The position numbers and the translations under genes are program-made. Shown here piece after piece: positions 1-64,000 of a DNA stretch of 64,000 nt; the stretch's first letter is position 1, and every line of letters starts with the position of its first letter. Source of the DNA: an uncultured virus (IMG/VR IMGVR_UViG_3300012009_000259) (lineage: Duplodnaviria > Heunggongvirae > Uroviricota > Caudoviricetes); the IMG/VR virus record IMGVR_UViG_3300012009_000259, one strand, 5' to 3'. The notes beneath the pieces are model-generated. The model worked only from the letters and a program-made list of their open reading frames with translations. It had not been told where the DNA came from and did not search any database.

Positions 1-57
1 AAGTTTTTACTCTGAACTAAAATACTTTCTGAAAACCCCCCCCATCCCCCCCACTAA
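1..57 (+). repeat. Partial copy (right half) of the ~95-bp dispersed palindromic element, truncated by the window edge
   Basis: aagtttttactctgaactaaaatactttctgaaaaccccccccatccccccca aligns to the right half of the copy at 55092-55186. Confidence 0.85.
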
Positions 58-70
58 ACAAAAGGAGTTT

Positions 71-694
71 TTGATGAGAATGATAGTGAATATCAGGGCT
101 AGGACGATGGAAGCAAGAGTAGAACGGGATACATCGGACGGTATTATCGTTGCCCTAACTCCACTTACCATCGTTGAGCAATACGCTGATTTTGATAGCT
201 TCCGCGACTTTCCTCGTATTAGCGTAACTGTTCGAAGAAAGGTAAAAACTGTGATCCCCTTTGGTCAGTATGAGATGACCAGTGACGGTGTTGTAACGAT
301 AACCCCTTCAAATAAAAGAAAATGGGCTTTCTATGATAAGCCAAAGACCATAACCGAGGGGAGTTGGGACGAGACTTTCTATGACGGGTTTGAGATTCCA
401 AGGATAGTGGCCTTATATAACCACAAAGGCAGAAGTGGCATAGGGGTAGTAGAGGGAGAACCGCAGATTGACCGCAATCTAGGGGTCTATGTTATGCTTC
501 GCCCCTTGTTTGGTTCTTCGTACCTGAAGCTGTATGCTTCTACAATTCCGACAATAATAAGCATACCGCACAAAACTCTATCAGAATGGCGTATAAAAAT
601 ACAGAGGGATGCTCTAGAATACCAGAGGGAACTCAAGCGGGATTTAGACGCAATACGACGATTTAGAGAGATGTTAAGCGGCAGAATGTCATAA
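71..694 (+). CDS. hypothetical protein
   Basis: 207-aa ORF, RBS aaggag upstream. Confidence 0.7.
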   Translation: MMRMIVNIRARTMEARVERDTSDGIIVALTPLTIVEQYADFDSFRDFPRISVTVRRKVKTVIPFGQYEMTSDGVVTITPSNKRKWAFYDKPKTITEGSWDETFYDGFEIPRIVALYNHKGRSGIGVVEGEPQIDRNLGVYVMLRPLFGSSYLKLYASTIPTIISIPHKTLSEWRIKIQRDALEYQRELKRDLDAIRRFREMLSGRMS

Positions 695-735
695 CGGCAC
701 TTGGAGAAGGGTGGAGGACACCATCCTCGCTCTTT

Positions 736-1404
736 TTAAGCAAAGGTGTGCTTGAATAGGCGAAACAGTCGCCATTGCTTATCCCTGCTTTGAGCACCAT
801 ATCTCTCGTTTTCGCGCCTCCACATAAACTTGAGACACTCCATAGGAGCAACGAGATTCTCTTTATAGAAGGCTGTCCTTTCAGAGGCGCTAACCACCTC
901 TGCTTCTTGAGGCAAGTCACCGACTACTCCGACAGGAAGCCAATACACAGAGGGGACTGCCCTATCCTGAATTGCCCTCCAAAAAAACATAGATGAAGCC
1001 AGAATCGCCGCCCGTATGTGTCCGCTATCTTTAGTAGAATGGTTTGGGGGTGGGTAAGCGCACAGTATCTCGTCCCCCATTTCTATATATTTAGTCCCTT
1101 TCCTCATAACCCTAGACACAACAGGAAAAAAAGGCCAGGACATACCGCTTGGTGGAGTAAGAATGCGGTGTATAGATGAGTATTCAAATACTGCCCCTGA
1201 CCCCCACCCTGAAAGATTAGGATTGACACCCACTACTGAAATGGTGTAAATGTCTCCCTCTCTATCTCTCTCGGTCAACCGTAGATAAGGTGCCGATACA
1301 TGCACCGTAGAAAAGTGAAACTCTTTTTCCTGTGGCGTATAAGCGAGTTTCCCTATCCCCTCGCTTCCCCCTGTTCCATCTATCCAATACAGTACTTCTT
1401 CCAT
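736..1404 (-). CDS. hypothetical protein
   Basis: 222-aa ORF with G-rich RBS, overlaps the end of the upstream minus-strand ORF. Confidence 0.65.
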   Translation of the reverse strand: MEEVLYWIDGTGGSEGIGKLAYTPQEKEFHFSTVHVSAPYLRLTERDREGDIYTISVVGVNPNLSGWGSGAVFEYSSIHRILTPPSGMSWPFFPVVSRVMRKGTKYIEMGDEILCAYPPPNHSTKDSGHIRAAILASSMFFWRAIQDRAVPSVYWLPVGVVGDLPQEAEVVSASERTAFYKENLVAPMECLKFMWRRENERYGAQSRDKQWRLFRLFKHTFA

Positions 1405-1940
1405 ACACCCCCCCTCATAGACTTACGATACGAGTCTGCATCCCTCCACACTCCCCCAAGATCGCCGAGGCCAATGCCAACAACTTCATCTTCAGTAGCT
1501 ATCTCTATGCGGCCCCCGCTGCTTCCTGTTATGGTGCCCCGCTTCAGGAATCTATCTGGAGAGTGCAGTTTTTGCCCTCCTATTCGGTGTGTTGTGAACA
1601 CTACGGATTCGCCCACCTTGACGTATTCTTTAGAGAATAGACGCCTGTCGGCCACAAGGAGGTGTGACGCTATAGTTATCTCGCACCCCTGCTCATGTAT
1701 CAGATACATCAGTCTGTCCAGGTGCGTATTGCAAACCGCGTATCTTATCATATTTACTGGCAATCGAGTGAATATGCCCGTTTTTATTGTTTCTGATATT
1801 GTTCCTTTGATCTGTCCTCTGTACGTGGTGTGCTGAACAAGTTTACGCATTTCGTCTTCACATCTATCTAATCGAAAGAAGTCGAAGGCGATGTTTTTCT
1901 GCGCAGGGTGAAAGATGCGCGACGTACACAAATGAGTCAT
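1380..1940 (-). CDS. hypothetical protein
   Basis: 186-aa ORF, RBS aaggagagg. Confidence 0.65.
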   Translation of the reverse strand: MTHLCTSRIFHPAQKNIAFDFFRLDRCEDEMRKLVQHTTYRGQIKGTISETIKTGIFTRLPVNMIRYAVCNTHLDRLMYLIHEQGCEITIASHLLVADRRLFSKEYVKVGESVVFTTHRIGGQKLHSPDRFLKRGTITGSSGGRIEIATEDEVVGIGLGDLGGVWRDADSYRKSMRGGVWKKYCIG

Positions 1941-2372
1941 ATTCCTCTCCTTAAACTACCTTGCTTGTAATCGTTCTTGTTACAAATCATCGCCCTTGTA
2001 TGTTCTGCGATCTTTTGTCGCTATTTTATATGATGTCTCTGTGTGAATACTTAATCCATAGGGGGGTTCGAAATTTGTGTAATGGGGGTGGGAAAAAGCA
2101 GTGGTATGTCTGCGAAGACGAAACAATCGGGGGAATGTGTCACTCAGTGGATGGAGCGCCACAAGGATTCCAATGGGGAATGCCTAGTGGCAGAAGCTCG
2201 TTCTCCGAGGTCGCAGGAGTCATAGTTGAGGACTGGGACAGGTTCCTCGAAAGCAATAACCGCAAACCTAGGAATGAGGGGTTTGAAATGCGGTACGATT
2301 TGTACTTCATCGACCCTGTTAAAGCTGATGCAAGTCAACCATAATGCTCTTTGTAAGCGGATAACGGGGGTC

Positions 2373-2765
2373 TTAATCGGCCCCCTTTTCCCTCTTTATT
2401 TTTTCACGGATTCTGTGTAGTATTTTGTGCTTAGAAGCCAGCACTATTATAAGATTGATCAAGATTAAAGCCGTGATGACCACCCAAATGTACAACTTGC
2501 GATAATAGGCCTCTGCGTATTTTGGATGTATAATCCCCTCAAACCCAATATCTACCAATACAAACAAAACTCCTAACGCGAAAGCCATCATAAGTGACAA
2601 CACTGCTCTCTGCTTCACTCCCTCTCCCTTAGGCGCGCCCTCATTGCCTATAATATGCTGTAAATTATTATACCTTATGCTGTCACTGGAGGGCAAAATG
2701 TCGCAGGTGAGACTACTGGTAGTAATAGGTCTTTTATTGTTATCTGGGGTAAGTTGTAATGACAT
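2373..2765 (-). CDS. small membrane protein (real start probably internal, near 2618)
   Basis: two hydrophobic segments; purine-rich RBS before an internal GTG. Confidence 0.5.
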   Translation of the reverse strand: MSLQLTPDNNKRPITTSSLTCDILPSSDSIRYNNLQHIIGNEGAPKGEGVKQRAVLSLMMAFALGVLFVLVDIGFEGIIHPKYAEAYYRKLYIWVVITALILINLIIVLASKHKILHRIREKIKREKGAD

Positions 2766-3081
2766 AGAAGCATCCGATCAAAGCAGAACTTTTTCTAGGT
2801 GCCTTAGCGTTACAGGTGATGAAAGAAGATTTTACTTCTCAAACGAAGGTAATGAAACAACTCATGTATGCTCTGTTGCCGTGCGCTCAAGAATAACGAA
2901 AGACTCTTTATCTTGTCGAAAGGTCACGGGGTTAGGCTCCAGGCCCGACAGTATAGAAAGCGACGGCTCAGGCGGGTACGTGGCTTTTTGGGAAGATGAT
3001 ATGTCGTTATACCTGAAGAGTGTGGTTGGGGGAGTGCGTGTTTGTAGTGTCGATGGTGAAGATAGGGTATCCCCGTACTAG
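2698..3081 (+). CDS. putative lipoprotein / secreted protein
   Basis: MSQVRLLVVIGLLLLSGVSC signal peptide ending in Cys; ggagg RBS. Confidence 0.55.
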   Translation: MSQVRLLVVIGLLLLSGVSCNDIEASDQSRTFSRCLSVTGDERRFYFSNEGNETTHVCSVAVRSRITKDSLSCRKVTGLGSRPDSIESDGSGGYVAFWEDDMSLYLKSVVGGVRVCSVDGEDRVSPY

Positions 3082-3869
3082 AACTTTATAGGGGCTGTCC
3101 AGAAACCTTCACGCCATTGCCCAAACACAGCATCTACAAGCACAGGTTGTGTAGCCTGTCTTATGACTTGGACAATCTCTTTCTCCCAGTCATCACTATT
3201 CTCTTTAACCTCGACTCTTTTGTAGTGTCGAGGTCTGAACTTGCCAGCCATCCAATGAGCGTATCTCGCCCCTTGCGAAGGCGCAACAAAGATGTCAATT
3301 AGTCGCACCCTATTGTCGTTGTGGAGTCGCTTCAGTCTGACTAAGATAAACCTAGATACAGCCTCTTGGTTTATGGCGGTAGTGCTTTGCCCCACTATAA
3401 GCGTGTGTACCTGGCTAGACCTCCTGTGTGCCTTCTCTATGATGAATGGGGCGTTAGATTCGGGCATTTCAAGAGGGACTACTACATAAACTGCGGGGTG
3501 TCGAGAAGGTTGTCCCTGACCGTTGCCAGGGTATAACACGATAGGCTTGCCTCTTTGGACAGTCTCCTGATATTTCTTTTTATCGCTCAACTCCACAGGA
3601 ACGAAGCCTGCCCTTGATAGGGCCTGTGCCTCGGCGGGGGCATGATTGTTTCTCTCTCTCCCCCCAATAGCCTTAAAGTGAACTTTAGCGGCCTTTAGCA
3701 CTTTGTTTAGGTGTTTCGGGGGGATAAGTAGGCGTGTCTGCGCCTCAACCCCTGATTGGCCTATACGCGCACCATACGCCGCCCAGAACACATTCTGGCT
3801 AGAGATTTTCATTGGGCGCACATAGTACTCAGTTCTGCCCCGTTTCTGTCTGGTATCAGCTACGAGCAT
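3078..3869 (-). CDS. hypothetical protein, last gene of the FtsK operon
   Basis: 263-aa ORF overlapping the upstream gene's stop. Confidence 0.7.
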   Translation of the reverse strand: MLVADTRQKRGRTEYYVRPMKISSQNVFWAAYGARIGQSGVEAQTRLLIPPKHLNKVLKAAKVHFKAIGGRERNNHAPAEAQALSRAGFVPVELSDKKKYQETVQRGKPIVLYPGNGQGQPSRHPAVYVVVPLEMPESNAPFIIEKAHRRSSQVHTLIVGQSTTAINQEAVSRFILVRLKRLHNDNRVRLIDIFVAPSQGARYAHWMAGKFRPRHYKRVEVKENSDDWEKEIVQVIRQATQPVLVDAVFGQWREGFWTAPIKF

Positions 3870-4513
3870 TTTCTCTCCCCACTACTGCTTTTAGCACTTT
3901 TTTTAACCTCAAGGGCTTGTCTCCCAACGTCATCAATCCTGCGTATAGCCTCTGATCTATGTGCGGATGGATTCACGAGCTTTGATAGTGTGTCAGCCAA
4001 CCCTTTGATCTTTTGAATAGTTATGTCTCTGCCGTCCCAGTGTTTTTCTAGGATTTCCTCTGGTGTGCCCGAAATCATGCCGGTAATAGACAGAAATACA
4101 ATCGAAAGGACACCCAGGTCGTCAAGCCCTCCAACTAGGGGTATTACGTCGGGTATTAAGTCCATTACGTTTAGAACGTATCCTATGGCAGCGATCCCAA
4201 CGGCCTTTGCCATAAACGGAGCCTCCTCGTCCAGGAGTATCCTTCCTAGCAGTTTAGTCATATTGGGCAACAACGTCAAGTAGGTGTATAGTGCTAGTAA
4301 CGCATTATTCCCAACGAAGTCGCTCTCTTCCAGCATTGACACGACAGAACTGTCATGCCTCTTAACATATTCGCATATCGCCTGCCAGATGCTTGTTTCC
4401 TGCGGGTTTCCCGCAGACCCCGCTTCTACAATCTTGCCTGATGTATTTACGATATTTATAGCGTGTTTCTCAGCCTTACAGACCTTCCCCTTAACCTTAT
4501 CATTATAACTCAT
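3860..4513 (-). CDS. DUF1232 (YkvA-like) membrane protein
   Basis: motif GYVLNVMDLIPDVIPLVGGLDDL. Confidence 0.8.
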   Translation of the reverse strand: MSYNDKVKGKVCKAEKHAINIVNTSGKIVEAGSAGNPQETSIWQAICEYVKRHDSSVVSMLEESDFVGNNALLALYTYLTLLPNMTKLLGRILLDEEAPFMAKAVGIAAIGYVLNVMDLIPDVIPLVGGLDDLGVLSIVFLSITGMISGTPEEILEKHWDGRDITIQKIKGLADTLSKLVNPSAHRSEAIRRIDDVGRQALEVKKSAKSSSGERKCS

Positions 4514-4527
4514 CCTCTACCCCTTTA

Positions 4528-7047
4528 TTATGCTGTGCTCAGTGTTCTGAGAGCAACATCTATAATCATACCTGGGGGGAGAGGCATACTCTCCCCTATA
4601 GCCCTCATAGTCCAGTTTCCTTCTTCTGTCTTAGTATACCACTGTGCCAGCTTTTCCTCTTTATCTTTGGGCTTAATCGCCTTCTTCTTAATCTTCTCAT
4701 CCAACAAAAAGGCGTCAATGCGTCTATACCTCTCGATGGCTTCGGACGTTATAACACGGTCATCTCTTGTTATAGCAAGATTAAGTGCCCCCCTCTCAGA
4801 AGCCTGCTCTACAATCTCATCTACGTTATCGGGGGGGATGTAACAACCTCTTCCTACTACGTCGGGTTTGCCGCTTCTGTAGACTACGAACACACCTAAA
4901 AACTCTTTCCCTGTCGGCACATACCAGGGATAGATCGTGTGCTCTGAACCCGCAAATGACCTTATTACCCCTGCTTCGGATTTCCCCATCCTGTGAATAG
5001 CGTGCCAGCTTAAGTTACCCTTTAAGTTGCCAGGGATAATTTCCGCTTTAGGTATCTGAGTAGACAGAATGCAATTGATGCCTGTGGAACGAGCGATAGC
5101 TAGTAAGGCAGATAAGGCATTAACATACACATCGTCCATCTTCCTTGCTGCGAAGAAGGTGCGGGGGAGTAACGCCTCTAGTTCTTCTAATTCCTCTTTC
5201 GTATATGGGCTATCTCCTTCTCCGTCCATAAACAGCCCCAAGTTGTGCAAGGCTCCATAGTTCTTGTCATCTCCAACTTTTGCGGCACTAGCGTTCCCCC
5301 TCGTATATGTCATCTCCTCGAACAGCATGACGATACGCGCTAATTGTTTTTCTGCCTCTACCTTTGTATTGTAGTCCAGCATCTTCTCCTGGCCTAATGC
5401 CTGCATGATTTGCATTCTTCGCCTTGCCTCATCAACCGCAAACACAGCAGATGAGACAATGCTTATTAGGTCTGTAGAGTTCATTGCTAGGTGTGGCGCG
5501 ATGAAGGTAAATGTTGAAGCCTTCAAGTCAGTCACGAAGTAGACAATGCTCTTAGGGTCAAAATGCTTCATGCCTGATAGCATTGCCCCTCTGATTGTGG
5601 CGCTTTTGCCAGAACCAGAAGCTCCGGTATTACTACCATGAGGCATAGACTCCCATTCGATGCTGATAAGTTCCCCGTTGGTAATGTCTACGCCTATTGG
5701 GAATTGCTGAGGCTTCAAATCAGAAGTCTTTTCCAAGAAGTCTTCTGCGTCAATAATGGGGGGAACGATGTGCGGATTCTGTTGCAAAAGGCACACTTCT
5801 CCGTCTACACGCTCGACCTCAAACTGAATATCACCGAACTGCCTAATCAAGCGGTTAGCTGTCGATTTGGGGGCGATTAGGCCATTGAGGTAGATTTGAT
5901 ATATGTCTTGAAGGCCAGACTGACGTACAAATTTGATCTCTATATCTTCCTCAGCCCCCCACTCCATACGAGCCTGATTAGTAAGACGCTGAACGATATT
6001 GCGCCGGTGCTGATCTACCTCGCTTAACTCTTCTTCTTCCTCTTCTTCCTCCACCCTGCGCTCTCCTATCGGCATAGTGAGCGCCATCATAATAGGCGGC
6101 CCCCACAACAAACCTTTGCTAGCTATCCACCCCCCAAGAGCAGTAGTAATGATTAGCGGCCAAGATACAGGCTTGCGTTCCTGATATTGCAAAAGCACGA
6201 CAGCCAAAGCAATAGATAGTGGAGCAAAAAAGGCAGAGCCCATTATCCTTAAGTGGCTTATAGCCCCGCCTATTATAACTACAAGTAGCACTAAGAAGTC
6301 CGCGTTTATCTCGACAACCTCTTCCTCCATGCCACCCATACCGCCCATACCGCCGCCCATACCGCCGCCCATACCGCCACCCATACCGCCACCTTCGGGT
6401 TCTTCTTCTTTCCTAAACTGAAACTTAAATTTAGGCCCTTCATTTCCCATGCCACCCATGCCCATGCCGTCATCCTTCTGGCTCTTAAAGGCGTGCCCAA
6501 GAAGAGATATGAGAGTCTTTCCCGCCGAGGGAATGTCGATAGAGATTTCTAGCGCGCTGGCAACAAAGTAGACCGTTACAACATTCAGGATTATGGTAAC
6601 TATGGGCATCCAAGCGACTCCTGGGAGCAGTCTAGCAGACAATGAGGAAGCTATAGATGCTGCGCCACCCAGGGGAGTAAGTAGGGCAATGGGTAACGAA
6701 CCCCCAACAGCAGAATAAACAGGGACGACGAGAGCGATGGCTACTCCCACAAGACTCAGGGCGACAGTTGTAAAATCAAAGTTGAAGAGTGGCACTTCTG
6801 CTTCTTGGCTATCTTGGTCATCTGCCCCCTCCTTACTTACAGACTCATCCATGCCCATGCCCATGTCACCAGCACCCATGCCCATGTCACCAGCACCCAT
6901 GCCCATGTCCATACCCATGTCATCGGCACCCATGCTCATGTCCATGCCATCATCTTCTTCAAATCCTACATCTCCACCAGGGATTTCATCCAGACCCACA
7001 GGTTCAAAGCTCATAAGAGAACATTCCCTCGCTATAACATTTCCCAA
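4528..7047 (-). CDS. FtsK/SpoIIIE-family membrane-anchored ATPase (DNA translocase / coupling protein)
   Basis: N-terminal TM helices; PHGSNTGASGSGKS Walker A; DLK; LFEE Walker B; ARSTGINCILSTQ FtsK-type motif; Gly/Met-rich inserts. Confidence 0.85.
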   Translation of the reverse strand: MGNVIARECSLMSFEPVGLDEIPGGDVGFEEDDGMDMSMGADDMGMDMGMGAGDMGMGAGDMGMGMDESVSKEGADDQDSQEAEVPLFNFDFTTVALSLVGVAIALVVPVYSAVGGSLPIALLTPLGGAASIASSLSARLLPGVAWMPIVTIILNVVTVYFVASALEISIDIPSAGKTLISLLGHAFKSQKDDGMGMGGMGNEGPKFKFQFRKEEEPEGGGMGGGMGGGMGGGMGGMGGMEEEVVEINADFLVLLVVIIGGAISHLRIMGSAFFAPLSIALAVVLLQYQERKPVSWPLIITTALGGWIASKGLLWGPPIMMALTMPIGERRVEEEEEEEELSEVDQHRRNIVQRLTNQARMEWGAEEDIEIKFVRQSGLQDIYQIYLNGLIAPKSTANRLIRQFGDIQFEVERVDGEVCLLQQNPHIVPPIIDAEDFLEKTSDLKPQQFPIGVDITNGELISIEWESMPHGSNTGASGSGKSATIRGAMLSGMKHFDPKSIVYFVTDLKASTFTFIAPHLAMNSTDLISIVSSAVFAVDEARRRMQIMQALGQEKMLDYNTKVEAEKQLARIVMLFEEMTYTRGNASAAKVGDDKNYGALHNLGLFMDGEGDSPYTKEELEELEALLPRTFFAARKMDDVYVNALSALLAIARSTGINCILSTQIPKAEIIPGNLKGNLSWHAIHRMGKSEAGVIRSFAGSEHTIYPWYVPTGKEFLGVFVVYRSGKPDVVGRGCYIPPDNVDEIVEQASERGALNLAITRDDRVITSEAIERYRRIDAFLLDEKIKKKAIKPKDKEEKLAQWYTKTEEGNWTMRAIGESMPLPPGMIIDVALRTLSTA
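6329..6392 (-). repeat. GGM/GGGM coding tandem repeat inside the FtsK-like gene
   Basis: repeated ccgccgcccata-type units on the + strand. Confidence 0.85.
6848..6950 (-). repeat. MGMGAGD coding tandem repeat inside the FtsK-like gene
   Basis: repeated 21-nt cccatgcccatgtcaccagca units. Confidence 0.8.
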
Positions 7048-7220
7048 ACATCATCTAGACACCAAACGCACAATATGGCATCTGAGTTATTATCTTCCAC
7101 GTATTTCGCATGTCTTAAGCACACCTTCTTGCCGCACATCTCACACTCGCAAACAGAGGGCTCTTCGCAGTAGGCGCACGTATTTTTCTTCTTCTTGTTC
7201 TTCTTTCTGAAAAGCCCCAC
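7032..7220 (-). CDS. small Cys-rich zinc-finger protein
   Basis: CAYC..CECEMC..CLRH..CVWC; RBS aggag. Confidence 0.65.
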   Translation of the reverse strand: MGLFRKKNKKKKNTCAYCEEPSVCECEMCGKKVCLRHAKYVEDNNSDAILCVWCLDDVWEML

Positions 7221-7234
7221 TTATTCTCCTATTA

Positions 7235-7897
7235 TCAAAGGCTACTAATTATGTCCGCAATCAGTGGGAATCCTACTATTGCGGAGGCTACACCTAGTGA
7301 CAGGAACCAGAGAGCTTCCTTTTTATCCCAGTCTCCCGACCAATTTATGATGTCCTTAGACTTTATTCCCCGCTTATACCACAAGAAAGCAAACGCCTTC
7401 CTGGAGCCTGAGGTAACTATTGGGCCAGACCAATTAAACATGTGAAGCCTATCCCAATAGAACTTTTCTACATCATTGACATTCTTCTCAGCGAGTCGCT
7501 TCTTGTAGTCCTTCCTTTTGTCGCGTAATTCTCTGTGATAGAAGCGGAACCAATAGATTCCAGACACCGTTTGACTATCAAGAAACAAATGCGCAACATA
7601 ACCAAAAAACAAGCCAACTGAAAAAGGTATAGCCTGCGGCAATCCCAGGAGACCCACAATGAATACGCTCAGTGTACATATCAGAGCACCATAAAGCGTA
7701 TGTGAAAAACCTCGATGTTTCAAGAAGGGAATCTTAACATCAAGATCAGGTAGTATGCCACCGACAGCACCGCCAGCAACCATCATACCTGCGTTGATGG
7801 CTGCTTCTGGTGTCCCTCCCGAACTAACGCTAGTAAGGTATACAGCAGCGGCCTCTCCCGCTAATACTCCACCTATGGAATGGGTAGGCTTGTGCAT
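7235..7897 (-). CDS. YdjM-like metal-dependent membrane hydrolase
   Basis: MHKPTH, LPDLD, HRGFSHT and HLFLD motifs; TAATG coupling to the upstream gene. Confidence 0.85.
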   Translation of the reverse strand: MHKPTHSIGGVLAGEAAAVYLTSVSSGGTPEAAINAGMMVAGGAVGGILPDLDVKIPFLKHRGFSHTLYGALICTLSVFIVGLLGLPQAIPFSVGLFFGYVAHLFLDSQTVSGIYWFRFYHRELRDKRKDYKKRLAEKNVNDVEKFYWDRLHMFNWSGPIVTSGSRKAFAFLWYKRGIKSKDIINWSGDWDKKEALWFLSLGVASAIVGFPLIADIISSL

Positions 7898-8448
7898 TAT
7901 GGCCCCTCTTGCTCCGCGCCTTCTTCGTCCTCCCCAAAATGATAAGCTACTGATATACGTAAGGCGATTTGTTCGCCCTGGGGGGCTTGCACGCAGAAGA
8001 ATGCTTTGTTGTCCCCTTCGTGTCTCTCGCAGTGCCACTCTTCCGTTTTGTCGTCGTCTCTCATCTTGGGGTGTAGGGTCGTCATATTCCCGACCTCCCC
8101 CCCTTCTACCTTAGTGAGTGGGTCAACCTCAATCGGCAAGCCAGACCATGCGACTCCTATTGCATTATTGTCTTCGTCTCTAGCTACAAGTAAGCAGCGC
8201 CCTGGTGGAAGTGAATACCCTACCCAGGGTTCGCGGTACTCAAAGACTCCGCAATGTTGTGGCTCTCCGGTTAAGTGAAAGTCGGGCAAAGGTGTAGAAG
8301 CAGGGGGTGTCTCTACCGCTACCTCACCACTTCTCCCATCTTGAAACATCACTGCCCCTGCAACACCCACTAGCAGAGATGTGAGTATAATAACAATGAG
8401 AGTTTTGACAGTTATATTCTCTTCTCGCTTAAGTATATCCATAGCCAC
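7897..8448 (-). CDS. membrane-anchored hypothetical protein
   Basis: N-terminal TM helix; RBS aggaggt. Confidence 0.7.
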   Translation of the reverse strand: MAMDILKREENITVKTLIVIILTSLLVGVAGAVMFQDGRSGEVAVETPPASTPLPDFHLTGEPQHCGVFEYREPWVGYSLPPGRCLLVARDEDNNAIGVAWSGLPIEVDPLTKVEGGEVGNMTTLHPKMRDDDKTEEWHCERHEGDNKAFFCVQAPQGEQIALRISVAYHFGEDEEGAEQEGP

Positions 8449-8498
8449 CTCCTACTATTAGGATACGTGGCGCGGTTATAAACAAAGTTGGGAGTTGT

Positions 8499-11063
8499 AT
8501 GAAAGCACTTATCTTGAATTATTATGTGGGCTATGGCATAGTGCCATCACACGCTAAAACCTACCACAAAATACCCAAATTCTTAATAGGAGAAGACAAG
8601 GCATTCTCCCTTGATGAGGTGGAGAAAGGTTTGTGGTGCCTCTTATATTTTGAGGGAGCAAAGAATAGTAGGGAAGTATTCTTTACTGCTGGTGAAGAGT
8701 CGGCCATACTTGAGAGTGGCCCTTTGGCTTGGGTAGAAATTGACACAAAGCAAGTGGTTGGCAGAGAGTCCCTAAGAATAAGAAAGCAGCCCCAAGAGAA
8801 GGGAGACTTCAGAGAGATTATCCCTTATGGGGTTTCTGAAGCCCCAGAGCCGTCAGAAGGCGAGACGCTTGGCAAAGAAGTTGGATATGTTCGTAAAGCC
8901 CCTGTCCCAACCAAACCTTCCAAAATGCACCTTCGAGAATTTGACACTATTGAGGACTCTCTATATGATATGACACCACCCCCACAGGAAGAAGAGACAC
9001 ACCCCGCGATGGCTAAATACACGGAGGAGCTAAAGCTAGCGGCCCGAAACTTCGCTGATTTTAACTTCGTCGTGGAAGGTAAACGAATAAGATTAAAGCA
9101 CCTCCCCCACCCTTTTACAGTTTTACAATCGCGCCCCCGCAGCGGCAAGACGGTTGGTTTGTTAGAACTCCTAAAAGAGGCGGCGTTTATGGGAGGGCGC
9201 GGGGGGAAGCGTATCGTCGTGGCAACAACAACGCGCCAGCTCGCCGCCCAGATATACGATAATCTGTACGTCGTCAGTGGTGAATCTTATGGGGATTTTA
9301 ACGAGCGGGTAATCCTGCACATGGGTCGCGGAGTAGGCGTGGAGGAGCGAACGTACAACGGCGTTAAGACCGTGTACGATATGAACACATGCAATGAAAA
9401 CATGATTGGTGCTGTAAATTCAGTTGGCAAGCAAGGTGGCAACTTATATGCCGTGTGCGGAAGCTGCCCACATAGATACCCGACCAACAAGAATGATGAA
9501 GACATCCTTGAGGGTGAGAACGTAGAACGTCAATGCAGGTATTGGGTAACTCGCGAAAGGTACGAAGGGGGCGACTTCCAGGTCGCAATTACTACTATCG
9601 GAAGTCTCGAATATATGAAGCCTAATTTTGGCAATGCCGTTCTCATTCTGGACGAGATGAGTCCTAAAATACCAACGGGAAAGATTACACCCGAAGGCAT
9701 AGCAAAGACACGGCAGGCAATTACCAAGTTGGAGTTGGTATATGAAAAAAGAGAGTTGCCAGAGAGTGAGAAAGACAGTATAGACACAAACAATCCCCCG
9801 CTGAGACTGGACGAGTACCTCCATTTCCCCAACCTTGATCTATTACTACAAAAGCTCGAGGGCAGAGAAGTGGACACAAGAAATATAAGTGTTGATAACA
9901 TGGAAGCAGAAATTAAACTACTACGAAGAGGGGCCAAAGGAACGGGCGTGCCATCACGTCCAATTATTGCGGCTCTAGGTAAACGATACCTAAAGATGCA
10001 CTTTGGCAAGTCTTCTAATGGCGGTTGGGTTTTTGCTCGTGTTCCCGATTGGGGTCTGCCAGTGGGGGAGGGGCTGGAAGTCCTGTATGCAGATGCGACA
10101 CCTTCCCCCTTCATGCAGCACTTAGTAGGAAAAGAAATCGAACCTTTCTATATTAAGAAACAAGAGGATAAATGGCCCATCCAGGTTATTCTACACCAAG
10201 TGCCCATATCCAGGAGCATGATTGAAAGGACAAGTAGTGCTGACTCCCCCCAGACCCGCTACATGAGGATTGCCCAAGCATTCGGCTTGCCAAAGGATTC
10301 CTTGTGGACAGGGATCAAGGCAGCACATGGAAGCGAGGGGTTTTATGTTTGGGGGTCGAGAGGAAAGAGTGGTGGGGAGGGGCATGATAAGGTTTCATTA
10401 TTGGCCTCTGCCTATTCCATGCCATCTGATATTTCCGTGATCTTGGCCCATGCGCTTGTGGGAGCCGACGATAAAGCAGAATCTACTTGGGCTAATCAAG
10501 AAATCGGAAGAATACCCAGGAGACTACGCAATAATCCACAGCATAGCCAGAAAGGCTACAGTGTAGGCTACCCATACCCAATGCTTGTATGGGATGGCGA
10601 GTCTGAGTATGCCATAGCGGAACAGGTAGAGGAAAAGAGTTATCCTAACAAGAATCACCCTGCACGCGCTAAGGGTAAGAAACTGTATAGTGCAAACCGA
10701 ATAGTGGCTTGCGAACTATTGCAGACAATTGGGCGTGCCTTTACGCCTGTGTCCTTTGATGAAGAGCATGGCGCGCCAGAGGAAGGAACTAAAGCTGCTG
10801 ACACCCACGAGGGGGATAAAGCATATAATAGTAGTAGTAGTAGTAGTAGCATAAGAGTCGATGTAATTGGCACTGTACCAATTTTGGGGTTTGTAGAGTG
10901 GGTATCAGTGCAACGCCCAAGTGATAGCTTGTCTATCAAGGGCTACTTCGATAGCCTAGGGCGCAAGCTGTGGGTAGCACAAAATGTCGAAGATAATGAC
11001 ATAGAAAGATTTGACCCGCCATTGGTTGAGTTCTTTGTCTTAAAAAAAGGGGGGCAAGTGTAG
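8499..11063 (+). CDS. divergent superfamily-2 helicase-like protein with a putative metal (Fe-S) cysteine cluster
   Basis: SRPRSGKT (motif I), VVATTTRQLAAQ (Ia), LILDE (II), LLQTIGRA (VI); C..CGSC..C between Ia and II as in DinG/XPD. Confidence 0.7.
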   Translation: MKALILNYYVGYGIVPSHAKTYHKIPKFLIGEDKAFSLDEVEKGLWCLLYFEGAKNSREVFFTAGEESAILESGPLAWVEIDTKQVVGRESLRIRKQPQEKGDFREIIPYGVSEAPEPSEGETLGKEVGYVRKAPVPTKPSKMHLREFDTIEDSLYDMTPPPQEEETHPAMAKYTEELKLAARNFADFNFVVEGKRIRLKHLPHPFTVLQSRPRSGKTVGLLELLKEAAFMGGRGGKRIVVATTTRQLAAQIYDNLYVVSGESYGDFNERVILHMGRGVGVEERTYNGVKTVYDMNTCNENMIGAVNSVGKQGGNLYAVCGSCPHRYPTNKNDEDILEGENVERQCRYWVTRERYEGGDFQVAITTIGSLEYMKPNFGNAVLILDEMSPKIPTGKITPEGIAKTRQAITKLELVYEKRELPESEKDSIDTNNPPLRLDEYLHFPNLDLLLQKLEGREVDTRNISVDNMEAEIKLLRRGAKGTGVPSRPIIAALGKRYLKMHFGKSSNGGWVFARVPDWGLPVGEGLEVLYADATPSPFMQHLVGKEIEPFYIKKQEDKWPIQVILHQVPISRSMIERTSSADSPQTRYMRIAQAFGLPKDSLWTGIKAAHGSEGFYVWGSRGKSGGEGHDKVSLLASAYSMPSDISVILAHALVGADDKAESTWANQEIGRIPRRLRNNPQHSQKGYSVGYPYPMLVWDGESEYAIAEQVEEKSYPNKNHPARAKGKKLYSANRIVACELLQTIGRAFTPVSFDEEHGAPEEGTKAADTHEGDKAYNSSSSSSSIRVDVIGTVPILGFVEWVSVQRPSDSLSIKGYFDSLGRKLWVAQNVEDNDIERFDPPLVEFFVLKKGGQV

Positions 11064-11624
11064 GTGAGCGATTATTTATTGGATGTTCGGCCAGCTAGAA
11101 AGTACGCGATAGCACAAGCAAGCTTTGTATTTGTAAGCGCCCCCATGCCTGTTGGAGAATTTGAGGGGCATGTAGTAAACGGGCGCGGTGGCTATCTGTA
11201 CTGGGCTGACGACAAGAAGAAAGTAGGCAAGCACAAAAAGGGTGGATACTTTGTATATCCAAGTCAAGTCCTACTCTGGCCTGTTATGAAATGTGAGTCT
11301 GGGGACAGGGTGGGGCAGTTTGCTCCAATTCAGCTAATGGCGTTTCCATCTGGATGTGCAGAAGTCCTTTTACAAACCTTCCAGGCAACGCCTAAAGCAG
11401 CCAGTGTACGATTAGACGCGCCCAAGGGTTTTAAGGACTGGGCGTTTAGATACGAAACAAACGTCTGGAGAGTGGAGTTGATGGATGATGTTGAGATAGC
11501 ACTAGATGAGGATTGGCTTTTGTCTATACCGTCGCTGGACGATGAAGTATGGTGGCAAAAACCCGAACAAGAAGGAGGTACGAGGTGGGAGTTATACAGT
11601 TTGATGAATCCGCTATCGAAGTAG
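11064..11624 (+). CDS. hypothetical protein in the replication/recombination operon
   Basis: 186-aa ORF abutting the helicase stop. Confidence 0.65.
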   Translation: MSDYLLDVRPARKYAIAQASFVFVSAPMPVGEFEGHVVNGRGGYLYWADDKKKVGKHKKGGYFVYPSQVLLWPVMKCESGDRVGQFAPIQLMAFPSGCAEVLLQTFQATPKAASVRLDAPKGFKDWAFRYETNVWRVELMDDVEIALDEDWLLSIPSLDDEVWWQKPEQEGGTRWELYSLMNPLSK

Positions 11625-12934
11625 CGGAGAAGCGTCTTGGCGAAGACGCTGTTACTGCCTTGCAGTCTAGTGGCGCAGAAGCAGAAACCAAACGGCAACC
11701 AGAAAAGAAAAAGCGAAGACGAAGGGGCGAAACGCACAATTTTTCCAATCTTATAAATGATGATGGAAAGTTTGACTTTGCGCCCTGGAGGAAAAGAGCC
11801 CAAGAGCTGCATGAGGCCAACCCCGAAACACAAGAAGGGGAGAGCTTACCAATTCCCATTCATCCTGCATTAGCCTATCTGAATGGGGCGCGACTATTGC
11901 ATAGAGGCTTTGGGAGGTTCGCGGGTCAAGCGCAGGTTGGGAAGAGCCGAGCTATGGCCTTTCTAGCATCTGACTACCAAACATACGCGCCTCTATTCGC
12001 AAAAGCGGTTGAAGGACTTGTCCCTGAGGCAAAGGTGGCACGCCACGTCAACGTGGTATTCGCGTACTCGGAGATTTCGGGGATGCAATATCTGTCGTAT
12101 CTGCCATTCCCACCTAAGCGGGTATACTTAATTCACAAGCTGGCAGACATTGTGCCAGTCTTGCAGTATGCCAAGTCGTGTGGCCCTACTATCGTTATCG
12201 TTGACAGCGTGAGTGACCTACTGCCCGACTATATCCACCCCTCGAAACACGACAAGGTGCAGAATAATTGCACAACAAAGCAGAGGCAAACCGCGCTTGT
12301 CCCAATAATGGGAGACGATGGTTTTAGGCCAAGGAAAATTCCCATTCACGAAATTGAGTGGGCGACTGTGAAGAAACGGGGGGGGGAGGTAAGCTGGTTG
12401 AAAACCTCTCCAGGACTAGCGCCTGTTGCCTTAGCAATGTCCCGAATGGGGCCGATCTTGTCGGCTTATGCTGAGATTCCTGTTATGGCAACCAATCACT
12501 TCTCATCCCAGGTAGGCTTCATCTCCTACCTGAAGGCCAAAGGTGGGAACACGCTCAAGCATTTAGTCTTTCCAGATTTGGCCTTTGGAAAGATAAAGGG
12601 ACAGGATGTAGCGCGAGTTATTAAACCCGCGAAGGCGGGTGTCCCCGAAGAGCGGGAATTGACATACTATCCTCGGCAAGGGGGGTTCTTCTGGGGGCTC
12701 TTGCGGGCCTTGGGTGCTGCACAGGATAGGTATAAGATGAAATCTAAGGCTGAGAGCCTCGGCGCGGGGTGGATGTTCAAGGGCACCGACGAAGAGCAGC
12801 ATATCAGGTTTGACGACGTTAAAGTGTGGCAAGAGGCGTTATCGCCGGAATTGGTTATGCGCTTGACTGCGCATGTTTACGCTAATTGCCACAAGAGCGT
12901 GATGCCCAACTTTCAACCCCTAGAGGAGGGGTAG
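11549..12934 (+). CDS. RecA/RadA-like P-loop ATPase (divergent recombinase)
   Basis: GQAQVGKS Walker A, IVIVDSV Walker B, ATNH, and GGNTLKH resembling the Rad51/RadA L2 region. Confidence 0.7.
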   Translation: MVAKTRTRRRYEVGVIQFDESAIEVAEKRLGEDAVTALQSSGAEAETKRQPEKKKRRRRGETHNFSNLINDDGKFDFAPWRKRAQELHEANPETQEGESLPIPIHPALAYLNGARLLHRGFGRFAGQAQVGKSRAMAFLASDYQTYAPLFAKAVEGLVPEAKVARHVNVVFAYSEISGMQYLSYLPFPPKRVYLIHKLADIVPVLQYAKSCGPTIVIVDSVSDLLPDYIHPSKHDKVQNNCTTKQRQTALVPIMGDDGFRPRKIPIHEIEWATVKKRGGEVSWLKTSPGLAPVALAMSRMGPILSAYAEIPVMATNHFSSQVGFISYLKAKGGNTLKHLVFPDLAFGKIKGQDVARVIKPAKAGVPEERELTYYPRQGGFFWGLLRALGAAQDRYKMKSKAESLGAGWMFKGTDEEQHIRFDDVKVWQEALSPELVMRLTAHVYANCHKSVMPNFQPLEEG

Positions 12935-13842
12935 TGAACAAAATAACTGAAGAGGTTGCTTTCCATATAGCGGGGCAACGTGTATATGCCCCATCGCTAA
13001 TCAATCGTATAATGTTAGCGAAAGGGGGGCAGCCTATGGAGCGGGGGCTAATTGTCCTTAAGCGGGGGGAGAAATACCTGCATTTCTCTCACTCAGTAAG
13101 ATGCCTCCCCCCTATTCCACCAGTTTTTAGAAGGTGTAGCCTTTATAGTCCTGTAGATGGGGGGCTATATCTCCACAATGGGGATTTTCAAGAGGAGACA
13201 AGAATCAATTACCACGTTGTGCAAGGTGGCGAGTTTGCCTGGGGAGTGCGCCTTTTTGCGGCCTTCACTGAGCTAAGGTACCTAGAGCAAAAAGGGTACA
13301 ACATGGTATTTGATATTGCGACTCCAGAAATATCTGTCCAGGAGATGAGCGACTTCTTATGGACAATACTGCCAGACATCGCAAAATACGGAAAAGAGCG
13401 ACTCTCCATCACCTTTCTCTATACAGGTAAGATTCTTGTGTCTAGGGGGATGGATGAGGTAGATGAAGTGGAGGTAAGACCATCTGACTCCGTAGTGGGC
13501 GAGGTGCATAATGGGGCTATCCCACCGCACAGCCCCACCGATAACAAGGTGGGGGCGTTGGTGTATCGACGCCCGACTGGGGAGTGGGTCACGAACTACG
13601 GAGGCCTACGCCCTGTGAGTGTAGAGGAGGGGGCGAAGGCGGGCTGGTATACTTTAGGAATGGGGGTATCGGGTGAGATACATGCCATTGCGCCTTTAGT
13701 TCCTTTTCCGATTCCTAGAATGATAAGGGAAACAGGGTACATCAAATACATAGTATACAACAATAACAAATTTATAAGTGCGGCGGACTTAGAAATCTAC
13801 GAGTTGACACTACAGAAGATTGAGGAGGCAGAGCGCAAATGA
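12886..13842 (+). CDS. hypothetical protein (probable GTG start at 12934)
   Basis: long ORF; gaggagg RBS before the GTG. Confidence 0.7.
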   Translation: MPQERDAQLSTPRGGVVNKITEEVAFHIAGQRVYAPSLINRIMLAKGGQPMERGLIVLKRGEKYLHFSHSVRCLPPIPPVFRRCSLYSPVDGGLYLHNGDFQEETRINYHVVQGGEFAWGVRLFAAFTELRYLEQKGYNMVFDIATPEISVQEMSDFLWTILPDIAKYGKERLSITFLYTGKILVSRGMDEVDEVEVRPSDSVVGEVHNGAIPPHSPTDNKVGALVYRRPTGEWVTNYGGLRPVSVEEGAKAGWYTLGMGVSGEIHAIAPLVPFPIPRMIRETGYIKYIVYNNNKFISAADLEIYELTLQKIEEAERK

Positions 13843-14861
13843 ACATACAACAGAGGAATTTGGTTGTTTTAGTTATTATTATAGCGGCAGCTGCCTTAAT
13901 CGCTCTCGCTGGAGTCTTGTTGCCATCCAGACCCACACCTACTGAAACCCCTGCTTCTCTGCCTACACGTGCTTTCACACCCACTCCTTTGAAAATCTTG
14001 CCTACCAATACTCCTGCCCCAACTATCACTCTTGCTCCGACATACACCCCCCTACCTGAAGAGACCTCCGCACCTATTACTCCTACTCCTGCCAATACCG
14101 CTCTGCCTATCACCCCTACTGTGACCACCGCCCCCACTATACCTATCCCCATCGGTGGCATTACAGAGGGTTTTTCGCTCACAATGACCCGTATCCTCTC
14201 CTTGACCGCCATAAATAACCTGACCCCCACTGAATACGCGGATTTGTTATGGGCTGACGAGATACTTGCTTTTGAGGAGGAACAGGCAGACATTAAGCAA
14301 TATGACCTTTACAAGGTTGGCTACCCCCTGATCTTCTGTACCAAAATAGAGGGGGACACCGGAGTATTGGAGATAGAATTACTTGATGAAGACGGAAGCG
14401 TAATGGGGTCATACATCGACCAAAGTATTAGGTTTACATGTCGTGTTTTGGGTAGTAGCCCCGACTGGTCGAGGCGCCCCATCTTTGCAAAAGTGACCCC
14501 CACAAAAGGAAAGGGTTTTACAACCGAGAATCTCCTTTGGTCAGTAAAAGTCTGGCGCGTGGGGGACATTAGGCAAGGGCAAGAAAAGGAATGGGGGGTT
14601 GTAAAAGGGAGTGGGGATGCGGTATTCCTGCCGTTTAACACCCAAGAGGCTTGGGGATACTATGATAGCACAGGGGATGCCATCGAAATACTCTACCTCT
14701 GCGAGGGGGAAGAGTTGCGGCGAGCAAACACAAGGAATCGCATCCCTTTTACACTGCCGAACGAATGTTATGGGATGGAGCTAAATTCGGCAGATGAATG
14801 GTATATGCTCCTAAACCAAGGAAATGATAATGCCAAACCAACGCCAACAGCAGGGCCATAA
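13839..14861 (+). CDS. membrane-anchored protein with a Pro/Thr-rich linker
   Basis: N-terminal TM helix followed by PTPT/PTNT repeats. Confidence 0.75.
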   Translation: MNIQQRNLVVLVIIIAAAALIALAGVLLPSRPTPTETPASLPTRAFTPTPLKILPTNTPAPTITLAPTYTPLPEETSAPITPTPANTALPITPTVTTAPTIPIPIGGITEGFSLTMTRILSLTAINNLTPTEYADLLWADEILAFEEEQADIKQYDLYKVGYPLIFCTKIEGDTGVLEIELLDEDGSVMGSYIDQSIRFTCRVLGSSPDWSRRPIFAKVTPTKGKGFTTENLLWSVKVWRVGDIRQGQEKEWGVVKGSGDAVFLPFNTQEAWGYYDSTGDAIEILYLCEGEELRRANTRNRIPFTLPNECYGMELNSADEWYMLLNQGNDNAKPTPTAGP

Positions 14862-15462
14862 CGACAACCCCAAAAAGACCCAGGAAGCAATAGGGATAGC
14901 AACGCAATGGGGCTTTGGGCTATTAGCGCACCAAGGTCTTAGACATGAATCTGCCTCGAAAGAGATGCTGCAAATAGCCACATCGGTACGAAGGTTGATT
15001 ATCGTCGGACAAACCATATCTCTATTATCAGAAGAGAGGATCACTCCCGATCAGGAGAGATTGCGCAGAATAGTCGGACACCTTAACCACGTGTTAGGGT
15101 GTGGAGTAACCATATACCAGAACCCGACTAATGTTTTAATGAGCATCTTTGCTCGCAGGATGCTGGAAACATCTAGTTACTCATGGGAGCGTTATGATAT
15201 TGAGTATAGCGCCTCAAAGTACGAACAGTTGCAAAAATCAGTGGGGAAGGATTACTGCGCATTTGAATCCCGTACAGACAAGCACATCCCCTGGGGAGGA
15301 GCTATTCTGAATGCCGCTGATAACCAAATAGCAGAAGCCTCATTAAGCGTACTGAGAGACATTCTGCTATTTGTGCTCGACGTGTATATCACCCCCCTCA
15401 AGGAGATTGCGCCAGAAGCACACAAGATTCTCGAAACACACCAGACTGGTGTTCAAGTTTGA
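14824..15462 (+). CDS. hypothetical protein
   Basis: 212-aa ORF in operon. Confidence 0.65.
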   Translation: MIMPNQRQQQGHNDNPKKTQEAIGIATQWGFGLLAHQGLRHESASKEMLQIATSVRRLIIVGQTISLLSEERITPDQERLRRIVGHLNHVLGCGVTIYQNPTNVLMSIFARRMLETSSYSWERYDIEYSASKYEQLQKSVGKDYCAFESRTDKHIPWGGAILNAADNQIAEASLSVLRDILLFVLDVYITPLKEIAPEAHKILETHQTGVQV

Positions 15463-15487
15463 CATCTGTCAAACTTACGGTAGAATA
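15460..15487 (+). promoter_or_regulatory. sigma-70-type promoter (TTGACA...TAGAAT)
   Basis: ttgaca near 15460 and tagaat at 15481-15486, upstream of the RBS of 15511. Confidence 0.45.
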
Positions 15488-15510
15488 ATTATAGCAAGGG
15501 GGAGAAAAAC

Positions 15511-16002
15511 ATGAACCTAACCGTATGTATGATACGGAAAAAAAAGTGGTATAACGGTCAAAGTTTCCACAAATTAAAGAATCCCGAAGACACTCCTAAC
15601 AGACGCTCATACTATGCTGTCTTAAAAACCCCAGAGAGAATGCAGGGAGAGGCTGTCTTTGTTGAGCCTGCCGAGGGGTTGAGGATTTATCCGCTCACTT
15701 TACAACTAGTTGCAGAACTAGTATATGTGAGTGAGGGCAGGAAGGTGGCTTTCCCCGCCAAGACGATCTTGCCGGACATCGAACAAGTGAATCAAAACTA
15801 CCTAGTATTTGTGCCTCAAAGCAACCTACCTTTTGTGATGGCTGTGCAGAGGCGGGTCAGTAAGATGAGAGACCGTTCGACTTCACCGTCTATACGGTCA
15901 ACAGTTGAGTCCAGAGAGAAAGATGGACTTCCTGGGGATGCTTTGGTGCTTGCTCAGGAAATCCTCAAGAAGAGAAAGAGGGCAGCAGGGTCTTATTCAT
16001 AA
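15511..16002 (+). CDS. hypothetical protein
   Basis: 163-aa ORF, RBS ggggag. Confidence 0.65.
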   Translation: MNLTVCMIRKKKWYNGQSFHKLKNPEDTPNRRSYYAVLKTPERMQGEAVFVEPAEGLRIYPLTLQLVAELVYVSEGRKVAFPAKTILPDIEQVNQNYLVFVPQSNLPFVMAVQRRVSKMRDRSTSPSIRSTVESREKDGLPGDALVLAQEILKKRKRAAGSYS

Positions 16003-16017
16003 TTGTTCACTTAACTT

Positions 16018-16647
16018 ATGGTATGTATGGGAGGCAATATGGCAAGGGGACGCACTAGTGCTCAGACGAAAAGGCACCAGAGGGACATAGAGTTGGCTAC
16101 CCTAGCTCAGGAGGGGAATAGGCAAGAACAGTCAGACGCTCTAAGAGCGATATATGACCAATACCACCGGTTGATGTTCGACCAGGCTCATAAAGCATCT
16201 GGCGGTGGCGTTGAGGTGACCGAAGCCGAAGTTTATGAGGTCATCCATAAGTGCGTGTGTATCAAAGGGTGGGACTCCGAGAGGGCAATGCTTTCGACCT
16301 ACCTAGGCTGGTACATGCGGTACTATGTTTCCCACTTTTTGCAACGAGAGAAATCCCACAGGGAGAGGGTGGTAGCCAGAATCGGCAGTAATGAAGATAA
16401 GTACGAAGAGGAGGATGGAGCAGTAGAGGTGCCACAAGAACAAACCCCATTCCACATCCCTGCGGCGGCATTAGAGATGAGGGAGTCGGCGGGGCGCACA
16501 CAGGAGCTTATGGAAGACCTACCACCCCGTTGTCGTGAAACGCTGACTATTTTCATCGGAGGGGGCTCCCCCGACAAGGACGATCTGGCAGTCGCCAAGG
16601 CTGCATTATATTCTCTGATGCAACTACGGGCATCGGGGATTATCTGA
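16018..16647 (+). CDS. sigma-70-family RNA polymerase sigma factor (divergent)
   Basis: region 2-like WDSERAMLSTYLGWYMRYYV; region 4-like LMEDLPPRCRETL. Confidence 0.7.
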   Translation: MVCMGGNMARGRTSAQTKRHQRDIELATLAQEGNRQEQSDALRAIYDQYHRLMFDQAHKASGGGVEVTEAEVYEVIHKCVCIKGWDSERAMLSTYLGWYMRYYVSHFLQREKSHRERVVARIGSNEDKYEEEDGAVEVPQEQTPFHIPAAALEMRESAGRTQELMEDLPPRCRETLTIFIGGGSPDKDDLAVAKAALYSLMQLRASGII

Positions 16648-16666
16648 CTGAGCAACAAAGATGTAT

Positions 16667-16698
16667 AATACCGCAGGAATCCCGCCTGCGGTATTTTG
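16667..16698 (+). terminator. intrinsic terminator-like hairpin
   Basis: aataccgcagg / cctgcggtatt followed by T residues. Confidence 0.55.
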
Positions 16699-17310
16699 CT
16701 TTATATCAGACATGGAGGGCTGGTCATGTACGACCTCTTAGGAGAACCTGTATTATTGAGTAGTGAGACGACAGACATTACCCCACCTATATTAAGAAGC
16801 GGGAGGATGTCTAGGGTATTGTTAAGAGAGGAAAGGCAGGGCGTATACTCTCTACATTACGCCTCTATGATAAAGATATACTACAGCATTGAAAAAGGAG
16901 AGGAATTAAACGACAATGGCGATTATGGGGCTTCTCCTTCGCATGTCGTGTTCGATGGCAAAAGATATGAGACACTCCCTGGCTTTTGGCCGACGTTGAA
17001 GGGAGTCCATTCTCAGAATAAGTGGGGGATAGTCGGAATAGTCGCATCTCACATAGGTACGAATAACTTCTATTACGGCTTGTGCTGGATAGATGATTCT
17101 CCTTTACACTTCTGTCGCCTCTCACACAGGGAGAGAAGATTTAACAGAAGCGAGTTTGAGGGCCTACAAAAGGCAGTCAGAGACGCATCTCACCATAGAC
17201 ATGCTAGGGTAAATGATGTAATCGCAGTTAAAAAGACTAATGGTGTATTAGTCAACCTAGGGGCATTCTCATTCACTCTCCGACACCCGCATAAGATTTT
17301 ATCAGTATAA
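16696..17310 (+). CDS. hypothetical protein (probable start 16726)
   Basis: ORF with ggagg RBS before the internal ATG. Confidence 0.6.
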   Translation: MLYIRHGGLVMYDLLGEPVLLSSETTDITPPILRSGRMSRVLLREERQGVYSLHYASMIKIYYSIEKGEELNDNGDYGASPSHVVFDGKRYETLPGFWPTLKGVHSQNKWGIVGIVASHIGTNNFYYGLCWIDDSPLHFCRLSHRERRFNRSEFEGLQKAVRDASHHRHARVNDVIAVKKTNGVLVNLGAFSFTLRHPHKILSV

Positions 17311-17347
17311 TAGAGCGCAAATAAAAACAAAGAAGGAGAGTGTCATT

Positions 17348-20300
17348 ATGTTATATATTCCCCTGCATGTCCACTCCACGCTTTCTACCCTAGACAGCGC
17401 AATAAAAGTAAGTGACTACGTAAATTGGGCTGTAGAACGCGGGAAGCCTGCCATAGCCCTGACCGATCATGGGAAAGGGCACGCAATTCCAGATTTCGTA
17501 TGGACAGCGCAAAAAGCAGGCGTTAAGCCTATCGTCGGGGTCGAGACTTATATAACCCCTGATTTCCCGATGACCAAAAAGGATGGTGACCACAAGACTA
17601 AGCACCACCTTGTGCTCTTGTGCAGGAATCAGGAAGGATACCGCAATCTCCTGAAAATCCTCTGCGTTTCGCAAACAGAGGGGTTCTACTACACCCCCCG
17701 CATTGATAAGGATTTTCTGAAAAAGCACTCCGCAGGCTTAATCGCTACCTCTGCCTGCATTAGTGGTGAGATCAATAGATTACTTTACGATGGCCTTAAC
17801 GAAGATATGGATGAGATCGCCTCTGAAAGTGTAGAGGCTGCACGAAAAGCAATCCGGTGGTATAAGAACGTCTTTGAAGAGGACTTCTATTTAGAAGTCC
17901 AATCCCACGGGATTGAGGGAATGGACGTGGTTTATGACGTAGTGCGCAGACTCGGAGGAGAAATGGGAGTGAAACGCATTGCTACGACTGACTCTCATTA
18001 TATATACCCTGAGGATGTGACGACACAGAGCGCATTAGCATCTATCCGCACTAAGGACGACTTAGGAGAAAGTCCGCTAGCGGTAGGCCCCACATTCCAC
18101 CTTTGGGAAGATGAGGAAATGCAGGAAGCATTCTTAGAAGATGAGTTGCAAGCGACCATCGAACTTGCCGAATCCGTAGAAGAAATTAGTATCCCCAAAG
18201 CCCCCCCCTATCACATTCCTCTGTATGGAGACAGTGAGGAGGAGGATAGGCTAACGCTTAGGAGGATGTGCGAAGAAGCACTCACCCAAAAGTATCCTGA
18301 TGCTACCCAGGGGGTAGTAGACAGGATGGAGCACGAGTTGGGGATTATTGAGGATATGCACTTTCCTTCCTACTTCTTAATTGTGGCGGACATCTGCAAG
18401 GCGAGCCGTGACATGGACTTGTTGTGGAGTGTGCGCGGCTCAGCAGCGGGGAGTCTGGTAGCATATCTCACAGGGATTACTCTGATTGACCCGCTCAAAT
18501 ACAATTTGAAGTTTGAACGGTTCTTGAACCCTGCGCGGGTAAACATGCCTGACATTGATTTAGACTACCCAGACCACGTTAGAAGTCAGATCATCGAATA
18601 CACCAAAAACAGATATGGGGATGACCACGTAGCTCACATCGGGGCGTGGGGCTACTATCTTGCTAAGAGCGCACTAAAAGACGCTGCGAGGGTTTGGAAG
18701 TTATCATTCTCAGTGGCGAATAAACTCTCCAAACTTATTCCAGACGGTCTCAACCTACGGGGGGCTATCCAGGAAGTACCTCCGTTGCGAAACCAATATA
18801 ATGCGGGAAAGGTTGCCATCGCCGTAATGGAACGAAAAGGGGAAACAGAAGCAGATGTAGCGAAGATGCTCCGCAGAGCTGCTATTGGCAGTAAGGTCGA
18901 TTACGGAGACGCCATTAGGGAAGTGGCGAATGGTAATGTCACAGTTCAGCAAGTGTTTGAGAAGTATCCTAGCCTGGAGAAGGTGGTAGATAAGAGAGCC
19001 AGAATTAACAGGATGCTAGATTTGGGATGCCAATTAGAGGGCGGCGTCAGAAACATTAGTATTCATGCTGCTGGCATACTAGTGTCAGATGTGCCACTTG
19101 ACGAGCAATTCCCGATCTTGAGGGCATCAAGTAGTAGTAGCGCAACCCTTAAGGCAGTTAGTCAGTGGCCGATGGATATTATTGACAAGATGGGTGGATT
19201 GAAGGTTGACTTCCTAGGCCTTCGAACACTCCAACATGTCCAAAGGGTGATGGAGTCCATCAGAAGGGAAACGGGGGAAGAGATGACCTTCTGGACTATC
19301 CCCGTAGAAGACGCAGATGACCCGCGCACACAAAAGGCGTATGATCTCCTGTGTACAGGTGATACGTCTGGCTGCTTCCAGGTCGAGAGCCCTGGTATGC
19401 GTGGAGCACTGCAAGACGTAAGACCCCGAAGCATCTCTGAAGTAGCTGATGTAGTTGCATTATATCGACCTGGGCCAATGGACTCAATCCCCGATTACGT
19501 AGCAGTTAAGAGAGGGGAGAAAGAGTTGGAGTGCGTACACCCCGATTTGAAACAAGTCTTAGACGAGACTCACGGGGTTTGCGTCTTCCAGGAGCAGGTC
19601 ATGCAGATTGCCCAGTTAATTGCGGGGTTCTCTGGGGCAGACGCAGACCTTCTTCGCTATGTAATCTCTAAGAAGAAGATCAAGCAAATCCCTGGGCAAA
19701 AAAGGAAGTTCATTGGTGGGGCTTTGGGGAATGGCTACACCCGTGAAGAGGCGCAAGGAATCTGGGATAGCATTACTACGTTTGCGCGTTACGGATTCAA
19801 CAAAGCACATGCCGTGAGTTATGCCTTTTTAACCGTTATCACGGCTTGGCTGAAGGCCAACTATCCGTGGCACTTTCTTGCTGAACTTATCGCTACGGAA
19901 AGCGGGGATACCGACAAAATGGGTATGCTCATTAGCGAGGCAAAAGAGCAGGGGTATGTGGTTACCCCTCCCGACATTAACAGAAGTTTAATCGAGACAC
20001 GCCTAGTCGTCGAAGGGGATGATAGACGAATTGTGCTTGGATTAAAAGAAGTAAAGCACGTAGGCAAAGCAGCCTACGAAATTGTAGAGACTCGTGGGGA
20101 TACCCCTTTTGAGGGCTTGGGAGACTTCTTGAGACGGTGCGAGTTTGAGAAAACAAATTCTCGCACTTTGAAATCACTTGCTAAAGCTGGTGCATTTGAC
20201 GAAATGGTTCCTACCCGCTCCCAGGCCATTGCTTCGGCTCAAGCGATGTCTAACTATGGGCGCAAGCACAACGGCGAAACAAGACATAGGCAACCTACTC

Positions 20301-20746
20301 TCTTCGAACATGAGGGTGATGATAAGGGCAATGGAGACAATACACCGTACTTGGTAAAAGCATATCAAGAGATGCCTATTCTTGAATTTGAGAAGGAGGT
20401 GTTGGGCACTTATGTCACAGAGCATCCATTAGACGACATCGAGCCTGAAATGGTCGCCAAGAAGGGGGCAACTCGATTATCCGACATCAAGCCCGACCAG
20501 AAAGGTAATGTTACTGTAGTGGGGCTCGTAACAAAGCGCCACGACCACAAAACCAAGAAAGGCACGCGGATGGGGTTCGTTACTCTCACCTCACCTACTG
20601 CCGAAGCCAGTATTACAGTCTGGCCCTCGACCTATAAAAATATAAGAGGGCGATTAAAAGAGGGCAACATCGTTCTTGTCGAGGGGTATTTTAATTACTA
20701 TCAAGGGCGACAGAGCATTGTCGCTGAAAGTGTTGAAGTAGTATGA
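17348..20746 (+). CDS. dnaE: DNA polymerase III alpha subunit
   Basis: PHP motifs HVHS, ALTDHG, TTDSHY; RGSAAGSL; MPDIDLD; HAAG; KVDFLGL; YGFNKAHA; C-terminal OB fold. Confidence 0.97.
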   Translation: MLYIPLHVHSTLSTLDSAIKVSDYVNWAVERGKPAIALTDHGKGHAIPDFVWTAQKAGVKPIVGVETYITPDFPMTKKDGDHKTKHHLVLLCRNQEGYRNLLKILCVSQTEGFYYTPRIDKDFLKKHSAGLIATSACISGEINRLLYDGLNEDMDEIASESVEAARKAIRWYKNVFEEDFYLEVQSHGIEGMDVVYDVVRRLGGEMGVKRIATTDSHYIYPEDVTTQSALASIRTKDDLGESPLAVGPTFHLWEDEEMQEAFLEDELQATIELAESVEEISIPKAPPYHIPLYGDSEEEDRLTLRRMCEEALTQKYPDATQGVVDRMEHELGIIEDMHFPSYFLIVADICKASRDMDLLWSVRGSAAGSLVAYLTGITLIDPLKYNLKFERFLNPARVNMPDIDLDYPDHVRSQIIEYTKNRYGDDHVAHIGAWGYYLAKSALKDAARVWKLSFSVANKLSKLIPDGLNLRGAIQEVPPLRNQYNAGKVAIAVMERKGETEADVAKMLRRAAIGSKVDYGDAIREVANGNVTVQQVFEKYPSLEKVVDKRARINRMLDLGCQLEGGVRNISIHAAGILVSDVPLDEQFPILRASSSSSATLKAVSQWPMDIIDKMGGLKVDFLGLRTLQHVQRVMESIRRETGEEMTFWTIPVEDADDPRTQKAYDLLCTGDTSGCFQVESPGMRGALQDVRPRSISEVADVVALYRPGPMDSIPDYVAVKRGEKELECVHPDLKQVLDETHGVCVFQEQVMQIAQLIAGFSGADADLLRYVISKKKIKQIPGQKRKFIGGALGNGYTREEAQGIWDSITTFARYGFNKAHAVSYAFLTVITAWLKANYPWHFLAELIATESGDTDKMGMLISEAKEQGYVVTPPDINRSLIETRLVVEGDDRRIVLGLKEVKHVGKAAYEIVETRGDTPFEGLGDFLRRCEFEKTNSRTLKSLAKAGAFDEMVPTRSQAIASAQAMSNYGRKHNGETRHRQPTLFEHEGDDKGNGDNTPYLVKAYQEMPILEFEKEVLGTYVTEHPLDDIEPEMVAKKGATRLSDIKPDQKGNVTVVGLVTKRHDHKTKKGTRMGFVTLTSPTAEASITVWPSTYKNIRGRLKEGNIVLVEGYFNYYQGRQSIVAESVEVV

Positions 20747-20764
20747 TAGCAAGGAGGTGTAATA

Positions 20765-21415
20765 ATGGAGACGAAGATATTAAACATGGGGTGGGGAGCT
20801 AAGACTCTGCGGACAATAGCCAGGGTCGGGGTTCCGATAGGGTACAATCAGTGCGCCGTTGAGCTTTGCGGATTACCCACTTATATTAGGGGGCACTCGT
20901 CGGATTGGGCGCAGCAGCCCCCCCGATTTAAGGCAATGGTTCCAGAGAGAAGCATCACGCACAGGGGCGGTGAAGCCTACATGAATCTAAGTTTCGTAAA
21001 ACTATTTACTCTAGGGGGCGTTCAAGTAAGGCCCCAGAATATAGACTTCCCAATCTATACTCTTCCTGAAGTGGGAGATTTGATGTTGGGGAGACTGCCT
21101 CACGGTATGGGGTGGGATAGATACATCCTCCTCAGCCCCATCCAGATGGATAATTCGCAGGACAATACCGTTGTATTCCGCGTGTATGTCTTAAGAAATG
21201 AACACTTAAAAGACAAGATTCTGGCAGAGGTGTACCCTGAGTCAGTTATTGCCTATCCTAGGGGGGAAGCAATCAGAGATACGGCAAAGGCTACGCTTTC
21301 CGATCTGACATCAAAAGGGAAAGAGGTTCCAGCCCTGGTTGCTGCGACGCTGAAGGAACTCTCAAAAAGAGGGAAAGTATCCAAAGAAACGCTGGACGAT
21401 ATTCTTTCGGCATGA
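20765..21415 (+). CDS. hypothetical protein
   Basis: 216-aa ORF, RBS aaggaggt. Confidence 0.7.
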   Translation: METKILNMGWGAKTLRTIARVGVPIGYNQCAVELCGLPTYIRGHSSDWAQQPPRFKAMVPERSITHRGGEAYMNLSFVKLFTLGGVQVRPQNIDFPIYTLPEVGDLMLGRLPHGMGWDRYILLSPIQMDNSQDNTVVFRVYVLRNEHLKDKILAEVYPESVIAYPRGEAIRDTAKATLSDLTSKGKEVPALVAATLKELSKRGKVSKETLDDILSA

Positions 21416-21432
21416 CAACACCCTTTTCGGGG

Positions 21433-21468
21433 AGGCCCCCTCTTTTTCTTGAGGGGGCCTTTGTTTTT
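21433..21468. terminator. hairpin terminator between convergent genes
   Basis: aggccccctc / gagggggcct followed by a T tract. Confidence 0.65.
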
Positions 21469-22751
21469 TATCTACCCCCGTACGTAGGGTCAATGCAGTA
21501 CATTCTAGCATCGTGCTTAAACCTCTTCCAACGTTCACTTCGCCTATGCATGCTTGAAGCGAAAGGTGTTAGTGTCTTGATGCTAAATACAGGCACATCT
21601 CCTTTGAAGGCGACCAAAACTCCGTCTAACCTCGGCACGTTTGGCACTGCCCGAATATCTGGGTGATTAACGTTATATTGTGAATGGCTGGAGTGTCGAT
21701 ATTTCAATTCCCTTATTCGGCTCGCACCTACACGCCTTGCACACCAGTATACTTTTCTGGCGTCCACAAGCCCATACCTACTGGGGTCGAAGTCGTAATG
21801 GTAATACAAGACTTTCTCAAAAGCGGAAGAGTGGTATCCCCCCAAATCCTCTGCAAACTGAATACCCCCTAGCCACGCGACCACTCCCCCAATGCGCTTA
21901 TCTGTAATCTCTTTCCAAATCGCTTTCATCCTTTCAGGGGCAATGCTCTTGTGCGTATCACCCCGACCAGTTTTTTTACCTCTAAGGTTGTCGGCATACC
22001 CATTGGGAAGATGGCTGGCATCAATTATGATCACTCCGTCACTGACGAAGCGCCCCTTTGGGGTTGCAGAATTTCCCCACACAGACCTAATGCTCGTCCC
22101 CTTTAGATTCCCCTCGATGGTCGCAACTGATTGCATTCTGCCTATATTAACTTTTCCAGGATTATCTTCGTAGAATTTTAAGTACTTCAGAACTCTTCGG
22201 TTAATTTCGGAAAGTTCCTCTTTTTGCCTTATGGCCTTCTCTATCTCTTCTGGCAAGTGTTGGGGTCTTACCCCAAAGAACCTACAGAAGGTGGCCGTAG
22301 CCGCATAGATTTCCTTCCGCCCCCTAATTCTGCGTATCCTCTTTTCGTTCCCTTCAATCATCTTACGAACTATGCTGATATTTTTGGGGACTTCACTGTA
22401 CTCAATAGCATACACCTTTCTGCGTAGTTCCTGATCAGACTCCACAAAAACATAAACTTCCATAGACCCAATATCGGGATCGCTGGAGTTCGCTCTCCTG
22501 ACTAAGTAAAGAACCCTCTCCAGTATTTTCCTGGCATCCTCGCCCCCCCCGTATGATCGGTGCGTATAGTTGCTAAATAGATCAGATATGCTTACTTCTA
22601 AATCAAGACCACAAAGGATATATTCCGCAACTGCGACTACTCCGTATACCATCCTCGAATAGGTGTGTCCCTTTCCTCGTTCCGCACCTCTTTCAAAGAT
22701 AGGCCTCAACTGTTCCCACTTATCATCTGAAATATGCTCTTGCTCCCACAT
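21468..22751 (-). CDS. hypothetical protein; C-terminal half resembles 62020-62511
   Basis: 427-aa ORF. Confidence 0.7.
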   Translation of the reverse strand: MWEQEHISDDKWEQLRPIFERGAERGKGHTYSRMVYGVVAVAEYILCGLDLEVSISDLFSNYTHRSYGGGEDARKILERVLYLVRRANSSDPDIGSMEVYVFVESDQELRRKVYAIEYSEVPKNISIVRKMIEGNEKRIRRIRGRKEIYAATATFCRFFGVRPQHLPEEIEKAIRQKEELSEINRRVLKYLKFYEDNPGKVNIGRMQSVATIEGNLKGTSIRSVWGNSATPKGRFVSDGVIIIDASHLPNGYADNLRGKKTGRGDTHKSIAPERMKAIWKEITDKRIGGVVAWLGGIQFAEDLGGYHSSAFEKVLYYHYDFDPSRYGLVDARKVYWCARRVGASRIRELKYRHSSHSQYNVNHPDIRAVPNVPRLDGVLVAFKGDVPVFSIKTLTPFASSMHRRSERWKRFKHDARMYCIDPTYGGR

Positions 22752-22883
22752 GAGTCCCCCTTAATCTTTGGCCGTATGTTGTCTGATATATTTTACGCCA
22801 ATGGCAATAGGCCACTTATGTCTACACGGAACATAATAGGGTGTGTAAAACGTCTAAAGAGTAGAGACTAACAGGAGGGAAAG

Positions 22884-24185
22884 ATGAAACGTATACTTTT
22901 TACGGTGCTCGTGATAATCTTGCTTTCAGGATGTGCTAATATGTCAGGGACGGCCACGTCAGAAACGCCATACGGGGGAGTTCCCGCTGAGCGTTATAGG
23001 CCTAGAGAGGAAAATAGCCCTCTTGAAGACTTCAAGAGGGGCGAACCAGAGGTGACAGATAATCCCGTTGATGAGGTAGAACTCTCCGAGGGAAAAGAGG
23101 TGTTCAGCGAACCTACTCCAGGGCCAGCCCTAGATAGAACCGAAGAGCCTCCCCCCAACGACTCTGCTTATGAGCGCATCTCTGAAGAGCAACTAAGAGA
23201 ACAGGCTAGCGCCCTGTTGCTAGCCGGCTATAATGACAGCTGGGAAGACTTCTTGGATTACAGAGGGCAAAACGCTGAGATTACCCCCCCTGCCCATCGC
23301 CTTGACTTTGATCATAGGGTAATGCTTAAGGCTGTAAATGACGACGAAAACCCCGTTGCTAATTATCCTGTGTCGGTAACAAACGGGAACCAGAAGGTTA
23401 CTGAGGGAGTCACTTACGCGACAGGCAATTTCCCCTACTACTGCTATGAAGGAACAAGGCATAAGGCACGCTTAGGAAAGAAGGTGGTAGACTTCGAGTG
23501 TGCTGGTGAAACAGTAGAAGTCAGTGTTGGAGAAGCAAAACCCACCACCAAAATAGACCTACTCTTTCTCATAGACTCAACAGGCAGCATGAGTGACGAG
23601 ATCAAAGACTTGCAGTCCAATGTAGATAACGTAGCCTCTTTAATATCAGAGGGGATAAGCGATGTGAGATATGGTTTTGTCACCTATAGGGACACGGGGG
23701 ACGCCTATCTGACAAGATCATCAGATTTTACTAACGTCGAATCTTTTCGCAGTGACTTGCGCCAGCTAAGCGCCTCTGGTGGGGGGGATACACCAGAGTC
23801 AATGAGTGTGGGAATGCAGGTAGCCTTGGAACAATCTTGGCGTGAAGACGCTATAAGGTTGGTCATCCTGATCGCCGATGCACCACCTCATGAGAGGGCC
23901 TATTTTAATAGAATTCTAGACTCTCTTGAGCAGGGGATAAAGTTCTATACCGTAGCTGCTTCAGGGCTAGATGCCGGTTATGGTGAGTTCATATTCAGGC
24001 AGATCGCAGCTCTCACAGAAGGGAAGTTCGTTTTTCTTACCTACGAAGATGCGCATTCCCCCACTGAGCCAGGGGGAGAGAGCGTCCACAACGTAGAGGA
24101 TTACACCGTAGGAAGATTAGATGTCCTTTTGGTGCGACTTATTGAAGATGAAATCGCTCACCAGATGTGGGGTACTCAACAATGA
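22884..24185 (+). CDS. vWA-domain lipoprotein
   Basis: lipobox LLSGC; DLLFLIDSTGSM MIDAS motif; GGGDTPES; ILIADAPPH. Confidence 0.9.
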   Translation: MKRILFTVLVIILLSGCANMSGTATSETPYGGVPAERYRPREENSPLEDFKRGEPEVTDNPVDEVELSEGKEVFSEPTPGPALDRTEEPPPNDSAYERISEEQLREQASALLLAGYNDSWEDFLDYRGQNAEITPPAHRLDFDHRVMLKAVNDDENPVANYPVSVTNGNQKVTEGVTYATGNFPYYCYEGTRHKARLGKKVVDFECAGETVEVSVGEAKPTTKIDLLFLIDSTGSMSDEIKDLQSNVDNVASLISEGISDVRYGFVTYRDTGDAYLTRSSDFTNVESFRSDLRQLSASGGGDTPESMSVGMQVALEQSWREDAIRLVILIADAPPHERAYFNRILDSLEQGIKFYTVAASGLDAGYGEFIFRQIAALTEGKFVFLTYEDAHSPTEPGGESVHNVEDYTVGRLDVLLVRLIEDEIAHQMWGTQQ

Positions 24186-24331
24186 AAAAGAGGGGGGATG
24201 CTTATACATATAAGATTACCATAAGCCCAAGGGGGGGGTTCCCCCACGATACGGATTTGAGTATTACGGAGAAAGCAGGCTACCGAGCAACCTGCGTTAT
24301 GCTCTTGTAGAAATGGGGGCACTTCAGCCGA

Positions 24332-24577
24332 TCACACCATGAAAGGAGGGGGCTTATTTGCCCCCTCTTTTACGTATAAGTTTCTCAGGACAAGTATAAA
24401 AAAGGCTGCCGTCTCTTCGTTTATCATCCTGATAATGTCGCTACAGACTGTGAGCGCAAACGAGTAGCACACCGCAAACAAGAGCCCTATAACCAGCAAG
24501 ATAAGCGCCCCCCGCAGAATATCGTCTATCATCTCCCCTCCTGTAGGATATGGCAAAGCGTCTATATTATACATCAT
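24332..24577 (-). CDS. small membrane protein
   Basis: hydrophobic helix; start probably at MIDD. Confidence 0.45.
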   Translation of the reverse strand: MMYNIDALPYPTGGEMIDDILRGALILLVIGLLFAVCYSFALTVCSDIIRMINEETAAFFILVLRNLYVKEGANKPPPFMV

Positions 24578-24655
24578 CTGATAGTAGCGAAAAATTTTCA
24601 GGAATCCACATGTATAATGAACTAACAGCAGGCATAAGAATAACTGGGGGGGGAG

Positions 24656-25372
24656 ATGAAGGAGACACCTGAATACATATATAGATTGATGACATGGGCT
24701 GTGGACATTATTGCCCCACTAGGGGGGTATAACAGAGGGGTAGAGTTTGAGATCACGTCAGGGGGGAGTGATCTACGATTGAGAGTCTGCTTGAGCAATG
24801 TCTGCTACACATGGGTCAAGGGGGATGAGGTCGCAGTACAGGACTACATGCAAAACCTCACTCAGACAGGGAGCCATCTAAGAGATGTGGAATACTTATC
24901 GCCTCATGTCATAGACAAGGCCAAGGAGTCCGGCTGGAGATTAGCTGGCATTGGCAGGCATGGTGAGGTCTCTTACAGAAATGCTCTTTTCCTAAGAGAA
25001 GCAACAAGTGTCTCCTTGCAAAGCATTACCGTAGGAACATACGGTTTCATGTGGAATGATCTGCGCCATAAGGAGACTTACCATACAGTTGCCTCGTCTC
25101 CCGTGACCTTCCTTTTCGGCAATGTGCTCAGACTAACCAAATGGAGGCCAGGGGTAATTATAGAGTTCAAGTTTGAGGAAGATGACCACCTCTTCTACTT
25201 GACTAATTCCAGAGGAGTATGGGTATTAGTTCGCAAGGGGGCAGGCAACAAGATTACACCTGAGATTAAGCAACCTAATCTAGCTACATTTTGCGCATAT
25301 ATACAGGACAAGATTGTGCCTCATACAGGAGCAAGGATTGAGTACCTAAGGACGAATGGGGGAATATCGTGA
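24656..25372 (+). CDS. hypothetical protein
   Basis: 238-aa ORF after GTATAAT and a G-rich RBS. Confidence 0.7.
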   Translation: MKETPEYIYRLMTWAVDIIAPLGGYNRGVEFEITSGGSDLRLRVCLSNVCYTWVKGDEVAVQDYMQNLTQTGSHLRDVEYLSPHVIDKAKESGWRLAGIGRHGEVSYRNALFLREATSVSLQSITVGTYGFMWNDLRHKETYHTVASSPVTFLFGNVLRLTKWRPGVIIEFKFEEDDHLFYLTNSRGVWVLVRKGAGNKITPEIKQPNLATFCAYIQDKIVPHTGARIEYLRTNGGIS

Positions 25373-25414
25373 TCAACCTACGGATGGGCCGAGCAATTCT
25401 ACTGCCGAGTAGAT

Positions 25415-25600
25415 ATGGCTCATTGCCCAAGTGAGGTAATAATATCTCACAATGGGACAGGCTGGGGTATGGCAGTGAAGCAAGAAGGCCATGCCGCTTC
25501 AGACAAAGACATAGCCATGTCTATCGCGGCTTACGCCCTGTGCCGTATGGCAGAACAACGAGGGCGTATTAAATACGGCACTATATGGACGCCTGCCTAA
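25415..25600 (+). CDS. small hypothetical protein
   Basis: short ORF downstream of 24656-25372. Confidence 0.4.
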   Translation: MAHCPSEVIISHNGTGWGMAVKQEGHAASDKDIAMSIAAYALCRMAEQRGRIKYGTIWTPA

Positions 25601-25620
25601 GGAGATGGGGTGTAGCGTAT

Positions 25621-26153
25621 CTAGTTTCGTGGTGCCCTCGGAGTCCCAAGAGGGATGACAAATGCGTAAGCCTCCTCTTTAAGTAGGTGGAGGTGCTTGT
25701 TATATCCTGCTCTTTTCATCTCCGAGGATATGATAGTTTGTGCCCTATCTGTTCTGCCTCTTATGCCGACACGTACTGCTATTGCCCCGCTTTGAGCAAC
25801 CCACACTATGTTGGGCCACCCGTCTATGTCAGGGGGCCATATTAGCACCTCTGGGGTCTCGCAAGGGCATGAGCCTCTTATAGTTTTGGTGCTCGCCTTC
25901 TCAAAGAATCCCATGAAGAAATCAAAGCCAGGAATCTTAGTGGCATTACTGCGTATGCAACGTCTGTCTTGAGTATGGCAGCAGAAGCGCCAGAATTCTT
26001 CCTCTGTTATCTCAGCACTGTAACTATGGAGTAGGGTGACCTCTCCGTCTGGGGCGTCAGCGACCAGATATAGATTTTCATCATCCCTCCGCTCTGCCCA
26101 GGCATTCAGGCATGACCTGATCTCCTCCGGCGTATGGGATTGTTTCGTATCAT
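25621..26153 (-). pseudogene. hypothetical gene with an apparent 1-nt frameshift just after its start codon
   Basis: aggagg RBS and ATG near 26153 are out of frame with the long open frame DTKQSHTPEEIRSCL... that runs into ORF 25621-25914. Confidence 0.5.
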
Positions 26154-26162
26154 CTTATCCTC

Positions 26163-26525
26163 CTAATCTCTCCAGTTGCCGCCTGTGTAGGCACCAACTC
26201 CATAAGCTTCTGATCTGTACCCACACCACAGGCTGTATACGAACTGCACAGTATCAAATGCAGCGTCCCTATAATCTGTTATTTTATGGCCTTTGGTTTG
26301 GATAACTATATTGCCATCCTCAAGCTCTTTGATTTCCCCTGCTGATAGCCAATCCTTAGGGAACACTATACAATTGCCACCATAGGGATGCTCTCTACGT
26401 CTGTCCATCTTTTCGAGTATTGTGTCTTTGCCCATTTTAATAAGAGCAGAAAACAAGACCTCCTCTCGCACGTTCCTACGGAGTCTTATGACCTGTATTG
26501 CCTCGTGCTTGAAGTTCTTGCGCAT
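26163..26525 (-). CDS. hypothetical protein
   Basis: 120-aa ORF, RBS ggggag. Confidence 0.6.
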   Translation of the reverse strand: MRKNFKHEAIQVIRLRRNVREEVLFSALIKMGKDTILEKMDRRREHPYGGNCIVFPKDWLSAGEIKELEDGNIVIQTKGHKITDYRDAAFDTVQFVYSLWCGYRSEAYGVGAYTGGNWRD

Positions 26526-26592
26526 ATCACTCCCCCTTTTTCAATACAACCTTCATAGCGCCCATCCGTACAAATCTTGAGAAGCCTATGTT

Positions 26593-26976
26593 CTAGTGAA
26601 ACATCCCCTCTCTATAGTACCCCTCATATCTCTTGATGGGGCTTTTGTCAATTGCTTTATCCTGGGCTCCATTCATATACAACGCCTGGCGATATGGTTC
26701 TGATAGATCATCTCCGGCAAGTATGCGCATAGCAACGGTAGTTAAGATGCTGCGTCCACCTGTTGAATAATAGGGATGTTCCTGGAACTTCTTTCCGACG
26801 TTTGTCAGCCTAATATATATATTGCCGTTGTGCTTTATGGCTAAAACAAGCGGCTCCAAATGCATATCAGTAATCATCACGCTCATCTGCCCCTCGCTCT
26901 CTGGCGCAGAGAATGGGGGGGTGTAAAATCGTCTTCGATCATATAGCAGATACACTCTCTTTCCTTTACCTGGCAT
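26593..26976 (-). CDS. hypothetical protein
   Basis: 127-aa ORF, RBS aaggag. Confidence 0.6.
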   Translation of the reverse strand: MPGKGKRVYLLYDRRRFYTPPFSAPESEGQMSVMITDMHLEPLVLAIKHNGNIYIRLTNVGKKFQEHPYYSTGGRSILTTVAMRILAGDDLSEPYRQALYMNGAQDKAIDKSPIKRYEGYYREGMFH

Positions 26977-27221
26977 TTCTTACTCTCCTTTGTGCCTAAA
27001 AGCAATCATCACAGACATCACCGCCGCCGGTGGTAAACATTGCACCATCAAAATTGTGTGATGCCCCACATCGCTGACAGACGGTATCCGTTTCCATTAG
27101 CCCCTGTTCTCGCTTGATAGCTTTCTGCGATGGTACTTGTGGAAGGCTTTGGTTACGATTGATACCGCCGATTCCCAATCCACTTCTGTCAAAATCATAG
27201 TTTTTCTGCGTTATTTTAATC

Positions 27222-27989
27222 CTACAAGTCGCTTAGGTATTCTTGATCAAATCGCCTACAAGTTTCCTTATCCCATCCACGACGATTAGACTTATAATCA
27301 ACATAACCGATGTAATAGCCCATCTTGTAGGCACTCACATCACCCCCCTCTTCAATTGCTTCTCCCATATATTCAAGGCCACGAGCATGATCTACCCGCC
27401 CCTGCCAGAGCCCCATTTGATACTCACGGCAGTACTTCATGTTGGAAAGAATCCAATCCCGCTTTGCTAACCCCCAACCCCGCGTTTTGCCGCCGTGGCG
27501 CTTGGCCCACCGAACCTTAGATTCCTCATCCGATGGCATCGGGCTTCTCTGCTCAAACTTATCCCATCGACGGATTTGCGACTTTGTTGGATGGTATCTT
27601 TTTCGCCTCATGTTAAGGATGCGGAGGTATCTGCGCCCCGCATAGGCAGCAAGCACTTCTCCGCTACGGTAGTTGCGCTTAACGTCGATAGTTTTACCAC
27701 CTGTCTCAGCAATAAGGGTTGCCCTTTGAATATCTCCAGGTTCTATAGCTTCTACTGTCCAATCCTGAGTACATCCACGCATAAGCGCCTTGGCATCAGT
27801 CAAGAAGTCGGTATCGACACCAGATATATTATAACAGACATTGTGGCATATATATAGATGTCCAGCATTACTCTCGTACAGACTTACAACCATGCTGCCT
27901 TCCTTTTGGCATCTTCCTGTCGCACTCATACTAATGTTATCTATGTTTTTCTCTGTTGCCTTAGACGCCTTGCGCATCTGGCGAGCCAC
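27222..27989 (-). CDS. hypothetical protein (start probably internal)
   Basis: 255-aa ORF. Confidence 0.55.
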   Translation of the reverse strand: MARQMRKASKATEKNIDNISMSATGRCQKEGSMVVSLYESNAGHLYICHNVCYNISGVDTDFLTDAKALMRGCTQDWTVEAIEPGDIQRATLIAETGGKTIDVKRNYRSGEVLAAYAGRRYLRILNMRRKRYHPTKSQIRRWDKFEQRSPMPSDEESKVRWAKRHGGKTRGWGLAKRDWILSNMKYCREYQMGLWQGRVDHARGLEYMGEAIEEGGDVSAYKMGYYIGYVDYKSNRRGWDKETCRRFDQEYLSDL

Positions 27990-29491
27990 TCCCTTTCTGT
28001 TGCGCCCATTTCCCCAAAGAAGTGTATCTTGGCCCCAGACACATTACGCAACATATCTGGGTACATCTCCATCAGAAAGGTCTCTACTTGGGCTTTGCCT
28101 TTTCCGTACTTCTCTTCCTGCCATCCATCGTTTTCCGTTCTCCACGTAACTAGCTTGTGATTGAATTTATAGTTATGTGTCCATTTAACATATAGACTGA
28201 ACTCTATTGGCGTATCTCTTAAAAGGTGTAGGCCACCATTAGACAATGCCCGTAGGACAAGCGGCCCATAATCTTGCCATTTCAAAAATCTCTCAAATTC
28301 GTCTTGAGTAAGTGCCCTACTGAAGTGATTCATTAGTCCCACAAAATACATCGCTTGATCTATCGTCATGGGACGTGGACGCTCCCCCGTGGGGGATTGA
28401 AAGAATTCGGCCTTTTCGTTGTATATCAGGCCGCCCCTATCTGACTCTACGGCCACAAAGGTGTTCCCCAATAGCATTACAGTCACCCAGGTTCCTGCCG
28501 CATTTTTGGCAGCGAATTCCTGATGGGGACAAACAATCCAAAGATCATTATTGATCTTGTGCTTCTTAAGTGACCTGTACCCCTCTTTGAAAATCCTTTC
28601 TATTTCTCTTCGTTCATGCGCCACAAAGACACGCCCCATGAACGGGAGTGCAACCCGCTTCTTAAGCCTGGAGGTAGTCCCCTTGGTTATATCTATGCTG
28701 CCAAGCATCTCGATACGTTTCTTGACTAATTCGTCTCCCCAGGCCTTACCCCGCACTTTAACCTTCACTGTTGTAGCAAGTGGGCACCTCAAACCCATGC
28801 AGGTTGAATACCTGCCTAAAAGAGGGCAATCAGACGTATGCTCGCAAAATGCGATCTTGTACGTGGTCATTTTGTTACCCGACCGCTTACCCCTAGAGTC
28901 TTCCGCGTAATATCGACTTCTCTCACTCATCTTAGAGAACTCTCTTGAGAAGCCGACTGGTACGCCCTTTGCCCTCTTGTTAGTCTCAGGGGGGGTTATT
29001 ATTCCAACCCTTTTTTTGCCCCCCTCTTTACTGCGATACTTAGGAGTGCTGACATCAGGGGGAGCGTCCAACACGTCCATGAGGTCTTTGCAGGCAGAAG
29101 AAAAGGTATGATCTTTCCAGTCAGGGGAATGGACAACTTTGTTCATCTGCTCTGTTAGCCAACGGTGGCAGTCCTGCACATCATCCAGCGGTGCTTCTTT
29201 CGCAATACGCCGATAACACCTGGCACGTTCTCTATCCTGTGGTGTGCTATGTGCTTCGGCCTTCCGCGCCTTTGATTCCAGGAAGCTATGCAACCTAACC
29301 GCTATTCGCCTAGAATACATAGGGGTTAAGACGCTCACGATTTCCCCCGCATATCCCAACATTAGTATAGGAGCCTTGATTTCTCTACGCACCTTATCGT
29401 CATACATCATAGTGGCCCAGTTGTAGACTAAGCCGCGCATACCCATTTCTTCTACCCACACAACTCTTCCGTACTGCTCTAATGCATTCAT
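27941..29491 (-). CDS. hypothetical protein
   Basis: 516-aa ORF with a Cys cluster CEHTSDCP..CMGLRCP. Confidence 0.7.
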   Translation of the reverse strand: MNALEQYGRVVWVEEMGMRGLVYNWATMMYDDKVRREIKAPILMLGYAGEIVSVLTPMYSRRIAVRLHSFLESKARKAEAHSTPQDRERARCYRRIAKEAPLDDVQDCHRWLTEQMNKVVHSPDWKDHTFSSACKDLMDVLDAPPDVSTPKYRSKEGGKKRVGIITPPETNKRAKGVPVGFSREFSKMSERSRYYAEDSRGKRSGNKMTTYKIAFCEHTSDCPLLGRYSTCMGLRCPLATTVKVKVRGKAWGDELVKKRIEMLGSIDITKGTTSRLKKRVALPFMGRVFVAHERREIERIFKEGYRSLKKHKINNDLWIVCPHQEFAAKNAAGTWVTVMLLGNTFVAVESDRGGLIYNEKAEFFQSPTGERPRPMTIDQAMYFVGLMNHFSRALTQDEFERFLKWQDYGPLVLRALSNGGLHLLRDTPIEFSLYVKWTHNYKFNHKLVTWRTENDGWQEEKYGKGKAQVETFLMEMYPDMLRNVSGAKIHFFGEMGATEREWLARCARRLRQQRKT

Positions 29492-29573
29492 AGTCCTCTT
29501 TCTCGGTGACTTCTCTATCTGTGGTTTATTATACTAACACAGCAAGGATAGGGTTTAATACAAGGAGGATATT

Positions 29574-29963
29574 GTGAAGAAAAGTAGACCGCCAGGAACA
29601 AATTTGATGTTCGTACATTACGACCCCATACCTTCAGGTGGAGCATGGGGAGATTGCGGTTTTACTGTAAGTTATGGAGGCCCCGAATGGATAGATTCGG
29701 TAGCACTAGGATTTGTAGAAGCCTTAGAAGGTGATCTACTTCCAGAATTAGAGCGAACAGACCGTTATGTCTGGAAGTCCAATGCTTCCTCTTTGGGTAT
29801 TTGGGGGGACAAGCAACAACTACTCAGGGCTTTGGATAAGCACCTAGGGGATATTTGGCAATTATACGACTACAACATTGAGACGCGGGTATACGGTCAC
29901 CAGACAGAACGCCCTTTTACCCGTAAGATTGGTGAGTTTGTATTTATAAGCAATAGGCAGTAG
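29574..29963 (+). CDS. hypothetical protein
   Basis: aaggagg RBS, GTG start. Confidence 0.65.
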   Translation: MKKSRPPGTNLMFVHYDPIPSGGAWGDCGFTVSYGGPEWIDSVALGFVEALEGDLLPELERTDRYVWKSNASSLGIWGDKQQLLRALDKHLGDIWQLYDYNIETRVYGHQTERPFTRKIGEFVFISNRQ

Positions 29964-30743
29964 GTGCAGGCGATGAAGCATGTTCTTGCATGGAGTGGTG
30001 GTAAAGACTCCACCGCTAGCGCCATTGTAGCAAAAGAAAAGGGGCTACCGATAGATCATATCATTACCCTACGCCCCGACCCATTCAAGTTAGAGGTCAA
30101 GTTTGCGGAGCGTTTTGAAGAATGGATGGGTATGGAAATAGAAGTCCTGCATGGCCCAACCTTCGAGGATTTCTTCTACATGCGCAAGGGGGAGAACGCC
30201 AAGTTCGCGGGAGATATTTACGGTTGGCCGATGACGGTATATAGAACATGTAGTCGTGTGCTAAAAACCGACGTTATCGAGGCGTGGCAAGAAAAACAAG
30301 AAGATGATATTGTGATGATTGTGGGCATTGCCGCAGATGAAGAAAAACGCCTAAAGGGGCTAGGTAGGTCTGGGGATATATCCTATTTAGCACAGGAGGG
30401 AGTTACTGAAAACAGGGCACGTACTCTATGTGTCAAGCACAACCTTCTAAATCCCCTATATCAGTACTTTGATCGACTGGGGTGCGTGCGTTGCCCCAAG
30501 CAAAGAATAGAGTCTCTACGTCAGGTGCGTAGGCTTGAACCTGAGAAATGGCAGTGGGGCATAGACCACGACCATGAGAGCCCTGTGAGTTTCAGGGCTA
30601 ATGGGCGGACATTCCGAGAGATAGAATATCGGATAGCCTCTGGAGATAGGTGGGCCGATGGGCGCACAAAACAAGGCAAGCAACTTATGAAGGGGCAGAC
30701 CTCCTACTATTATCGCAGTTATGCTACGATGCCCCAAGGATAA
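29964..30743 (+). CDS. phosphoadenosine phosphosulfate reductase-family (PP-loop) protein
   Basis: VLAWSGGKDSTA PP-loop; GIAADE; RLGCVRCP. Confidence 0.88.
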   Translation: MQAMKHVLAWSGGKDSTASAIVAKEKGLPIDHIITLRPDPFKLEVKFAERFEEWMGMEIEVLHGPTFEDFFYMRKGENAKFAGDIYGWPMTVYRTCSRVLKTDVIEAWQEKQEDDIVMIVGIAADEEKRLKGLGRSGDISYLAQEGVTENRARTLCVKHNLLNPLYQYFDRLGCVRCPKQRIESLRQVRRLEPEKWQWGIDHDHESPVSFRANGRTFREIEYRIASGDRWADGRTKQGKQLMKGQTSYYYRSYATMPQG

Positions 30744-31134
30744 GGCTCACAAAAGCCTCAGCCATCTCTTCAGAGAGGTTTTCTGCATGGAGGTAGATCG
30801 TAGAGTCCAGGGAGTCCTTTAGTGAAGAAACCACCCTTACCTTCGAGCAACCTGAGAGTAAAGTGTGGGCTTCTCTTATCCGTCTTAAGTCTTCTATAAC
30901 ATCTACGATGTCGCCGCTTGCGGAGAGAGCAATCTTATCCCCCTGAAGCATAAGATGGCCCTTGTTGGTTCTACCCGATACAGGCTCTCCAAAGTGATAC
31001 TCTCTCAACCAGGAAAGCATGTCTCTGTTGGTCGGTAATGATACATGTAAACGTCCTTTTGTCTGAGAAACCATTTTCAGGATAAGAGGAAGAATTATCT
31101 TAGATAGATCTAGTGTTGCTTGAATGTTACTCAT
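30724..31134 (-). CDS. hypothetical protein
   Basis: 136-aa ORF, RBS aaggag. Confidence 0.6.
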   Translation of the reverse strand: MSNIQATLDLSKIILPLILKMVSQTKGRLHVSLPTNRDMLSWLREYHFGEPVSGRTNKGHLMLQGDKIALSASGDIVDVIEDLRRIREAHTLLSGCSKVRVVSSLKDSLDSTIYLHAENLSEEMAEAFVSLILGAS

Positions 31135-31216
31135 GCTGTTTTCTCCTTGATATGGTAAACCTTACTGTTTATGTATTAGTATAATATGACAGCCAAGAAT
31201 TAACCAAGGGGAGACT

Positions 31217-31654
31217 ATGCGTAAGGATGCAATACCGATACGAACTGTTGATGACAAAATATCAACAGCCACGAAAGCGATTGTGGAAGAAGAGGCGGGG
31301 ATAATCGTAGGGTTTAGGTCGGTACAAGCGGCAACCCACTGCAAGACCATCAAGCCAAGCCATCAAGCACCTTCGATACTCTTGGTTAGGAAGAAGGAGA
31401 AAGAAGAGAGGGCATTGTTTGGCGGCAGAGGTTCCCAGAACTTATACCTTGTCGAGCTCAGAGCGGAAAACGTACCCAACGTTCAACAGATGTCAGTAAG
31501 ACAGTTTAAGAATTATGCTTTGCGGAAAAGTGGTATTCAGCACCTCCTATCTCAGGGGGCCACCATAGGAGCAGCTAGGGGGGAATTATTTATCACTGCC
31601 GCATGGGTAGGCATCCGCATGGAAGTGTTTGTTTATCTCACAGAGGAAGTATAG
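31217..31654 (+). CDS. hypothetical protein
   Basis: 145-aa ORF after GTATAAT. Confidence 0.6.
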   Translation: MRKDAIPIRTVDDKISTATKAIVEEEAGIIVGFRSVQAATHCKTIKPSHQAPSILLVRKKEKEERALFGGRGSQNLYLVELRAENVPNVQQMSVRQFKNYALRKSGIQHLLSQGATIGAARGELFITAAWVGIRMEVFVYLTEEV

Positions 31655-31701
31655 TTATCTTGACTTCGATGGGTTAGGTTTCTTTAGAAGGGGGAAACAA
31701 G

Positions 31702-32115
31702 ATGGATTTTGAGAGGGTCAAAGGGAGATACTTGAAAGTATTAAGAGGCATAGGCTTCTACCACGATGTGAATATACACCAGGGTAGTATGGGGGTTCCA
31801 GACCTGGTGTACGGGGAAGAAGACGCCATAATACTCGTATCAGTCGGTTCTGAAGTTGTGGCTGAGAATTGGGTTTGGGGGGGGCTACGTCTAAAGATTT
31901 ATGTTACAGTCTCATCAAGTCATTCGCCCCCCTGTGAAGTGCTGGATGTTCTATCCAAGATGGACAAAATCCTAAATGGAGCAATACTCCTGCTTAGGGT
32001 AACAACAGCAGACGACATAAGAGAGGCAGGGGAGAGTTTTGACAGGAAGGTGTTAAGTGCGTCAAACCCCCTACAAAGCATGTATCGACATGCCATGAGA
32101 AAATATCTACAATAA
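31702..32115 (+). CDS. hypothetical protein
   Basis: 137-aa ORF with G-rich RBS. Confidence 0.6.
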   Translation: MDFERVKGRYLKVLRGIGFYHDVNIHQGSMGVPDLVYGEEDAIILVSVGSEVVAENWVWGGLRLKIYVTVSSSHSPPCEVLDVLSKMDKILNGAILLLRVTTADDIREAGESFDRKVLSASNPLQSMYRHAMRKYLQ

Positions 32116-32228
32116 AAAGGGAGAGGTCGGAGAGCCTCACCTTCTATCGGCAGGGCTCTTCCAACAAGCATACCTCTGTCGTCTGGCCTGAGTCGAGACT
32201 ATTATCTACATCCTGTATTTCAGAGCCT

Positions 32229-32693
32229 CTACGAGGTCGTCGTAGGCTTGCGCACATAGGTCACCCTTCCGCCAGTCATCACGGGAGACCACACTAAATC
32301 CCCCGTGCCCCTACGTCGTATTTGTGGGAACACACGCCCATGACATACGGGGCATATAGATGAGTCAAAGACCTTCACCCCTTTCCATTTTGCCGTTTTG
32401 TATCCGCACTTTGAACACTGCATACGGGTCTTGTAGGGTAGCGTTCCGTCTGGCCCGTGTCTGGTTTTAGGATTAGCGAAGGCGAAAAATCTCCGCGCAA
32501 ACTTCGCTGCGTCATCGACGTGGACTGATACTCGGTGAATGCTGTTCCTGTAATACACCCTCAGCCCTTCTACCAAATACGGGTACTCGCCGTTATCCCA
32601 TTTGTGAACATACTTTGCAAGTGTTTGGTCAGTATACGGCTGCCCACCTGCTTGTAAGATCGCTTCACTTAGTGTGATTGTGCTCTTGTCCAT
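32229..32693 (-). CDS. zinc-ribbon-containing hypothetical protein
   Basis: CSKCG and CPVCH; RBS gaggagg. Confidence 0.7.
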   Translation of the reverse strand: MDKSTITLSEAILQAGGQPYTDQTLAKYVHKWDNGEYPYLVEGLRVYYRNSIHRVSVHVDDAAKFARRFFAFANPKTRHGPDGTLPYKTRMQCSKCGYKTAKWKGVKVFDSSICPVCHGRVFPQIRRRGTGDLVWSPVMTGGRVTYVRKPTTTS

Positions 32694-32760
32694 CGCTCCT
32701 CCTCGTTGCTTTCTATATTCTACATCTAATCTCCCTCATGGGTGTCAAAGGATATATAAG

Positions 32761-32854
32761 TTAGTTGGGGGGATGGGGGGGTATTCTGGAAAGTAATTTA
32801 GTTGGGAGCAAAAACTTTTCGACTTTCTAAAATACCCCCCCATCCCCCCAACTG
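32761..32854 (-). repeat. ~95-bp dispersed palindromic element (34-bp imperfect inverted arms)
   Basis: ttagttggggggatgggggggtattctggaaagt ... actttctaaaatacccccccatccccccaactga. Confidence 0.95.
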
Positions 32855-32878
32855 AACACCTGTTCGATATTTTGGATG

Positions 32879-33418
32879 TTAGGGATGGCGCATCATATAC
32901 ACTTCTGCGGTCTCAACCGCCTCCATCAGACCATCTACTACAACTTGTTTGTTGTTGTTGCACTGATGGAACCCAACGACGCATATCCCTCCTGAGCGAA
33001 GTCCGGTGTTCGCGCTCAAGGAAATAGATGGGTAAACATTCATAGAGTTGTGAATACGCTCTCTAACCCAAGCAAAAAAAGTAGTGGGGCGCATGCCCAT
33101 AGGTATACTATCCACATTTGAATAATCGGCCAAACGCCAGCCGTCTATGTTTGTTCTTGCTAATTGGGCTGCCCTACCGATGAGGCATATACTCGCCATA
33201 ACAGGGGCCTTCGACAGTTCCCCGTGTTTTGAGCATATCTGTAGCAAGGTTCGGTTCGTGAGTTTGTCAGAACGTATGGCAGCCGCCAAAATGTCCTCGT
33301 CTTTAGAAGTAATGATAGTAGGGAGATGGTTCTCCCAAGCCCTCTCGATGTCGGAAAGTTCGCCCCTTTCCACTCCAATCTTAAGAAGGGCGAACCTCAT
33401 TAAGCTTTGGTTCGTCAC
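32879..33418 (-). CDS. hypothetical protein
   Basis: 179-aa ORF, 4-nt overlap with the upstream gene. Confidence 0.6.
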   Translation of the reverse strand: MTNQSLMRFALLKIGVERGELSDIERAWENHLPTIITSKDEDILAAAIRSDKLTNRTLLQICSKHGELSKAPVMASICLIGRAAQLARTNIDGWRLADYSNVDSIPMGMRPTTFFAWVRERIHNSMNVYPSISLSANTGLRSGGICVVGFHQCNNNKQVVVDGLMEAVETAEVYMMRHP

Positions 33419-33747
33419 TTTGCCTCCCTCTCTTTATGTATGACATCTACTATGCCTTCTATTAGGGCCTTCTCTCTTTGTTTAGCAATCTTTCGTAGCA
33501 CCGCCAGTCCCTTACTTTTATCACATCTCAAGTGCGGCACCTCCAAGGGTATGCAATCCTTTGGAAGATTGCTTGTGGTGCGAGGGGGCATAGGCGCAGC
33601 TCGATACGTGCCGTCTTCGTAGAAGATTATCCCCAGAGGGGTATCTCCCGTCATAGTGTTTTTTAATACTAAATCTGCGAAGGGGACTTCTGCTAGAAAT
33701 CTTTCCCACGCCAGCCAGATATGCTCTTGTCTTCTTACACTCGTCAT
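33415..33747 (-). CDS. hypothetical protein
   Basis: 110-aa ORF, RBS ggaggt. Confidence 0.6.
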   Translation of the reverse strand: MTSVRRQEHIWLAWERFLAEVPFADLVLKNTMTGDTPLGIIFYEDGTYRAAPMPPRTTSNLPKDCIPLEVPHLRCDKSKGLAVLRKIAKQREKALIEGIVDVIHKEREAK

Positions 33748-33882
33748 GTGTCACCTCCCCTTAGTATGCCGCATTGTACTATCTCCTTACCTATCTTCTA
33801 TAGACTGCCTCCTGTATAATGAAACATGTCCAAATAGGAGATAGAGAATGTTCCAACACCCTACAATCTCTCACCTTGTATA

Positions 33883-34368
33883 ATGGAAAAAGGAGGCAAC
33901 GTGAAAAATCTATGCGTTATTAGATTGAGTCAGCAGGTCATATCTCAGATTAAGGTTATCAGCCCTTTCTACGAAGATCGCGGGTACAACATAGTGGCTG
34001 AGGTAGTGGAATCGGTCTCCAGGATTCCATTTGGTGGAAAATATCCTACTCGAAGAGAATTGGACAATCTTGAGGGGTTTTCTGTAAGGGACTACAGGGC
34101 CGAAGATAAGAGCCTAAAACCTCATTGCCATAAATGCCGGTGGGCACAGAGGGTTCCAGGACATGCGCATATCAAGTGTGTTCACGATAGCCTTGACAAT
34201 AAGATGAGACTTTTTTATCTTCGCTTGGTAGTGCAAAAGTCCGCCCCCTATCCAAACCCAATAGACGTTTGGGGGCAATCCCACGCTATACGTCGAGGAT
34301 GGTTTGGGTGGCCCGAACTATTCGACCCGACATGGCTTATTCGATGCTTTGGCTACGAGGAGAAATAA
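33883..34368 (+). CDS. Cys/His-rich phage-type hypothetical protein
   Basis: CHKC..VPGHAHIKC..HAIRRGWFGWPELFDPTWLIRC. Confidence 0.65.
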   Translation: MEKGGNVKNLCVIRLSQQVISQIKVISPFYEDRGYNIVAEVVESVSRIPFGGKYPTRRELDNLEGFSVRDYRAEDKSLKPHCHKCRWAQRVPGHAHIKCVHDSLDNKMRLFYLRLVVQKSAPYPNPIDVWGQSHAIRRGWFGWPELFDPTWLIRCFGYEEK

Positions 34369-35450
34369 TGTTTAAGATAACATTGCCTTCGCCATTTGAC
34401 GACTTTCCTTTATCTGTATCTGCAAGTGTGGATACGAACAAGGATTGTAGCCGTGGCGCTGTAGACTTCCCTGAGTCAGAGAGTGACATGATGGCGCGGG
34501 CAAGCGTACATCATAAAAAGGGGGATGTTAAGATGATTATTGCCGTGTACCCCAGAGCGTGGGACTGGCTAAATAAGGCCTTGTTTCTCTTCTTTACTGC
34601 TCTCGGTCTACCGATATGCGTAAAAGCAACAATCAACGAGCGAACAGTCCCCTTTTTTGAAGGGGAGTATCCGGTATTAAACGAACACCCTTACAGCCGC
34701 ACACTAAGAAGCGAAGGGCATCATGGTGAGTATTCGTATGTTGGCGAGGGGCAGGATGGTTTTGTATATGCAAGTATCGAAAATGCAGTAGGGTGTCCTG
34801 TCCGAAACCTGCTCCCCCTAACATCCATTATCTGCTCCTGCCTTTCGTTTAACTATCTAGCCCAATCTAACGAGGGAGCAGGGACAGGGGTGTCCGTAAA
34901 TGGAGAGATGAGGATGGTGACAAACCTGATGGGAGAAATGGGGTTTAGACTGCGTATAGAAGGCAAAGGCCGCTTTTTCGCAGTTATCCATGCTGATAGT
35001 GGATACCGATTAGGCACGGTTGCACTTCCTGCGAAGATAGATGATATAAATAGTTTTCTAGTGAGATATATAAGTGAAGAAGCTGAAAACCAGATCACCT
35101 TCTGGCTGCGAGCGTGGAGAATCAGAGTTGTTAGAACAATACGTCGCATAGAGTCGAGATTACAGGGGGCAGACATAAAAGGGCAATACAAGTTCAGTAA
35201 TGCTAAAGGAGTCACACTAGTGCACGAATGGGAGGATAACGTATATCAATGCAAAGCGTTGGTGTGGGATAGCCTCACTGATAAAGAGTATATACCAATA
35301 GCGACCTTTGAGCCCGATACCGATAGGGAAATTACTTCAAGAATTGAAAAGAATCTTATCGCTGCCGTTATATCGACAGCATGGCATCTCATGTCATCTC
35401 TCGAACGAGCAGGTGTGTTTCAGACAGCACAAAGAATGTGTCTTAGATAG
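34368..35450 (+). CDS. hypothetical protein
   Basis: long ORF with TAATG coupling and gaggag RBS. Confidence 0.7.
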   Translation: MFKITLPSPFDDFPLSVSASVDTNKDCSRGAVDFPESESDMMARASVHHKKGDVKMIIAVYPRAWDWLNKALFLFFTALGLPICVKATINERTVPFFEGEYPVLNEHPYSRTLRSEGHHGEYSYVGEGQDGFVYASIENAVGCPVRNLLPLTSIICSCLSFNYLAQSNEGAGTGVSVNGEMRMVTNLMGEMGFRLRIEGKGRFFAVIHADSGYRLGTVALPAKIDDINSFLVRYISEEAENQITFWLRAWRIRVVRTIRRIESRLQGADIKGQYKFSNAKGVTLVHEWEDNVYQCKALVWDSLTDKEYIPIATFEPDTDREITSRIEKNLIAAVISTAWHLMSSLERAGVFQTAQRMCLR

Positions 35451-35997
35451 CACAAAGAGAGTAGATGTGAGAAAGAAGCAAGAAGCGAGATTGTTGTCTA
35501 AAAAGGAGATACTGATTATCGCGGGGTTGTCTAACCTTACAGTTGGTGTGGCTGTAGCCCTTTCAATCGTCGTTGTCTTCTTTATCCCCGCGCTTTATTA
35601 TGTGCCCCCTGGCTCTATGTCCCCCTATCTCACCTATGGGCCAGCATACATCATGCTGTTATTGTGGGTGCTGACTATGCTGTTTTGCATATATGAGATT
35701 GTGCGCCCAATCACCTGCCTTATTTTCTACACTGTTTTGACATCCGTACTTGCTTCGTTTTGGATGATAATTCTCCCCTTTGGGGATATAGTTGGAGAAG
35801 GTGTAGCGGGGGGAGTTGTAACTATACTTTTAATGTGGGGTCAGGTGTACAAGGCGGTGGCCCACCGCTCTTTTATTGAAAGCCTTGTGGGTAAAGAGGC
35901 AAAACAAAAAGGCACGCGAAGTAAAAAGGAAGAAGTCTTTAACGTAGTAATCTGGCTATTTTTCTTCGGTCTTCCTCTTTTCCTAATAATGATATAG
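35308..35997 (+). CDS. polytopic membrane protein (start probably near 35467)
   Basis: about five hydrophobic helices. Confidence 0.65.
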   Translation: MSPIPIGKLLQELKRILSLPLYRQHGISCHLSNEQVCFRQHKECVLDSTKRVDVRKKQEARLLSKKEILIIAGLSNLTVGVAVALSIVVVFFIPALYYVPPGSMSPYLTYGPAYIMLLLWVLTMLFCIYEIVRPITCLIFYTVLTSVLASFWMIILPFGDIVGEGVAGGVVTILLMWGQVYKAVAHRSFIESLVGKEAKQKGTRSKKEEVFNVVIWLFFFGLPLFLIMI

Positions 35998-36016
35998 GCA
36001 GTGAGACAATATACAA

Positions 36017-36418
36017 TCACATCTGGGGAAGAGGATTCTTAATTGCCACTCTCTTGTCTAGTAACGTACACCGCGCTATGACACCTGGTGGAATAGACCC
36101 TCTACTGAATACACTCCACAGGGAATTTACACGCCCTCTAGCCCCCCCTTTTTGCATGTCTGCTTTTAGTGCCCTTATTGCCCTCCCCGTATTGTCTTTA
36201 TCTAGGAAGGCTACCTGGGGCTCTACTCTGCTGGCTATGTAGTTCCTTAAATCCTCTACCCCAAAATCGTATACGAGCATGTATACAGAGTTGGGAGACC
36301 TGGCCCTGGAGAACAATGCCAGCACTAGTATAGGCCGGACTTGCCCCCTCCTGCTGCCACCATTATAATTGGAGACAATAGTGCCTCTCTGCTCTATTAC
36401 CTCATATATGGGAACCAT
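36017..36418 (-). CDS. WYL-like domain protein
   Basis: YNGGSRRGQVRPI...YMLVYD....LRNYIASRV resembles the WYL SH3-fold pattern. Confidence 0.55.
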   Translation of the reverse strand: MVPIYEVIEQRGTIVSNYNGGSRRGQVRPILVLALFSRARSPNSVYMLVYDFGVEDLRNYIASRVEPQVAFLDKDNTGRAIRALKADMQKGGARGRVNSLWSVFSRGSIPPGVIARCTLLDKRVAIKNPLPQM

Positions 36419-37053
36419 ACAAGCAGACCTCTTTTTTCTCCGTCTACTTCGACAACAGATGTTAGACGGCTTTTGCCCCAGACTCCCGCTTCAGAGAGAG
36501 GCTTGCCTACCTTTACAGGCTCTTTTGTAAGCAGAGCGTCATTCCAATAAACGGGCATATTATTTTTATCAACCATAGATGGTACAAGGTTAATAAATGG
36601 ACGTGAGTTGACTTCTTTCGACAACCAAGAGAGAGCCTCGTTGTTTAGGGGTTTTGGGAGACCAGCAACTTTTACAAATGCCCACCAAGGAACTTCCCAC
36701 CTCACAGGCATCTTGTAAATTTCGTGTGTCGCTGCGTATATCTCTTCTCTGGCCTTTCGGAGTGACTTCTTTAGATATACCAAGCTCTGATTACCTCTGT
36801 AGTGGAGGCATATTAGTCGGTAAAGCTGCATACCCCAATACAGAGGGTGATCCCCCTTGTAGTGTTTTTTCATCAACTGCACAAGAAAGCCACCAGTGTC
36901 CAGTATCTGAACAGTCTGAACGTGCTCTCTATGTAAGGGTTGTTCTTTTACGACCTTGTTAGTCTGGTGGAAAACACCCTCTCTGTACTCGACGCTAATA
37001 GGTTTAGTTGAGGATGTCCTTAAGCTTATCAACATCTGCGTCCTCCATGTCAC
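36397..37053 (-). CDS. hypothetical protein
   Basis: 218-aa ORF in operon. Confidence 0.6.
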   Translation of the reverse strand: MTWRTQMLISLRTSSTKPISVEYREGVFHQTNKVVKEQPLHREHVQTVQILDTGGFLVQLMKKHYKGDHPLYWGMQLYRLICLHYRGNQSLVYLKKSLRKAREEIYAATHEIYKMPVRWEVPWWAFVKVAGLPKPLNNEALSWLSKEVNSRPFINLVPSMVDKNNMPVYWNDALLTKEPVKVGKPLSEAGVWGKSRLTSVVEVDGEKRGLLVWFPYMR

Positions 37054-37627
37054 GCATGATGCGCGTGACGGTGGTCTTCTCCCCTTGGATTATAATTGTC
37101 CAGGCTCTTGCCTGTGAATATGACTCTAACATCCCTTCTTCGATATAGTTTGAAAAAGCTTTATAGTCATACGTCCCTGGACTGGGGGCGTCGATTATTG
37201 CTATTCCAACGGATGATCTTGGTCGCTGAATCACAATGCGACTGCCGTCAATCCACTTGGTGTCGCTACTCTCGTTCGACAGCGTTAAAACGGAGAAATA
37301 AAAAGCGTTCAAATCAGGAACAATCGCTACCTGGAATGTATTTATTCCTGGTATCCTCCAGAAACCCGCCCCTACCTCCTCGATTGCATTTATTATCTGC
37401 TCCCCAGGTGGGGCCACAGCAGTTGGCGTTGGCGTCGGAGAGGGGGTCGGTGTCGGTGTTGGTGTTGCAGGCCCTCCCCCCAAGTCAATACCAAGACTAT
37501 CGAGGTTTAGACTCCCAAGGCTTACTCCTTGGGACTGCACGAGGAGTGCTCCTGCAACCAGCACTACTACTACAACTGGCGCTATAAACCACACCTTCTT
37601 ATTCTTCTCATCTTTCTTCTTGCCCAC
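37004..37627 (-). CDS. membrane-anchored protein with a PT-rich linker
   Basis: TM helix followed by PATPTPTPTPSPTPTPT; RBS ggagg. Confidence 0.75.
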   Translation of the reverse strand: MGKKKDEKNKKVWFIAPVVVVVLVAGALLVQSQGVSLGSLNLDSLGIDLGGGPATPTPTPTPSPTPTPTAVAPPGEQIINAIEEVGAGFWRIPGINTFQVAIVPDLNAFYFSVLTLSNESSDTKWIDGSRIVIQRPRSSVGIAIIDAPSPGTYDYKAFSNYIEEGMLESYSQARAWTIIIQGEKTTVTRIMRDMEDADVDKLKDILN

Positions 37628-37702
37628 AGTTCCTCCCTTTTTATACGTATCTCATTATACATTACCATGATACACTGGGTTTAGAAAAAGCCATCGACCT
37701 AT

Positions 37703-37731
37703 TTGACAGAAATGCACCATTATGGTAGTAT
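37703..37731 (+). promoter_or_regulatory. sigma-70 promoter of the tRNA operon
   Basis: TTGACA (37703-37708), 17-bp spacer, extended -10 TG-n-TAGTAT (37726-37731); predicted +1 near 37738. Confidence 0.8.
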
Positions 37732-37737
37732 ATACAC

Positions 37738-37812
37738 ATGGACAAGATGAAGAAGTTATGCTCGCTACATTTGTATCTCGGAACCCTCAAGGGTGGAAGG
37801 GAGAAGGCGTAG
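37738..37812 (+). CDS. putative leaderless attenuator leader peptide MDKMKKLCSLHLYLGTLKGGREKA
   Basis: ATG at the predicted TSS; codon run TTA TGC TCG CTA CAT TTG TAT CTC, seven of which match downstream tRNA anticodons. Confidence 0.7.
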   Translation: MDKMKKLCSLHLYLGTLKGGREKA

Positions 37813-37845
37813 CACCTTCATTTTATTTCTCCTTCAAGACCGCCC
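37791..37845 (+). promoter_or_regulatory. putative antiterminator helix
   Basis: gggtgg/aagggagaa (37791-37805) can pair with ttctccttc...ccgccc (37827-37845), overlapping the terminator 5' arm. Confidence 0.6.
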
Positions 37846-37871
37846 AGAAAAACAAGGGGTGGTCTTTTTTT
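37836..37871 (+). terminator. intrinsic terminator (attenuator) upstream of the tRNA array
   Basis: aagaccgccc / gggtggtctt stem ending in a T7 run. Confidence 0.8.
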
Positions 37872-37898
37872 GTACCTTAACAATAGAAGTGAAATTAA

Positions 37899-37981
37899 GC
37901 GGATGTGACGGAATGGAAGACGAGGGAGACTTAAAATCTTCTGCTCTTCGGGGCGTGTGGGTTCGACTCCCACCATCCGCA
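37899..37981 (+). tRNA. tRNA-Leu(UAA)
   Basis: gcggatg/catccgc acceptor, anticodon loop cttaaaa, long variable arm, GTTCGA T-loop. Confidence 0.92.
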
Positions 37982-37987
37982 CAATAG

Positions 37988-38071
37988 GCTGATGTGGCGT
38001 AATAGGCAAACGTGCTGCGTTCAGGACGCAGTGGGCTTAGGCTCGTGAGAGTTCGACTCTCTCCATCAGCA
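37988..38071 (+). tRNA. tRNA-Leu(CAG)
   Basis: gctgatg/catcagc acceptor; ctgcg-ttcagga-cgcag. Confidence 0.92.
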
Positions 38072-38110
38072 CTTGGTATTAGGCAGGGCTTGTCCCATCG
38101 CCTAATGCTA

Positions 38111-38252
38111 CCAAGATTAAGGTGGTGAAATGGAAGACACTCTTGGCGCTGTGGCTGTGCCCAAAGACCACAGCCCCCGCCTACAAGAGGCGGGGAAACC
38201 AAGTGTCGAGTAAGGGCAGGCGTGCGGGTTCGAATCCCGCCCTTAGTCTTGG
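38111..38252 (+). ncRNA. tRNA-like RNA with the anticodon loop replaced by two hairpins
   Basis: acceptor attaagg/ccttagt, Leu-like D arm, T arm gcggg-ttcgaat-cccgc, 52-nt structured insert inside the cttgg/ccaag stem. Confidence 0.7.
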
Positions 38253-38259
38253 ATTTAAT

Positions 38260-38340
38260 GGGCAGATACCCAAGCGGACAAAGGGGGCTGGCTGTAAACC
38301 AGTTGTCTCGGCTACGGTGGTTCGAATCCACCTCTGCCCA
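38260..38340 (+). tRNA. tRNA-Tyr(GUA)
   Basis: gggcaga/tctgccc acceptor; loop ctgtaaa. Confidence 0.92.
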
Positions 38341-38345
38341 CCTAT

Positions 38346-38428
38346 GGTGCAGTATCCAAGTGTGACAAAGGAAGCTGACTGTAAATCAGCCGCCTCTGGC
38401 TTCGTAGGTTCAAATCCTACCTGCACCA
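38346..38428 (+). tRNA. tRNA-Tyr(GUA)
   Basis: ggtgcag/ctgcacc acceptor; gctga-ctgtaaa-tcagc. Confidence 0.92.
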
Positions 38429-38446
38429 CTAAACTTTTGCAAATAT

Positions 38447-38519
38447 GGCGAGATGGCCGAGTGGCTAAGGCAACCGTCTGCAAAACGGTTTTACGTGAGT
38501 TCAAATCTCACTCTCGCCT
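38447..38519 (+). tRNA. tRNA-Cys(GCA)
   Basis: ggcgaga/tctcgcc acceptor; accgt-ctgcaaa-acggt; U73. Confidence 0.92.
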
Positions 38520-38524
38520 CTTTA

Positions 38525-38608
38525 GGGGGTGTGGCGTAACTGGCAGCCGCACATGCCTTAGGAGCATGTGGTCTTCGGGCCGTGTGGGTTCGACTCCCAC
38601 CATCCCCA
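38525..38608 (+). tRNA. tRNA-Leu(UAG)
   Basis: catgc-cttagga-gcatg; long variable arm. Confidence 0.92.
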
Positions 38609-38613
38609 CTTTT

Positions 38614-38672
38614 GGCTCTATGACGGAACTTGACAAACGCGGCGTCTTGAAGAAGCGTTGGTCAAAAGGCTA
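38614..38672 (+). pseudogene. truncated tRNA-Leu-like 5' fragment lacking the T arm
   Basis: similar to 39220 (5' end) and 39413 (anticodon and variable arms), with mismatches. Confidence 0.65.
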
Positions 38673-38713
38673 ACCTGCCCTAACATACATACAGCGAAAA
38701 AGGTGGGGCGACT

Positions 38714-39043
38714 ATGACCATCAGCGAGCACTACAACAAAGATGCTTATTACGCACCAAAGAATAAGGTAGGCTTCTTCTTCGAGGCGATGGGCGTTTCT
38801 AGAGAAGACTTCTCTCGGTTCAGGGGATGTACCATAGTAAAAGACAGAAGAAGTGGAGACATTGCCATTCACATAGAAGCACGGAATAGGGATACTGAGC
38901 CCCAAGAGTCTGTAAGGCGAAGAATGTAGCAATGCCCTTACTTCCGATACACACAAAGAGGCTCAGGGGAGACCTACATTAAGTATGTATTCTCTGTTCC
39001 AGATTTGACCATAGACGCGGCAAAGAGAATAATTAGCGGATAG
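38714..39043 (+). pseudogene. small gene inside the tRNA array with an internal in-frame TAG at 38927-38929
   Basis: frame continues QCPYFRYTQRGSGETYIKYVFSVPDLTIDAAKRIISG after the stop; aaggtgggg RBS. Confidence 0.5.
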
Positions 39044-39127
39044 GCGCACGTAAGGTTCGACTCTCACCATCCGCACTGGCAATTACTAGATCGGTAGCGT
39101 TGGGGGGCGGCCAACCCCCTCACTCAA

Positions 39128-39214
39128 GCAGGTGTGGCGAAAACTAGGCAGACGCGCTGGCTTCAGGAGTCAGTGCCCCAAAAAGGCGTGTGGGTTCGAC
39201 TCCCACCACCTGCA
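39128..39214 (+). tRNA. tRNA-Leu(CAG)
   Basis: gcaggtg/cacctgc acceptor; ctggc-ttcagga-gtcag. Confidence 0.9.
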
Positions 39215-39219
39215 TAAAT

Positions 39220-39303
39220 GGCTCTGTGACGGAATAGGCAGACGTAGAGGTTTCAAAAACCTCCGCTCGAAAGGGCGTGTGGGTTCGACTCCCGCCAGGG
39301 CCA
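39220..39303 (+). tRNA. tRNA-Leu(CAA)
   Basis: gaggt-ttcaaaa-acctc; long variable arm. Confidence 0.92.
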
Positions 39304-39325
39304 CCTAGTACAATAAGATATACAT

Positions 39326-39398
39326 GGTGACCGTAGCTCAATGGTAGAGCACCTGTTTGTGGAACAGGCGGTTGTGGGTTCGAACCCCATCGGTCACC
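39326..39398 (+). tRNA. tRNA-His(GUG)
   Basis: cctgt-ttgtgga-acagg; encoded G-1, C73. Confidence 0.92.
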
Positions 39399-39412
39399 CC
39401 TTGTATTACTAA

Positions 39413-39498
39413 GCAGGTGTGGCGTAATCTTGGCAAACGCGGCGTCTTGAGGGGGCGTTGGTCGAAAGGCTATGTGGGTTCGAGTCCCACCACCTGCA
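39413..39498 (+). tRNA. tRNA-Leu(GAG)
   Basis: gcgtc-ttgaggg-ggcgt; gcaggtg/cacctgc acceptor. Confidence 0.88.
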
Positions 39499-39611
39499 CT
39501 ATGCAACATAACAAGAAAGGGGAGTCCCAGATTCAGTCATGGGAGCGGCAGAGAAGATAACTAGCGGAAGCGGATAGGCGCACTTAAGGTTCAAGTCCTT
39601 TATTCCGTACT

Positions 39612-39683
39612 GTGGACGTAGCCTAACGGTTAAGGCATCTGTCTGTGGAACAGAGTATATGGGTTCAACTCCCATCGTCCACC
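39612..39683 (+). tRNA. tRNA-His(GUG)
   Basis: gtggacg/cgtccac acceptor; tctgt-ctgtgga-acaga; no encoded G-1. Confidence 0.88.
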
Positions 39684-39820
39684 TTGTTATGCCAGCACCA
39701 GACAGGGGTTGGTGAAGTGGGTCTATAAACCATTTCCAATCTCTCGTTGGGTATTATTAAATATATTGCTTATCTAAGGAGGCAGAGCTGAACAAGTTTA
39801 GGCTTTTAATTCCTATCTTA

Positions 39821-40177
39821 GTGCTATTGTTAGCGCCAGCATGTGGTGGGAGCGGTGACGCAACCCCGACACCAGTAGAGTCCATCGTTTCGATGGACAA
39901 TTTCAGGCGTACCCAAGCAATTGATAGCTCAGGGTACGACATGGCAATGTACGACTTCTATGTAGATTGTTCCGAGGTTCACCCTGACGGATGCTATAGG
40001 GGTGTATACTTCACCGTCATATACTCGATGGACGGCGAGGAGTATACTGAATACGGAACAACAGGGATGGAGTACTTTTCTGAGAAGAAAGTCTACTCAG
40101 GAGTGGTGAGATTTCTGTTGCCTGAGAGGGCTGTGATACAAAATGCAGTTATAACAGTCAACGAGAAGGAATACTGA
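39821..40177 (+). CDS. putative lipoprotein (true start probably slightly upstream)
   Basis: LLLAPACGG lipobox-like motif; aaggagg RBS near 39776. Confidence 0.6.
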   Translation: MLLLAPACGGSGDATPTPVESIVSMDNFRRTQAIDSSGYDMAMYDFYVDCSEVHPDGCYRGVYFTVIYSMDGEEYTEYGTTGMEYFSEKKVYSGVVRFLLPERAVIQNAVITVNEKEY

Positions 40178-40345
40178 AACAAGGCCGGTTAAGGCTCCTG
40201 TCTTTGGAGCAGAAACATAGAGGGGTGCTGCGTTATGCGCAACACCTCTTTTGTATAATATAGAAGAATATATTTGTCAGAGCGCGCACAAGAACAGAGA
40301 GGTAGAGTTAGGAAAGATAACATAATAGGCCATAAGGAATAAATT

Positions 40346-40879
40346 ATGAATATAGATGATGTTATTTTGGAGAAATCAAGAATGGCAGCATACGCTGCCA
40401 GAAATCAACTAGGGGTGTCTCTTTCACCCCAAGATATAGAAGATGCGACCCAAGCTGCCTCTTTGGGCTTTATAAGAGCATGGAGGCGAAAGAATGGTAA
40501 CGTAGGGTATTGTTACGTTGCCGCGAAAAACGAAGCAATAAAGTTTATAGTGCGGGTTTTATTTGGTAACAACCCCGTAGACCCCGTTGAGTACGAGAAA
40601 ATTAGACATTATCTTTCTGCTCGTGACGCTGGTAGGCGAAATGGGCTATCGGATGAGGTGGCAGACCGCCTCTTCCAGATGTTGCTAGGGTCTCGCCTTA
40701 AGAAGGGGGAACGGGGGCGCAAGGCGGCTTTGCGGGAAGTCCTGATAGCAGATGCCTTATGTCAGGAGAAGAATGATGCAGCGATAGCTATGGATCTAGA
40801 TATACCGGAAAGGGATGTCAAGACCTATCGCCTTAGACTGAGAGCACGGCTTGATGATATATATAAAGCGATGCAATAG
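40346..40879 (+). CDS. ECF-like sigma-70-family factor
   Basis: DIEDATQAASLGFIRAW...AAKNEAIKF (region 2); DAAIAMDLDIPERDVKTYRLRLRARL (region 4 HTH). Confidence 0.75.
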   Translation: MNIDDVILEKSRMAAYAARNQLGVSLSPQDIEDATQAASLGFIRAWRRKNGNVGYCYVAAKNEAIKFIVRVLFGNNPVDPVEYEKIRHYLSARDAGRRNGLSDEVADRLFQMLLGSRLKKGERGRKAALREVLIADALCQEKNDAAIAMDLDIPERDVKTYRLRLRARLDDIYKAMQ

Positions 40880-40903
40880 GCTCAAAACTATGCGCTATAA
40901 GGA

Positions 40904-41467
40904 TTAGGGCAATCTACTAACTACGCTATCGAAAGGGACTGCCATCCTCTTCCCTGTGTCGAGCCTTTTGACAATATACCCTCTATAAGGAGTGGGGCCA
41001 AATTCTAGGCTAATAACCTGAACTATCGCCCCTGACTTTGAGAAGACACCCAACTCCCCGACCTTAAAGAGGTCTATGGCCTCTGCGCCCAAATTGGTCA
41101 ACCGCCATTGACCTGAGGATTGATTATACTTTACATAGCCCTTTCCTCGCAGTCCGAGCCGCTGACACGCCCTGTTCGCGTGCTCTTGTCCCAGATGAAG
41201 AGCAGGAGTATCTTTGTCCCACCCTTTAGGTCGCGGGAGTTCTATATCTAGTCTCGCTAAACCCATCCCCAAGGCAAGATTATCAGTCTTCCGAGACTGC
41301 CTATGTCGATTGTAAAACCCCGTTGCGATGAGGCTTAATATAGCATAGTCTATAACTGCATTTGTTCCTTGGGTAACTACCGAATCTGGAATACCAAATG
41401 AGAGTAGTTTGGGACTTCGCTTTGCGATGTCACTCATGCTGTCGCCTCCTATGTTTTTGTTTGTCAT
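40904..41467 (-). CDS. hypothetical protein
   Basis: ORF with aggagg RBS before an internal ATG. Confidence 0.6.
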   Translation of the reverse strand: MTNKNIGGDSMSDIAKRSPKLLSFGIPDSVVTQGTNAVIDYAILSLIATGFYNRHRQSRKTDNLALGMGLARLDIELPRPKGWDKDTPALHLGQEHANRACQRLGLRGKGYVKYNQSSGQWRLTNLGAEAIDLFKVGELGVFSKSGAIVQVISLEFGPTPYRGYIVKRLDTGKRMAVPFDSVVSRLP

Positions 41468-41680
41468 ATTATACTTTTGTCTGTGGCACCCCCAGATGAG
41501 GTGGAAGGTATAATACGGAAGAAGTGGCCCCTAATAGAAGAAGGAGACAAATATGTCAAAGGGAATAAAGTGGAGAGTTAAAGCAATTAGAACCGCAGAA
41601 AAATTATTGCGGGTTTGTAATGTTATCAACATTGTTTTGATGGCCGTGGCTATACTCTTATACACCCTGGGGGGGGCGCC

Positions 41681-42217
41681 ATGACAGATAGGCTCAGCAG
41701 AGCAGCAGAGCATATCAATCCCTACAAGGGGCGGGGGAGAAGGCGCGATGTACGCGCAAAGAATTATAATCTTCACAAAAAAGGAATTCTGCCCCTTGAT
41801 TTCGACGTAGTGGAGATAGATGAGAATGGAGCACTATGGATTGGGTATCATGACGAGGGCTACGGAGTCCCACCCTTTGCTCAGGAGCCCATAAGGGTTG
41901 AGAACGGCACTATCCAGTGGCATAGAACCGCCTCTGCCCTTAACGACCAGCAGATATTCGACCTGCTTGCCGCTACCGCAGTGGCAGATCGTTATGATAT
42001 ACTAGATTCGCTCTCGATTCTTAAGACAGCGTTTTTATCCCTGTTGTGGTTTTTGATAGGATATTCCTTCGCAAGATTAACCAGCCAAATATGGATAGAA
42101 TACGCGATAATAGGCATAGGGGTGGTGGAGTTTGCAACTATCGTGTTTATCGTTATAAATTCTGGCAAGTTGCAGGTTCTGAAGAGGGAGATATTAGATA
42201 GGTTGAGAGGCGAGTAA
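41681..42217 (+). CDS. membrane protein
   Basis: two C-terminal TM helices. Confidence 0.6.
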   Translation: MTDRLSRAAEHINPYKGRGRRRDVRAKNYNLHKKGILPLDFDVVEIDENGALWIGYHDEGYGVPPFAQEPIRVENGTIQWHRTASALNDQQIFDLLAATAVADRYDILDSLSILKTAFLSLLWFLIGYSFARLTSQIWIEYAIIGIGVVEFATIVFIVINSGKLQVLKREILDRLRGE

Positions 42218-42243
42218 CGCCTACTCAGTGCTTGCTCTGCACC

Positions 42244-42278
42244 AAAGGACGCAGCATGTTGCCTGCGTCCTTTTTTTG
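42244..42278 (+). terminator. intrinsic terminator
   Basis: aaaggacgcag / ctgcgtccttt followed by a T tract. Confidence 0.7.
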
Positions 42279-42320
42279 TGTCCAGCGTATAATAGGGCGC
42301 ATATACAGACGGAGGCAGAT

Positions 42321-42707
42321 ATGGTATCAGAAGAAATCTTTTTCAGGACTTCAAACATTGTTAAAGCCCTATTAGGGGCAGCGATTAAGGTTCGACGAAC
42401 GCATGGCAAGATATGGGGCAAGAAGTCGTCCCTTCCACTCTACTGCCAGTATCGAAGCCCGCGACAGTATAAGGCGGAAGATGGAGTGGAACTTAATCTT
42501 AGAGAGGATGGGCCATGCCTTATAATTCCCAAAGACGGAGAGACCGAAGAAATACTGAAAGACTATGCCCTATTTGATCTTGCTATTCAAAAGATGAAAG
42601 AGGCGGGGGGGCAGGTAGTCCCCCCTGAATTACTGGATATGGCAGTGTCAAAGTTTGACGGCAAATTGTCAGAGCTCTCTTACGATATAACCAAGAATCT
42701 ACTTTAG
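42321..42707 (+). CDS. hypothetical protein
   Basis: ggagg RBS and ATG after GTATAAT. Confidence 0.6.
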   Translation: MVSEEIFFRTSNIVKALLGAAIKVRRTHGKIWGKKSSLPLYCQYRSPRQYKAEDGVELNLREDGPCLIIPKDGETEEILKDYALFDLAIQKMKEAGGQVVPPELLDMAVSKFDGKLSELSYDITKNLL

Positions 42708-43180
42708 CAGATGGGGGGCACCCCTCTAGGATAATGGTTCAAAACATGCGTACTGGCTTAACAGACGCTCCATCAATTAGGGCTCCTGAACTCAACAAAG
42801 TAGAGGATGTGGGATTCGCAATCCAGAATCTTGCCCTCGCCATGTAAAAGAGGCAGTGTTAATCCTACTTTCGGAGGGGGCAAGTGAGAGCATAAAAGTC
42901 GAGCGACTGGGGCTCTGCGTGATTCTGCCGATTATGCGCAATATGCCAGTCCACATCAAGCATGTCCCCAAAACTGCCCTTAACTTCTCGTGCGCAAGAT
43001 GGCAAGCCTCTGGGCGCATCCCTATTTACGACTCATGGGAAAACACGCAAAGAGACCCCCAGGAGTCAGGCAACAGGGAGTGGATGCAGGCTGCTAAAGA
43101 AGCCTACAAATTAGACTGCGTGCAGTGGCTAACTGGGGTCAGCATGAGAATAGACTACGAACGTTAAGCGTGCCGAATAG

Positions 43181-43207
43181 AAGAGCCCCAATTTAGCGGG
43201 GGCTCTT
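43181..43207. terminator. hairpin between convergent genes
   Basis: aagagcccc / ggggctctt. Confidence 0.55.
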
Positions 43208-43233
43208 AATCTTAAAGTGCGTTTCTGGCTATA

Positions 43234-43563
43234 TTAGTAAACACCATACGCTATATGTATACGCCCAATCAGGGCGCTAAGCACTTCGACCATCTCTTTT
43301 CGTGTCTCAACGCTCATGTCTATGTGTTGGTTGTAGGCCTTAACCAAGCCACACACATTGGTTGAGGTCATCGGCATAGCCACAAACTCATAAGAAAAGT
43401 GTTGGAAGTCGAGCGTGGCTATGCAGAACGCATTCCCGCTGTTGTTTATGCCAACTGAGTACTGTACTCCGTCAATCTTTACATCATTCAATGGACTAAG
43501 TTGTTCCTCCAGTTGGTCTATGTTCCCGACCTTCTGTATTTCTTGTTTTTTCGTGTCTTTCAT
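43234..43563 (-). CDS. hypothetical protein
   Basis: 109-aa ORF, ggaggt RBS. Confidence 0.55.
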   Translation of the reverse strand: MKDTKKQEIQKVGNIDQLEEQLSPLNDVKIDGVQYSVGINNSGNAFCIATLDFQHFSYEFVAMPMTSTNVCGLVKAYNQHIDMSVETRKEMVEVLSALIGRIHIAYGVY

Positions 43564-43778
43564 CTTCTACCTCCGCTTATGTTTTTTACCTAACGCCTAT
43601 CCATACCTAAGAGATTCAAAGTAGTATTTTACTACGTCCTTTAAGTATTTGGGTCTGACAAACTTATCTCATATTCCTGTTTTGAATCCATCAAAGCCTC
43701 CTGTGCCTGCCGAACGATTTTTCCCTGGTGTAGTATACTGTCTATGACGGAAAACCAACAAGGGAAACGGGGGGTAAT

Positions 43779-44600
43779 ATGACACATGCAACACTGAGAT
43801 TAAAGGGGCAGTACAAGGGTGTTATGGAGCAGAGTGTGGAGTTGCTACCGTTTACTGTCATAAAAGGTAAGGAGTCCGCTATACAGACTTTCTTTCAAGT
43901 AGCCTACTTATTTGATAATGCCCCAACTCTTTTTCGCACCTACTACGAGCGGGGGGAGGCCATTTGGGAAACCGCCCTGCGGATTATAAATGGCATTCAG
44001 GGGCGCAATGCCCTTCAAGGAGTAACCTCAGATACGGTAACATTTGAGTGGCGACATACACGCAAATGGGGGTTATCGCTGTACAAAAAGCGTTCCCCAA
44101 GATGCTACCCTTTCCGAGGATTCGAGTCTGACATTATATCCTGGATAAGCTTGCCTACCCCCCCAAAGAGCAGTGCTGTCCTACTATCGGACTCGTGGCA
44201 CTCTCCGATGGCTGACAGAGAATTATCAAAGATACACTCCTGCAACGAGCAGGGAAGTGTCTTACAGAAGTTTGATGCGCTGACCAATGAGTACCTAGGG
44301 GTTACTTTTAGATGGCAAGAAGGGCAGTGGGAGCCTCGTGGTGGTATGCCCCCAGAGTATGACACAGAGCGCACCAAGAAGAAAATATCGGCCATCAAGT
44401 CTGTCCTGTGTTCCAGGCACGACGTAACATTGTATGTCGAAGACGCTGGCATTCCCGTTGATCTTCAGGTGGCATTGTTTGAGATGCTGCTAACGCAGGG
44501 CAACCGTGTTGTGGCCTCTTGCAGCAATAAGGAGTTTTATGAGATTGCAGCATCTTTATTGAAGAAATTCTCAGGTGACGAAGGATGGTATGATACCTGA
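43779..44600 (+). CDS. degenerate ABC/AAA_21-like ATPase fold protein
   Basis: VELLPFTVIKGKESA (eroded Walker A), TLYVED (Walker B-like), VVASCSN (His-switch position). Confidence 0.45.
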   Translation: MTHATLRLKGQYKGVMEQSVELLPFTVIKGKESAIQTFFQVAYLFDNAPTLFRTYYERGEAIWETALRIINGIQGRNALQGVTSDTVTFEWRHTRKWGLSLYKKRSPRCYPFRGFESDIISWISLPTPPKSSAVLLSDSWHSPMADRELSKIHSCNEQGSVLQKFDALTNEYLGVTFRWQEGQWEPRGGMPPEYDTERTKKKISAIKSVLCSRHDVTLYVEDAGIPVDLQVALFEMLLTQGNRVVASCSNKEFYEIAASLLKKFSGDEGWYDT

Positions 44601-44856
44601 CAAAGTGGTAGATAAACTTATAAAAGCGCAAAGGCTTGCTAAACACGGAGTTGCGGGAGAGAGGAAGGCCGCTGCCCAAGCGATACAAAACACACTTGAT
44701 AAATATGGCATTACCTGGGACGACATAGACAGGTTAGAGAGAACTCTACACAGATTCTCGTATAGAACCAAAATGCAGAGAGAGACACTAGAGCGTGTAG
44801 CGTCCAGGGTGGTAGGCTATCACAATCTGGGGCGTTTTGTCGCACCCATTCGCTAA
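44575..44856 (+). CDS. DUF2786-like small protein
   Basis: KVVDKLIKAQRLAKHGVAGERKAAAQAIQNTLDKYGI. Confidence 0.55.
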   Translation: MTKDGMIPDKVVDKLIKAQRLAKHGVAGERKAAAQAIQNTLDKYGITWDDIDRLERTLHRFSYRTKMQRETLERVASRVVGYHNLGRFVAPIR

Positions 44857-45088
44857 GCGGTACAGAGTGAGGCGGCACTGCTACGAACCTCTCCCCCTAT
44901 TTTGCCACATAGGGTCGGCCATCTTCATAAAACAGGCCGTGCCTCCCCCAGTGTGTTGCATTACTTAACGGTGAGGGGTGATCCCTTTTTTCACAGTGAA
45001 TTAGGTAAAATCCGCGCCCACTTTTATTGCCCCAAAAGGTAGTCTCAGGATTACCAGTTAAGCCTTCGTATGCCCTCCTTGATCAGGT

Positions 45089-45655
45089 CTATATTCCCCA
45101 ACCTTTTAGCCTATGAAATACAATAGAAGCAAACTCCTGACTAAGCCCGCCCCACTCCGTAAAGTGTCTTCTGTCGTCTGAAGTCATCCAGGGGGCTACC
45201 GCCATTAGGCCGTTAGCAAACAGGATTACTCGCCCTACACCATGCTTAAACCTGTAAGGGCCGTGTAGATACACGGCTATTAAATCTTGGTCGAATATAT
45301 GATACATGCAGGAAGAAGAAAAGAAATCCTTTTGCATCAACGGAAGGTCATCAGTGTAGTCTTCAATGATTGCCCTAGAGGGGTTATCCATGTCATATAG
45401 AGCCTTGGCAAGGGGTGATTGCGAAAGGGGTATAACAGTTAAGTCATTAAACAGTTTCTCAGCATATCTATCCCAGGACATCGAACCATGTCGAAAGTAT
45501 CCACTCACCAAGCTGTTGAGGCAAAAATGGGCGTTGCTTTTTCCTATCCCCATGCCAGCTCTACCTGCCACTACCCCGACAAAGCCTTTGTCTGGGGCGA
45601 TAAATATACTGTAAGACTTGCCCTTGATTGACACTATGTAGTATATGTTTTCCAT
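45089..45655 (-). CDS. hypothetical protein
   Basis: 188-aa ORF, aaggag RBS. Confidence 0.65.
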
Positions 45656-45736
45656 GCTTCTCCTTTTATTTCATTATACTCTTGGCCGCAACACCCCTAC
45701 GAAAACTACACAGTACAATACAGAAACAAAGACTAT

Positions 45737-46309
45737 GTGGGGGTCTTAATGGGGCTTAAACCCGACACCTGGATTCGCAAGATGGCTACTGAAAAGGGCA
45801 TGATTACCCCTTTTGTAGACGCACAAAAGAGGGACGGCATCATCTCCTATGGGCTTTCCTCCTATGGGTATGACATTCGAGTTGCGGACGAGTTCAAGGT
45901 ATTCGCAGCTATGGGTGGCAGACATGGGGTGGTAGACCCAAAGGCGCTTGATACCGAACTGCTTAGGGACTTTAGGGGCGATGTGTGCATAATCCCCCCT
46001 AATTCGTTCGCTCTAGCTAGAAGTCTAGAGCGCATGAAAATCCCGCGTAACGTACTTGCTACTGTGCTTGGCAAGTCCACGTATGCAAGAGTGGGGACGG
46101 TTACAAACTTCACGCCCCTAGAGCCTGAGTGGGAAGGCTTCATCACCATCGAGATCAGCAACACAACGCCACTGCCCGTAAAAATCTACGCCAACGAGGG
46201 CATTGCACAAGTCCTCTTCTTCGAGGGCGACGAACCCTGTAAAATCTCTTATGCTGATAAGAAGGGAAAGTACCAGGGGCAGGTTGGGGTGACTCTGCCG
46301 AGACTTTAG
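45737..46309 (+). CDS. dcd: dCTP deaminase
   Basis: [52 protein letters not shown]. Confidence 0.96.
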
Positions 46310-46340
46310 TTTCGTGATACTATCATAAAAGAGGGTAGGT

Positions 46341-46595
46341 ATGGAGAAAGCGGTTCTGGCTACTTTGAAAAGACACTTGGAGAATGAGAAGAGGGCATAC
46401 GAATACGCCATGAAAAAAGACCTCCGCGCAATAGCGGATATTGAATTCTCTGGTGACAAGGTAAAGCAAGCCGTGGTGGATGTCATTCGCACACATCACG
46501 GCATTAACATCTCGGCAGCAAAAAATAGGCTTGCCGGTTTAAGCATGTTCGCGGGGGCTCTTTCCGTCGCACAGGCAAGAGAGGGGCAGGAGTAA
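46341..46595 (+). CDS. hypothetical protein
   Basis: 84-aa ORF coupled to the next gene (TAATG). Confidence 0.55.
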   Translation: MEKAVLATLKRHLENEKRAYEYAMKKDLRAIADIEFSGDKVKQAVVDVIRTHHGINISAAKNRLAGLSMFAGALSVAQAREGQE

Positions 46596-47251
46596 TGCTC
46601 ATTGTAAGCAAAGCTGGAGATGTGGAATATATCTCCCTCGCCGATTGTCACAGGTTTAACCTAATAGGGGCGAATACTATCTCAATGATAGAAGGCACTC
46701 GTTTCTTTACGCCTGCGGTGCTACCTAAAAACGGAACCCACGCTAAAGGTAGGACTATCATCACGAACCAACGTGAAGGGCATCAAACAGATGTTGAGGT
46801 GTGGACGGAGGTCAGGATAACACATAGTGGAGCGGGGCTGTGCCCCATCCAAAAGCCACACCCCTATTACATGGGTTTTGCCATAGGGGAACTGGTGTGG
46901 ACTCCGCAGCGCATTGATCACATGTTTGTGACAGAGCGTGACTTACGCGACCTTTCTCTGATAGAGAGAGTAACAGTAGGGGAGATTATCGTCAAAAGCC
47001 TTATAGGTGGGCACAGAAAAAGTGTATCAATCCGTCCGAGCATACACAGTGGGCTACACCATCTCGGCTTATTTAAGCTCTGTATATCAGAGATTAAAGG
47101 CATCGTTGGGCAGCCAATAGAAGCCGTTGCTGACCGTTTGACAGAAGAAGAGGCCACTGAATCTGCACATGAATGTTATAGGCGGCTCCAGGAAGCGGCT
47201 AGTACAATATCTTGGTATTCCGAGACATACAGGAGGCGACATGCGGAATAA
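46595..47251 (+). CDS. hypothetical protein
   Basis: 218-aa ORF. Confidence 0.6.
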   Translation: MLIVSKAGDVEYISLADCHRFNLIGANTISMIEGTRFFTPAVLPKNGTHAKGRTIITNQREGHQTDVEVWTEVRITHSGAGLCPIQKPHPYYMGFAIGELVWTPQRIDHMFVTERDLRDLSLIERVTVGEIIVKSLIGGHRKSVSIRPSIHSGLHHLGLFKLCISEIKGIVGQPIEAVADRLTEEEATESAHECYRRLQEAASTISWYSETYRRRHAE

Positions 47252-47810
47252 ATACTTAGTGATCTTGTGGGCCTCTTTCCCCTTTGTCATGGGAGATAGA
47301 GAGATACCATACGTAACTATACCGAGGTGGAAACAGGCATCCTTACCCCCGCTTTTCTACAACTTCGCCAAGATGAAGCCTGCGCCCTATATTCTCAGCT
47401 TTGACCCAAGCTCCCGCATTCAAGAGCAGTGCAAGGAACAAGGGGTATCCTTTCACACCATCAATTCTCGCTATCAGGTTCCTACACGCGATAAGGTAAA
47501 TATATTCATGGTGGGGGGGAATCTTGAAAAGAACATAGGGGTTGCAGCGAGCCACAGGGATGCTATACGTAGTATCAGCGACCCAGACAAGATGCACATG
47601 ATACGCGAGGTATGCTCTGTAGCTCAACGTGAGACTACTATCACGTATGCCCTCTTCGAAGATAGAGAGGTTAGAAAGGAGATGAGGGAATTCACCAGGG
47701 AGCCGTCTTACGACCTGTTCCCCCGTGGATACAGGACATTGTTGAAGAGGGCGATGAACTGTGCCTACGACGTTTGCTGGCCTTGGTACAGGCAGTTTGA
47801 CATCAGTTGA
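47241..47810 (+). CDS. hypothetical protein
   Basis: aggagg RBS before MRNKY. Confidence 0.6.
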   Translation: MRNKYLVILWASFPFVMGDREIPYVTIPRWKQASLPPLFYNFAKMKPAPYILSFDPSSRIQEQCKEQGVSFHTINSRYQVPTRDKVNIFMVGGNLEKNIGVAASHRDAIRSISDPDKMHMIREVCSVAQRETTITYALFEDREVRKEMREFTREPSYDLFPRGYRTLLKRAMNCAYDVCWPWYRQFDIS

Positions 47811-47974
47811 CACGATATAGGAGGATGGATAATGGCAAGCACACGAAAAAGAACAAAGTATCTAATCCTCTCCAAGACTAAAATGGGGTAACCAAGTGGG
47901 GAGTAACCGCTACTTGGTTGGAAAAATATACATATATGCACGGTTGGGTGGCAGTTAGATGGCTCTAGGGTGCT

Positions 47975-48883
47975 TTGATGGCTAATGCTAGAGGTATAAT
48001 ATATCAGGCCGATGCACGCTGTATGCCGGAAGTATCTAGGCAGAGTGTATCCCTGGTGGTAACCTCCCCTCCCTATTATGATATTAAGGACTACAAGAGT
48101 GATGAACAGATAGGGTTTGGTCAATCCCTACACCATTACCTGCGTGACTTGTATCGTGTATGGCGGGAGTGCCATAGGGTGCTGCTACCTGGAGCGCGTA
48201 TGTGTATAAACATCGGAGATCAGTTTACGCGCACCAGAGATTTTGGACGCTACAAAGTGCTTCCGCTACATGCCGAGGTAATTACTCAAGCAGAGCATAT
48301 TGGCTTTGACTATATGGGCTCAATTATCTGGCAGAAGAAGACCACCATGAACACATCTGGCGGTGCTTCTATTATGGGCTCTTATCCACACCCACCCAAC
48401 GGCATTGTCGAGATTGACTATGAGTTCATCCTGCTCTTCAAGAAGCGGGGGAAAAGAAGCATCCCACGCGAGAAGAGAGATAAAGCAAAGATGACCAAAG
48501 CAGAGTGGAAAGAATACTTTTCTGGACACTGGTTATTTAGGGGTAAAAGGCAGGGAGCACATGGGGCTGCTTTTCCGAGGGAGTTGCCCTACCGCTTAAT
48601 AAGAATGTTCACTGTTAATGGGGACAAGGTGCTTGACCCCTTTCTCGGTACAGGGACAACTATGCAGGCAGCATTATCGTGCGCCAGAGAGGCGATAGGC
48701 TACGAAATCAACCCCGACTATATCTCCATCATCGAAGAAGAGACCCTGAAGGCGGGGGGTGGTCTAATGCAGATTTACGACTACGAGGTAGTAGAACCCC
48801 CACGAGAGGCGAGAAAAATCTTACCCGACAAAAATATCTCGTATCAACCCCAGATACAAGAGGTTAAGAAGGGAGAGCGATAG
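47975..48883 (+). CDS. site-specific DNA methyltransferase (beta class, N4-C/N6-A), apparently orphan
   Basis: VTSPPY (motif IV) precedes VLDPFLGTGTT (motif I); HGAAFP. Confidence 0.92.
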   Translation: MMANARGIIYQADARCMPEVSRQSVSLVVTSPPYYDIKDYKSDEQIGFGQSLHHYLRDLYRVWRECHRVLLPGARMCINIGDQFTRTRDFGRYKVLPLHAEVITQAEHIGFDYMGSIIWQKKTTMNTSGGASIMGSYPHPPNGIVEIDYEFILLFKKRGKRSIPREKRDKAKMTKAEWKEYFSGHWLFRGKRQGAHGAAFPRELPYRLIRMFTVNGDKVLDPFLGTGTTMQAALSCAREAIGYEINPDYISIIEEETLKAGGGLMQIYDYEVVEPPREARKILPDKNISYQPQIQEVKKGER

Positions 48884-49595
48884 GATTGGGAACCCCCGCT
48901 ACACTCTCACTGCTCCTGTCCATCAGGACTGAAACAATTCTATTATTATCCACTGTGTACCCCTTGTTCAGGATAATGCGATTATTGCAAACCTGCAACA
49001 AATCACTACTATGTTCTAAACAGGCACTCTTTCCGAATATGCTGGCAAGTAAGATGCGCTGCTGCTCTTTGGTCAGAGAGCGTGCCTCCCTAATCGCACG
49101 CCCCATCTTACTCGTAGGCGGAGTGCGTATCGACTGACTCCAATAATATCGTGGAGGATTACCGTTATTCCATAGATAACTGAATAATCCGAATGCTGCC
49201 TTTACTAAAGCAGACATATCTGGTTTGCTCCAAATGTGTAGATTAGCATTCATCGAGTCAGGGAAGAAGAAACCTTTAGCCCCCCTCTCGCCTGGGAGGT
49301 CTATTATCAAACACACCCGTTTAGACAGGCTAAACTCGATCATCTGCCCATCGCTGCGCATTATCTTTCCCCTCTTTACTCTGAAAACCACATTGTGGGG
49401 TGTGAACTTAACTAAGCCGTCAGACGACAGGGTAGCAGTAAACTCACTAGAAATAGATAGTGTAGGAGACTTAATAACGCCTCTAAATTTATCCCCTATG
49501 TGCAAGCGCAAAGTCCCCCGATCTTCCTCTACTAGCGCGGGCGGGGGTATTATGTCATTCACCCTGATACGTCTGAAAAACCTAAAGGTAAACAT
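48864..49595 (-). CDS. hypothetical protein
   Basis: 243-aa ORF. Confidence 0.6.
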   Translation of the reverse strand: MFTFRFFRRIRVNDIIPPPALVEEDRGTLRLHIGDKFRGVIKSPTLSISSEFTATLSSDGLVKFTPHNVVFRVKRGKIMRSDGQMIEFSLSKRVCLIIDLPGERGAKGFFFPDSMNANLHIWSKPDMSALVKAAFGLFSYLWNNGNPPRYYWSQSIRTPPTSKMGRAIREARSLTKEQQRILLASIFGKSACLEHSSDLLQVCNNRIILNKGYTVDNNRIVSVLMDRSSESVAGVPNPIALPS

Positions 49596-50336
49596 CTACC
49601 CCTTTTGATGTGTTGCTCTTTTCAGGGCAAGGGAAAAGCCCTCTCCCCAGTGAGCCTTGCCGATCTGAGCAAAACGAGCGTTCATAAGAACGGTGGCCCC
49701 TTCACTATCTCCCCCTGCGCCACTTACTATCTCCGACATCTCATCAACTACCTTTATTACCTCACCCACTTCCCTCCCCATATTTAACATCAGTGTATTA
49801 ACCAGCCGATTTGAGCAAATCTGGACAGTATAAGGTTGATCTGTGTTTATAGTGTTATGGGTGAATAAGGCAACCCTGTTCACATTCAAAAGAAGGTGGG
49901 CGATGACATAGCACTCCCAGTCAATGCCCAGGTAATCGAGTATAGATAAGGCAATCCGATCATCAGGCCCCCTCATGCTCTGCATGTTATTGAACGTATC
50001 AGACCCCCTACCACGCTTCAACATGCTTGGGAAAAGCTCTGTTCTCGAACCGTTGGCCTTACTTTTATTTACCTGAGCAACGTGCATTGTTTTCTCAGAG
50101 ATTATCCTAGGAGAATCTATAGCATACCCATTTGCATGTATTTCTCTCAGCGAATCTATAGCATTCTGGTTGTGCGAGGCAAGACCACACATAAAGAGCA
50201 AAGTAGATTCTTTTAACAAGACTTGTTTCCCTACCACCGAGGGTCTCATTGTACAACCTCTTTTATCATCGACTGCTCTGCCATAATACCTGTAATCAGG
50301 ACATGGGCGGGGTAAGCCCCCAATGAAGTTATCCAA
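49596..50336 (-). CDS. hypothetical protein (start probably at MRPSV, near 50249)
   Basis: ORF coupled to the upstream gene. Confidence 0.6.
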   Translation of the reverse strand: MDNFIGGLPRPCPDYRYYGRAVDDKRGCTMRPSVVGKQVLLKESTLLFMCGLASHNQNAIDSLREIHANGYAIDSPRIISEKTMHVAQVNKSKANGSRTELFPSMLKRGRGSDTFNNMQSMRGPDDRIALSILDYLGIDWECYVIAHLLLNVNRVALFTHNTINTDQPYTVQICSNRLVNTLMLNMGREVGEVIKVVDEMSEIVSGAGGDSEGATVLMNARFAQIGKAHWGEGFSLALKRATHQKG

Positions 50337-50929
50337 ATCCTGTCACCATAGGCAGTGTTCATCCACATACCATCATTACCATTATACCCGTTGACAACAT
50401 AGGCGGACTCGTCTACCTTGGTCTCTGTCCCAGGGCCTGAGTTATAGTACAGGTAGCATTCCTGGATTACACTATCCTCTGTTGTGCCAAACCTAATATC
50501 GGGACAGTAAGACTTAAACGTCTTTGTCCCCATCCGTAGCTGCGATTCGACGGTTGGCACATCTGCATACAGACTCGGAAAACATCTCTCGCTATGCTTA
50601 TAATAGGAGTGCATTCCCATCAGCCCTTCGCAGTTGTCAGGAGATGTGCGGCTTAGACTATTCTCCTTAAACCATAGGGTTAAGGGCACAGCGGGGGGTA
50701 CGTCTTCTTCCTCCGCGATGCGCAAAGCAGTCTCGGTAAATCGCCTTATTACTTGCCTCTGCCGGTCAGATATATGACCGTCCACATGCCCAAAGAGCAT
50801 GGATTGGTACATGACTTCTCTGTGCTTGTAATCAAGACTTGAAAACTCACCGGATATAGGTCGGGCCATTACATCTACTGGGATAACCAATAGAGCTATC
50901 GCAAATAATATCAAGCACTTTCTACTCAT
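50246..50929 (-). CDS. secreted protein with a lysozyme/SLT-like pattern
   Basis: signal peptide; VPPAVPLTLWFKENS, GLMG and YNSG resemble lytic transglycosylase motifs. Confidence 0.55.
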   Translation of the reverse strand: MSRKCLILFAIALLVIPVDVMARPISGEFSSLDYKHREVMYQSMLFGHVDGHISDRQRQVIRRFTETALRIAEEEDVPPAVPLTLWFKENSLSRTSPDNCEGLMGMHSYYKHSERCFPSLYADVPTVESQLRMGTKTFKSYCPDIRFGTTEDSVIQECYLYYNSGPGTETKVDESAYVVNGYNGNDGMWMNTAYGDRIWITSLGAYPAHVLITGIMAEQSMIKEVVQ

Positions 50930-51031
50930 ATAACCTCCGTTGCTATATGATATTATAAGCGAAAGAAACTCATAAGGTGTTACTATTTTTTAGAGCAGAT
51001 ATAATACACCACACAGCAAAAGGAGTTTTTC

Positions 51032-51721
51032 ATGCCATTGAAGATGATACCCCTAAGAGAGGACAGAGACCTTCGACAAGAAGCAGTTGACGAGTACGGA
51101 GGCAGAGGAGAAATCAGTGGGCTGCGTTTTTATGAAGCCCCAGGACAACATCCAGTCACCTATTATAGGGTAACACCCACCGACGTAGGTAAGTTCTCTA
51201 AGAACTACCATAAAGCAATTAGGATGAGTTTAGGGATCACAGAACTGCCTCACGTCTGGTGCCACGACATAAGGGGGGGAGGTTACATACTGCAATACCA
51301 GGAGGTAACTGCGGATAACGTGTTTGTGGCAGGCAGCACGCCGAATTTCGGCAGGTTTACTACAGCATGGGTAGATGCCAAACATCCACTAGAACATGTC
51401 TTTCTTTTTGATGGCCCTGCGGGAGTAGGCTTTCGGGGTTTTGTAACGCCCCAGGAAAAAGAAGTCCTAGAAGCCTACATGAAACAGGTAACGATAAAGA
51501 TGGCGGGCTATATCAACCCTCATTACTTGCAGAGGAGGGGGGTTAAATTACTAACCCCGCAAATCATTCGCCTCATATTAAGCGATAGGTGGATTGGCGG
51601 TGAGGTCGATACCTGGAGAAACAGATGGCACAAGTTATTTGCTGATAGGGATGAGCCCATAGTTAGTTCACACTGGAAAGACATCAAGAAAGTGGCTAAA
51701 ATATCTAGCGCAATGCAGTAA
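51032..51721 (+). CDS. hypothetical protein
   Basis: 229-aa ORF after TATAAT and aaggag. Confidence 0.7.
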   Translation: MPLKMIPLREDRDLRQEAVDEYGGRGEISGLRFYEAPGQHPVTYYRVTPTDVGKFSKNYHKAIRMSLGITELPHVWCHDIRGGGYILQYQEVTADNVFVAGSTPNFGRFTTAWVDAKHPLEHVFLFDGPAGVGFRGFVTPQEKEVLEAYMKQVTIKMAGYINPHYLQRRGVKLLTPQIIRLILSDRWIGGEVDTWRNRWHKLFADRDEPIVSSHWKDIKKVAKISSAMQ

Positions 51722-51781
51722 CCCCACCCTTCCCGATTTGCTTCAGTATAATGCTAGGTAAATTTACAGAGGAGGCGGAAG

Positions 51782-52867
51782 ATGCTGGATGCTGTGGGGG
51801 TTGTAGTCTCTTATACAGTCTTACTAATTCCTGTGGTAATTCTTCACGAGGTGGGGCATTTGTTAGCGGCGAAGGTCACAGGAACATGGGTACGAGAGTT
51901 CGGCCTTGGGTTAAGACCAAGGATTCTAAAACTTTTCAAATGGGGGGAGACAGTGTTCTCATTAAATGCACTGCTCCCGCTTGGGGGTTTTTGTGATATG
52001 ACAGCAGAAGAGGGCGAAGAGCCCCCTAATGGTCTGACATCAATGGATGAACAACCCCCTCTTACCCGCATCATAGTAGTTGCTGCTGGCCCGTTACTTA
52101 ACCTCGCCCTAGCTTTTCTATTAGCAATAGGGCTATTCATGGTCGGCACCCCTCAAATAGAGAAGTCAGACATATTCATTACAAGTGTGGTGCCCGACTC
52201 GCCAGCAAGCGACTTAGGTCTTGAAACAGGCGACGAGATAGTTAGCATTAACGGAGTCGAGATTGACACCCCAGGTATATTAGCGAGAGAGATTCAGAAG
52301 GGGGGCGACCTAGACCTTAGATACATACAGGAAGAAGGGGGTGTGAAGGAGGGGGTCACCTCCCCAAACGATGAGGGGCTAATCGGAATAAGGTTCGAGG
52401 CGAGGAATGTAGAAATATCTATGAAGCCTCGGCGGTTCTTAGAAGCAACTAGAGCAGGAACCTTCTACTTCTTGCGAATGGTAAAGCGCATCGTGCTTCT
52501 GCCCGTAATTGTCGTCCAGGACAACTCTGAAAGCCTTTCTTTCCAGGGGTTATGGAGTGTAGGTAAATCCTCTCAAGATGTAATACAGGAGAGTGTAGAG
52601 CGTAACACTCTCTACCCCCTCTTTCTTTTCGCTTTTGTTATCAACGCGGGGCTTGGGGTGCTGAACTTGTATCCTATCCCTGCTCTTGATGGTGGTCACG
52701 TCATGTTCGCCCTGGTGGAGATAATACGCGGTGGCAAACGTGTGAACAGGAAAACAGAAACCATTATTACACGCGCTTTCTATTATGCGGTCATCGCGTT
52801 GAGCATCTGGCTCACGGTGAGAGACTTCATTGTAGGTACGCAGGAAATCAATTTATTCCCAGGATAA
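51782..52867 (+). CDS. rseP: M50-family RIP zinc metalloprotease with PDZ domain (RseP-like)
   Basis: HEVGH, LPLGGF, AAGPLLN, PDZ (PDSPA..GD.IVSING), NLYPIPALDGG. Confidence 0.92.
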   Translation: MLDAVGVVVSYTVLLIPVVILHEVGHLLAAKVTGTWVREFGLGLRPRILKLFKWGETVFSLNALLPLGGFCDMTAEEGEEPPNGLTSMDEQPPLTRIIVVAAGPLLNLALAFLLAIGLFMVGTPQIEKSDIFITSVVPDSPASDLGLETGDEIVSINGVEIDTPGILAREIQKGGDLDLRYIQEEGGVKEGVTSPNDEGLIGIRFEARNVEISMKPRRFLEATRAGTFYFLRMVKRIVLLPVIVVQDNSESLSFQGLWSVGKSSQDVIQESVERNTLYPLFLFAFVINAGLGVLNLYPIPALDGGHVMFALVEIIRGGKRVNRKTETIITRAFYYAVIALSIWLTVRDFIVGTQEINLFPG

Positions 52868-52880
52868 GAAGGAAGAGCAC

Positions 52881-53537
52881 ATGAACGCACAGCGAAAAAA
52901 CCCTATCCCCGCAGATATGTGGGTGATTAAAGAAATGTTTGACATTGTGGGGGGTTACCGACAGCCTCCCCCCGACTTAGACCTTTGGGTGTTGGGAAGC
53001 CAGGGAGATCGCACCACTGGCATTCCTTCAGTAGAGCTAATCGTGCTGAAGGATAAAGGCATGACTACCAAGAGATTCGAAGAGTATTGCATATCGCCAG
53101 CAGGTCGAGAGAGGATACGGATTGAGGCCACAAAGAACTACCCTGATTCATTTGATTATTGGGGCGGTTTCAACGCTGAGATTCAGAACCCAGTTGTTGA
53201 CCTTTTCAAGGCGTGCCCCGAAAGGGTTCGCACCCCCGCTACGATAATTGGGACTGAATTCAAACCACATCTTTATAGGTGGCCTAAAGCATTCTTGGTG
53301 TGTGATACAATTGCCATAGCGTATCGGGAGTCCAAACAGGCAAGCACATCCAAGGTCGTAGAGGATATGATCAGTGTAGCATTGCCAGGCTTTAGCCCCA
53401 CTGACACCAATAAGGCCAAACAAACCTTTGGGGGGGCAATACGTCTTTATAGGCTGAGGGATGTGGTTCGGCTTCCTGAGAACTGGCATCTTCTTAATTT
53501 TGCCAACTTTGACAAGATGGCTAGCCGCCTCTGGTAA
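52881..53537 (+). CDS. hypothetical protein
   Basis: 218-aa ORF. Confidence 0.65.
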   Translation: MNAQRKNPIPADMWVIKEMFDIVGGYRQPPPDLDLWVLGSQGDRTTGIPSVELIVLKDKGMTTKRFEEYCISPAGRERIRIEATKNYPDSFDYWGGFNAEIQNPVVDLFKACPERVRTPATIIGTEFKPHLYRWPKAFLVCDTIAIAYRESKQASTSKVVEDMISVALPGFSPTDTNKAKQTFGGAIRLYRLRDVVRLPENWHLLNFANFDKMASRLW

Positions 53538-53553
53538 CATAACCACAAAGCAA

Positions 53554-53578
53554 AACGCCCCCTGTGGTAGGGGGCGTT
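53554..53578. terminator. hairpin terminator between convergent genes
   Basis: aacgccccct / agggggcgtt. Confidence 0.6.
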
Positions 53579-53594
53579 CTGTCCTCAACTCCTA

Positions 53595-54260
53595 TCACCT
53601 CAGATCATCAATAATCTGGTACCACTTCCCCCACAGCACCCTGTCCTTGTATTTGAATCCTGTGATGGGCAGATTTATCCACCTAAAATGTTCGGTGGGG
53701 CTCTTGATCTTAATGTTGTCAACTTTTCCGATCACTTGCACAGTAAGGTTATGTGCAGCGGCAAACTGAAAAGTTCTGTCCATATACTTCCTGAAGGTTA
53801 CTGTGGTATCGTGGAACATCTCCTCCAGGATAAGTATACTGTCACCACGTTGGCGGCTCACCATGCTTATCGCAGATGAAGAGGCATACGCTACCGCAGA
53901 CAATACTACTCCCACGTCTGTAACGGCCTCATAGAGGCCGACCTCGGCAAACACCTTCTTATTTTTTGTCGGGCTTAAGATTATGTACCTACCTTCGGCC
54001 CCTGCATATCCTACGGCGTTGCCTCCCCACTCAATAGTCCTCTTAGGGGGGGCTTCGTGGGTTAATTCTATAACTTGTTTAAGTCCCTTAACCCTAACGG
54101 TCTTTTCGTCAACCCGCTCTGCAATTGCGAGATTCACTCTTGTTTGGGGGAGAGATACACGAACCCGACCCTCTTTTTCTTTCACAACTAGTCGTAAATC
54201 ATTGAGAAAGAAGTTATCATAGATCGCTGTTGACGTATTTAAGTCTACAAATGCCTCCAT
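53595..54260 (-). CDS. hypothetical protein, paralog of 54294-55007
   Basis: shared AVAYA..EE..WGKW pattern. Confidence 0.7.
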   Translation of the reverse strand: MEAFVDLNTSTAIYDNFFLNDLRLVVKEKEGRVRVSLPQTRVNLAIAERVDEKTVRVKGLKQVIELTHEAPPKRTIEWGGNAVGYAGAEGRYIILSPTKNKKVFAEVGLYEAVTDVGVVLSAVAYASSSAISMVSRQRGDSILILEEMFHDTTVTFRKYMDRTFQFAAAHNLTVQVIGKVDNIKIKSPTEHFRWINLPITGFKYKDRVLWGKWYQIIDDLR

Positions 54261-54293
54261 TGAAGCCTCCTGAGTTTTACGATCTTGGTTTTG

Positions 54294-55007
54294 TTAATCA
54301 ACCTGCTTTCTCCAGGTTTTATCCGAGAGAGCCCATCGCCCCCAAATAGTCGTTCTACCTATTCTAACTGCCGAGAAAGGTAACTTCTGAATGGCACACA
54401 TAGCGTCCGCCTTCTTATCGTCGGGGAGATCATCTTCTCGCACCTGCACTTTTAAGTCGCAACTCCCTTCATAGACGAGAAGAGGGTTCCCCCCCACCAT
54501 TATGCGCTTATCATATTCTACTATCTGCCCGTACAGTATCTCTTCCACAACCCTGTGCGTGTATGCGTTTATTGACCAGGTATATTCCATAATTGTGTTG
54601 GTTGCGTAGGCTGCTACTGTTGCAACAGCCCTCACTTCATCCTCAAGGAGGTCTTTTAGAGCAACCACGGCACATCTCTCACCGAGTGCAGATGTCTTAT
54701 AGATCATCACCATTTGGTCTTCAGTCACAGGGGCGTAGTAATCTCCCCTGCGCCACACAACATGGTCTTGTTCCTTGAGATACCTTACTGGCACCGCTCT
54801 GCTGGCGCTCACTCTGTTATCTACAAAGTAGTGATCTACTCCCACGTGGAGGTAAGACACACACATCTCCGTTCGTGGCAGGACAACCATAAGATTTTCA
54901 CCGTCTTCGTCTATGCTCGCGCAAAGGTCATTGTTTCGGAATGTGCCCCTGGGAAGTCCTGTCACGTGGTTTAGATCAATATGTAAAACGGCTACCTGTC
55001 TGCCCAC
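54294..55007 (-). CDS. hypothetical protein, paralog of 53595-54260
   Basis: AAYA..EE..WGRW; aggaggt RBS. Confidence 0.7.
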   Translation of the reverse strand: MGRQVAVLHIDLNHVTGLPRGTFRNNDLCASIDEDGENLMVVLPRTEMCVSYLHVGVDHYFVDNRVSASRAVPVRYLKEQDHVVWRRGDYYAPVTEDQMVMIYKTSALGERCAVVALKDLLEDEVRAVATVAAYATNTIMEYTWSINAYTHRVVEEILYGQIVEYDKRIMVGGNPLLVYEGSCDLKVQVREDDLPDDKKADAMCAIQKLPFSAVRIGRTTIWGRWALSDKTWRKQVD

Positions 55008-55091
55008 CTCTCACCTCCTATATGTTGCCTTTTGTCATTATACGCTCTGCCGCAAGAAAGTGTGGCCCACCCTTAATGCAAATACTTGTGT

Positions 55092-55186
55092 TTAGTTGGG
55101 GGGATGGGGGGGTATTTCAGAAAGTCGAAAAGTTTTTACTCCCAACTAAAATACTTTCTGGAAATACCCCCCATCCCCCCAACTAA
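55092..55186 (+). repeat. ~95-bp dispersed palindromic element
   Basis: same arms as 32761, spacer in the opposite orientation. Confidence 0.95.
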
Positions 55187-55243
55187 CACCCACCCGAAGA
55201 ATACGCCATATAATACAGTATACTCACCACAAAAAGGGGGGCT

Positions 55244-55462
55244 ATGGATAAGAGAAAAATACTGAACATAGTTTCTGCTATCATCATTTTGATCTCGTGT
55301 GCTATGATTTTCCGAAACGCCCTGATGTTTAGGGTAGAGATCAGCAGGGGTTTCAGGCAGGACATCGCATATTACTTACTCATGTTTGTAGGGGGGTTAG
55401 GTTTTATGCTGTCTAGCGAATTTATCCTCTGCAAAAAAGACACAAAAGGATTAAGAGAGTGA
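55244..55462 (+). CDS. small two-TM membrane protein
   Basis: 72-aa ORF with two hydrophobic helices. Confidence 0.6.
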   Translation: MDKRKILNIVSAIIILISCAMIFRNALMFRVEISRGFRQDIAYYLLMFVGGLGFMLSSEFILCKKDTKGLRE

Positions 55463-55477
55463 GACACGCTCTACTAC

Positions 55478-55939
55478 CTATTGACTCTCATACCCCTCTT
55501 TCATGGCGAGCATAAGTAGTTCGTCGTAGGGGTTATCAGGGTCTACGCCCATCACCTTCCAGCATTGTCTAGGGGCATGGTTTAACAAGTATCTCAGAAT
55601 AGCCCCTGAAGCATATCCACGTTGCCATTCTGCCATCTTACTGACTACTAGCGAGCCTTCAACGTAGAACCCCATGCTTGAACCAGATTCTACCATATAT
55701 GTTACACTCCCGACATAGGGGATTCCTTTATAAACATGTAGGTAGATATACTTAACTTCTCGGCCAGCACTGTTTGGCAGGTCAACGGCTTTCAGTAGTA
55801 TCCACTCTCCTAGCCTATCACAACTCTCAAGATGTCTAAGAGTATTTAGCCCCCCTCTGATACTGTTATCCAGGTGGCTCTGCAAGTCATTTGTTAAGCG
55901 ACGAATAACATCCACAATTCTCCTCCTCTTTTTATTCAC
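55478..55939 (-). CDS. hypothetical protein
   Basis: 153-aa ORF. Confidence 0.6.
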   Translation of the reverse strand: MNKKRRRIVDVIRRLTNDLQSHLDNSIRGGLNTLRHLESCDRLGEWILLKAVDLPNSAGREVKYIYLHVYKGIPYVGSVTYMVESGSSMGFYVEGSLVVSKMAEWQRGYASGAILRYLLNHAPRQCWKVMGVDPDNPYDELLMLAMKEGYESQ

Positions 55940-55975
55940 TATTTTTATATACGCACGACCCCCCTGTTAAGAAAG

Positions 55976-56070
55976 TAGGTTGGGGGGATGGGGGGCATTT
56001 TCAGAAAGTAATTTAGTTGGGAGCAAAAACTTTTTTACTTTCCAGAATACCCCCCCATCCCCCCAACTAA
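55976..56070 (-). repeat. ~95-bp dispersed palindromic element
   Basis: spacer aatttagttgggagcaaaaactttt shared with the 32761 copy. Confidence 0.95.
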
Positions 56071-56112
56071 CTTCTATTTATCGACAGTATAATTTCGTAG
56101 AGCACAACAGTC

Positions 56113-57021
56113 TTGCTTATACCCACATTAGGAGGACACATGCCTTCCCAGACTTATAGCAAGAATCAGATCGAAGTGATGAACAAACTCCTTACCTATT
56201 TCACTGGATTCGACAGTCTGACCGACACAAGCGATATAGTTGGTGCCTTTAGTGAGAGCCAGACCAAGATAGTGAAGGGGTGTATTGAGTGCGGTGTAGG
56301 AGCCAAAGAGGACTTAATTTCTACTCAAACGCTAAACGCCCAGGAACTGCTACACATGCGGATGCCACCATCAAACCACTCCATAGAGGAGTCGGTGAGA
56401 TTCGAGATGTCTCGGCTAACGCGCCAGCATCTAAAGGGCAAGACAGGTAATTGGCGCTTCGTGGAAAGGAGGGAACGTCCTCTATCAAGACAAGAGGCAA
56501 AGAGTTGTTTCGGCATGTGGGTGCCAAAACACGCAGAGAAGGTGGCAGGCTTCCCCATGATTGTGCTTTTTCTCCCTAACGCCCCAAGAGAAACAGAGGT
56601 TGTACTTGAAGTTCTTAATTGTTCCATAAGGAAGCACGCTCAATACAGATACCAAATAGCCATCAACGACGTGCTAAACACTATGAGAGCGTATCCGATG
56701 GAATATACCGAAGAAGAGCTCTTACCCTTTTGGCTTGTAAATGAGCCAAGAAAAAAAGTCGTTGAGAGGGTTAAGATGCGTGACGCCCAAGTAGAGAAAG
56801 CAAACAAAGCTCCTGTCTTTGCGGGGGTAACAGTCGGTGATCATGTAGAGTTCTATGTCGCTCTTATGAAAAAGTCTAAATTCCGAAGAGGAAGGCAGTC
56901 TGGGGTGGTGACGAGTATAGAATACTCCAGGGGGTGCTACGAATATCCTGATGTCGCCATCTCCATCCGCATGGACGATGGGGGTGATATAGTGAAGTGG
57001 GGCCAAGGGCATTACACATAA
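56113..57021 (+). CDS. hypothetical protein (probable start 56140)
   Basis: aggagg RBS before MPSQ. Confidence 0.7.
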   Translation: MLIPTLGGHMPSQTYSKNQIEVMNKLLTYFTGFDSLTDTSDIVGAFSESQTKIVKGCIECGVGAKEDLISTQTLNAQELLHMRMPPSNHSIEESVRFEMSRLTRQHLKGKTGNWRFVERRERPLSRQEAKSCFGMWVPKHAEKVAGFPMIVLFLPNAPRETEVVLEVLNCSIRKHAQYRYQIAINDVLNTMRAYPMEYTEEELLPFWLVNEPRKKVVERVKMRDAQVEKANKAPVFAGVTVGDHVEFYVALMKKSKFRRGRQSGVVTSIEYSRGCYEYPDVAISIRMDDGGDIVKWGQGHYT

Positions 57022-57068
57022 TGCAAGGTCACGCTTTTGCCAAGACAGAGTAAACGCTCAGAATGGCC

Positions 57069-57374
57069 TCACCTACTTCGCAGGTATGTATATCTTGTCC
57101 TTCTGGCCGCTATCCCCGAAGGTAATGTATGTGTCATAATAGAGACACGAGGAAGAGAGGGGGTTGGGGGCGTAGTTAAAGTCGAAGTTGGTTGATTATG
57201 TGGTAGCAGAAGAAGGCAGGTCTCGTCACATACAAAGGGGCTACTAAATATCCCCTCAGTGCCTAAAGAGGAAGACAGGGGGGTAGGCGTTACCTGTCTA
57301 CATGACGACAATAATAACATAGCCATAAGCACTACTGCGAGTAATACACTACCCACATTCCATCTATTACCCAT
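57069..57374 (-). CDS. putative lipoprotein
   Basis: MGNRWNVGSVLLAVVLMAMLLLSSC. Confidence 0.5.
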   Translation of the reverse strand: MGNRWNVGSVLLAVVLMAMLLLSSCRQVTPTPLSSSLGTEGIFSSPFVCDETCLLLLPHNQPTSTLTTPPTPSLPRVSIMTHTLPSGIAARRTRYTYLRSR

Positions 57375-58016
57375 TGCTCCCCTTCTTTTCGTTTGTTCCT
57401 CTATTACACCCTCGTCTATTGAACAAAGTATAGATAGTTCGTGCAGGATAGTATAATATGGTGATAGCAGGAGGAGTCGTATAGTCCAAGCATTGCATAA
57501 GGAGGAATTATGCAAAGACCAGCAAGACAATACTTTTAATACTGGGAGATCAAGCGACCCAGGAGTACATCAAACATAAGACCCTTATCGTCAGGATTAG
57601 TCGTCTGGCCCTACCTAACCCCGATAACGCCTTCAAGGGTTGTAGCCTATGATGGGTTTCAAGTACACAGAGAGAAGAATGATTCCAACGCCCTCTTTGC
57701 GTGGCTATTCACTCTAATGTCTCCCACTCTAAAATGTCGGAAGTGCTTGCTATGTTGACCCACAGGCACTCAAGCGCCGAGGTAGCAAGAGGGATAAAAG
57801 CAATCGTAGGGTTCAGTTATTCAAATACTGGCGAAAAGTGAGACTATTACTTGCTGCTAAGCAAGGTACTGCTTTCGTACTCTGGGCCACGTCGCAAAGG
57901 CGTTCCCGACTTCAAACATTTTCGAGAGACAGTAGGGTGGAACTCCACTCTCTTCAAAAGCGACCAGTTTTGGAAGTCCTTATCCGAACACTATTCAGCA
58001 TCTTAAAAGGGGGGTT

Positions 58017-58241
58017 ATGATTTCAGAGTTTATAAAGACCTACATAGACAAACAGAAGCACCAGATGATTAAGGAGTATGAGGTGCTTAGATCGCAGGGT
58101 AAGTTGGGGGATTGCCTACTGCGACAAGCCGCCCAAAGGTATATCCGAGAGAATGGTATGTCAGGGGGGTATGTCGTAAGGTGCATGGGAGATATTGCTT
58201 TAGAATGCTATCGCTACTTCTATCAAGCCACGTATAAATAG
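58017..58241 (+). CDS. small hypothetical protein
   Basis: 74-aa ORF with G-rich RBS. Confidence 0.55.
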   Translation: MISEFIKTYIDKQKHQMIKEYEVLRSQGKLGDCLLRQAAQRYIRENGMSGGYVVRCMGDIALECYRYFYQATYK

Positions 58242-58648
58242 CAATGCAACGCACAACACTATTATAGTCGCTAAGGTGCTGTGCGTTGTACCGTTTGCGC
58301 CTGTTTGCTCCTCTTTCTTACTCATAAGAATCCTGTTGCACACTCCCAGTTTGGGCTCCGTGAATCTTGCCTCTCTTGCGAACCATGCACGCCTTTCGAG
58401 GCTTCTCCCGATATGTAGTCCTACAGGGGAACTCATCCATTTCTTAAGAAAAGCGCCCGTGTCTTTTCCCTATGCTCTTAAGGGACTTGGACAGCAAAGG
58501 GCGCCTTTACACCTGATAGTTCTTTTTGAATGTTCACGACAACCTTCTTAATCTATCTACTCCTTATTACACATTGGCATAATAAAGCGGGTGTTGCGTT
58601 ACCTGCAACATTGCTTTGTTACAATAGGGGTAAATTATACGAAAGGAG

Positions 58649-58975
58649 ATGCTCATGCAATTACAGAGTCAGGATAGGAGTGGAGAGTCTATCGTTTTCC
58701 TGGAGGAAGGGGATAGGGGATATGTCGTAACAGTACACAAGGGGCGATTCCCCGCTCATTACAGCAAATTGTTCGAAAATTATAAAGAGGCATTAAGGGA
58801 GTTTAATAGATTGGCTAAGTTTGACACCTACATGATAAAGGAAGTCACCGGCAGAGTAAAAGATCAGATTAACCCTGCTGCGACATTCGAGCAGGTGATG
58901 TTGTTTCTTCTCGATGCGCCTAGGGGGATTGCCACGGTAGAGGCGGCTTTCGAATGGATTTCAAAAAAAGCATAG
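58649..58975 (+). CDS. hypothetical protein
   Basis: aaggag RBS. Confidence 0.6.
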   Translation: MLMQLQSQDRSGESIVFLEEGDRGYVVTVHKGRFPAHYSKLFENYKEALREFNRLAKFDTYMIKEVTGRVKDQINPAATFEQVMLFLLDAPRGIATVEAAFEWISKKA

Positions 58976-59421
58976 ACATAGCGAACTTAGCCTTGTTACA
59001 TGAAGCAGCTCACGCCTGGGTAATACTGCGATACGCCAATATGCCAGTAACTATCGTGTTACCTTCCTCACCTCTCTCCAAAGAAGACCCACGCTGTGAG
59101 TGGGATAGTGAAGAGTGGTTTAACAGAACGCAAGGAGTTGCAACTGTTGTGACCATAGCCCTATCTGGACTTGCTGCCGAGTTGAATGCTGGCGTACCTG
59201 AGTATATAGCATGGGAGAGTGCTAAAGAGGACATATTGAGCCTTACTAGATGTGGACTACCGCGCCAAGACATCCCACCATTTCTGATGGAGGTTCGAGG
59301 TATTCTTAATGCCGACAGCTTCTTCAAGTTCTTGGAATGGTTGAGGGGGGAGATAACTCAAGATGGACTACACATAAGTCTTACTCCAGACATCCTACAG
59401 AAGAGTCATCTTAAGAGGTGA
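58954..59421 (+). CDS. zincin metallopeptidase resembling a stand-alone FtsH/M41 protease domain
   Basis: LLHEAAHA, ALSGLAAE, SAKEDI. Confidence 0.65.
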   Translation: MDFKKSIDIANLALLHEAAHAWVILRYANMPVTIVLPSSPLSKEDPRCEWDSEEWFNRTQGVATVVTIALSGLAAELNAGVPEYIAWESAKEDILSLTRCGLPRQDIPPFLMEVRGILNADSFFKFLEWLRGEITQDGLHISLTPDILQKSHLKR

Positions 59422-60047
59422 TCTTCTCCATAAGCAAGAATGTCGTGCCGTTTCTCGTAGAGACCTACGACTTTATCTTTATAAGGGACAGTATTCTTTT
59501 CCTCTACGTCAACACGAAGCATTACCACGCCTATAATCAACGCATCTGCCAGGAGCAACAACAGAAGGTATCTTACTGAACCCATAGGCGCAAAGATACA
59601 AAAGGCTATAAATATCAAACATACTGATACAAGGATTGTCGCTCCAGCAATCCATTCCCAGTCCTCACATCTTACCAAAGGGGCGTCGTCAACATGCGGA
59701 AGACTCCATACCTTTATTACTGCACTGTCTTTTAGGCTCTTGCTCACCGCAAAAGCCTGACTGGGAATCCATTTCTCTTTAGCGAAACACTCCACACGCC
59801 AATCTGATAATACCCCATTGGGAGTGACAGTCACCATAAGGGTATCACCACTATATCTTTCGTGATTGGGAGACACACGGAATAGATAATTACCCTGTTC
59901 ATCAATCTTGGAGAAATTAGCCTCTACCCCCTCGACCCCAGATTCTTTAATGACCTCTCTTAAGCGGTCAAGACATTTGTTTACCCTTCTCTCCCGTCTT
60001 TCTTGTTGTCTTGCTATGTACCTATCATGGGCATCAATTATATCCAT
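59406..60047 (-). CDS. membrane protein
   Basis: two C-terminal TM helices. Confidence 0.65.
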   Translation of the reverse strand: MDIIDAHDRYIARQQERRERRVNKCLDRLREVIKESGVEGVEANFSKIDEQGNYLFRVSPNHERYSGDTLMVTVTPNGVLSDWRVECFAKEKWIPSQAFAVSKSLKDSAVIKVWSLPHVDDAPLVRCEDWEWIAGATILVSVCLIFIAFCIFAPMGSVRYLLLLLLADALIIGVVMLRVDVEEKNTVPYKDKVVGLYEKRHDILAYGEDHLLR

Positions 60048-60085
60048 CTGTCCCCCTTTGTATTGAGCTTGTGAATTTCTGTTCT

Positions 60086-60307
60086 CTACGTCATTACCCC
60101 GACCACGAAAGTGATCAGCATTGTTACAAGCAGAGAAGGGATGACCAACAGGTTGAAATCGGGTTGGTCATATTTTACGCACATGTAGGCTACTTGTCCG
60201 AATGTAGACAGACACCCTATTGTGACGACTACCCCCTTAAGAGTGCGGCTTCTCCGGTTGCGAATCTCTTGCTCTACAACAGAATCCAGCATTTTTCGTA
60301 GACTCAT
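60086..60307 (-). CDS. small membrane protein
   Basis: aggagagg RBS, hydrophobic segments. Confidence 0.55.
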   Translation of the reverse strand: MSLRKMLDSVVEQEIRNRRSRTLKGVVVTIGCLSTFGQVAYMCVKYDQPDFNLLVIPSLLVTMLITFVVGVMT

Positions 60308-60449
60308 GCCTCTCCTTTTTTGTTTTATTATACCTTTAGCGGACTTTGCGGGTGTTGCTCTGGGTCTTAAAAAGTATAATAGGGCGGGAAGAGATGATAG
60401 ATTCTAGTAGGTATTGGAGAACGGCACACCATATTTAAGGAGGTTTTAA

Positions 60450-60773
60450 GTGGAACCCTTTACGGATTTTAAGAAAATGTTTCAGTGGATAGCAAAAGTG
60501 CTACAGCAGTGTGAGGAGTCTTACCTAGACATCAGATACAATAATACGGACATCTATGCAGGCGAAACCTTCCATGATGGCACTATAATGTTATACACGG
60601 TGCCCAATACACAACACTCTCGAAGGCTCCTCCTTGATAGAGTTAATGCTTTCATAACGGGGGAGGGGCAATCCTACGAGCATGAATACGATGTACTTGT
60701 AGACTGCGCGATTGTGCTTAAAGAGGCTCTGAAGGATTCTGGAAAAACATACAAAATGCGTGCCAACCTATAG
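60450..60773 (+). CDS. hypothetical protein
   Basis: aaggaggt RBS, GTG start. Confidence 0.65.
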   Translation: MEPFTDFKKMFQWIAKVLQQCEESYLDIRYNNTDIYAGETFHDGTIMLYTVPNTQHSRRLLLDRVNAFITGEGQSYEHEYDVLVDCAIVLKEALKDSGKTYKMRANL

Positions 60774-61284
60774 ATGGAACAAGCAGCAAAAGGTTGGACA
60801 AAGAGAGGGGTCTATGAATAACCCACAACCACCAATGGCAATAGTAGAGTCAGGGATACATCTTGAAGTATGGTTCATGGGGAAGTATGCGAGATTCCGT
60901 TTTGTGCTCCCTGTTCCATTAAATCATTTGCGAAATATCGGGATACAGATTCTCAATAAGACCGACAGGCAGATACAATATAAATGGTCGGTGTGTGGCC
61001 TCAGATCGGTTATGGGGAGGGGCAAACAGTCAGGGGTGATTCCTGCCGACAGGAAGGCAGTCACTTTACACCGGACTGACGATGATTCTGTGTCAATAGA
61101 AATAATGATACAAGAAGGGGAAATCAATATACAGGGGGGGCAACCCTATATGGGCGTAGTAACCTCTCAGAACAGCAGTGGAGTCTTGGTTAAGTGTGCT
61201 CTATTGGATGGTTGTGGGGAGAGGTGCATTACTCAGGGAAGCACTTTCTGGGGAAGCTCTACAATTATAGATTTCCCTGAGTAA
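60760..61284 (+). CDS. hypothetical protein (start probably 60814)
   Basis: gagggg RBS before MNNP. Confidence 0.5.
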   Translation: MPTYRWNKQQKVGQREGSMNNPQPPMAIVESGIHLEVWFMGKYARFRFVLPVPLNHLRNIGIQILNKTDRQIQYKWSVCGLRSVMGRGKQSGVIPADRKAVTLHRTDDDSVSIEIMIQEGEINIQGGQPYMGVVTSQNSSGVLVKCALLDGCGERCITQGSTFWGSSTIIDFPE

Positions 61285-61580
61285 GGAACTGTAATACCAC
61301 ACAAAAAACCGACGAAATAGCAGCACTCTTCTTTCAAAGGTTTCGTAATGACCCTGCCTACGAGGGCAGTGGAAGGCTTATAAGAAAAAATGGGCTGACT
61401 AAGAAGCAGGCGAATTGGTTAAGCGATATATGGTTTAGGGAAAATAGAGGGGTTGCCACAGCGAGGGGCTTTGGAGGCAGAGGTAATTTTTACTATGGAC
61501 GGTGTGTTCTACTCATGGTCACTTTGGTTGTACCCCAATGCAGGAGGCGTATTAGAGGTGCGTGAGACATTGGAGGGGGT

Positions 61581-61940
61581 GTGGGCAATTTAATAGATAG
61601 TGTTCCTGCCGGATACCGATATGTGATCAGGTTCTACCTTGCCAATCGAGAGAAGTATAAGGAGATAAGACCGCATCTCGTACAAGAGTATGGTGAAGAT
61701 AAGGTTGGTATCGTTGAGAGTCTGTCTGATATAAACCTAAAGATACTTCAAGTGATAGATGAATCTACTAGGAAGCCTGTTTCCGGTAGACAGGGGCCTG
61801 CCACGAAAAGACACCTTCAGTTGGTTAAGCAGAAGAAGAACATGAAATCCCTCATGTTAAGGGACGCAGACCTGCGGATAATACGCTCAAAGATGATTAT
61901 GGTCGGTCACTTCATAAGAGATGTTAAGGATTATGCGTAG
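61581..61940 (+). CDS. hypothetical protein
   Basis: ggaggggg RBS, GTG start. Confidence 0.6.
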   Translation: MGNLIDSVPAGYRYVIRFYLANREKYKEIRPHLVQEYGEDKVGIVESLSDINLKILQVIDESTRKPVSGRQGPATKRHLQLVKQKKNMKSLMLRDADLRIIRSKMIMVGHFIRDVKDYA

Positions 61941-62019
61941 TCACTATTTCTGCTCCCCAGGTAATCTATACATTCCTGAATGTCCAATCTCATATAGCCT
62001 ATGATAGACGATATTAAAA

Positions 62020-62511
62020 TCATGCAGGCGACCATCTCGCCCCCCGATAGAGGGCGATAGGCTCTCTTGCTGCTTTTCTTTCCCTATCTCTCGGTGAAGC
62101 AAGAAACTTGTCTGCCTTTGTTATGCCCACGATATATCGTAAAAGCCCCCCCGTTACGACTTGTACCCTGAAGGGGACAGAACAAAGGTGCGCCAGTCCC
62201 TTTCTGTATCCTACTTTAATGGCCTTCTCCATACATGCCCCCACCAAGAGCAAGGGGGTGTCTGATGCCGACCTTATCTTGTCAAAGGTACGGGGCATTC
62301 CGTCCGAGACTTTTTGCGCAGTCTCCATCGCCTTGCCAGATAACATTCTATTCTTATGCGCACTTAAGGCACTTCTTTTGACTATGGATGTCCTGTTGGT
62401 TATGTACTCTTTGTTGGCGAAAACATTGGCTCCGAATACATGCTCAACAGACATCGGAACATTAGTGATCTCTATAAGGTCTTCAATGCCTATTTTCTTT
62501 GGGTGCCACAT
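62020..62511 (-). CDS. hypothetical protein, possibly frameshifted at a G6 run near its 3' end
   Basis: aaggag RBS; resembles the C-terminal part of 21468-22751. Confidence 0.6.
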   Translation of the reverse strand: MWHPKKIGIEDLIEITNVPMSVEHVFGANVFANKEYITNRTSIVKRSALSAHKNRMLSGKAMETAQKVSDGMPRTFDKIRSASDTPLLLVGACMEKAIKVGYRKGLAHLCSVPFRVQVVTGGLLRYIVGITKADKFLASPRDRERKAAREPIALYRGARWSPA

Positions 62512-62536
62512 CTAGTCTCCTTTGAGTGTATTTTAA

Positions 62537-62932
62537 CTACTTGCCACTTTCACACATCTGCAACCTGCGTTTTAATTCTTGCAACTCTCTTTCCTTTTGT
62601 TGTAGTTGCTTTTGACTTGCCTGCCGATAGGCAAGATAGACCAAGCATTCCGCCTGATGCAAGATGTTGTAATCCTCGTCAGCCTTCACAAAGTCCCCCT
62701 CAGTCATGGTGCCATATCCCCATGCCGCCCATACCCTATTGCAATAGAGCAGGTCTTCTAAAACCCCAAGCGCAATGGCTCTAAAAACCTTCTTCATCGC
62801 CAGGGTAAGAGAAGAGAAATCCTCTTGCAGGGCCTTCCATTCCGCAGAAGTCTTTGGCAATTTACTCATGGTATTTCTCCTTTGTAGATATTTCGATAAC
62901 TGTTTAAGGAACCACAGACAAAAGACGCACAA
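62537..62932 (-). CDS. hypothetical coiled-coil protein (probable start MSKL)
   Basis: aaggag RBS before an internal ATG. Confidence 0.6.
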   Translation of the reverse strand: MCVFCLWFLKQLSKYLQRRNTMSKLPKTSAEWKALQEDFSSLTLAMKKVFRAIALGVLEDLLYCNRVWAAWGYGTMTEGDFVKADEDYNILHQAECLVYLAYRQASQKQLQQKERELQELKRRLQMCESGK

Positions 62933-63350
62933 TTAGCACATTTAGTCTAAGATTTGCCTTGGTGCGATCAGGGTTAATAACGATTGAGAGATCAAGGTCA
63001 GCCCCCCGCATCTCGTTATCGGTTGGCAGCTTATACGAGTCTGAGGGGTTGTATCTGCGGGCAAGGCTGATCGCAGTTTTAGCAACTTCGCATGGGTTAC
63101 GTTCTTCAATGTCTTTATATGGCACGTTTACAGAGAAGATGCTTCTAAATGGTATGGCAAAGGTGGGAGAGTTAATAGCATACGAATCCTCTAGAGCAAT
63201 GACTAGCTGTAGTATATCAAGGCCTTGTAGTCTTCTTTTCGCCACCCCCTCATCTACTTCCCTTAGAAAAGGTCTTCCTGATTTAGAGTGGTAGACAATG
63301 CGCTGCCATTTGTCTTTTTCTGCGGAGTCCATGATCTGCCTTATCAACAT
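62904..63350 (-). CDS. hypothetical protein, paralog of 63633-63950
   Basis: shared PF.SIFS..VPY...SLAR...PT..E..G.D. Confidence 0.65.
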   Translation of the reverse strand: MLIRQIMDSAEKDKWQRIVYHSKSGRPFLREVDEGVAKRRLQGLDILQLVIALEDSYAINSPTFAIPFRSIFSVNVPYKDIEERNPCEVAKTAISLARRYNPSDSYKLPTDNEMRGADLDLSIVINPDRTKANLRLNVLIVRLLSVVP

Positions 63351-63640
63351 AAGCGCCCCCTGTTATTCCCACTATCAACTAGAATATATCGGCTCTGTCG
63401 TACTGCTCTTAGGATATGATGCACTTTCTCCATCGGTGCGTATAACTCTTCTGCTGTAGGTTCAGCAACAATACCATAAGGGCGGTGGCCTCTTTGTGAG
63501 AGCATCTTGACCTCTTTAGGGGGGATCGAGAGATTGCAATGGGCCAACACGGCCATGAACCCTTTGGTGTAGCGGTTGATGTAGGGGCCATCTGATGTCT
63601 CCATCGCCCTGCTACATATATCAGTAGGTCGTTTAAGCAT
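63344..63640 (-). CDS. hypothetical protein
   Basis: aaggagg RBS. Confidence 0.55.
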   Translation of the reverse strand: MLKRPTDICSRAMETSDGPYINRYTKGFMAVLAHCNLSIPPKEVKMLSQRGHRPYGIVAEPTAEELYAPMEKVHHILRAVRQSRYILVDSGNNRGRLC

Positions 63641-63950
63641 GTTTCCTCCTTGGGGATATAGACAATACTCGCTCGAACGTTATGCTCAGGTGTACGCCTA
63701 CCTCTTTTCGATGAGGCGGCACAACAAGGGACATGCTAAAGTCTACCCCTTTCACCTCTGTCTCGGTGGGGAACCTCACCTTCTCTTCCCTATTTTTACA
63801 GCCATCTCTTGCGAGACTAACGCAGTATTCTAGAACACCACGCACATCTTTTTCTATTATGAGTCTATACGGCACTGTGATAGAAAAGATACTACAAAAG
63901 GGAACTTTTATATAGGCTGTATAGATGGCGTATTCTGCCCCCTGCTTCAC
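63633..63950 (-). CDS. hypothetical protein, paralog of 62904-63350 (may extend beyond the window)
   Basis: shared motif block. Confidence 0.6.
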   Translation of the reverse strand: MKQGAEYAIYTAYIKVPFCSIFSITVPYRLIIEKDVRGVLEYCVSLARDGCKNREEKVRFPTETEVKGVDFSMSLVVPPHRKEVGVHLSITFERVLSISPRRKHA

Positions 63951-64000
63951 TATCAGTCTTGACCAGTTAGCCCCAGGATGTTCTTCTAGATCCTCGCCAC

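Follow-up and report, generated by a model that had tools for sequence, protein, structure and literature searches.

This study points to a ribosome-mediated (leader-peptide) transcription attenuator as the probable device gating a mobile-element tRNA operon. The locus lies on the + strand of a 64-kb stretch of DNA from an uncultured virus, the whole of which was analysed and is referred to here as the window, and a 24-codon leader ORF is placed between its promoter and its tRNA array. Seven of the eight codons in the core of this leader are read by seven distinct tRNA species of the array. The match between leader and array is not due to chance, and in silico the leader RNA behaves as a kinetic three-state attenuator. 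We are evenly divided on the broader proposition, namely that the leader is a multiplex sensor with one codon per species, that shortage of any of seven tRNAs (four Leu isoacceptors, Cys, His and Tyr) would derepress the whole array, and that it would belong to a widespread, unpublished class heading phage and mobile-element tRNA arrays.

Putative leader ORF, sensor codons and tRNA array

A sigma-70-type promoter (37703..37731) was recognized both by consensus scan and by direct reading, with the -35 element TTGACA at 37703-37708, a spacer of 17 nt, the -10 element TAGTAT at 37726-37731 and an extended -10 TG at 37723-37724. Its score in the scan is 10/12 plus the TG; promoter-like sites in the region number 9, versus 4.6 +/- 2.2 in shuffles. 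All of these elements, as well as the ATG at 37738, were found by direct reading where the original prediction had placed them. The ATG lies 7 nt past the -10 element, and the start of transcription is predicted at or near A37738. The leader ORF (MDKMKKLCSLHLYLGTLKGGREKA; 37738..37812, 24 codons and the TAG stop at 37810-37812) is devoid of a Shine-Dalgarno sequence and would be translated from a leaderless mRNA. In the window, such initiation would be exceptional, because 41 of the 66 guessed gene starts carry an SD-like 4-mer. A 52-codon ORF at 37722-37880 was rejected as a gene: it starts within the -10 box, is in a different frame and crosses the terminator.

Codons 7-14 of the leader constitute the sensor core, TTA TGC TCG CTA CAT TTG TAT CTC (37756..37779, + strand), the sequence of which, like that of the 24-codon ORF, is as originally described. 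The core contains a single codon each for Leu-UAA, Cys, Leu-UAG, His, Leu-CAA, Tyr and Leu-GAG. The remaining core codon, TCG (Ser), is not matched by any array tRNA, and the leader contains no CTG codon; both caveats had been raised beforehand and hold. The duplicated Leu-CAG is not sensed. The match was evaluated by scanning 8-codon windows in every frame of both strands of the 64 kb (127,954 positions). At least seven distinct array tRNA species were matched at one position only, the leader at 37756; as claimed, seven of the eight core codons, including four Leu codons, are read by array tRNAs. At least seven cognate codons out of eight were found at 52 positions, 15 of which included all four amino acids. 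Among 400,000 simulated 24-codon ORFs with the element's codon usage, 83 reached seven cognate codons and a single one reached seven distinct species. Leu, Tyr, His and Cys together account for only 15.9% of the element's codons.

The array comprises 11 tRNAs identified by ARAGORN, all of which are Rfam tRNA matches (48-70 bits), and its content is limited to the Leu, Tyr, His and Cys tRNAs that had been claimed. The first block (37899..38609, + strand) contains Leu-TAA (37899-37982), Leu-CAG (37988-38072), two Tyr-GTA (38260-38342 and 38346-38429), Cys-GCA (38447-38520) and Leu-TAG (38525-38609). The second block (39128..39683, + strand) contains Leu-CAG (39128-39214), Leu-CAA (39220-39305), His-GTG (39327-39400), Leu-GAG (39413-39499) and another His-GTG (39612-39683). 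An odd tRNA-like element on the + strand within the first block (38115-38249) was considered as the missing Ser(CGA) tRNA for TCG and rejected, as the only ARAGORN reading is Asp(GTC) with an insert of 56 nt and no CGA anticodon stem forms when inspected by eye.

The terminator ends 28 nt ahead of the first tRNA gene, the 27 nt in between (37872-37898) contain no promoter-like site, and the consensus scan found no + strand promoter-like site from the terminator to 38868. Likewise, no + strand terminator-like site was found by the scan in the 518-nt gap between the blocks (38610-39127), and the second block is probably co-transcribed with the first. The His, Leu-CAA and Leu-GAG tRNAs are located in this second block, beyond a gap with promoter-like sites of its own at 38868 and 39005, which could also feed the block.

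Predicted alternative folds of the leader RNA

The intrinsic terminator (37836..37871, + strand), which had been predicted between the ORF and the first tRNA, is present in the MFE fold. It has a 10-bp stem, with arms AAGACCGCCC and GGGTGGTCTT separated by an 11-nt loop and followed by T7, the U7 run of the transcript, and its hairpin has an energy of -15.7 kcal/mol. The consensus scan misses it only because the loop limit of the scan is 8. Hairpin 1:2 (37744..37824, + strand), found in both the MFE and the centroid folds, joins the half of the ORF that holds the sensor codons to a stretch made up of the ORF's 3' portion, its stop codon and the nucleotides immediately after it. It would act as an anti-antiterminator and possibly as a pause hairpin; a U-rich stretch follows at 37820-37829, and the consensus scan scored 37803-37819 as a hairpin with a T-rich tail. 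The antiterminator 2:3 (37791..37845, + strand) emerged from ribosome-masked folding and is the MFE structure (-18.4 kcal/mol) when the 5' portion of the ORF is hidden from pairing. In this structure, GGGTGG (37791-37796) pairs with CCGCCC (37840-37845) and 37798-37806 pairs with 37826-37834, and the proposed pairing of the ORF's 3' segment with the region of the terminator's 5' arm was thereby recovered (37791-37806 with 37826-37845). As a whole, the 37738-37871 unit (~135 nt) folds at -44 kcal/mol (z -2.34), and 3 of 200 shuffles fold as well.

The effect of ribosome position was assessed on a transcript ending before the terminator's 3' arm, with the ribosome footprint masked codon by codon. 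In the ribosome-free RNA, hairpin 1:2 forms at -27.7 kcal/mol and CCGCCC is sequestered with a probability of 0.10, leaving the terminator arm free. When the A site is on codons 10-14, CCGCCC is sequestered with a probability of 0.95-0.99. The antiterminator probability is at least 0.9 from codon 9 or 10 to codon 14, the highest values being those of stalls in the sensor core, and it falls to 0.06-0.10 when a ribosome on codons 15-22 blocks the antiterminator. The stalls that favour the antiterminator span codons 2-14 and are strongest at 9-14, and the responsive range ends at codon 14, which is the last sensor codon (13 or 15 with alternative footprints). If the footprint is taken as -12..+15, the 6-bp helix retains a probability of 0.84 even when the ribosome has reached the stop codon. 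The switch score was reached by 7 of 300 dinucleotide shuffles of 37738-37835, and the stalled and free values were both matched by only 1 of the 300. At equilibrium, the terminator prevails with a probability of 0.93-0.97 at every ribosome placement. Any regulation would therefore have to be kinetic, with the antiterminator winning only in such a competition, and folding is no proof of this. Folding with and without ribosome masking reproduced the trp/his/leu-type geometry that had been anticipated.

In the mechanism that we propose, transcription would begin around 37738 on the AUG of the leader. If the sensed tRNAs are plentiful, the ribosome would reach codon 15 or beyond and cover strand 2 (37791-37806); the terminator would therefore form and RNA polymerase would halt short of the first tRNA gene. 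A stall in the sensor core would melt hairpin 1:2 and free strand 2, which could then pair with 37826-37845, sequester the terminator's 5' arm and allow readthrough into the array. If there is no translation, hairpin 1:2 would keep strand 2 and transcription would terminate. The net effect would be that the element's own tRNAs are supplied on demand. As a matter of speculation, the trigger might be an anticodon nuclease or starvation, and such attenuators could possibly alert the elements when host defences cleave tRNAs or when host tRNAs decay in the course of an infection.

Analogues and relatives of the locus

Like architectures were identified in unrelated IMG/VR viral contigs with other amino-acid sets, namely L004, L015, L018, L071 and L168, in each of which a terminator precedes the first tRNA. 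L004 carries a Ser/Leu/Phe/Tyr leader, MKTLFSSYLLSLSLLSQGT, followed by a 23-bp terminator and by tRNAs for Ser (three), Leu (four), Phe (two) and Tyr. In L015, a Leu/His/Phe/Tyr/Asn leader, MKETTMLHHFYLNLTERAAV, precedes tRNAs for Phe, Tyr (two), Asn (two), His (two) and Leu. L018 and L071 have Leu/Val/Cys leaders ahead of Cys/Val/Leu arrays, and L168 has a Ser/Tyr/Asn/Phe leader ahead of a Tyr/Ser/Ser/Asn/Phe array. The expected co-variation of leader codons with array anticodons was observed in all five contigs, and in L004, L015 and L018 the locus-wide maximum of distinct tRNA species falls in the leader. The switch folding of L004 (0.36 free, 0.70 stalled and 0.37 at the stop) is three-state, as in the window's leader. 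That independent analogues occur with differing sets of amino acids suggests that the design is a general principle and not an isolated oddity.

Across 138 tRNA blocks, a sensor at p<=0.05 was found in 5 of the 15 blocks preceded by a terminator versus 2 of the 123 without one (Fisher 1.4e-4), or 4 of 14 versus 2 of 121 when the window's own rows are removed (Fisher 0.001), the terminator criterion having been set after the first examples were seen and the samples having been drawn by T-arm motifs. All six sensor windows begin 127-155 nt ahead of the first tRNA. Bulk tests that are blind to terminators were weak or null. The window's leader had a p of 0.045 in the bulk shuffle survey and ranked 0.11 in the cross-match test, which was significant in sample 1 (KS 0.0006) and not in sample 2 (KS 0.20), while in the local-background test p<=0.05 was reached by 7 of the 138 blocks, 6.9 being expected. 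The top score in the shuffle survey, L014, is an artefact of ATG being counted as read by Ile-TAT. L060-5132, which came first in the cross-match test, is not an analogue, as it lies amid tRNA-like sequence with no leader ORF. L173 and the L060 leader at block start 2942 are weak candidates only.

With regard to the locus itself, individual tRNAs were all that blastn matched in phage and plasmid records. The exact leader, terminator and tRNA patterns had no match in viral contigs, and a further pattern search of viral contigs gave 3 random matches and 0 tRNAs. The locus patterns were likewise absent from metagenome contigs and from genome contigs. No match was obtained in viral contigs with the flanking proteins and DnaE, in metagenome contigs with the P0002/P0004 alignment, or in genome contigs with P0004. 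For the neighbouring upstream gene, a single relative is known (P0004, 79% identity), encoded on a 1148-bp JGI contig. Three sequencing runs contain the locus, all from one microbial-mat sample, which may be its source, and no RNA run is listed. In the contigs of 4 runs, at 80% likeness, the leader was covered only by the probable source run, with no variants, and the remaining runs matched only other organisms' tRNAs.

Alternative explanations and known systems

We consider it improbable that the leader is untranslated and its codon match a coincidence, with a terminator that either is a constitutive leaky brake or is relieved by some protein or RNA factor. This would agree with the missing SD sequence and RNA run, with the dominance of the terminator at equilibrium, with the lack of conserved relatives in viral, metagenome and genome contigs and in phage and plasmid records, and with the terminator-blind surveys, which show no enrichment. 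However, coincidence would have to account for a match found at 1 of 127,954 positions and in 1 of 400,000 simulated ORFs, for a responsive range whose boundary is the last sensor codon, for a switch score attained by so few shuffles and for the association of sensors with terminators in other contigs. Nor did a known regulatory RNA account for the leader: cmscan of 36500-40500 at E<=1 returned tRNA matches and, beyond these, only four unrelated families, all weak, with no T-box, riboswitch or known leader family, including the Rfam His, Leu, Thr and Trp leaders. Slightly less probable again is that the leader is a general translation-rate sensor, which responds whenever elongation slows, be it through antibiotics, ribosome damage or global starvation, and for which the codon match would be secondary. 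The antiterminator also forms, with a probability of 0.64-0.77, when the ribosome stalls on codons 2-6, which are non-cognate (Asp, Lys, Met), and two reports describe the trn array of Anabaena as induced by general translational stress (PMC8421152, PMC10272220). Yet one codon for each of seven tRNA species, in an arrangement unique in the window, would be needless for a generic sensor, as would a leader composition that tracks array content in all five analogues.

We regard as very unlikely the idea that 37738-37871 is an independent small gene whose product, a 24-residue peptide or a small RNA, has a role of its own, the terminator preceding the array by accident and the tRNAs arising from incidental readthrough. 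A stable unit of this size running from promoter to terminator would suit such a gene, but the first six tRNA genes would be left without a promoter of their own, the peptide has only ~10 hydrophobic residues, and both the array match and the alternative pairing would be unexplained.

Leader-peptide attenuation, our preferred reading, is a textbook mechanism for amino-acid-making genes and, rarely, synthetases. Its known representatives head amino-acid biosynthesis operons of the trp, his, leu, thr, ilv and pheA types, and multivalent attenuators sensing several amino acids exist among the ilv and thr types. The phenylalanyl-tRNA synthetase operon, pheST, is attenuated by the pheM leader peptide, which reads the charged level of the enzyme's own tRNA. 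No published description of leader-peptide attenuation of tRNA genes was found in the literature searched, nor was any attenuator acting on tRNA genes through their cognate codons, in agreement with the original prediction. If true, the attenuator would place the tRNA pool itself under feedback control, multiplexed with one sensor codon per isoacceptor, and would explain how large tRNA arrays can be at the disposal of phages and plasmids at low cost. It would also be a natural reporter of isoacceptor-specific decoding capacity. The roles debated for viral tRNAs (compensating for codon usage, replacing degraded host tRNAs, escaping anticodon nucleases) would become directly testable, because the sensor codons would state the shortages that the element evolved to detect.

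The locus shares with the attenuators of biosynthesis operons a short leader ORF with regulatory codons, the 1:2, 2:3 and 3:4 hairpins, an intrinsic terminator and the selection of the antiterminator by a stalled ribosome, in silico only in the present case. Those attenuators control enzymes and use runs of one codon, whereas tRNA genes would be controlled here by single codons for seven tRNA species, including four Leu isoacceptors, on a predicted leaderless mRNA of an uncultured mobile element. The principle of leader-peptide transcription attenuation is summarized in PMC1183508. The resemblance to amino-acid operon leaders is one of mechanism and not of sequence family. In pheST/pheM, a component of the translation apparatus is also under leader-peptide attenuation, but the component is a protein enzyme and one amino acid is involved, whereas here it would be the tRNAs themselves, with several species sensed. 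T-box riboswitches also sense tRNA status and choose between antiterminator and terminator in a 5' leader. In contrast to the present leader, they bind uncharged tRNA directly, without a ribosome, control synthetase or amino-acid genes, and have a length of 200-300 nt and a conserved T-box sequence.

As described in PMC8421152, the trn operon of Anabaena sp. PCC 7120 is a long tRNA array on a megaplasmid, with supernumerary tRNA genes, and has spread horizontally. Its likeness to the array proposed here is that it is silent and is induced when translation is impaired; that paper contains no mention of attenuation, a leader or a terminator. Control of trn takes place at the promoter, where direct repeats are bound by the repressor TrcR, according to PMC10272220. 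TrcR-type repression of tRNA L-arrays involves direct 9-nt repeats over the -10 element and start site and an RHH repressor. A general search for repeats in 37600-39800 yielded only tRNA-derived repeat families. Finally, drug-dependent attenuators (erm, mef/mel and bmrCD types) are alike in that a ribosome stalled on a short leader ORF reshapes the downstream RNA. In these systems, the stall results from an antibiotic and a nascent-peptide motif and the output is a resistance protein, whereas here the stall is predicted to result from a shortage of cognate tRNA.

The leader and its codon content

Direct reading of the sequence showed that the promoter, the ATG, the ORF, the terminator and the tRNA array are all present at the coordinates assigned to them in the original prediction. 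The promoter consists of TTGACA (37703-37708), a 17-nt spacer and TAGTAT (37726-37731) on the + strand, with a TG at 37723-37724, and scores 10/12; promoter-like sites number 9 in 36500-40500, versus 4.6 +/- 2.2 in shuffles. As the A of the leader ORF's ATG (+ strand) lies at 37738, 7 nt past the -10, a transcript starting at this position would be leaderless. The ORF, MDKMKKLCSLHLYLGTLKGGREKA, is read on the + strand up to a stop codon at 37810-37812. The intrinsic terminator (37836-37871, + strand) is composed of AAGACCGCCC, an 11-nt loop and GGGUGGUCUU inside a U7 run, and ends 28 nt before the first tRNA gene. The minimum-free-energy fold of 37738-37880 (-44 kcal/mol, z -2.34), which was equalled by 3 of 200 shuffles, includes this terminator.

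With regard to the core of the ORF (codons 7-14, 37756-37779), the proposed match between its codons and the array tRNAs was found to be unique in the window. When both strands were scanned in all frames (127,954 eight-codon positions), 52 positions had at least seven of eight codons specifying Leu, Tyr, His or Cys, and all four amino acids were present in 15 of these 52. Only one position, 37756 (LCSLHLYL), reached seven distinct array tRNA species, a statistic that was picked after the locus had been seen. Among 400,000 random 24-codon ORFs drawn with the codon usage of the element, 83 had a window with at least seven cognate codons, and a single one had seven distinct species. For a sensor of several tRNAs, the count of distinct species is the natural statistic, and the promoter and the terminator set the position tested. 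Leu, Tyr, His and Cys together account for 15.9% of the codons of the element; its six Leu codons are used almost evenly (13-21% each), and the array contains five Leu anticodons.

Ribosome-dependent folding and proposed mechanism

The fold of 37738-37880 also contains a long hairpin (37744-37824), absent from the original prediction, that brings the sensor half of the ORF into pairing with its 3' portion, its stop codon and the bases directly downstream. In terms of classical attenuators, this hairpin is predicted to be the 1:2 element. Modelling at thermodynamic equilibrium predicts no switching, the terminator having a probability of 0.93-0.97 in the full leader at every ribosome footprint position. 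The switch was folded in transcripts ending at 37846-37856, a stage at which the terminator still lacks its 3' arm. The ribosome-free truncated transcript folds into hairpin 1:2 (-27.7 kcal/mol), and upstream pairing of the terminator's CCGCCC has a probability of 0.10. When codons 10-14 occupy the A site, masked folding gives the antiterminator (GGGUGG 37791-37796 with CCGCCC 37840-37845, and 37798-37806 with 37826-37834, + strand) as the best structure (-18.4 kcal/mol, probability 0.95-0.99); on codons 15-22 its probability is 0.06-0.10. The responsive window thus ends with the last sensor codon; two other footprint models place this end at codon 13 or 15. The antiterminator originally proposed is the best structure for a stall on codons 10-14 in the truncated transcript, but it loses to the terminator at equilibrium. 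Of 300 dinucleotide shuffles of 37738-37835, 7 equalled the contrast between stalled and unstalled states, and 1 reproduced the stalled value together with the free one. Weak points are the stalls at codons 2-6, which also favour the antiterminator (0.64-0.77), and one footprint model in which a ribosome at the stop codon still allows a 6-bp helix (0.84).

Folding and codon match both support the original interpretation in silico, and we consider the locus to be probably a ribosome-mediated, tRNA-specific attenuator. Such an attenuator would act kinetically and gate the tRNA array. Fast translation to codon 15 or beyond would cover strand 2 (37791-37806) and let the terminator form, a stall at any sensor codon would leave strand 2 free so that transcription enters the array, and an untranslated leader would form hairpin 1:2 and terminate. 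The hairpin and the U-rich stretch at 37803-37829 may hold the polymerase until a ribosome has loaded. The element would gain tRNAs supplied on demand; codon-usage mismatch, host tRNA decay, tRNA-cleaving defences and starvation are candidate causes of a shortage, among which the sequence does not discriminate.

The predicted working is that of the trp, his, leu, thr and ilv leader-peptide attenuators, and the locus has every sequence-level defining feature of these that was tested, although Rfam gave no match (E<=1) to any curated RNA family of this kind. It differs from them in that the target is tRNA genes and the sensor consists of single codons for many isoacceptors. The same search returned no T-box, riboswitch or other known leader family at the locus, which is hence not a T-box riboswitch, and no relatives of the locus were found among viral, metagenome and genome contigs or phage and plasmid records. 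The nearest biological parallel is the Anabaena tRNA array, but its control is exerted at promoter level by the repressor TrcR (PMC10272220; PMC8421152). No description of leader-peptide attenuation of tRNA genes was found in searches of full-text literature available without subscription.

The tRNA array and the surrounding element

ARAGORN identified 11 tRNA genes on the + strand (37899-39683), all 11 with Rfam tRNA matches (48-70 bits), in the order Leu-TAA, Leu-CAG, two Tyr-GTA, Cys-GCA, Leu-TAG, Leu-CAG, Leu-CAA, His-GTG, Leu-GAG and His-GTG. Given that the consensus scan found no + strand promoter-like site between 37703 and 38868, the first six genes would rely on readthrough. A 518-nt gap precedes the second block (39128-39683, + strand); the same scan placed promoter-like sites in it at 38868 and 39005, but no + strand terminator-like site. 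The two blocks may plausibly be co-transcribed, which is of consequence for the model, as the second block supplies the His, Leu-CAA and Leu-GAG tRNAs. A 71-codon ORF in the gap (38714-38929, + strand) has a good Shine-Dalgarno sequence, AAGGTGGGG, and belongs to no Pfam or PHROG family.

Several tRNA-like remnants were also observed on the + strand. The element at 38115-38249 combines an acceptor stem with a D arm and a T arm (GCGGGTTCGAATCCCGC) and has about 56 extra bases in the position of the anticodon arm, where a CTTGG/CCAAG stem surrounds two hairpins. It has no Rfam tRNA match (E<=1); ARAGORN, with introns allowed, reads it as tRNA-Asp(GTC) with a 56-nt insert, and it was rejected as a Ser tRNA that could read the TCG codon left unmatched in the leader. 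A Leu-type tRNA gene is represented at 38613-38672 by its 5' two-thirds, with a changed anticodon loop and neither T arm nor 3' acceptor strand. Over 44 nt this sequence shares 89% identity with 39429-39472 in the Leu-GAG gene (repeat family D7), and it looks like a truncated gene copy. Two copies of a unit of about 42 nt (39036-39077 and 39569-39612; 77% identical, family D4) fuse an acceptor-like stem straight to a T arm, as in a minihelix-like tRNA remnant. Each lies immediately 5' of a second-block tRNA gene, and the acceptor sequence in the first copy is still that of Leu-TAA.

The window is part of a 161,153-bp contig, which may come from a microbial-mat metagenome. Most of the 57 proteins tested fall into no Pfam or PHROG family, and the nearest phage or plasmid homologues of DnaE (17348-20746) are 32-34% identical; the element is an unclassified, deep-branching large phage or plasmid. 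In the products of the two genes flanking the array (37004-37627, - strand; 39821-40177, + strand), Pro/Thr-rich linkers come after a hydrophobic anchor or a lipobox-like motif at the N terminus, and the upstream product has one relative (79% identical) among 5.8 billion proteins.

Leaders of tRNA blocks in other viral contigs

Two samples of 120 viral loci each were drawn by T-arm motifs, tRNAs were called and the 300 nt upstream of each block were examined. In five unrelated IMG/VR contigs (L004, L015, L018, L071 and L168), short leader ORFs spell the amino acids of the following block and a terminator precedes the first tRNA, a positive outcome of the suggested test for co-variation between leader codons and array anticodons in other arrays. 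In L004 (1722-1867), the leader MKTLFSSYLLSLSLLSQGT has a 1:2 hairpin and a 23-bp terminator before Ser-TGA, Ser-GGA, Ser-GCT, Leu-TAG, Leu-GAG, Leu-TAA, Phe-GAA, Phe-AAA, Tyr-GTA and Leu-CAA. When folded, it behaves as a three-state switch like that described above (probability 0.36 when free, 0.70 when stalled and 0.37 at the stop). That of L015 (MKETTMLHHFYLNLTERAAV, - strand, 144-81 nt before the Phe tRNA) has a TTGACA promoter and a weak terminator, and its array encodes Phe, two Tyr, two Asn, two His and Leu. Leu/Val/Cys-rich leaders with terminators precede Cys/Val/Leu arrays in L018 (identical to L025 and L059) and L071 (1649-1826), where the predicted antiterminator lies within the 3' part of the ORF and would be melted by a late ribosome. 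In L168 (3531-3671), the leader MKTLSCSYNSFNSWFFGPSKTIV is followed by a terminator and Tyr, Ser, Ser, Asn and Phe tRNAs. In three of these contigs (L004, L015 and L018), no other part of the locus reaches the maximum number of distinct tRNA species found in the leader. The attenuator idea is surprising, recurrent in unrelated elements and directly testable.

The bulk statistics as a whole are mixed. In the shuffle test, 6 of 89 regions reached the floor (p<=0.005), one of which (L014) is an artefact, and the window's leader had p=0.045. When each leader was scored against the codon sets of other arrays, its own set ranked first in 5/89 cases in sample 1 (<=0.05 in 7 vs 4.45 expected; KS 0.0006), where the window's leader ranked at 0.11, and in 1/96 in sample 2 (4 vs 4.8 expected; KS 0.20). 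The local-background test gave p<=0.05 in 7 of 138 blocks, versus 6.9 expected. Sensor p<=0.05 was found for 5 of 15 blocks with a terminator-like hairpin upstream versus 2 of 123 others (Fisher 1.4e-4), or 4 of 14 versus 2 of 121 with the window's rows left out (Fisher 0.001); the terminator rule was set after the first cases had been seen, so this association is strong evidence, not blind. A sixth terminator-preceded block had p = 0.063, and all six sensor windows begin 127-155 nt upstream of the first tRNA. Judging from these sequences, codon-matched leaders appear to head a minority of tRNA blocks, those with a terminator, and the amino-acid set of the leader appears to track that of the array.

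Another sampled locus, L060, has TTGACA, 17 nt, TACATC, 6 nt and ATG, a leaderless layout resembling that of the window. ARAGORN also called a suppressor-type tRNA with anticodon TTA within a Leu tRNA block (L037:3112-3188) and a CTA-anticodon tRNA in L138, which hint at stop-codon reassignment in these phages.

What the first reader, a model, noticed from the sequence alone, without database searches (positions are those of the whole stretch)
38111..38252. tRNA-like RNA whose anticodon loop is replaced by a two-hairpin junction
Seen: acceptor attaagg/ccttagt, extendable to 12 bp by ccaag/cttgg; a Leu-like D arm (tggtgaaatggaagacac); a perfect T arm gcggg-ttcgaat-cccgc; and a long variable region. 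The anticodon stem cttgg (38142-38146) / ccaag (38199-38203) encloses 52 nt instead of 7. These form two perfect hairpins, gctgtgg/ccacagc and ccccgcct/aggcgggg. Intact pairing argues against simple decay. Inference: it could be a non-decoding tRNA mimic (a decoy for tRNA nucleases or synthetases), an unusual intron-bearing tRNA, or an intron remnant. It is too short for a group I intron or tmRNA.
Basis: partly seen in the sequence, partly recalled or inferred. Interest (0 to 1): 0.72.

Follow-up and report, generated by a model that had tools for sequence, protein, structure and literature searches.

The report
Anticodon-less tRNA look-alike in phage array
A leucine-tRNA-derived gene in a large phage-like genome has its codon-reading loop replaced by two tight hairpins, so it cannot decode; it is either a stable tRNA mimic or a freshly broken copy, of a kind seen before in big phages but never explained.

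Summary
At 38116-38248 (+) lies a complete tRNA body: a 7-bp acceptor stem, a Leu-type D arm, a 20-nt variable region and a perfect T arm. Its 5-bp anticodon stem encloses 52 nt instead of 7. Those 52 nt form two perfect hairpins in a three-way junction (z -5.7).

Rfam's tRNA model matches at 30.6 bits (cut-off 29), but only in a small-region search. No other family matches. No 7-nt loop with U33 can be regenerated, so it is not a decoding tRNA.

It sits in an 11-tRNA array that also holds tRNA debris, on an orphan, phage-like contig of at least 190 kb. I found no orthologue, no population variant and no RNA data, so covariation and expression stay untested.

The excised 133-nt RNA is not predicted to hold the cloverleaf: acceptor pairing probability is 0.01, against 0.84-1.00 for all 11 true tRNAs. 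The 5-bp flank extension raises it to about 0.55.

IMG/VR phage contigs hold many oversized Leu-type tRNA bodies with non-anticodon centres and compensated stems. Lak megaphage "enigmatic tRNA introns" and T4 species 1 RNA are the nearest precedents.

Best reading: a non-decoding tRNA-shaped RNA (0.45). Main rival: an inert recombination scar (0.33). Interest is moderate.

The parts
38111..38115 (+). 5' flank (ccaag) that pairs with 38248-52 and extends the acceptor stem to 12 bp; G38115 would be position -1
   Evidence: pair probability 0.56 in the precursor context
38116..38122 (+). acceptor stem, 5' strand (pairs with 38241-47)
   Evidence: Rfam tRNA alignment; 7 of 7 pairs, one G-U (one search found no non-standard pair)
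38125..38140 (+). D arm of Leu type (3-bp stem, 10-nt loop with GG)
   Evidence: 82% identical to the tRNA-Leu(TAA) D arm (D18)
38142..38203 (+). anticodon stem (5 bp) closing a three-way junction: 1 nt, hairpin 1, hairpin 2, then AAA
   Evidence: -34.3 kcal/mol, z -5.69, 0.81 of the ensemble
38148..38174 (+). hairpin 1: 7-bp perfect stem, 13-nt loop; two registers because of a tandem 6-mer
   Evidence: pair probability 1.00
38175..38195 (+). hairpin 2: 8-bp perfect GC-rich stem, 5-nt loop
   Evidence: pair probability 0.99. The same 21-mer occurs in 16 unrelated metagenome loci
38204..38223 (+). variable region (4-bp hairpin with a 7-nt loop, plus 5 nt); it holds a near-copy of the 5' acceptor strand that competes for the 3' acceptor strand
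   Evidence: (I15)
38224..38240 (+). T arm, perfect 5-bp stem with canonical TTCGAAT loop
   Evidence: 88% identical over 24 nt to the arrays' Leu(CAG) and Leu(CAA) (D3)
38241..38252 (+). acceptor 3' strand (38241-47), discriminator C38248, and 3' flank pairing with 38111-15
38074..38110 (+). spacer hairpin directly upstream, between tRNA-Leu(CAG) and the element
   Evidence: (minimum-energy structure)
37899..39683 (+). host tRNA array: 11 canonical tRNAs (Leu x6, Tyr x2, Cys, His x2) plus tRNA fragments

Best explanation
This is a tRNA-Leu-family gene copy inside the tRNA array of a large phage-like element. Its 7-nt anticodon loop has been replaced by a 52-nt, GC-rich two-hairpin three-way junction. 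It cannot read a codon.

Shown:
- The tRNA body is intact and the junction module is very stable.
- It lies 44 nt after one tRNA and 11 nt before the next, on the same strand. I saw no convincing + strand terminator between them; the one call there is the element's own T arm.

Inferred:
- It is transcribed with the array.
- The acceptor/T/D body supplies what RNase P and the 3'-end enzymes recognise.
- It therefore accumulates as a stable tRNA-shaped RNA of about 133-142 nt that holds two rigid hairpins where the anticodon should be. That would make it a non-decoding tRNA mimic.
- The 5-bp leader-trailer pairing holds the weak, A/T-rich acceptor stem in the tRNA fold.
- What the hairpins bind (a host protein, nuclease or modification enzyme) is unknown.
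For: - Rfam tRNA model: 30.6 bits over 38116-38248, with all body positions aligned and 51 nt at the anticodon loop.
- All 44 designed pairs are standard pairs: 39 cloverleaf pairs checked by script plus the 5-bp extension. The 3' tRNA remnant at 39036-39075 has a broken T stem (read).
- Hairpins 1 and 2 have pair probabilities of at least 0.99. The module has z -5.69. The insert is 65% G+C, against 47% for the window.
- The acceptor stem differs from the tRNA-Leu(TAA) stem at 5 of 7 positions on the 5' strand yet stays fully paired.
- The T stem differs from the Leu paralogues by a compensated pair, with Leu(CAA) as a G-U intermediate (read, D3).
- The architecture recurs in other phages. In IMG/VR, 28 of 62 well-formed Leu-type bodies (80 loci examined) are 103-218 nt long.
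- L071 and L073 share a centre identical at 76 of 78 positions but carry wholly different, fully paired acceptor stems.
- L092 is a Leu tRNA with a 31-33-nt hairpin in the anticodon loop.
- Published precedent: Lak megaphage tRNAs with 79-141-nt 'enigmatic introns' (PMC6784885, passages and Table S6).
- T4 encodes a 139-nt species 1 RNA with a T arm in its tRNA cluster.
Against: - No orthologue was found anywhere, so there is no covariation for the two hairpins.
- The excised 133-nt RNA is predicted to misfold. Acceptor pairing probability is 0.01, against 0.84-1.00 in 11 of 11 canonical tRNAs of the array. The cloverleaf is 8.3 kcal/mol above the minimum.
- The discriminator is C, or U in the 8-bp reading, not the A73 of Leu tRNAs. 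Known Leu identity is therefore lost (established E. coli LeuRS rule, recalled).
- The same array keeps obvious dead tRNA pieces.
- Most oversized IMG/VR centres are not significantly structured (z about -1.6 to +1.1). They are therefore analogues, not relatives.
Confidence: 0.45

Rival explanations
1. It is an inert scar. A tRNA-Leu copy was disabled recently when illegitimate recombination or template switching within the repetitive array replaced its anticodon loop. The helices are perfect only because the event is young. The RNA has no function and may be degraded.
For: - The array holds other debris. A 5' Leu fragment at 38629-72 is 89% identical to Leu(GAG). Two 3' remnants at 39035-78 and 39569-612 are also present (D10, D6, D11).
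- The variable region holds a near-duplicate of the 5' acceptor strand, 85% complementary to the 3' end (I15).
- The reverse complement of hairpin 1 matches the anticodon-stem/variable-arm segment of tRNA-Leu(TAG) at 13 of 14 positions (I5, 57; shuffle p 0.031).
- CTTGG/CCAAG occurs 5 times in 184 nt (Poisson P 5.7e-5; the only such cluster in the window). This fits microhomology-mediated joining.
- The excised RNA is predicted to misfold.
- There is no anticodon and no A73.
Against: - None of the 44 pairs is mismatched, and the terminal stem is 12 bp.
- The acceptor and T stems differ from all paralogues in a compensated way, which needs selection for pairing at some time.
- The insert has no second copy in the window (best E 0.16).
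- The similarity to Leu(TAG) is marginal.
Confidence: 0.33
2. It is an intron-bearing tRNA. The insert is removed by an unknown phage or host activity and leaves a decoding tRNA, as proposed for the Lak megaphage tRNAs.
For: - ARAGORN in intron mode calls tRNA-Asp(GTC) with a 56-nt intron and a loop of canonical form.
- Large phages are reported to carry tRNAs with 79-141-nt inserts next to the anticodon.
- L092 regenerates a perfect Leu loop when its 31-33-nt insert is removed.
Against: - With the perfect stem, every way of leaving 7 nt puts G at position 33 (read).
- ARAGORN's alternative needs a G.G mismatch, a 9-nt variable loop and C73, where Asp uses G73 (recalled rule).
- ARAGORN found equally poor 'introns' in 5 of the IMG/VR look-alikes inspected.
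- There is no bulge-helix-bulge: the junction strands are 1, 0 and 3 nt.
- 52 nt is far below a group I core, and no intron family matches.
Confidence: 0.08
3. It is a cis-acting structure of the array transcript, not a free RNA. It could be a processing, insulating or pausing module. The 12-bp stem, the upstream spacer hairpin and the five CTTGG/CCAAG words could allow alternative pairings that control maturation of the neighbouring tRNAs.
For: - Five mutually complementary 5-mers lie within 184 nt.
- The cloverleaf is favoured only while leader and trailer are attached.
- The spacer hairpin lies directly upstream.
Against: - There is no T-run after either hairpin on the + strand, and only a weak terminator-like call on the - strand.
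- None of the other 10 spacers in the array was seen to carry such a module.
- There is no comparative support.
Confidence: 0.1

Closest known systems
Oversized tRNAs with 'enigmatic introns' of Lak megaphages and other huge phages (Devoto et al. 2019, PMC6784885; passages and Table S6 seen)
   Same: Both lie in the tRNA set of a very large phage. In both a tRNA body is made too long for bacterial-mode predictors by an insert in the anticodon loop. In both the insert is too short for a group I intron and the mechanism is unknown.
   Different: Lak inserts are 79-141 nt and sit just 3' of an intact anticodon, so a typed tRNA remains. They are identical across cohorts. Here the insert is 52 nt, no anticodon loop can be recovered, and no second genome is available.
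Phage T4 species 1 RNA (rnaC, 139 nt) and species 2 RNA (rnaD) in the T4 tRNA cluster (NC_000866 annotation)
   Same: Both are RNAs of about 120-140 nt encoded among phage tRNA genes. rnaC carries a canonical T arm next to a paired terminal stem and long extra hairpins. Its function is still unknown (recalled).
   Different: There is no sequence similarity. rnaC does not reach the Rfam tRNA model; its best hit is 17.5 bits to tRNA-Sec over its 3' 93 nt. The window's element aligns over the whole tRNA model.
Oversized Leu-type tRNA bodies in IMG/VR phage contigs
   Same: They share the Leu-type D arm, a 7-bp acceptor stem, a canonical T arm and a centre that is not a normal anticodon arm. Total lengths are 103-218 nt. 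Their stems are compensated between relatives.
   Different: Most centres are A/T-rich and not significantly structured. Nearly all carry discriminator A (read). They are mostly solitary or in same-scaffold arrays. None shares the window's insert.
Engineered 'tRNA scaffold' for recombinant RNA (Ponchon and Dardel; recalled; the term appears in PMC3753655, search listing only)
   Same: The topology is the same: a structured RNA replaces the anticodon loop of a tRNA body, which then gives processing and nuclease resistance.
   Different: That scaffold is man-made. No natural phage example has been shown.
Group I intron in the anticodon loop of tRNA-Leu(UAA) of cyanobacteria and plastids (recalled)
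   Same: Both are inserts in the anticodon loop of a Leu-type tRNA.
   Different: A group I intron needs a catalytic core of about 200 nt or more. Here there are 52 nt, and no Rfam intron hit at E up to 10.

Membership tests
Canonical tRNA (Rfam RF00005) | Cloverleaf body: 7-bp acceptor stem, D arm with G18 G19, T arm with T-psi-C loop | tested here: met
   Alignment to the model over 38116-38248; all designed pairs are standard
Canonical tRNA (Rfam RF00005) | Score at or above the curated cut-off (29 bits) | tested here: inconclusive
   30.6 bits when 164 nt are searched. Not reported in the whole-window gathering search or the 2.6-kb E<=10 search. ARAGORN in default mode misses it
Canonical tRNA (Rfam RF00005) | 7-nt anticodon loop with U33 and a readable anticodon | tested here: not met
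   52 nt are enclosed by the stem. No 7-nt remainder has U at position 33
Canonical tRNA (Rfam RF00005) | Mature molecule holds the acceptor stem | tested here: not met
   Predicted pair probability is 0.01, against 0.84-1.00 for 11 of 11 array tRNAs. This is a nearest-neighbour model only, without tertiary contacts
tRNA with group I intron | Catalytic core (P3-P9) and a match to intron models | tested here: not met
   The 52-nt insert gives no Rfam intron hit at E<=10
tRNA with archaeal/eukaryal-type intron | Bulge-helix-bulge at the splice sites, with the intron at 37/38 | tested here: not met
   Junction strands are 1, 0 and 3 nt, and no 4-bp helix lies between two 3-nt bulges. The 37/38 reading gives G33
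Huge-phage tRNAs with 'enigmatic introns' (Lak type) | Oversized tRNA gene in a large phage, with the insert in the anticodon loop | tested here: met
   (contig of 189,846 bp); gene content
Huge-phage tRNAs with 'enigmatic introns' (Lak type) | Removing the insert leaves a typed tRNA with its anticodon | tested here: not met
   One search gives only a mismatched Asp model
Huge-phage tRNAs with 'enigmatic introns' (Lak type) | Insert conserved among related genomes | not testable with these tools
   No related genome was found
tmRNA | tRNA-like domain plus tag reading frame and pseudoknots | tested here: not met
   ARAGORN -m found 0 genes; no tmRNA match over the element
T4 species 1 RNA (rnaC) type | Sequence or model similarity to rnaC | tested here: not met
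   No phage hit beyond the T arm; rnaC itself is not a tRNA-model hit
T4 species 1 RNA (rnaC) type | Accumulates as a stable processed RNA | not testable with these tools
   No run on record as RNA holds the stretch

The most novel reading that the evidence does not exclude
Large phages use the tRNA body as a natural expression scaffold. The acceptor/T/D core recruits the host's tRNA processing and protects the RNA. The anticodon position carries an exchangeable cargo. Here the cargo is a rigid two-hairpin junction that sequesters a host RNA-binding factor, such as a defence nuclease, a modification enzyme or a synthetase. On this view the window's element, the oversized Leu-type bodies of IMG/VR (including pairs with swapped acceptor stems around one centre), the Lak 'introns' and T4 species 1 RNA are all instances of one unrecognised class of tRNA-scaffolded phage RNAs.
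Probability: 0.2. Interest if true: 0.75.

Novelty: new variant of a known kind. Interest (0 to 1): 0.45.

Why it matters
Phage tRNA genes are usually read as codon supplements or as replacements for tRNAs cut by host defences. Anticodon-less tRNA bodies fit neither role.

If such RNAs are stable and functional, they would be a class of phage non-coding RNA that standard tRNA finders and Rfam both miss. They would also give a natural counterpart to the laboratory tRNA scaffold, and a lead on the 50-year-old puzzle of T4 species 1 RNA.

If this one is only a scar, it still shows how tRNA arrays of large phages are rebuilt. It also shows that oversized 'tRNAs with introns' in phage annotations need not be spliced genes.

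Tried and rejected
Searches for relatives that found nothing useful:
- Own genome and relatives: no genome is held for this window.
- blastn against phages and plasmids: only single-tRNA or T-arm matches.
- Related loci through three flanking proteins in IMG/VR: none.
- The 393-aa neighbour has only itself among 5.8 billion proteins.
- Exact-pattern scans for the element: 0 in IMG/VR, 0 in JGI metagenomes, 0 in GTDB genomes.
- The 21-mer of hairpin 2 gave 16 metagenome loci in about five unrelated contexts. I saw no T-loop motif in the flanks printed. Several are preceded by an A-run, so they look like terminators on the other strand. I treat it as a generic GC hairpin that says nothing about origin.

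Sequencing runs:
- No RNA holder is listed.
- Laid contigs: only the source-like contig covers 38086-38247, and no variant is seen there.

Other checks that led nowhere:
- No second copy or antisense target of the insert in the window.
- No conserved neighbour gene around 11 IMG/VR look-alikes.
- No tRNA-related enzyme recognised in the window.
- Three large ORFs have no PDB relative.
- I inspected the junction strands for a hammerhead core (CUGANGA ... GAAA, recalled): absent.
- I compared hairpin 2 with boxB-like loops from memory only: no match.
- Earlier scan notes hold nothing for this genome or sequence.

Slips:
- One literature search failed on a short term and was not repeated.
- In some searches my slice of the window's element began one base late (38117). 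Searches use the exact coordinates.

Full report
**Setting.** The window has no held genome.
- Of 82 ORFs, few have Pfam matches. These include a DnaE-type polymerase III alpha subunit, a dCTP deaminase, an N6/N4 DNA methylase, an FtsK-like ATPase, a VWA protein and an M50 peptidase.
- PHROGs adds only a PAPS reductase and FtsK-like families.
- A 393-aa neighbour of the array has no relative among 5.8 billion proteins except itself, on a contig of 189,846 bp.
- The DNA is held by three runs of one microbial-mat sample.
- I infer a large, orphan phage or phage-like mobile element. No hallmark virion gene was recognised in the window, so this stays an inference.

**The array.**
- ARAGORN and Rfam agree on 11 tRNAs on the + strand between 37899 and 39683: six Leu, two Tyr, one Cys and two His.
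- Neither tool reports anything at 38111-38252 in default mode.
- The array also holds debris. A 5' Leu fragment at 38629-72 is 89% identical to Leu(GAG). Two related 3' remnants lie at 39035-78 and 39569-612, each preceded by a further 45-nt repeat (D10, D6, D11).
- A 71-codon ORF at 38714-38929 has no PHROG match.

**Observation.**
- The 142-nt stretch folds exactly as described, at -64.2 kcal/mol and z -4.28.
- The 62-nt module, made of the anticodon stem and two hairpins, is very robust: -34.3 kcal/mol, z -5.69, 0.81 of the ensemble. Pair probabilities for both hairpins are at least 0.99.
- When only 164 nt are searched, the Rfam tRNA model matches 38116-38248 at 30.6 bits (cut-off 29). 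It places 51 nt at the anticodon loop and 17 extra nt in the variable region.
- No other Rfam family comes near.
- The element is therefore tRNA-derived.
- Its D arm is 82% identical to that of the array's Leu(TAA). Its variable-arm/T-arm segment is 88% identical to Leu(CAG) and Leu(CAA) (D18, D3).

**It cannot decode.**
- With the perfect stem, the enclosed 52 nt begin C-G-C. Any splice that leaves seven nucleotides puts G at position 33.
- ARAGORN's intron mode proposes tRNA-Asp(GTC) with a 56-nt intron. That model needs a G.G mismatch, an 8-bp acceptor stem and a 9-nt variable loop.
- ARAGORN produced equally poor 'introns' for five phage look-alikes.
- There is no bulge-helix-bulge and no tmRNA.
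- The insert is far too small for a group I core.

**Evidence for and against a working RNA.**

For:
- None of the 44 pairs is mismatched, whereas the neighbouring remnant at 39036-75 has a broken T stem.
- The acceptor stem differs from the Leu(TAA) stem at 5 of 7 positions yet stays paired.
- The T stem differs by a compensated pair, with a G-U intermediate in Leu(CAA).
- The insert is 65% G+C in a 47% genome.

Against:
- The excised 133 nt prefer another fold (-56.8 against -48.5 kcal/mol). In it the 3' acceptor strand pairs with a near-copy of the 5' strand that lies in the variable region (I15, 60, 73).
- Acceptor pairing probability is 0.01, against 0.84-1.00 for 11 of 11 true tRNAs in the same model.
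- With the 5-bp flank extension it rises to about 0.55.
- The discriminator is C, not the A of Leu tRNAs.

Possible traces of recombination:
- The reverse complement of hairpin 1 matches a Leu(TAG) segment at 13 of 14 positions. The shuffle p of 0.031 is marginal.
- CTTGG/CCAAG occurs five times in 184 nt (P 5.7e-5). It is the only such cluster in the window.

**Relatives.** None was found.
- blastn against phages and plasmids gives only generic tRNA parts.
- Exact-pattern scans of IMG/VR, JGI metagenomes and GTDB genomes give nothing.
- Three flanking proteins have no related loci.
- The laid contigs show no variant over the element.
- Covariation for the two hairpins is therefore untestable at present.
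- No RNA holder is listed.

**The wider class.**
- A gap pattern (D-loop motif, 70-100 nt, T-loop motif) hit 67 IMG/VR loci. Of these, 18 (12 distinct sequences) have a T stem and at least 6 of 7 acceptor pairs at tRNA spacing. A displaced control gave 4.
- A scan for the exact Leu-type D arm gave 87 stretches, of which 80 loci were examined. Sixty-two have a T loop and at least 6 of 7 acceptor pairs. Of those 62, 34 are 74-98 nt long and 28 are 103-218 nt long (19 distinct).
- Most long centres are not significantly structured.
- The stems of these long elements are nevertheless under selection. L071 and L073 share a centre identical at 76 of 78 positions but carry entirely different, fully paired acceptor stems. 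L070 and L089 differ by compensated pairs.
- One contig (L087) carries four bodies with the same acceptor stem.
- L092 is the nearest analogue. It is a canonical Leu tRNA with a 31-33-nt hairpin in the anticodon loop (z -6.46). Removing the hairpin restores a perfect loop.
- These are analogues, not homologues, of the window's element.

**Literature.**
- Devoto et al. 2019 (PMC6784885; passages and Table S6 read; preprint passages) describe Lak megaphage tRNAs with 'enigmatic introns' of 79-141 nt next to an intact anticodon.
- The preprint version adds that such tRNAs may be common in large phage genomes.
- T4's annotated species 1 and 2 RNAs lie in its tRNA cluster. rnaC has a canonical T arm but does not reach the tRNA model.
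- A 2026 preprint on bacterial tRNA mimics (abstract only) concerns other families, none of which matched here.
- My searches found no description of a phage tRNA body with a two-hairpin junction in place of the anticodon loop. Subscription journals are not covered.
- Earlier notes of this scan mention similar elements in a Pseudomonas phage and a Streptomyces-type phage, and hairpin-interrupted dead tRNA copies in a CPR genome. I did not check them, and they are leads only.

**Verdict.** The structure is real and tRNA-derived, and it cannot decode.
- I rate a stable, processed tRNA-shaped RNA as most likely (0.45).
- A young recombination scar comes next (0.33).
- A cis-acting module of the array transcript follows (0.10).
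- A spliced tRNA is least likely (0.08).
- It is a new variant of a known but unexplained kind, the oversized tRNA-like genes of large phages. Interest is moderate, because the element is a singleton with no comparative or expression support.

Noticed in passing
window 38614-38672: Truncated 5' part of a tRNA-Leu (acceptor strand through variable arm, no T arm). Its 38629-72 segment is 89% identical to tRNA-Leu(GAG) at 39429-72, but the anticodon position reads GAA (D10).
   Followed up: partly
window 38996-39078 and 39524-39612: Two copies of an ~85-nt unit (73-77% identical). Each ends in a tRNA 3' remnant (T arm plus 3' acceptor strand) preceded by a 6-nt complement of that strand, so each could form an acceptor/T minihelix. 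The T stems carry mismatches (D6 and D11).
   Followed up: partly
window 38714-38929 (+): A 71-codon ORF with a purine-rich stretch upstream, sitting inside the tRNA array between the fragments. No PHROG match.
   Followed up: partly
window 38072-38252: The words CTTGG/CCAAG occur five times in 184 nt (P about 6e-5; the only such cluster in 64 kb). They allow several mutually exclusive pairings among the spacer hairpin, anticodon stem and acceptor extension.
   Followed up: partly
window 37841-37870 (+): A GC-rich hairpin followed by a run of T, read by eye, lies just upstream of the first tRNA. The array probably has its own promoter in the ~30 nt after it. The scan's only strong promoter-like site is at 37703-31, before that hairpin.
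   Followed up: no
L087 (IMG/VR), 12-86, 234-337, 395-586, 662-779: Four tRNA-like bodies in 800 nt share the same acceptor stem and T arm. Their centres differ (23 to 138 nt) and none is a convincing anticodon arm.
   Followed up: partly
L071 and L073 (IMG/VR): Two 128-nt Leu-type bodies have centres identical at 76 of 78 positions but completely different, fully paired acceptor stems. This is a clean case of stem swapping with compensation.
   Followed up: partly
L092 (IMG/VR), 395-512: A canonical tRNA-Leu with a 31-33-nt hairpin inserted in the anticodon loop. Removing it restores a perfect Leu loop in two alternative ways. Its neighbours are a 95-nt 'tRNA-Ile' and an 83-nt 'tRNA-Met'.
   Followed up: partly
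window 34269-35450 (+) and the window as a whole: The genome is an orphan. The 393-aa ORF has no relative among 5.8 billion proteins. Most of the 82 ORFs have no Pfam or PHROG family, and three large ORFs have no PDB relative.
   Followed up: partly
window 37924-38085, 38248-38652, 39139-39705: Contigs of other organisms from the same mats match the canonical tRNAs of the array at 80-95% likeness. They do not match the element or the debris (tables 2 and 8).
   Followed up: no
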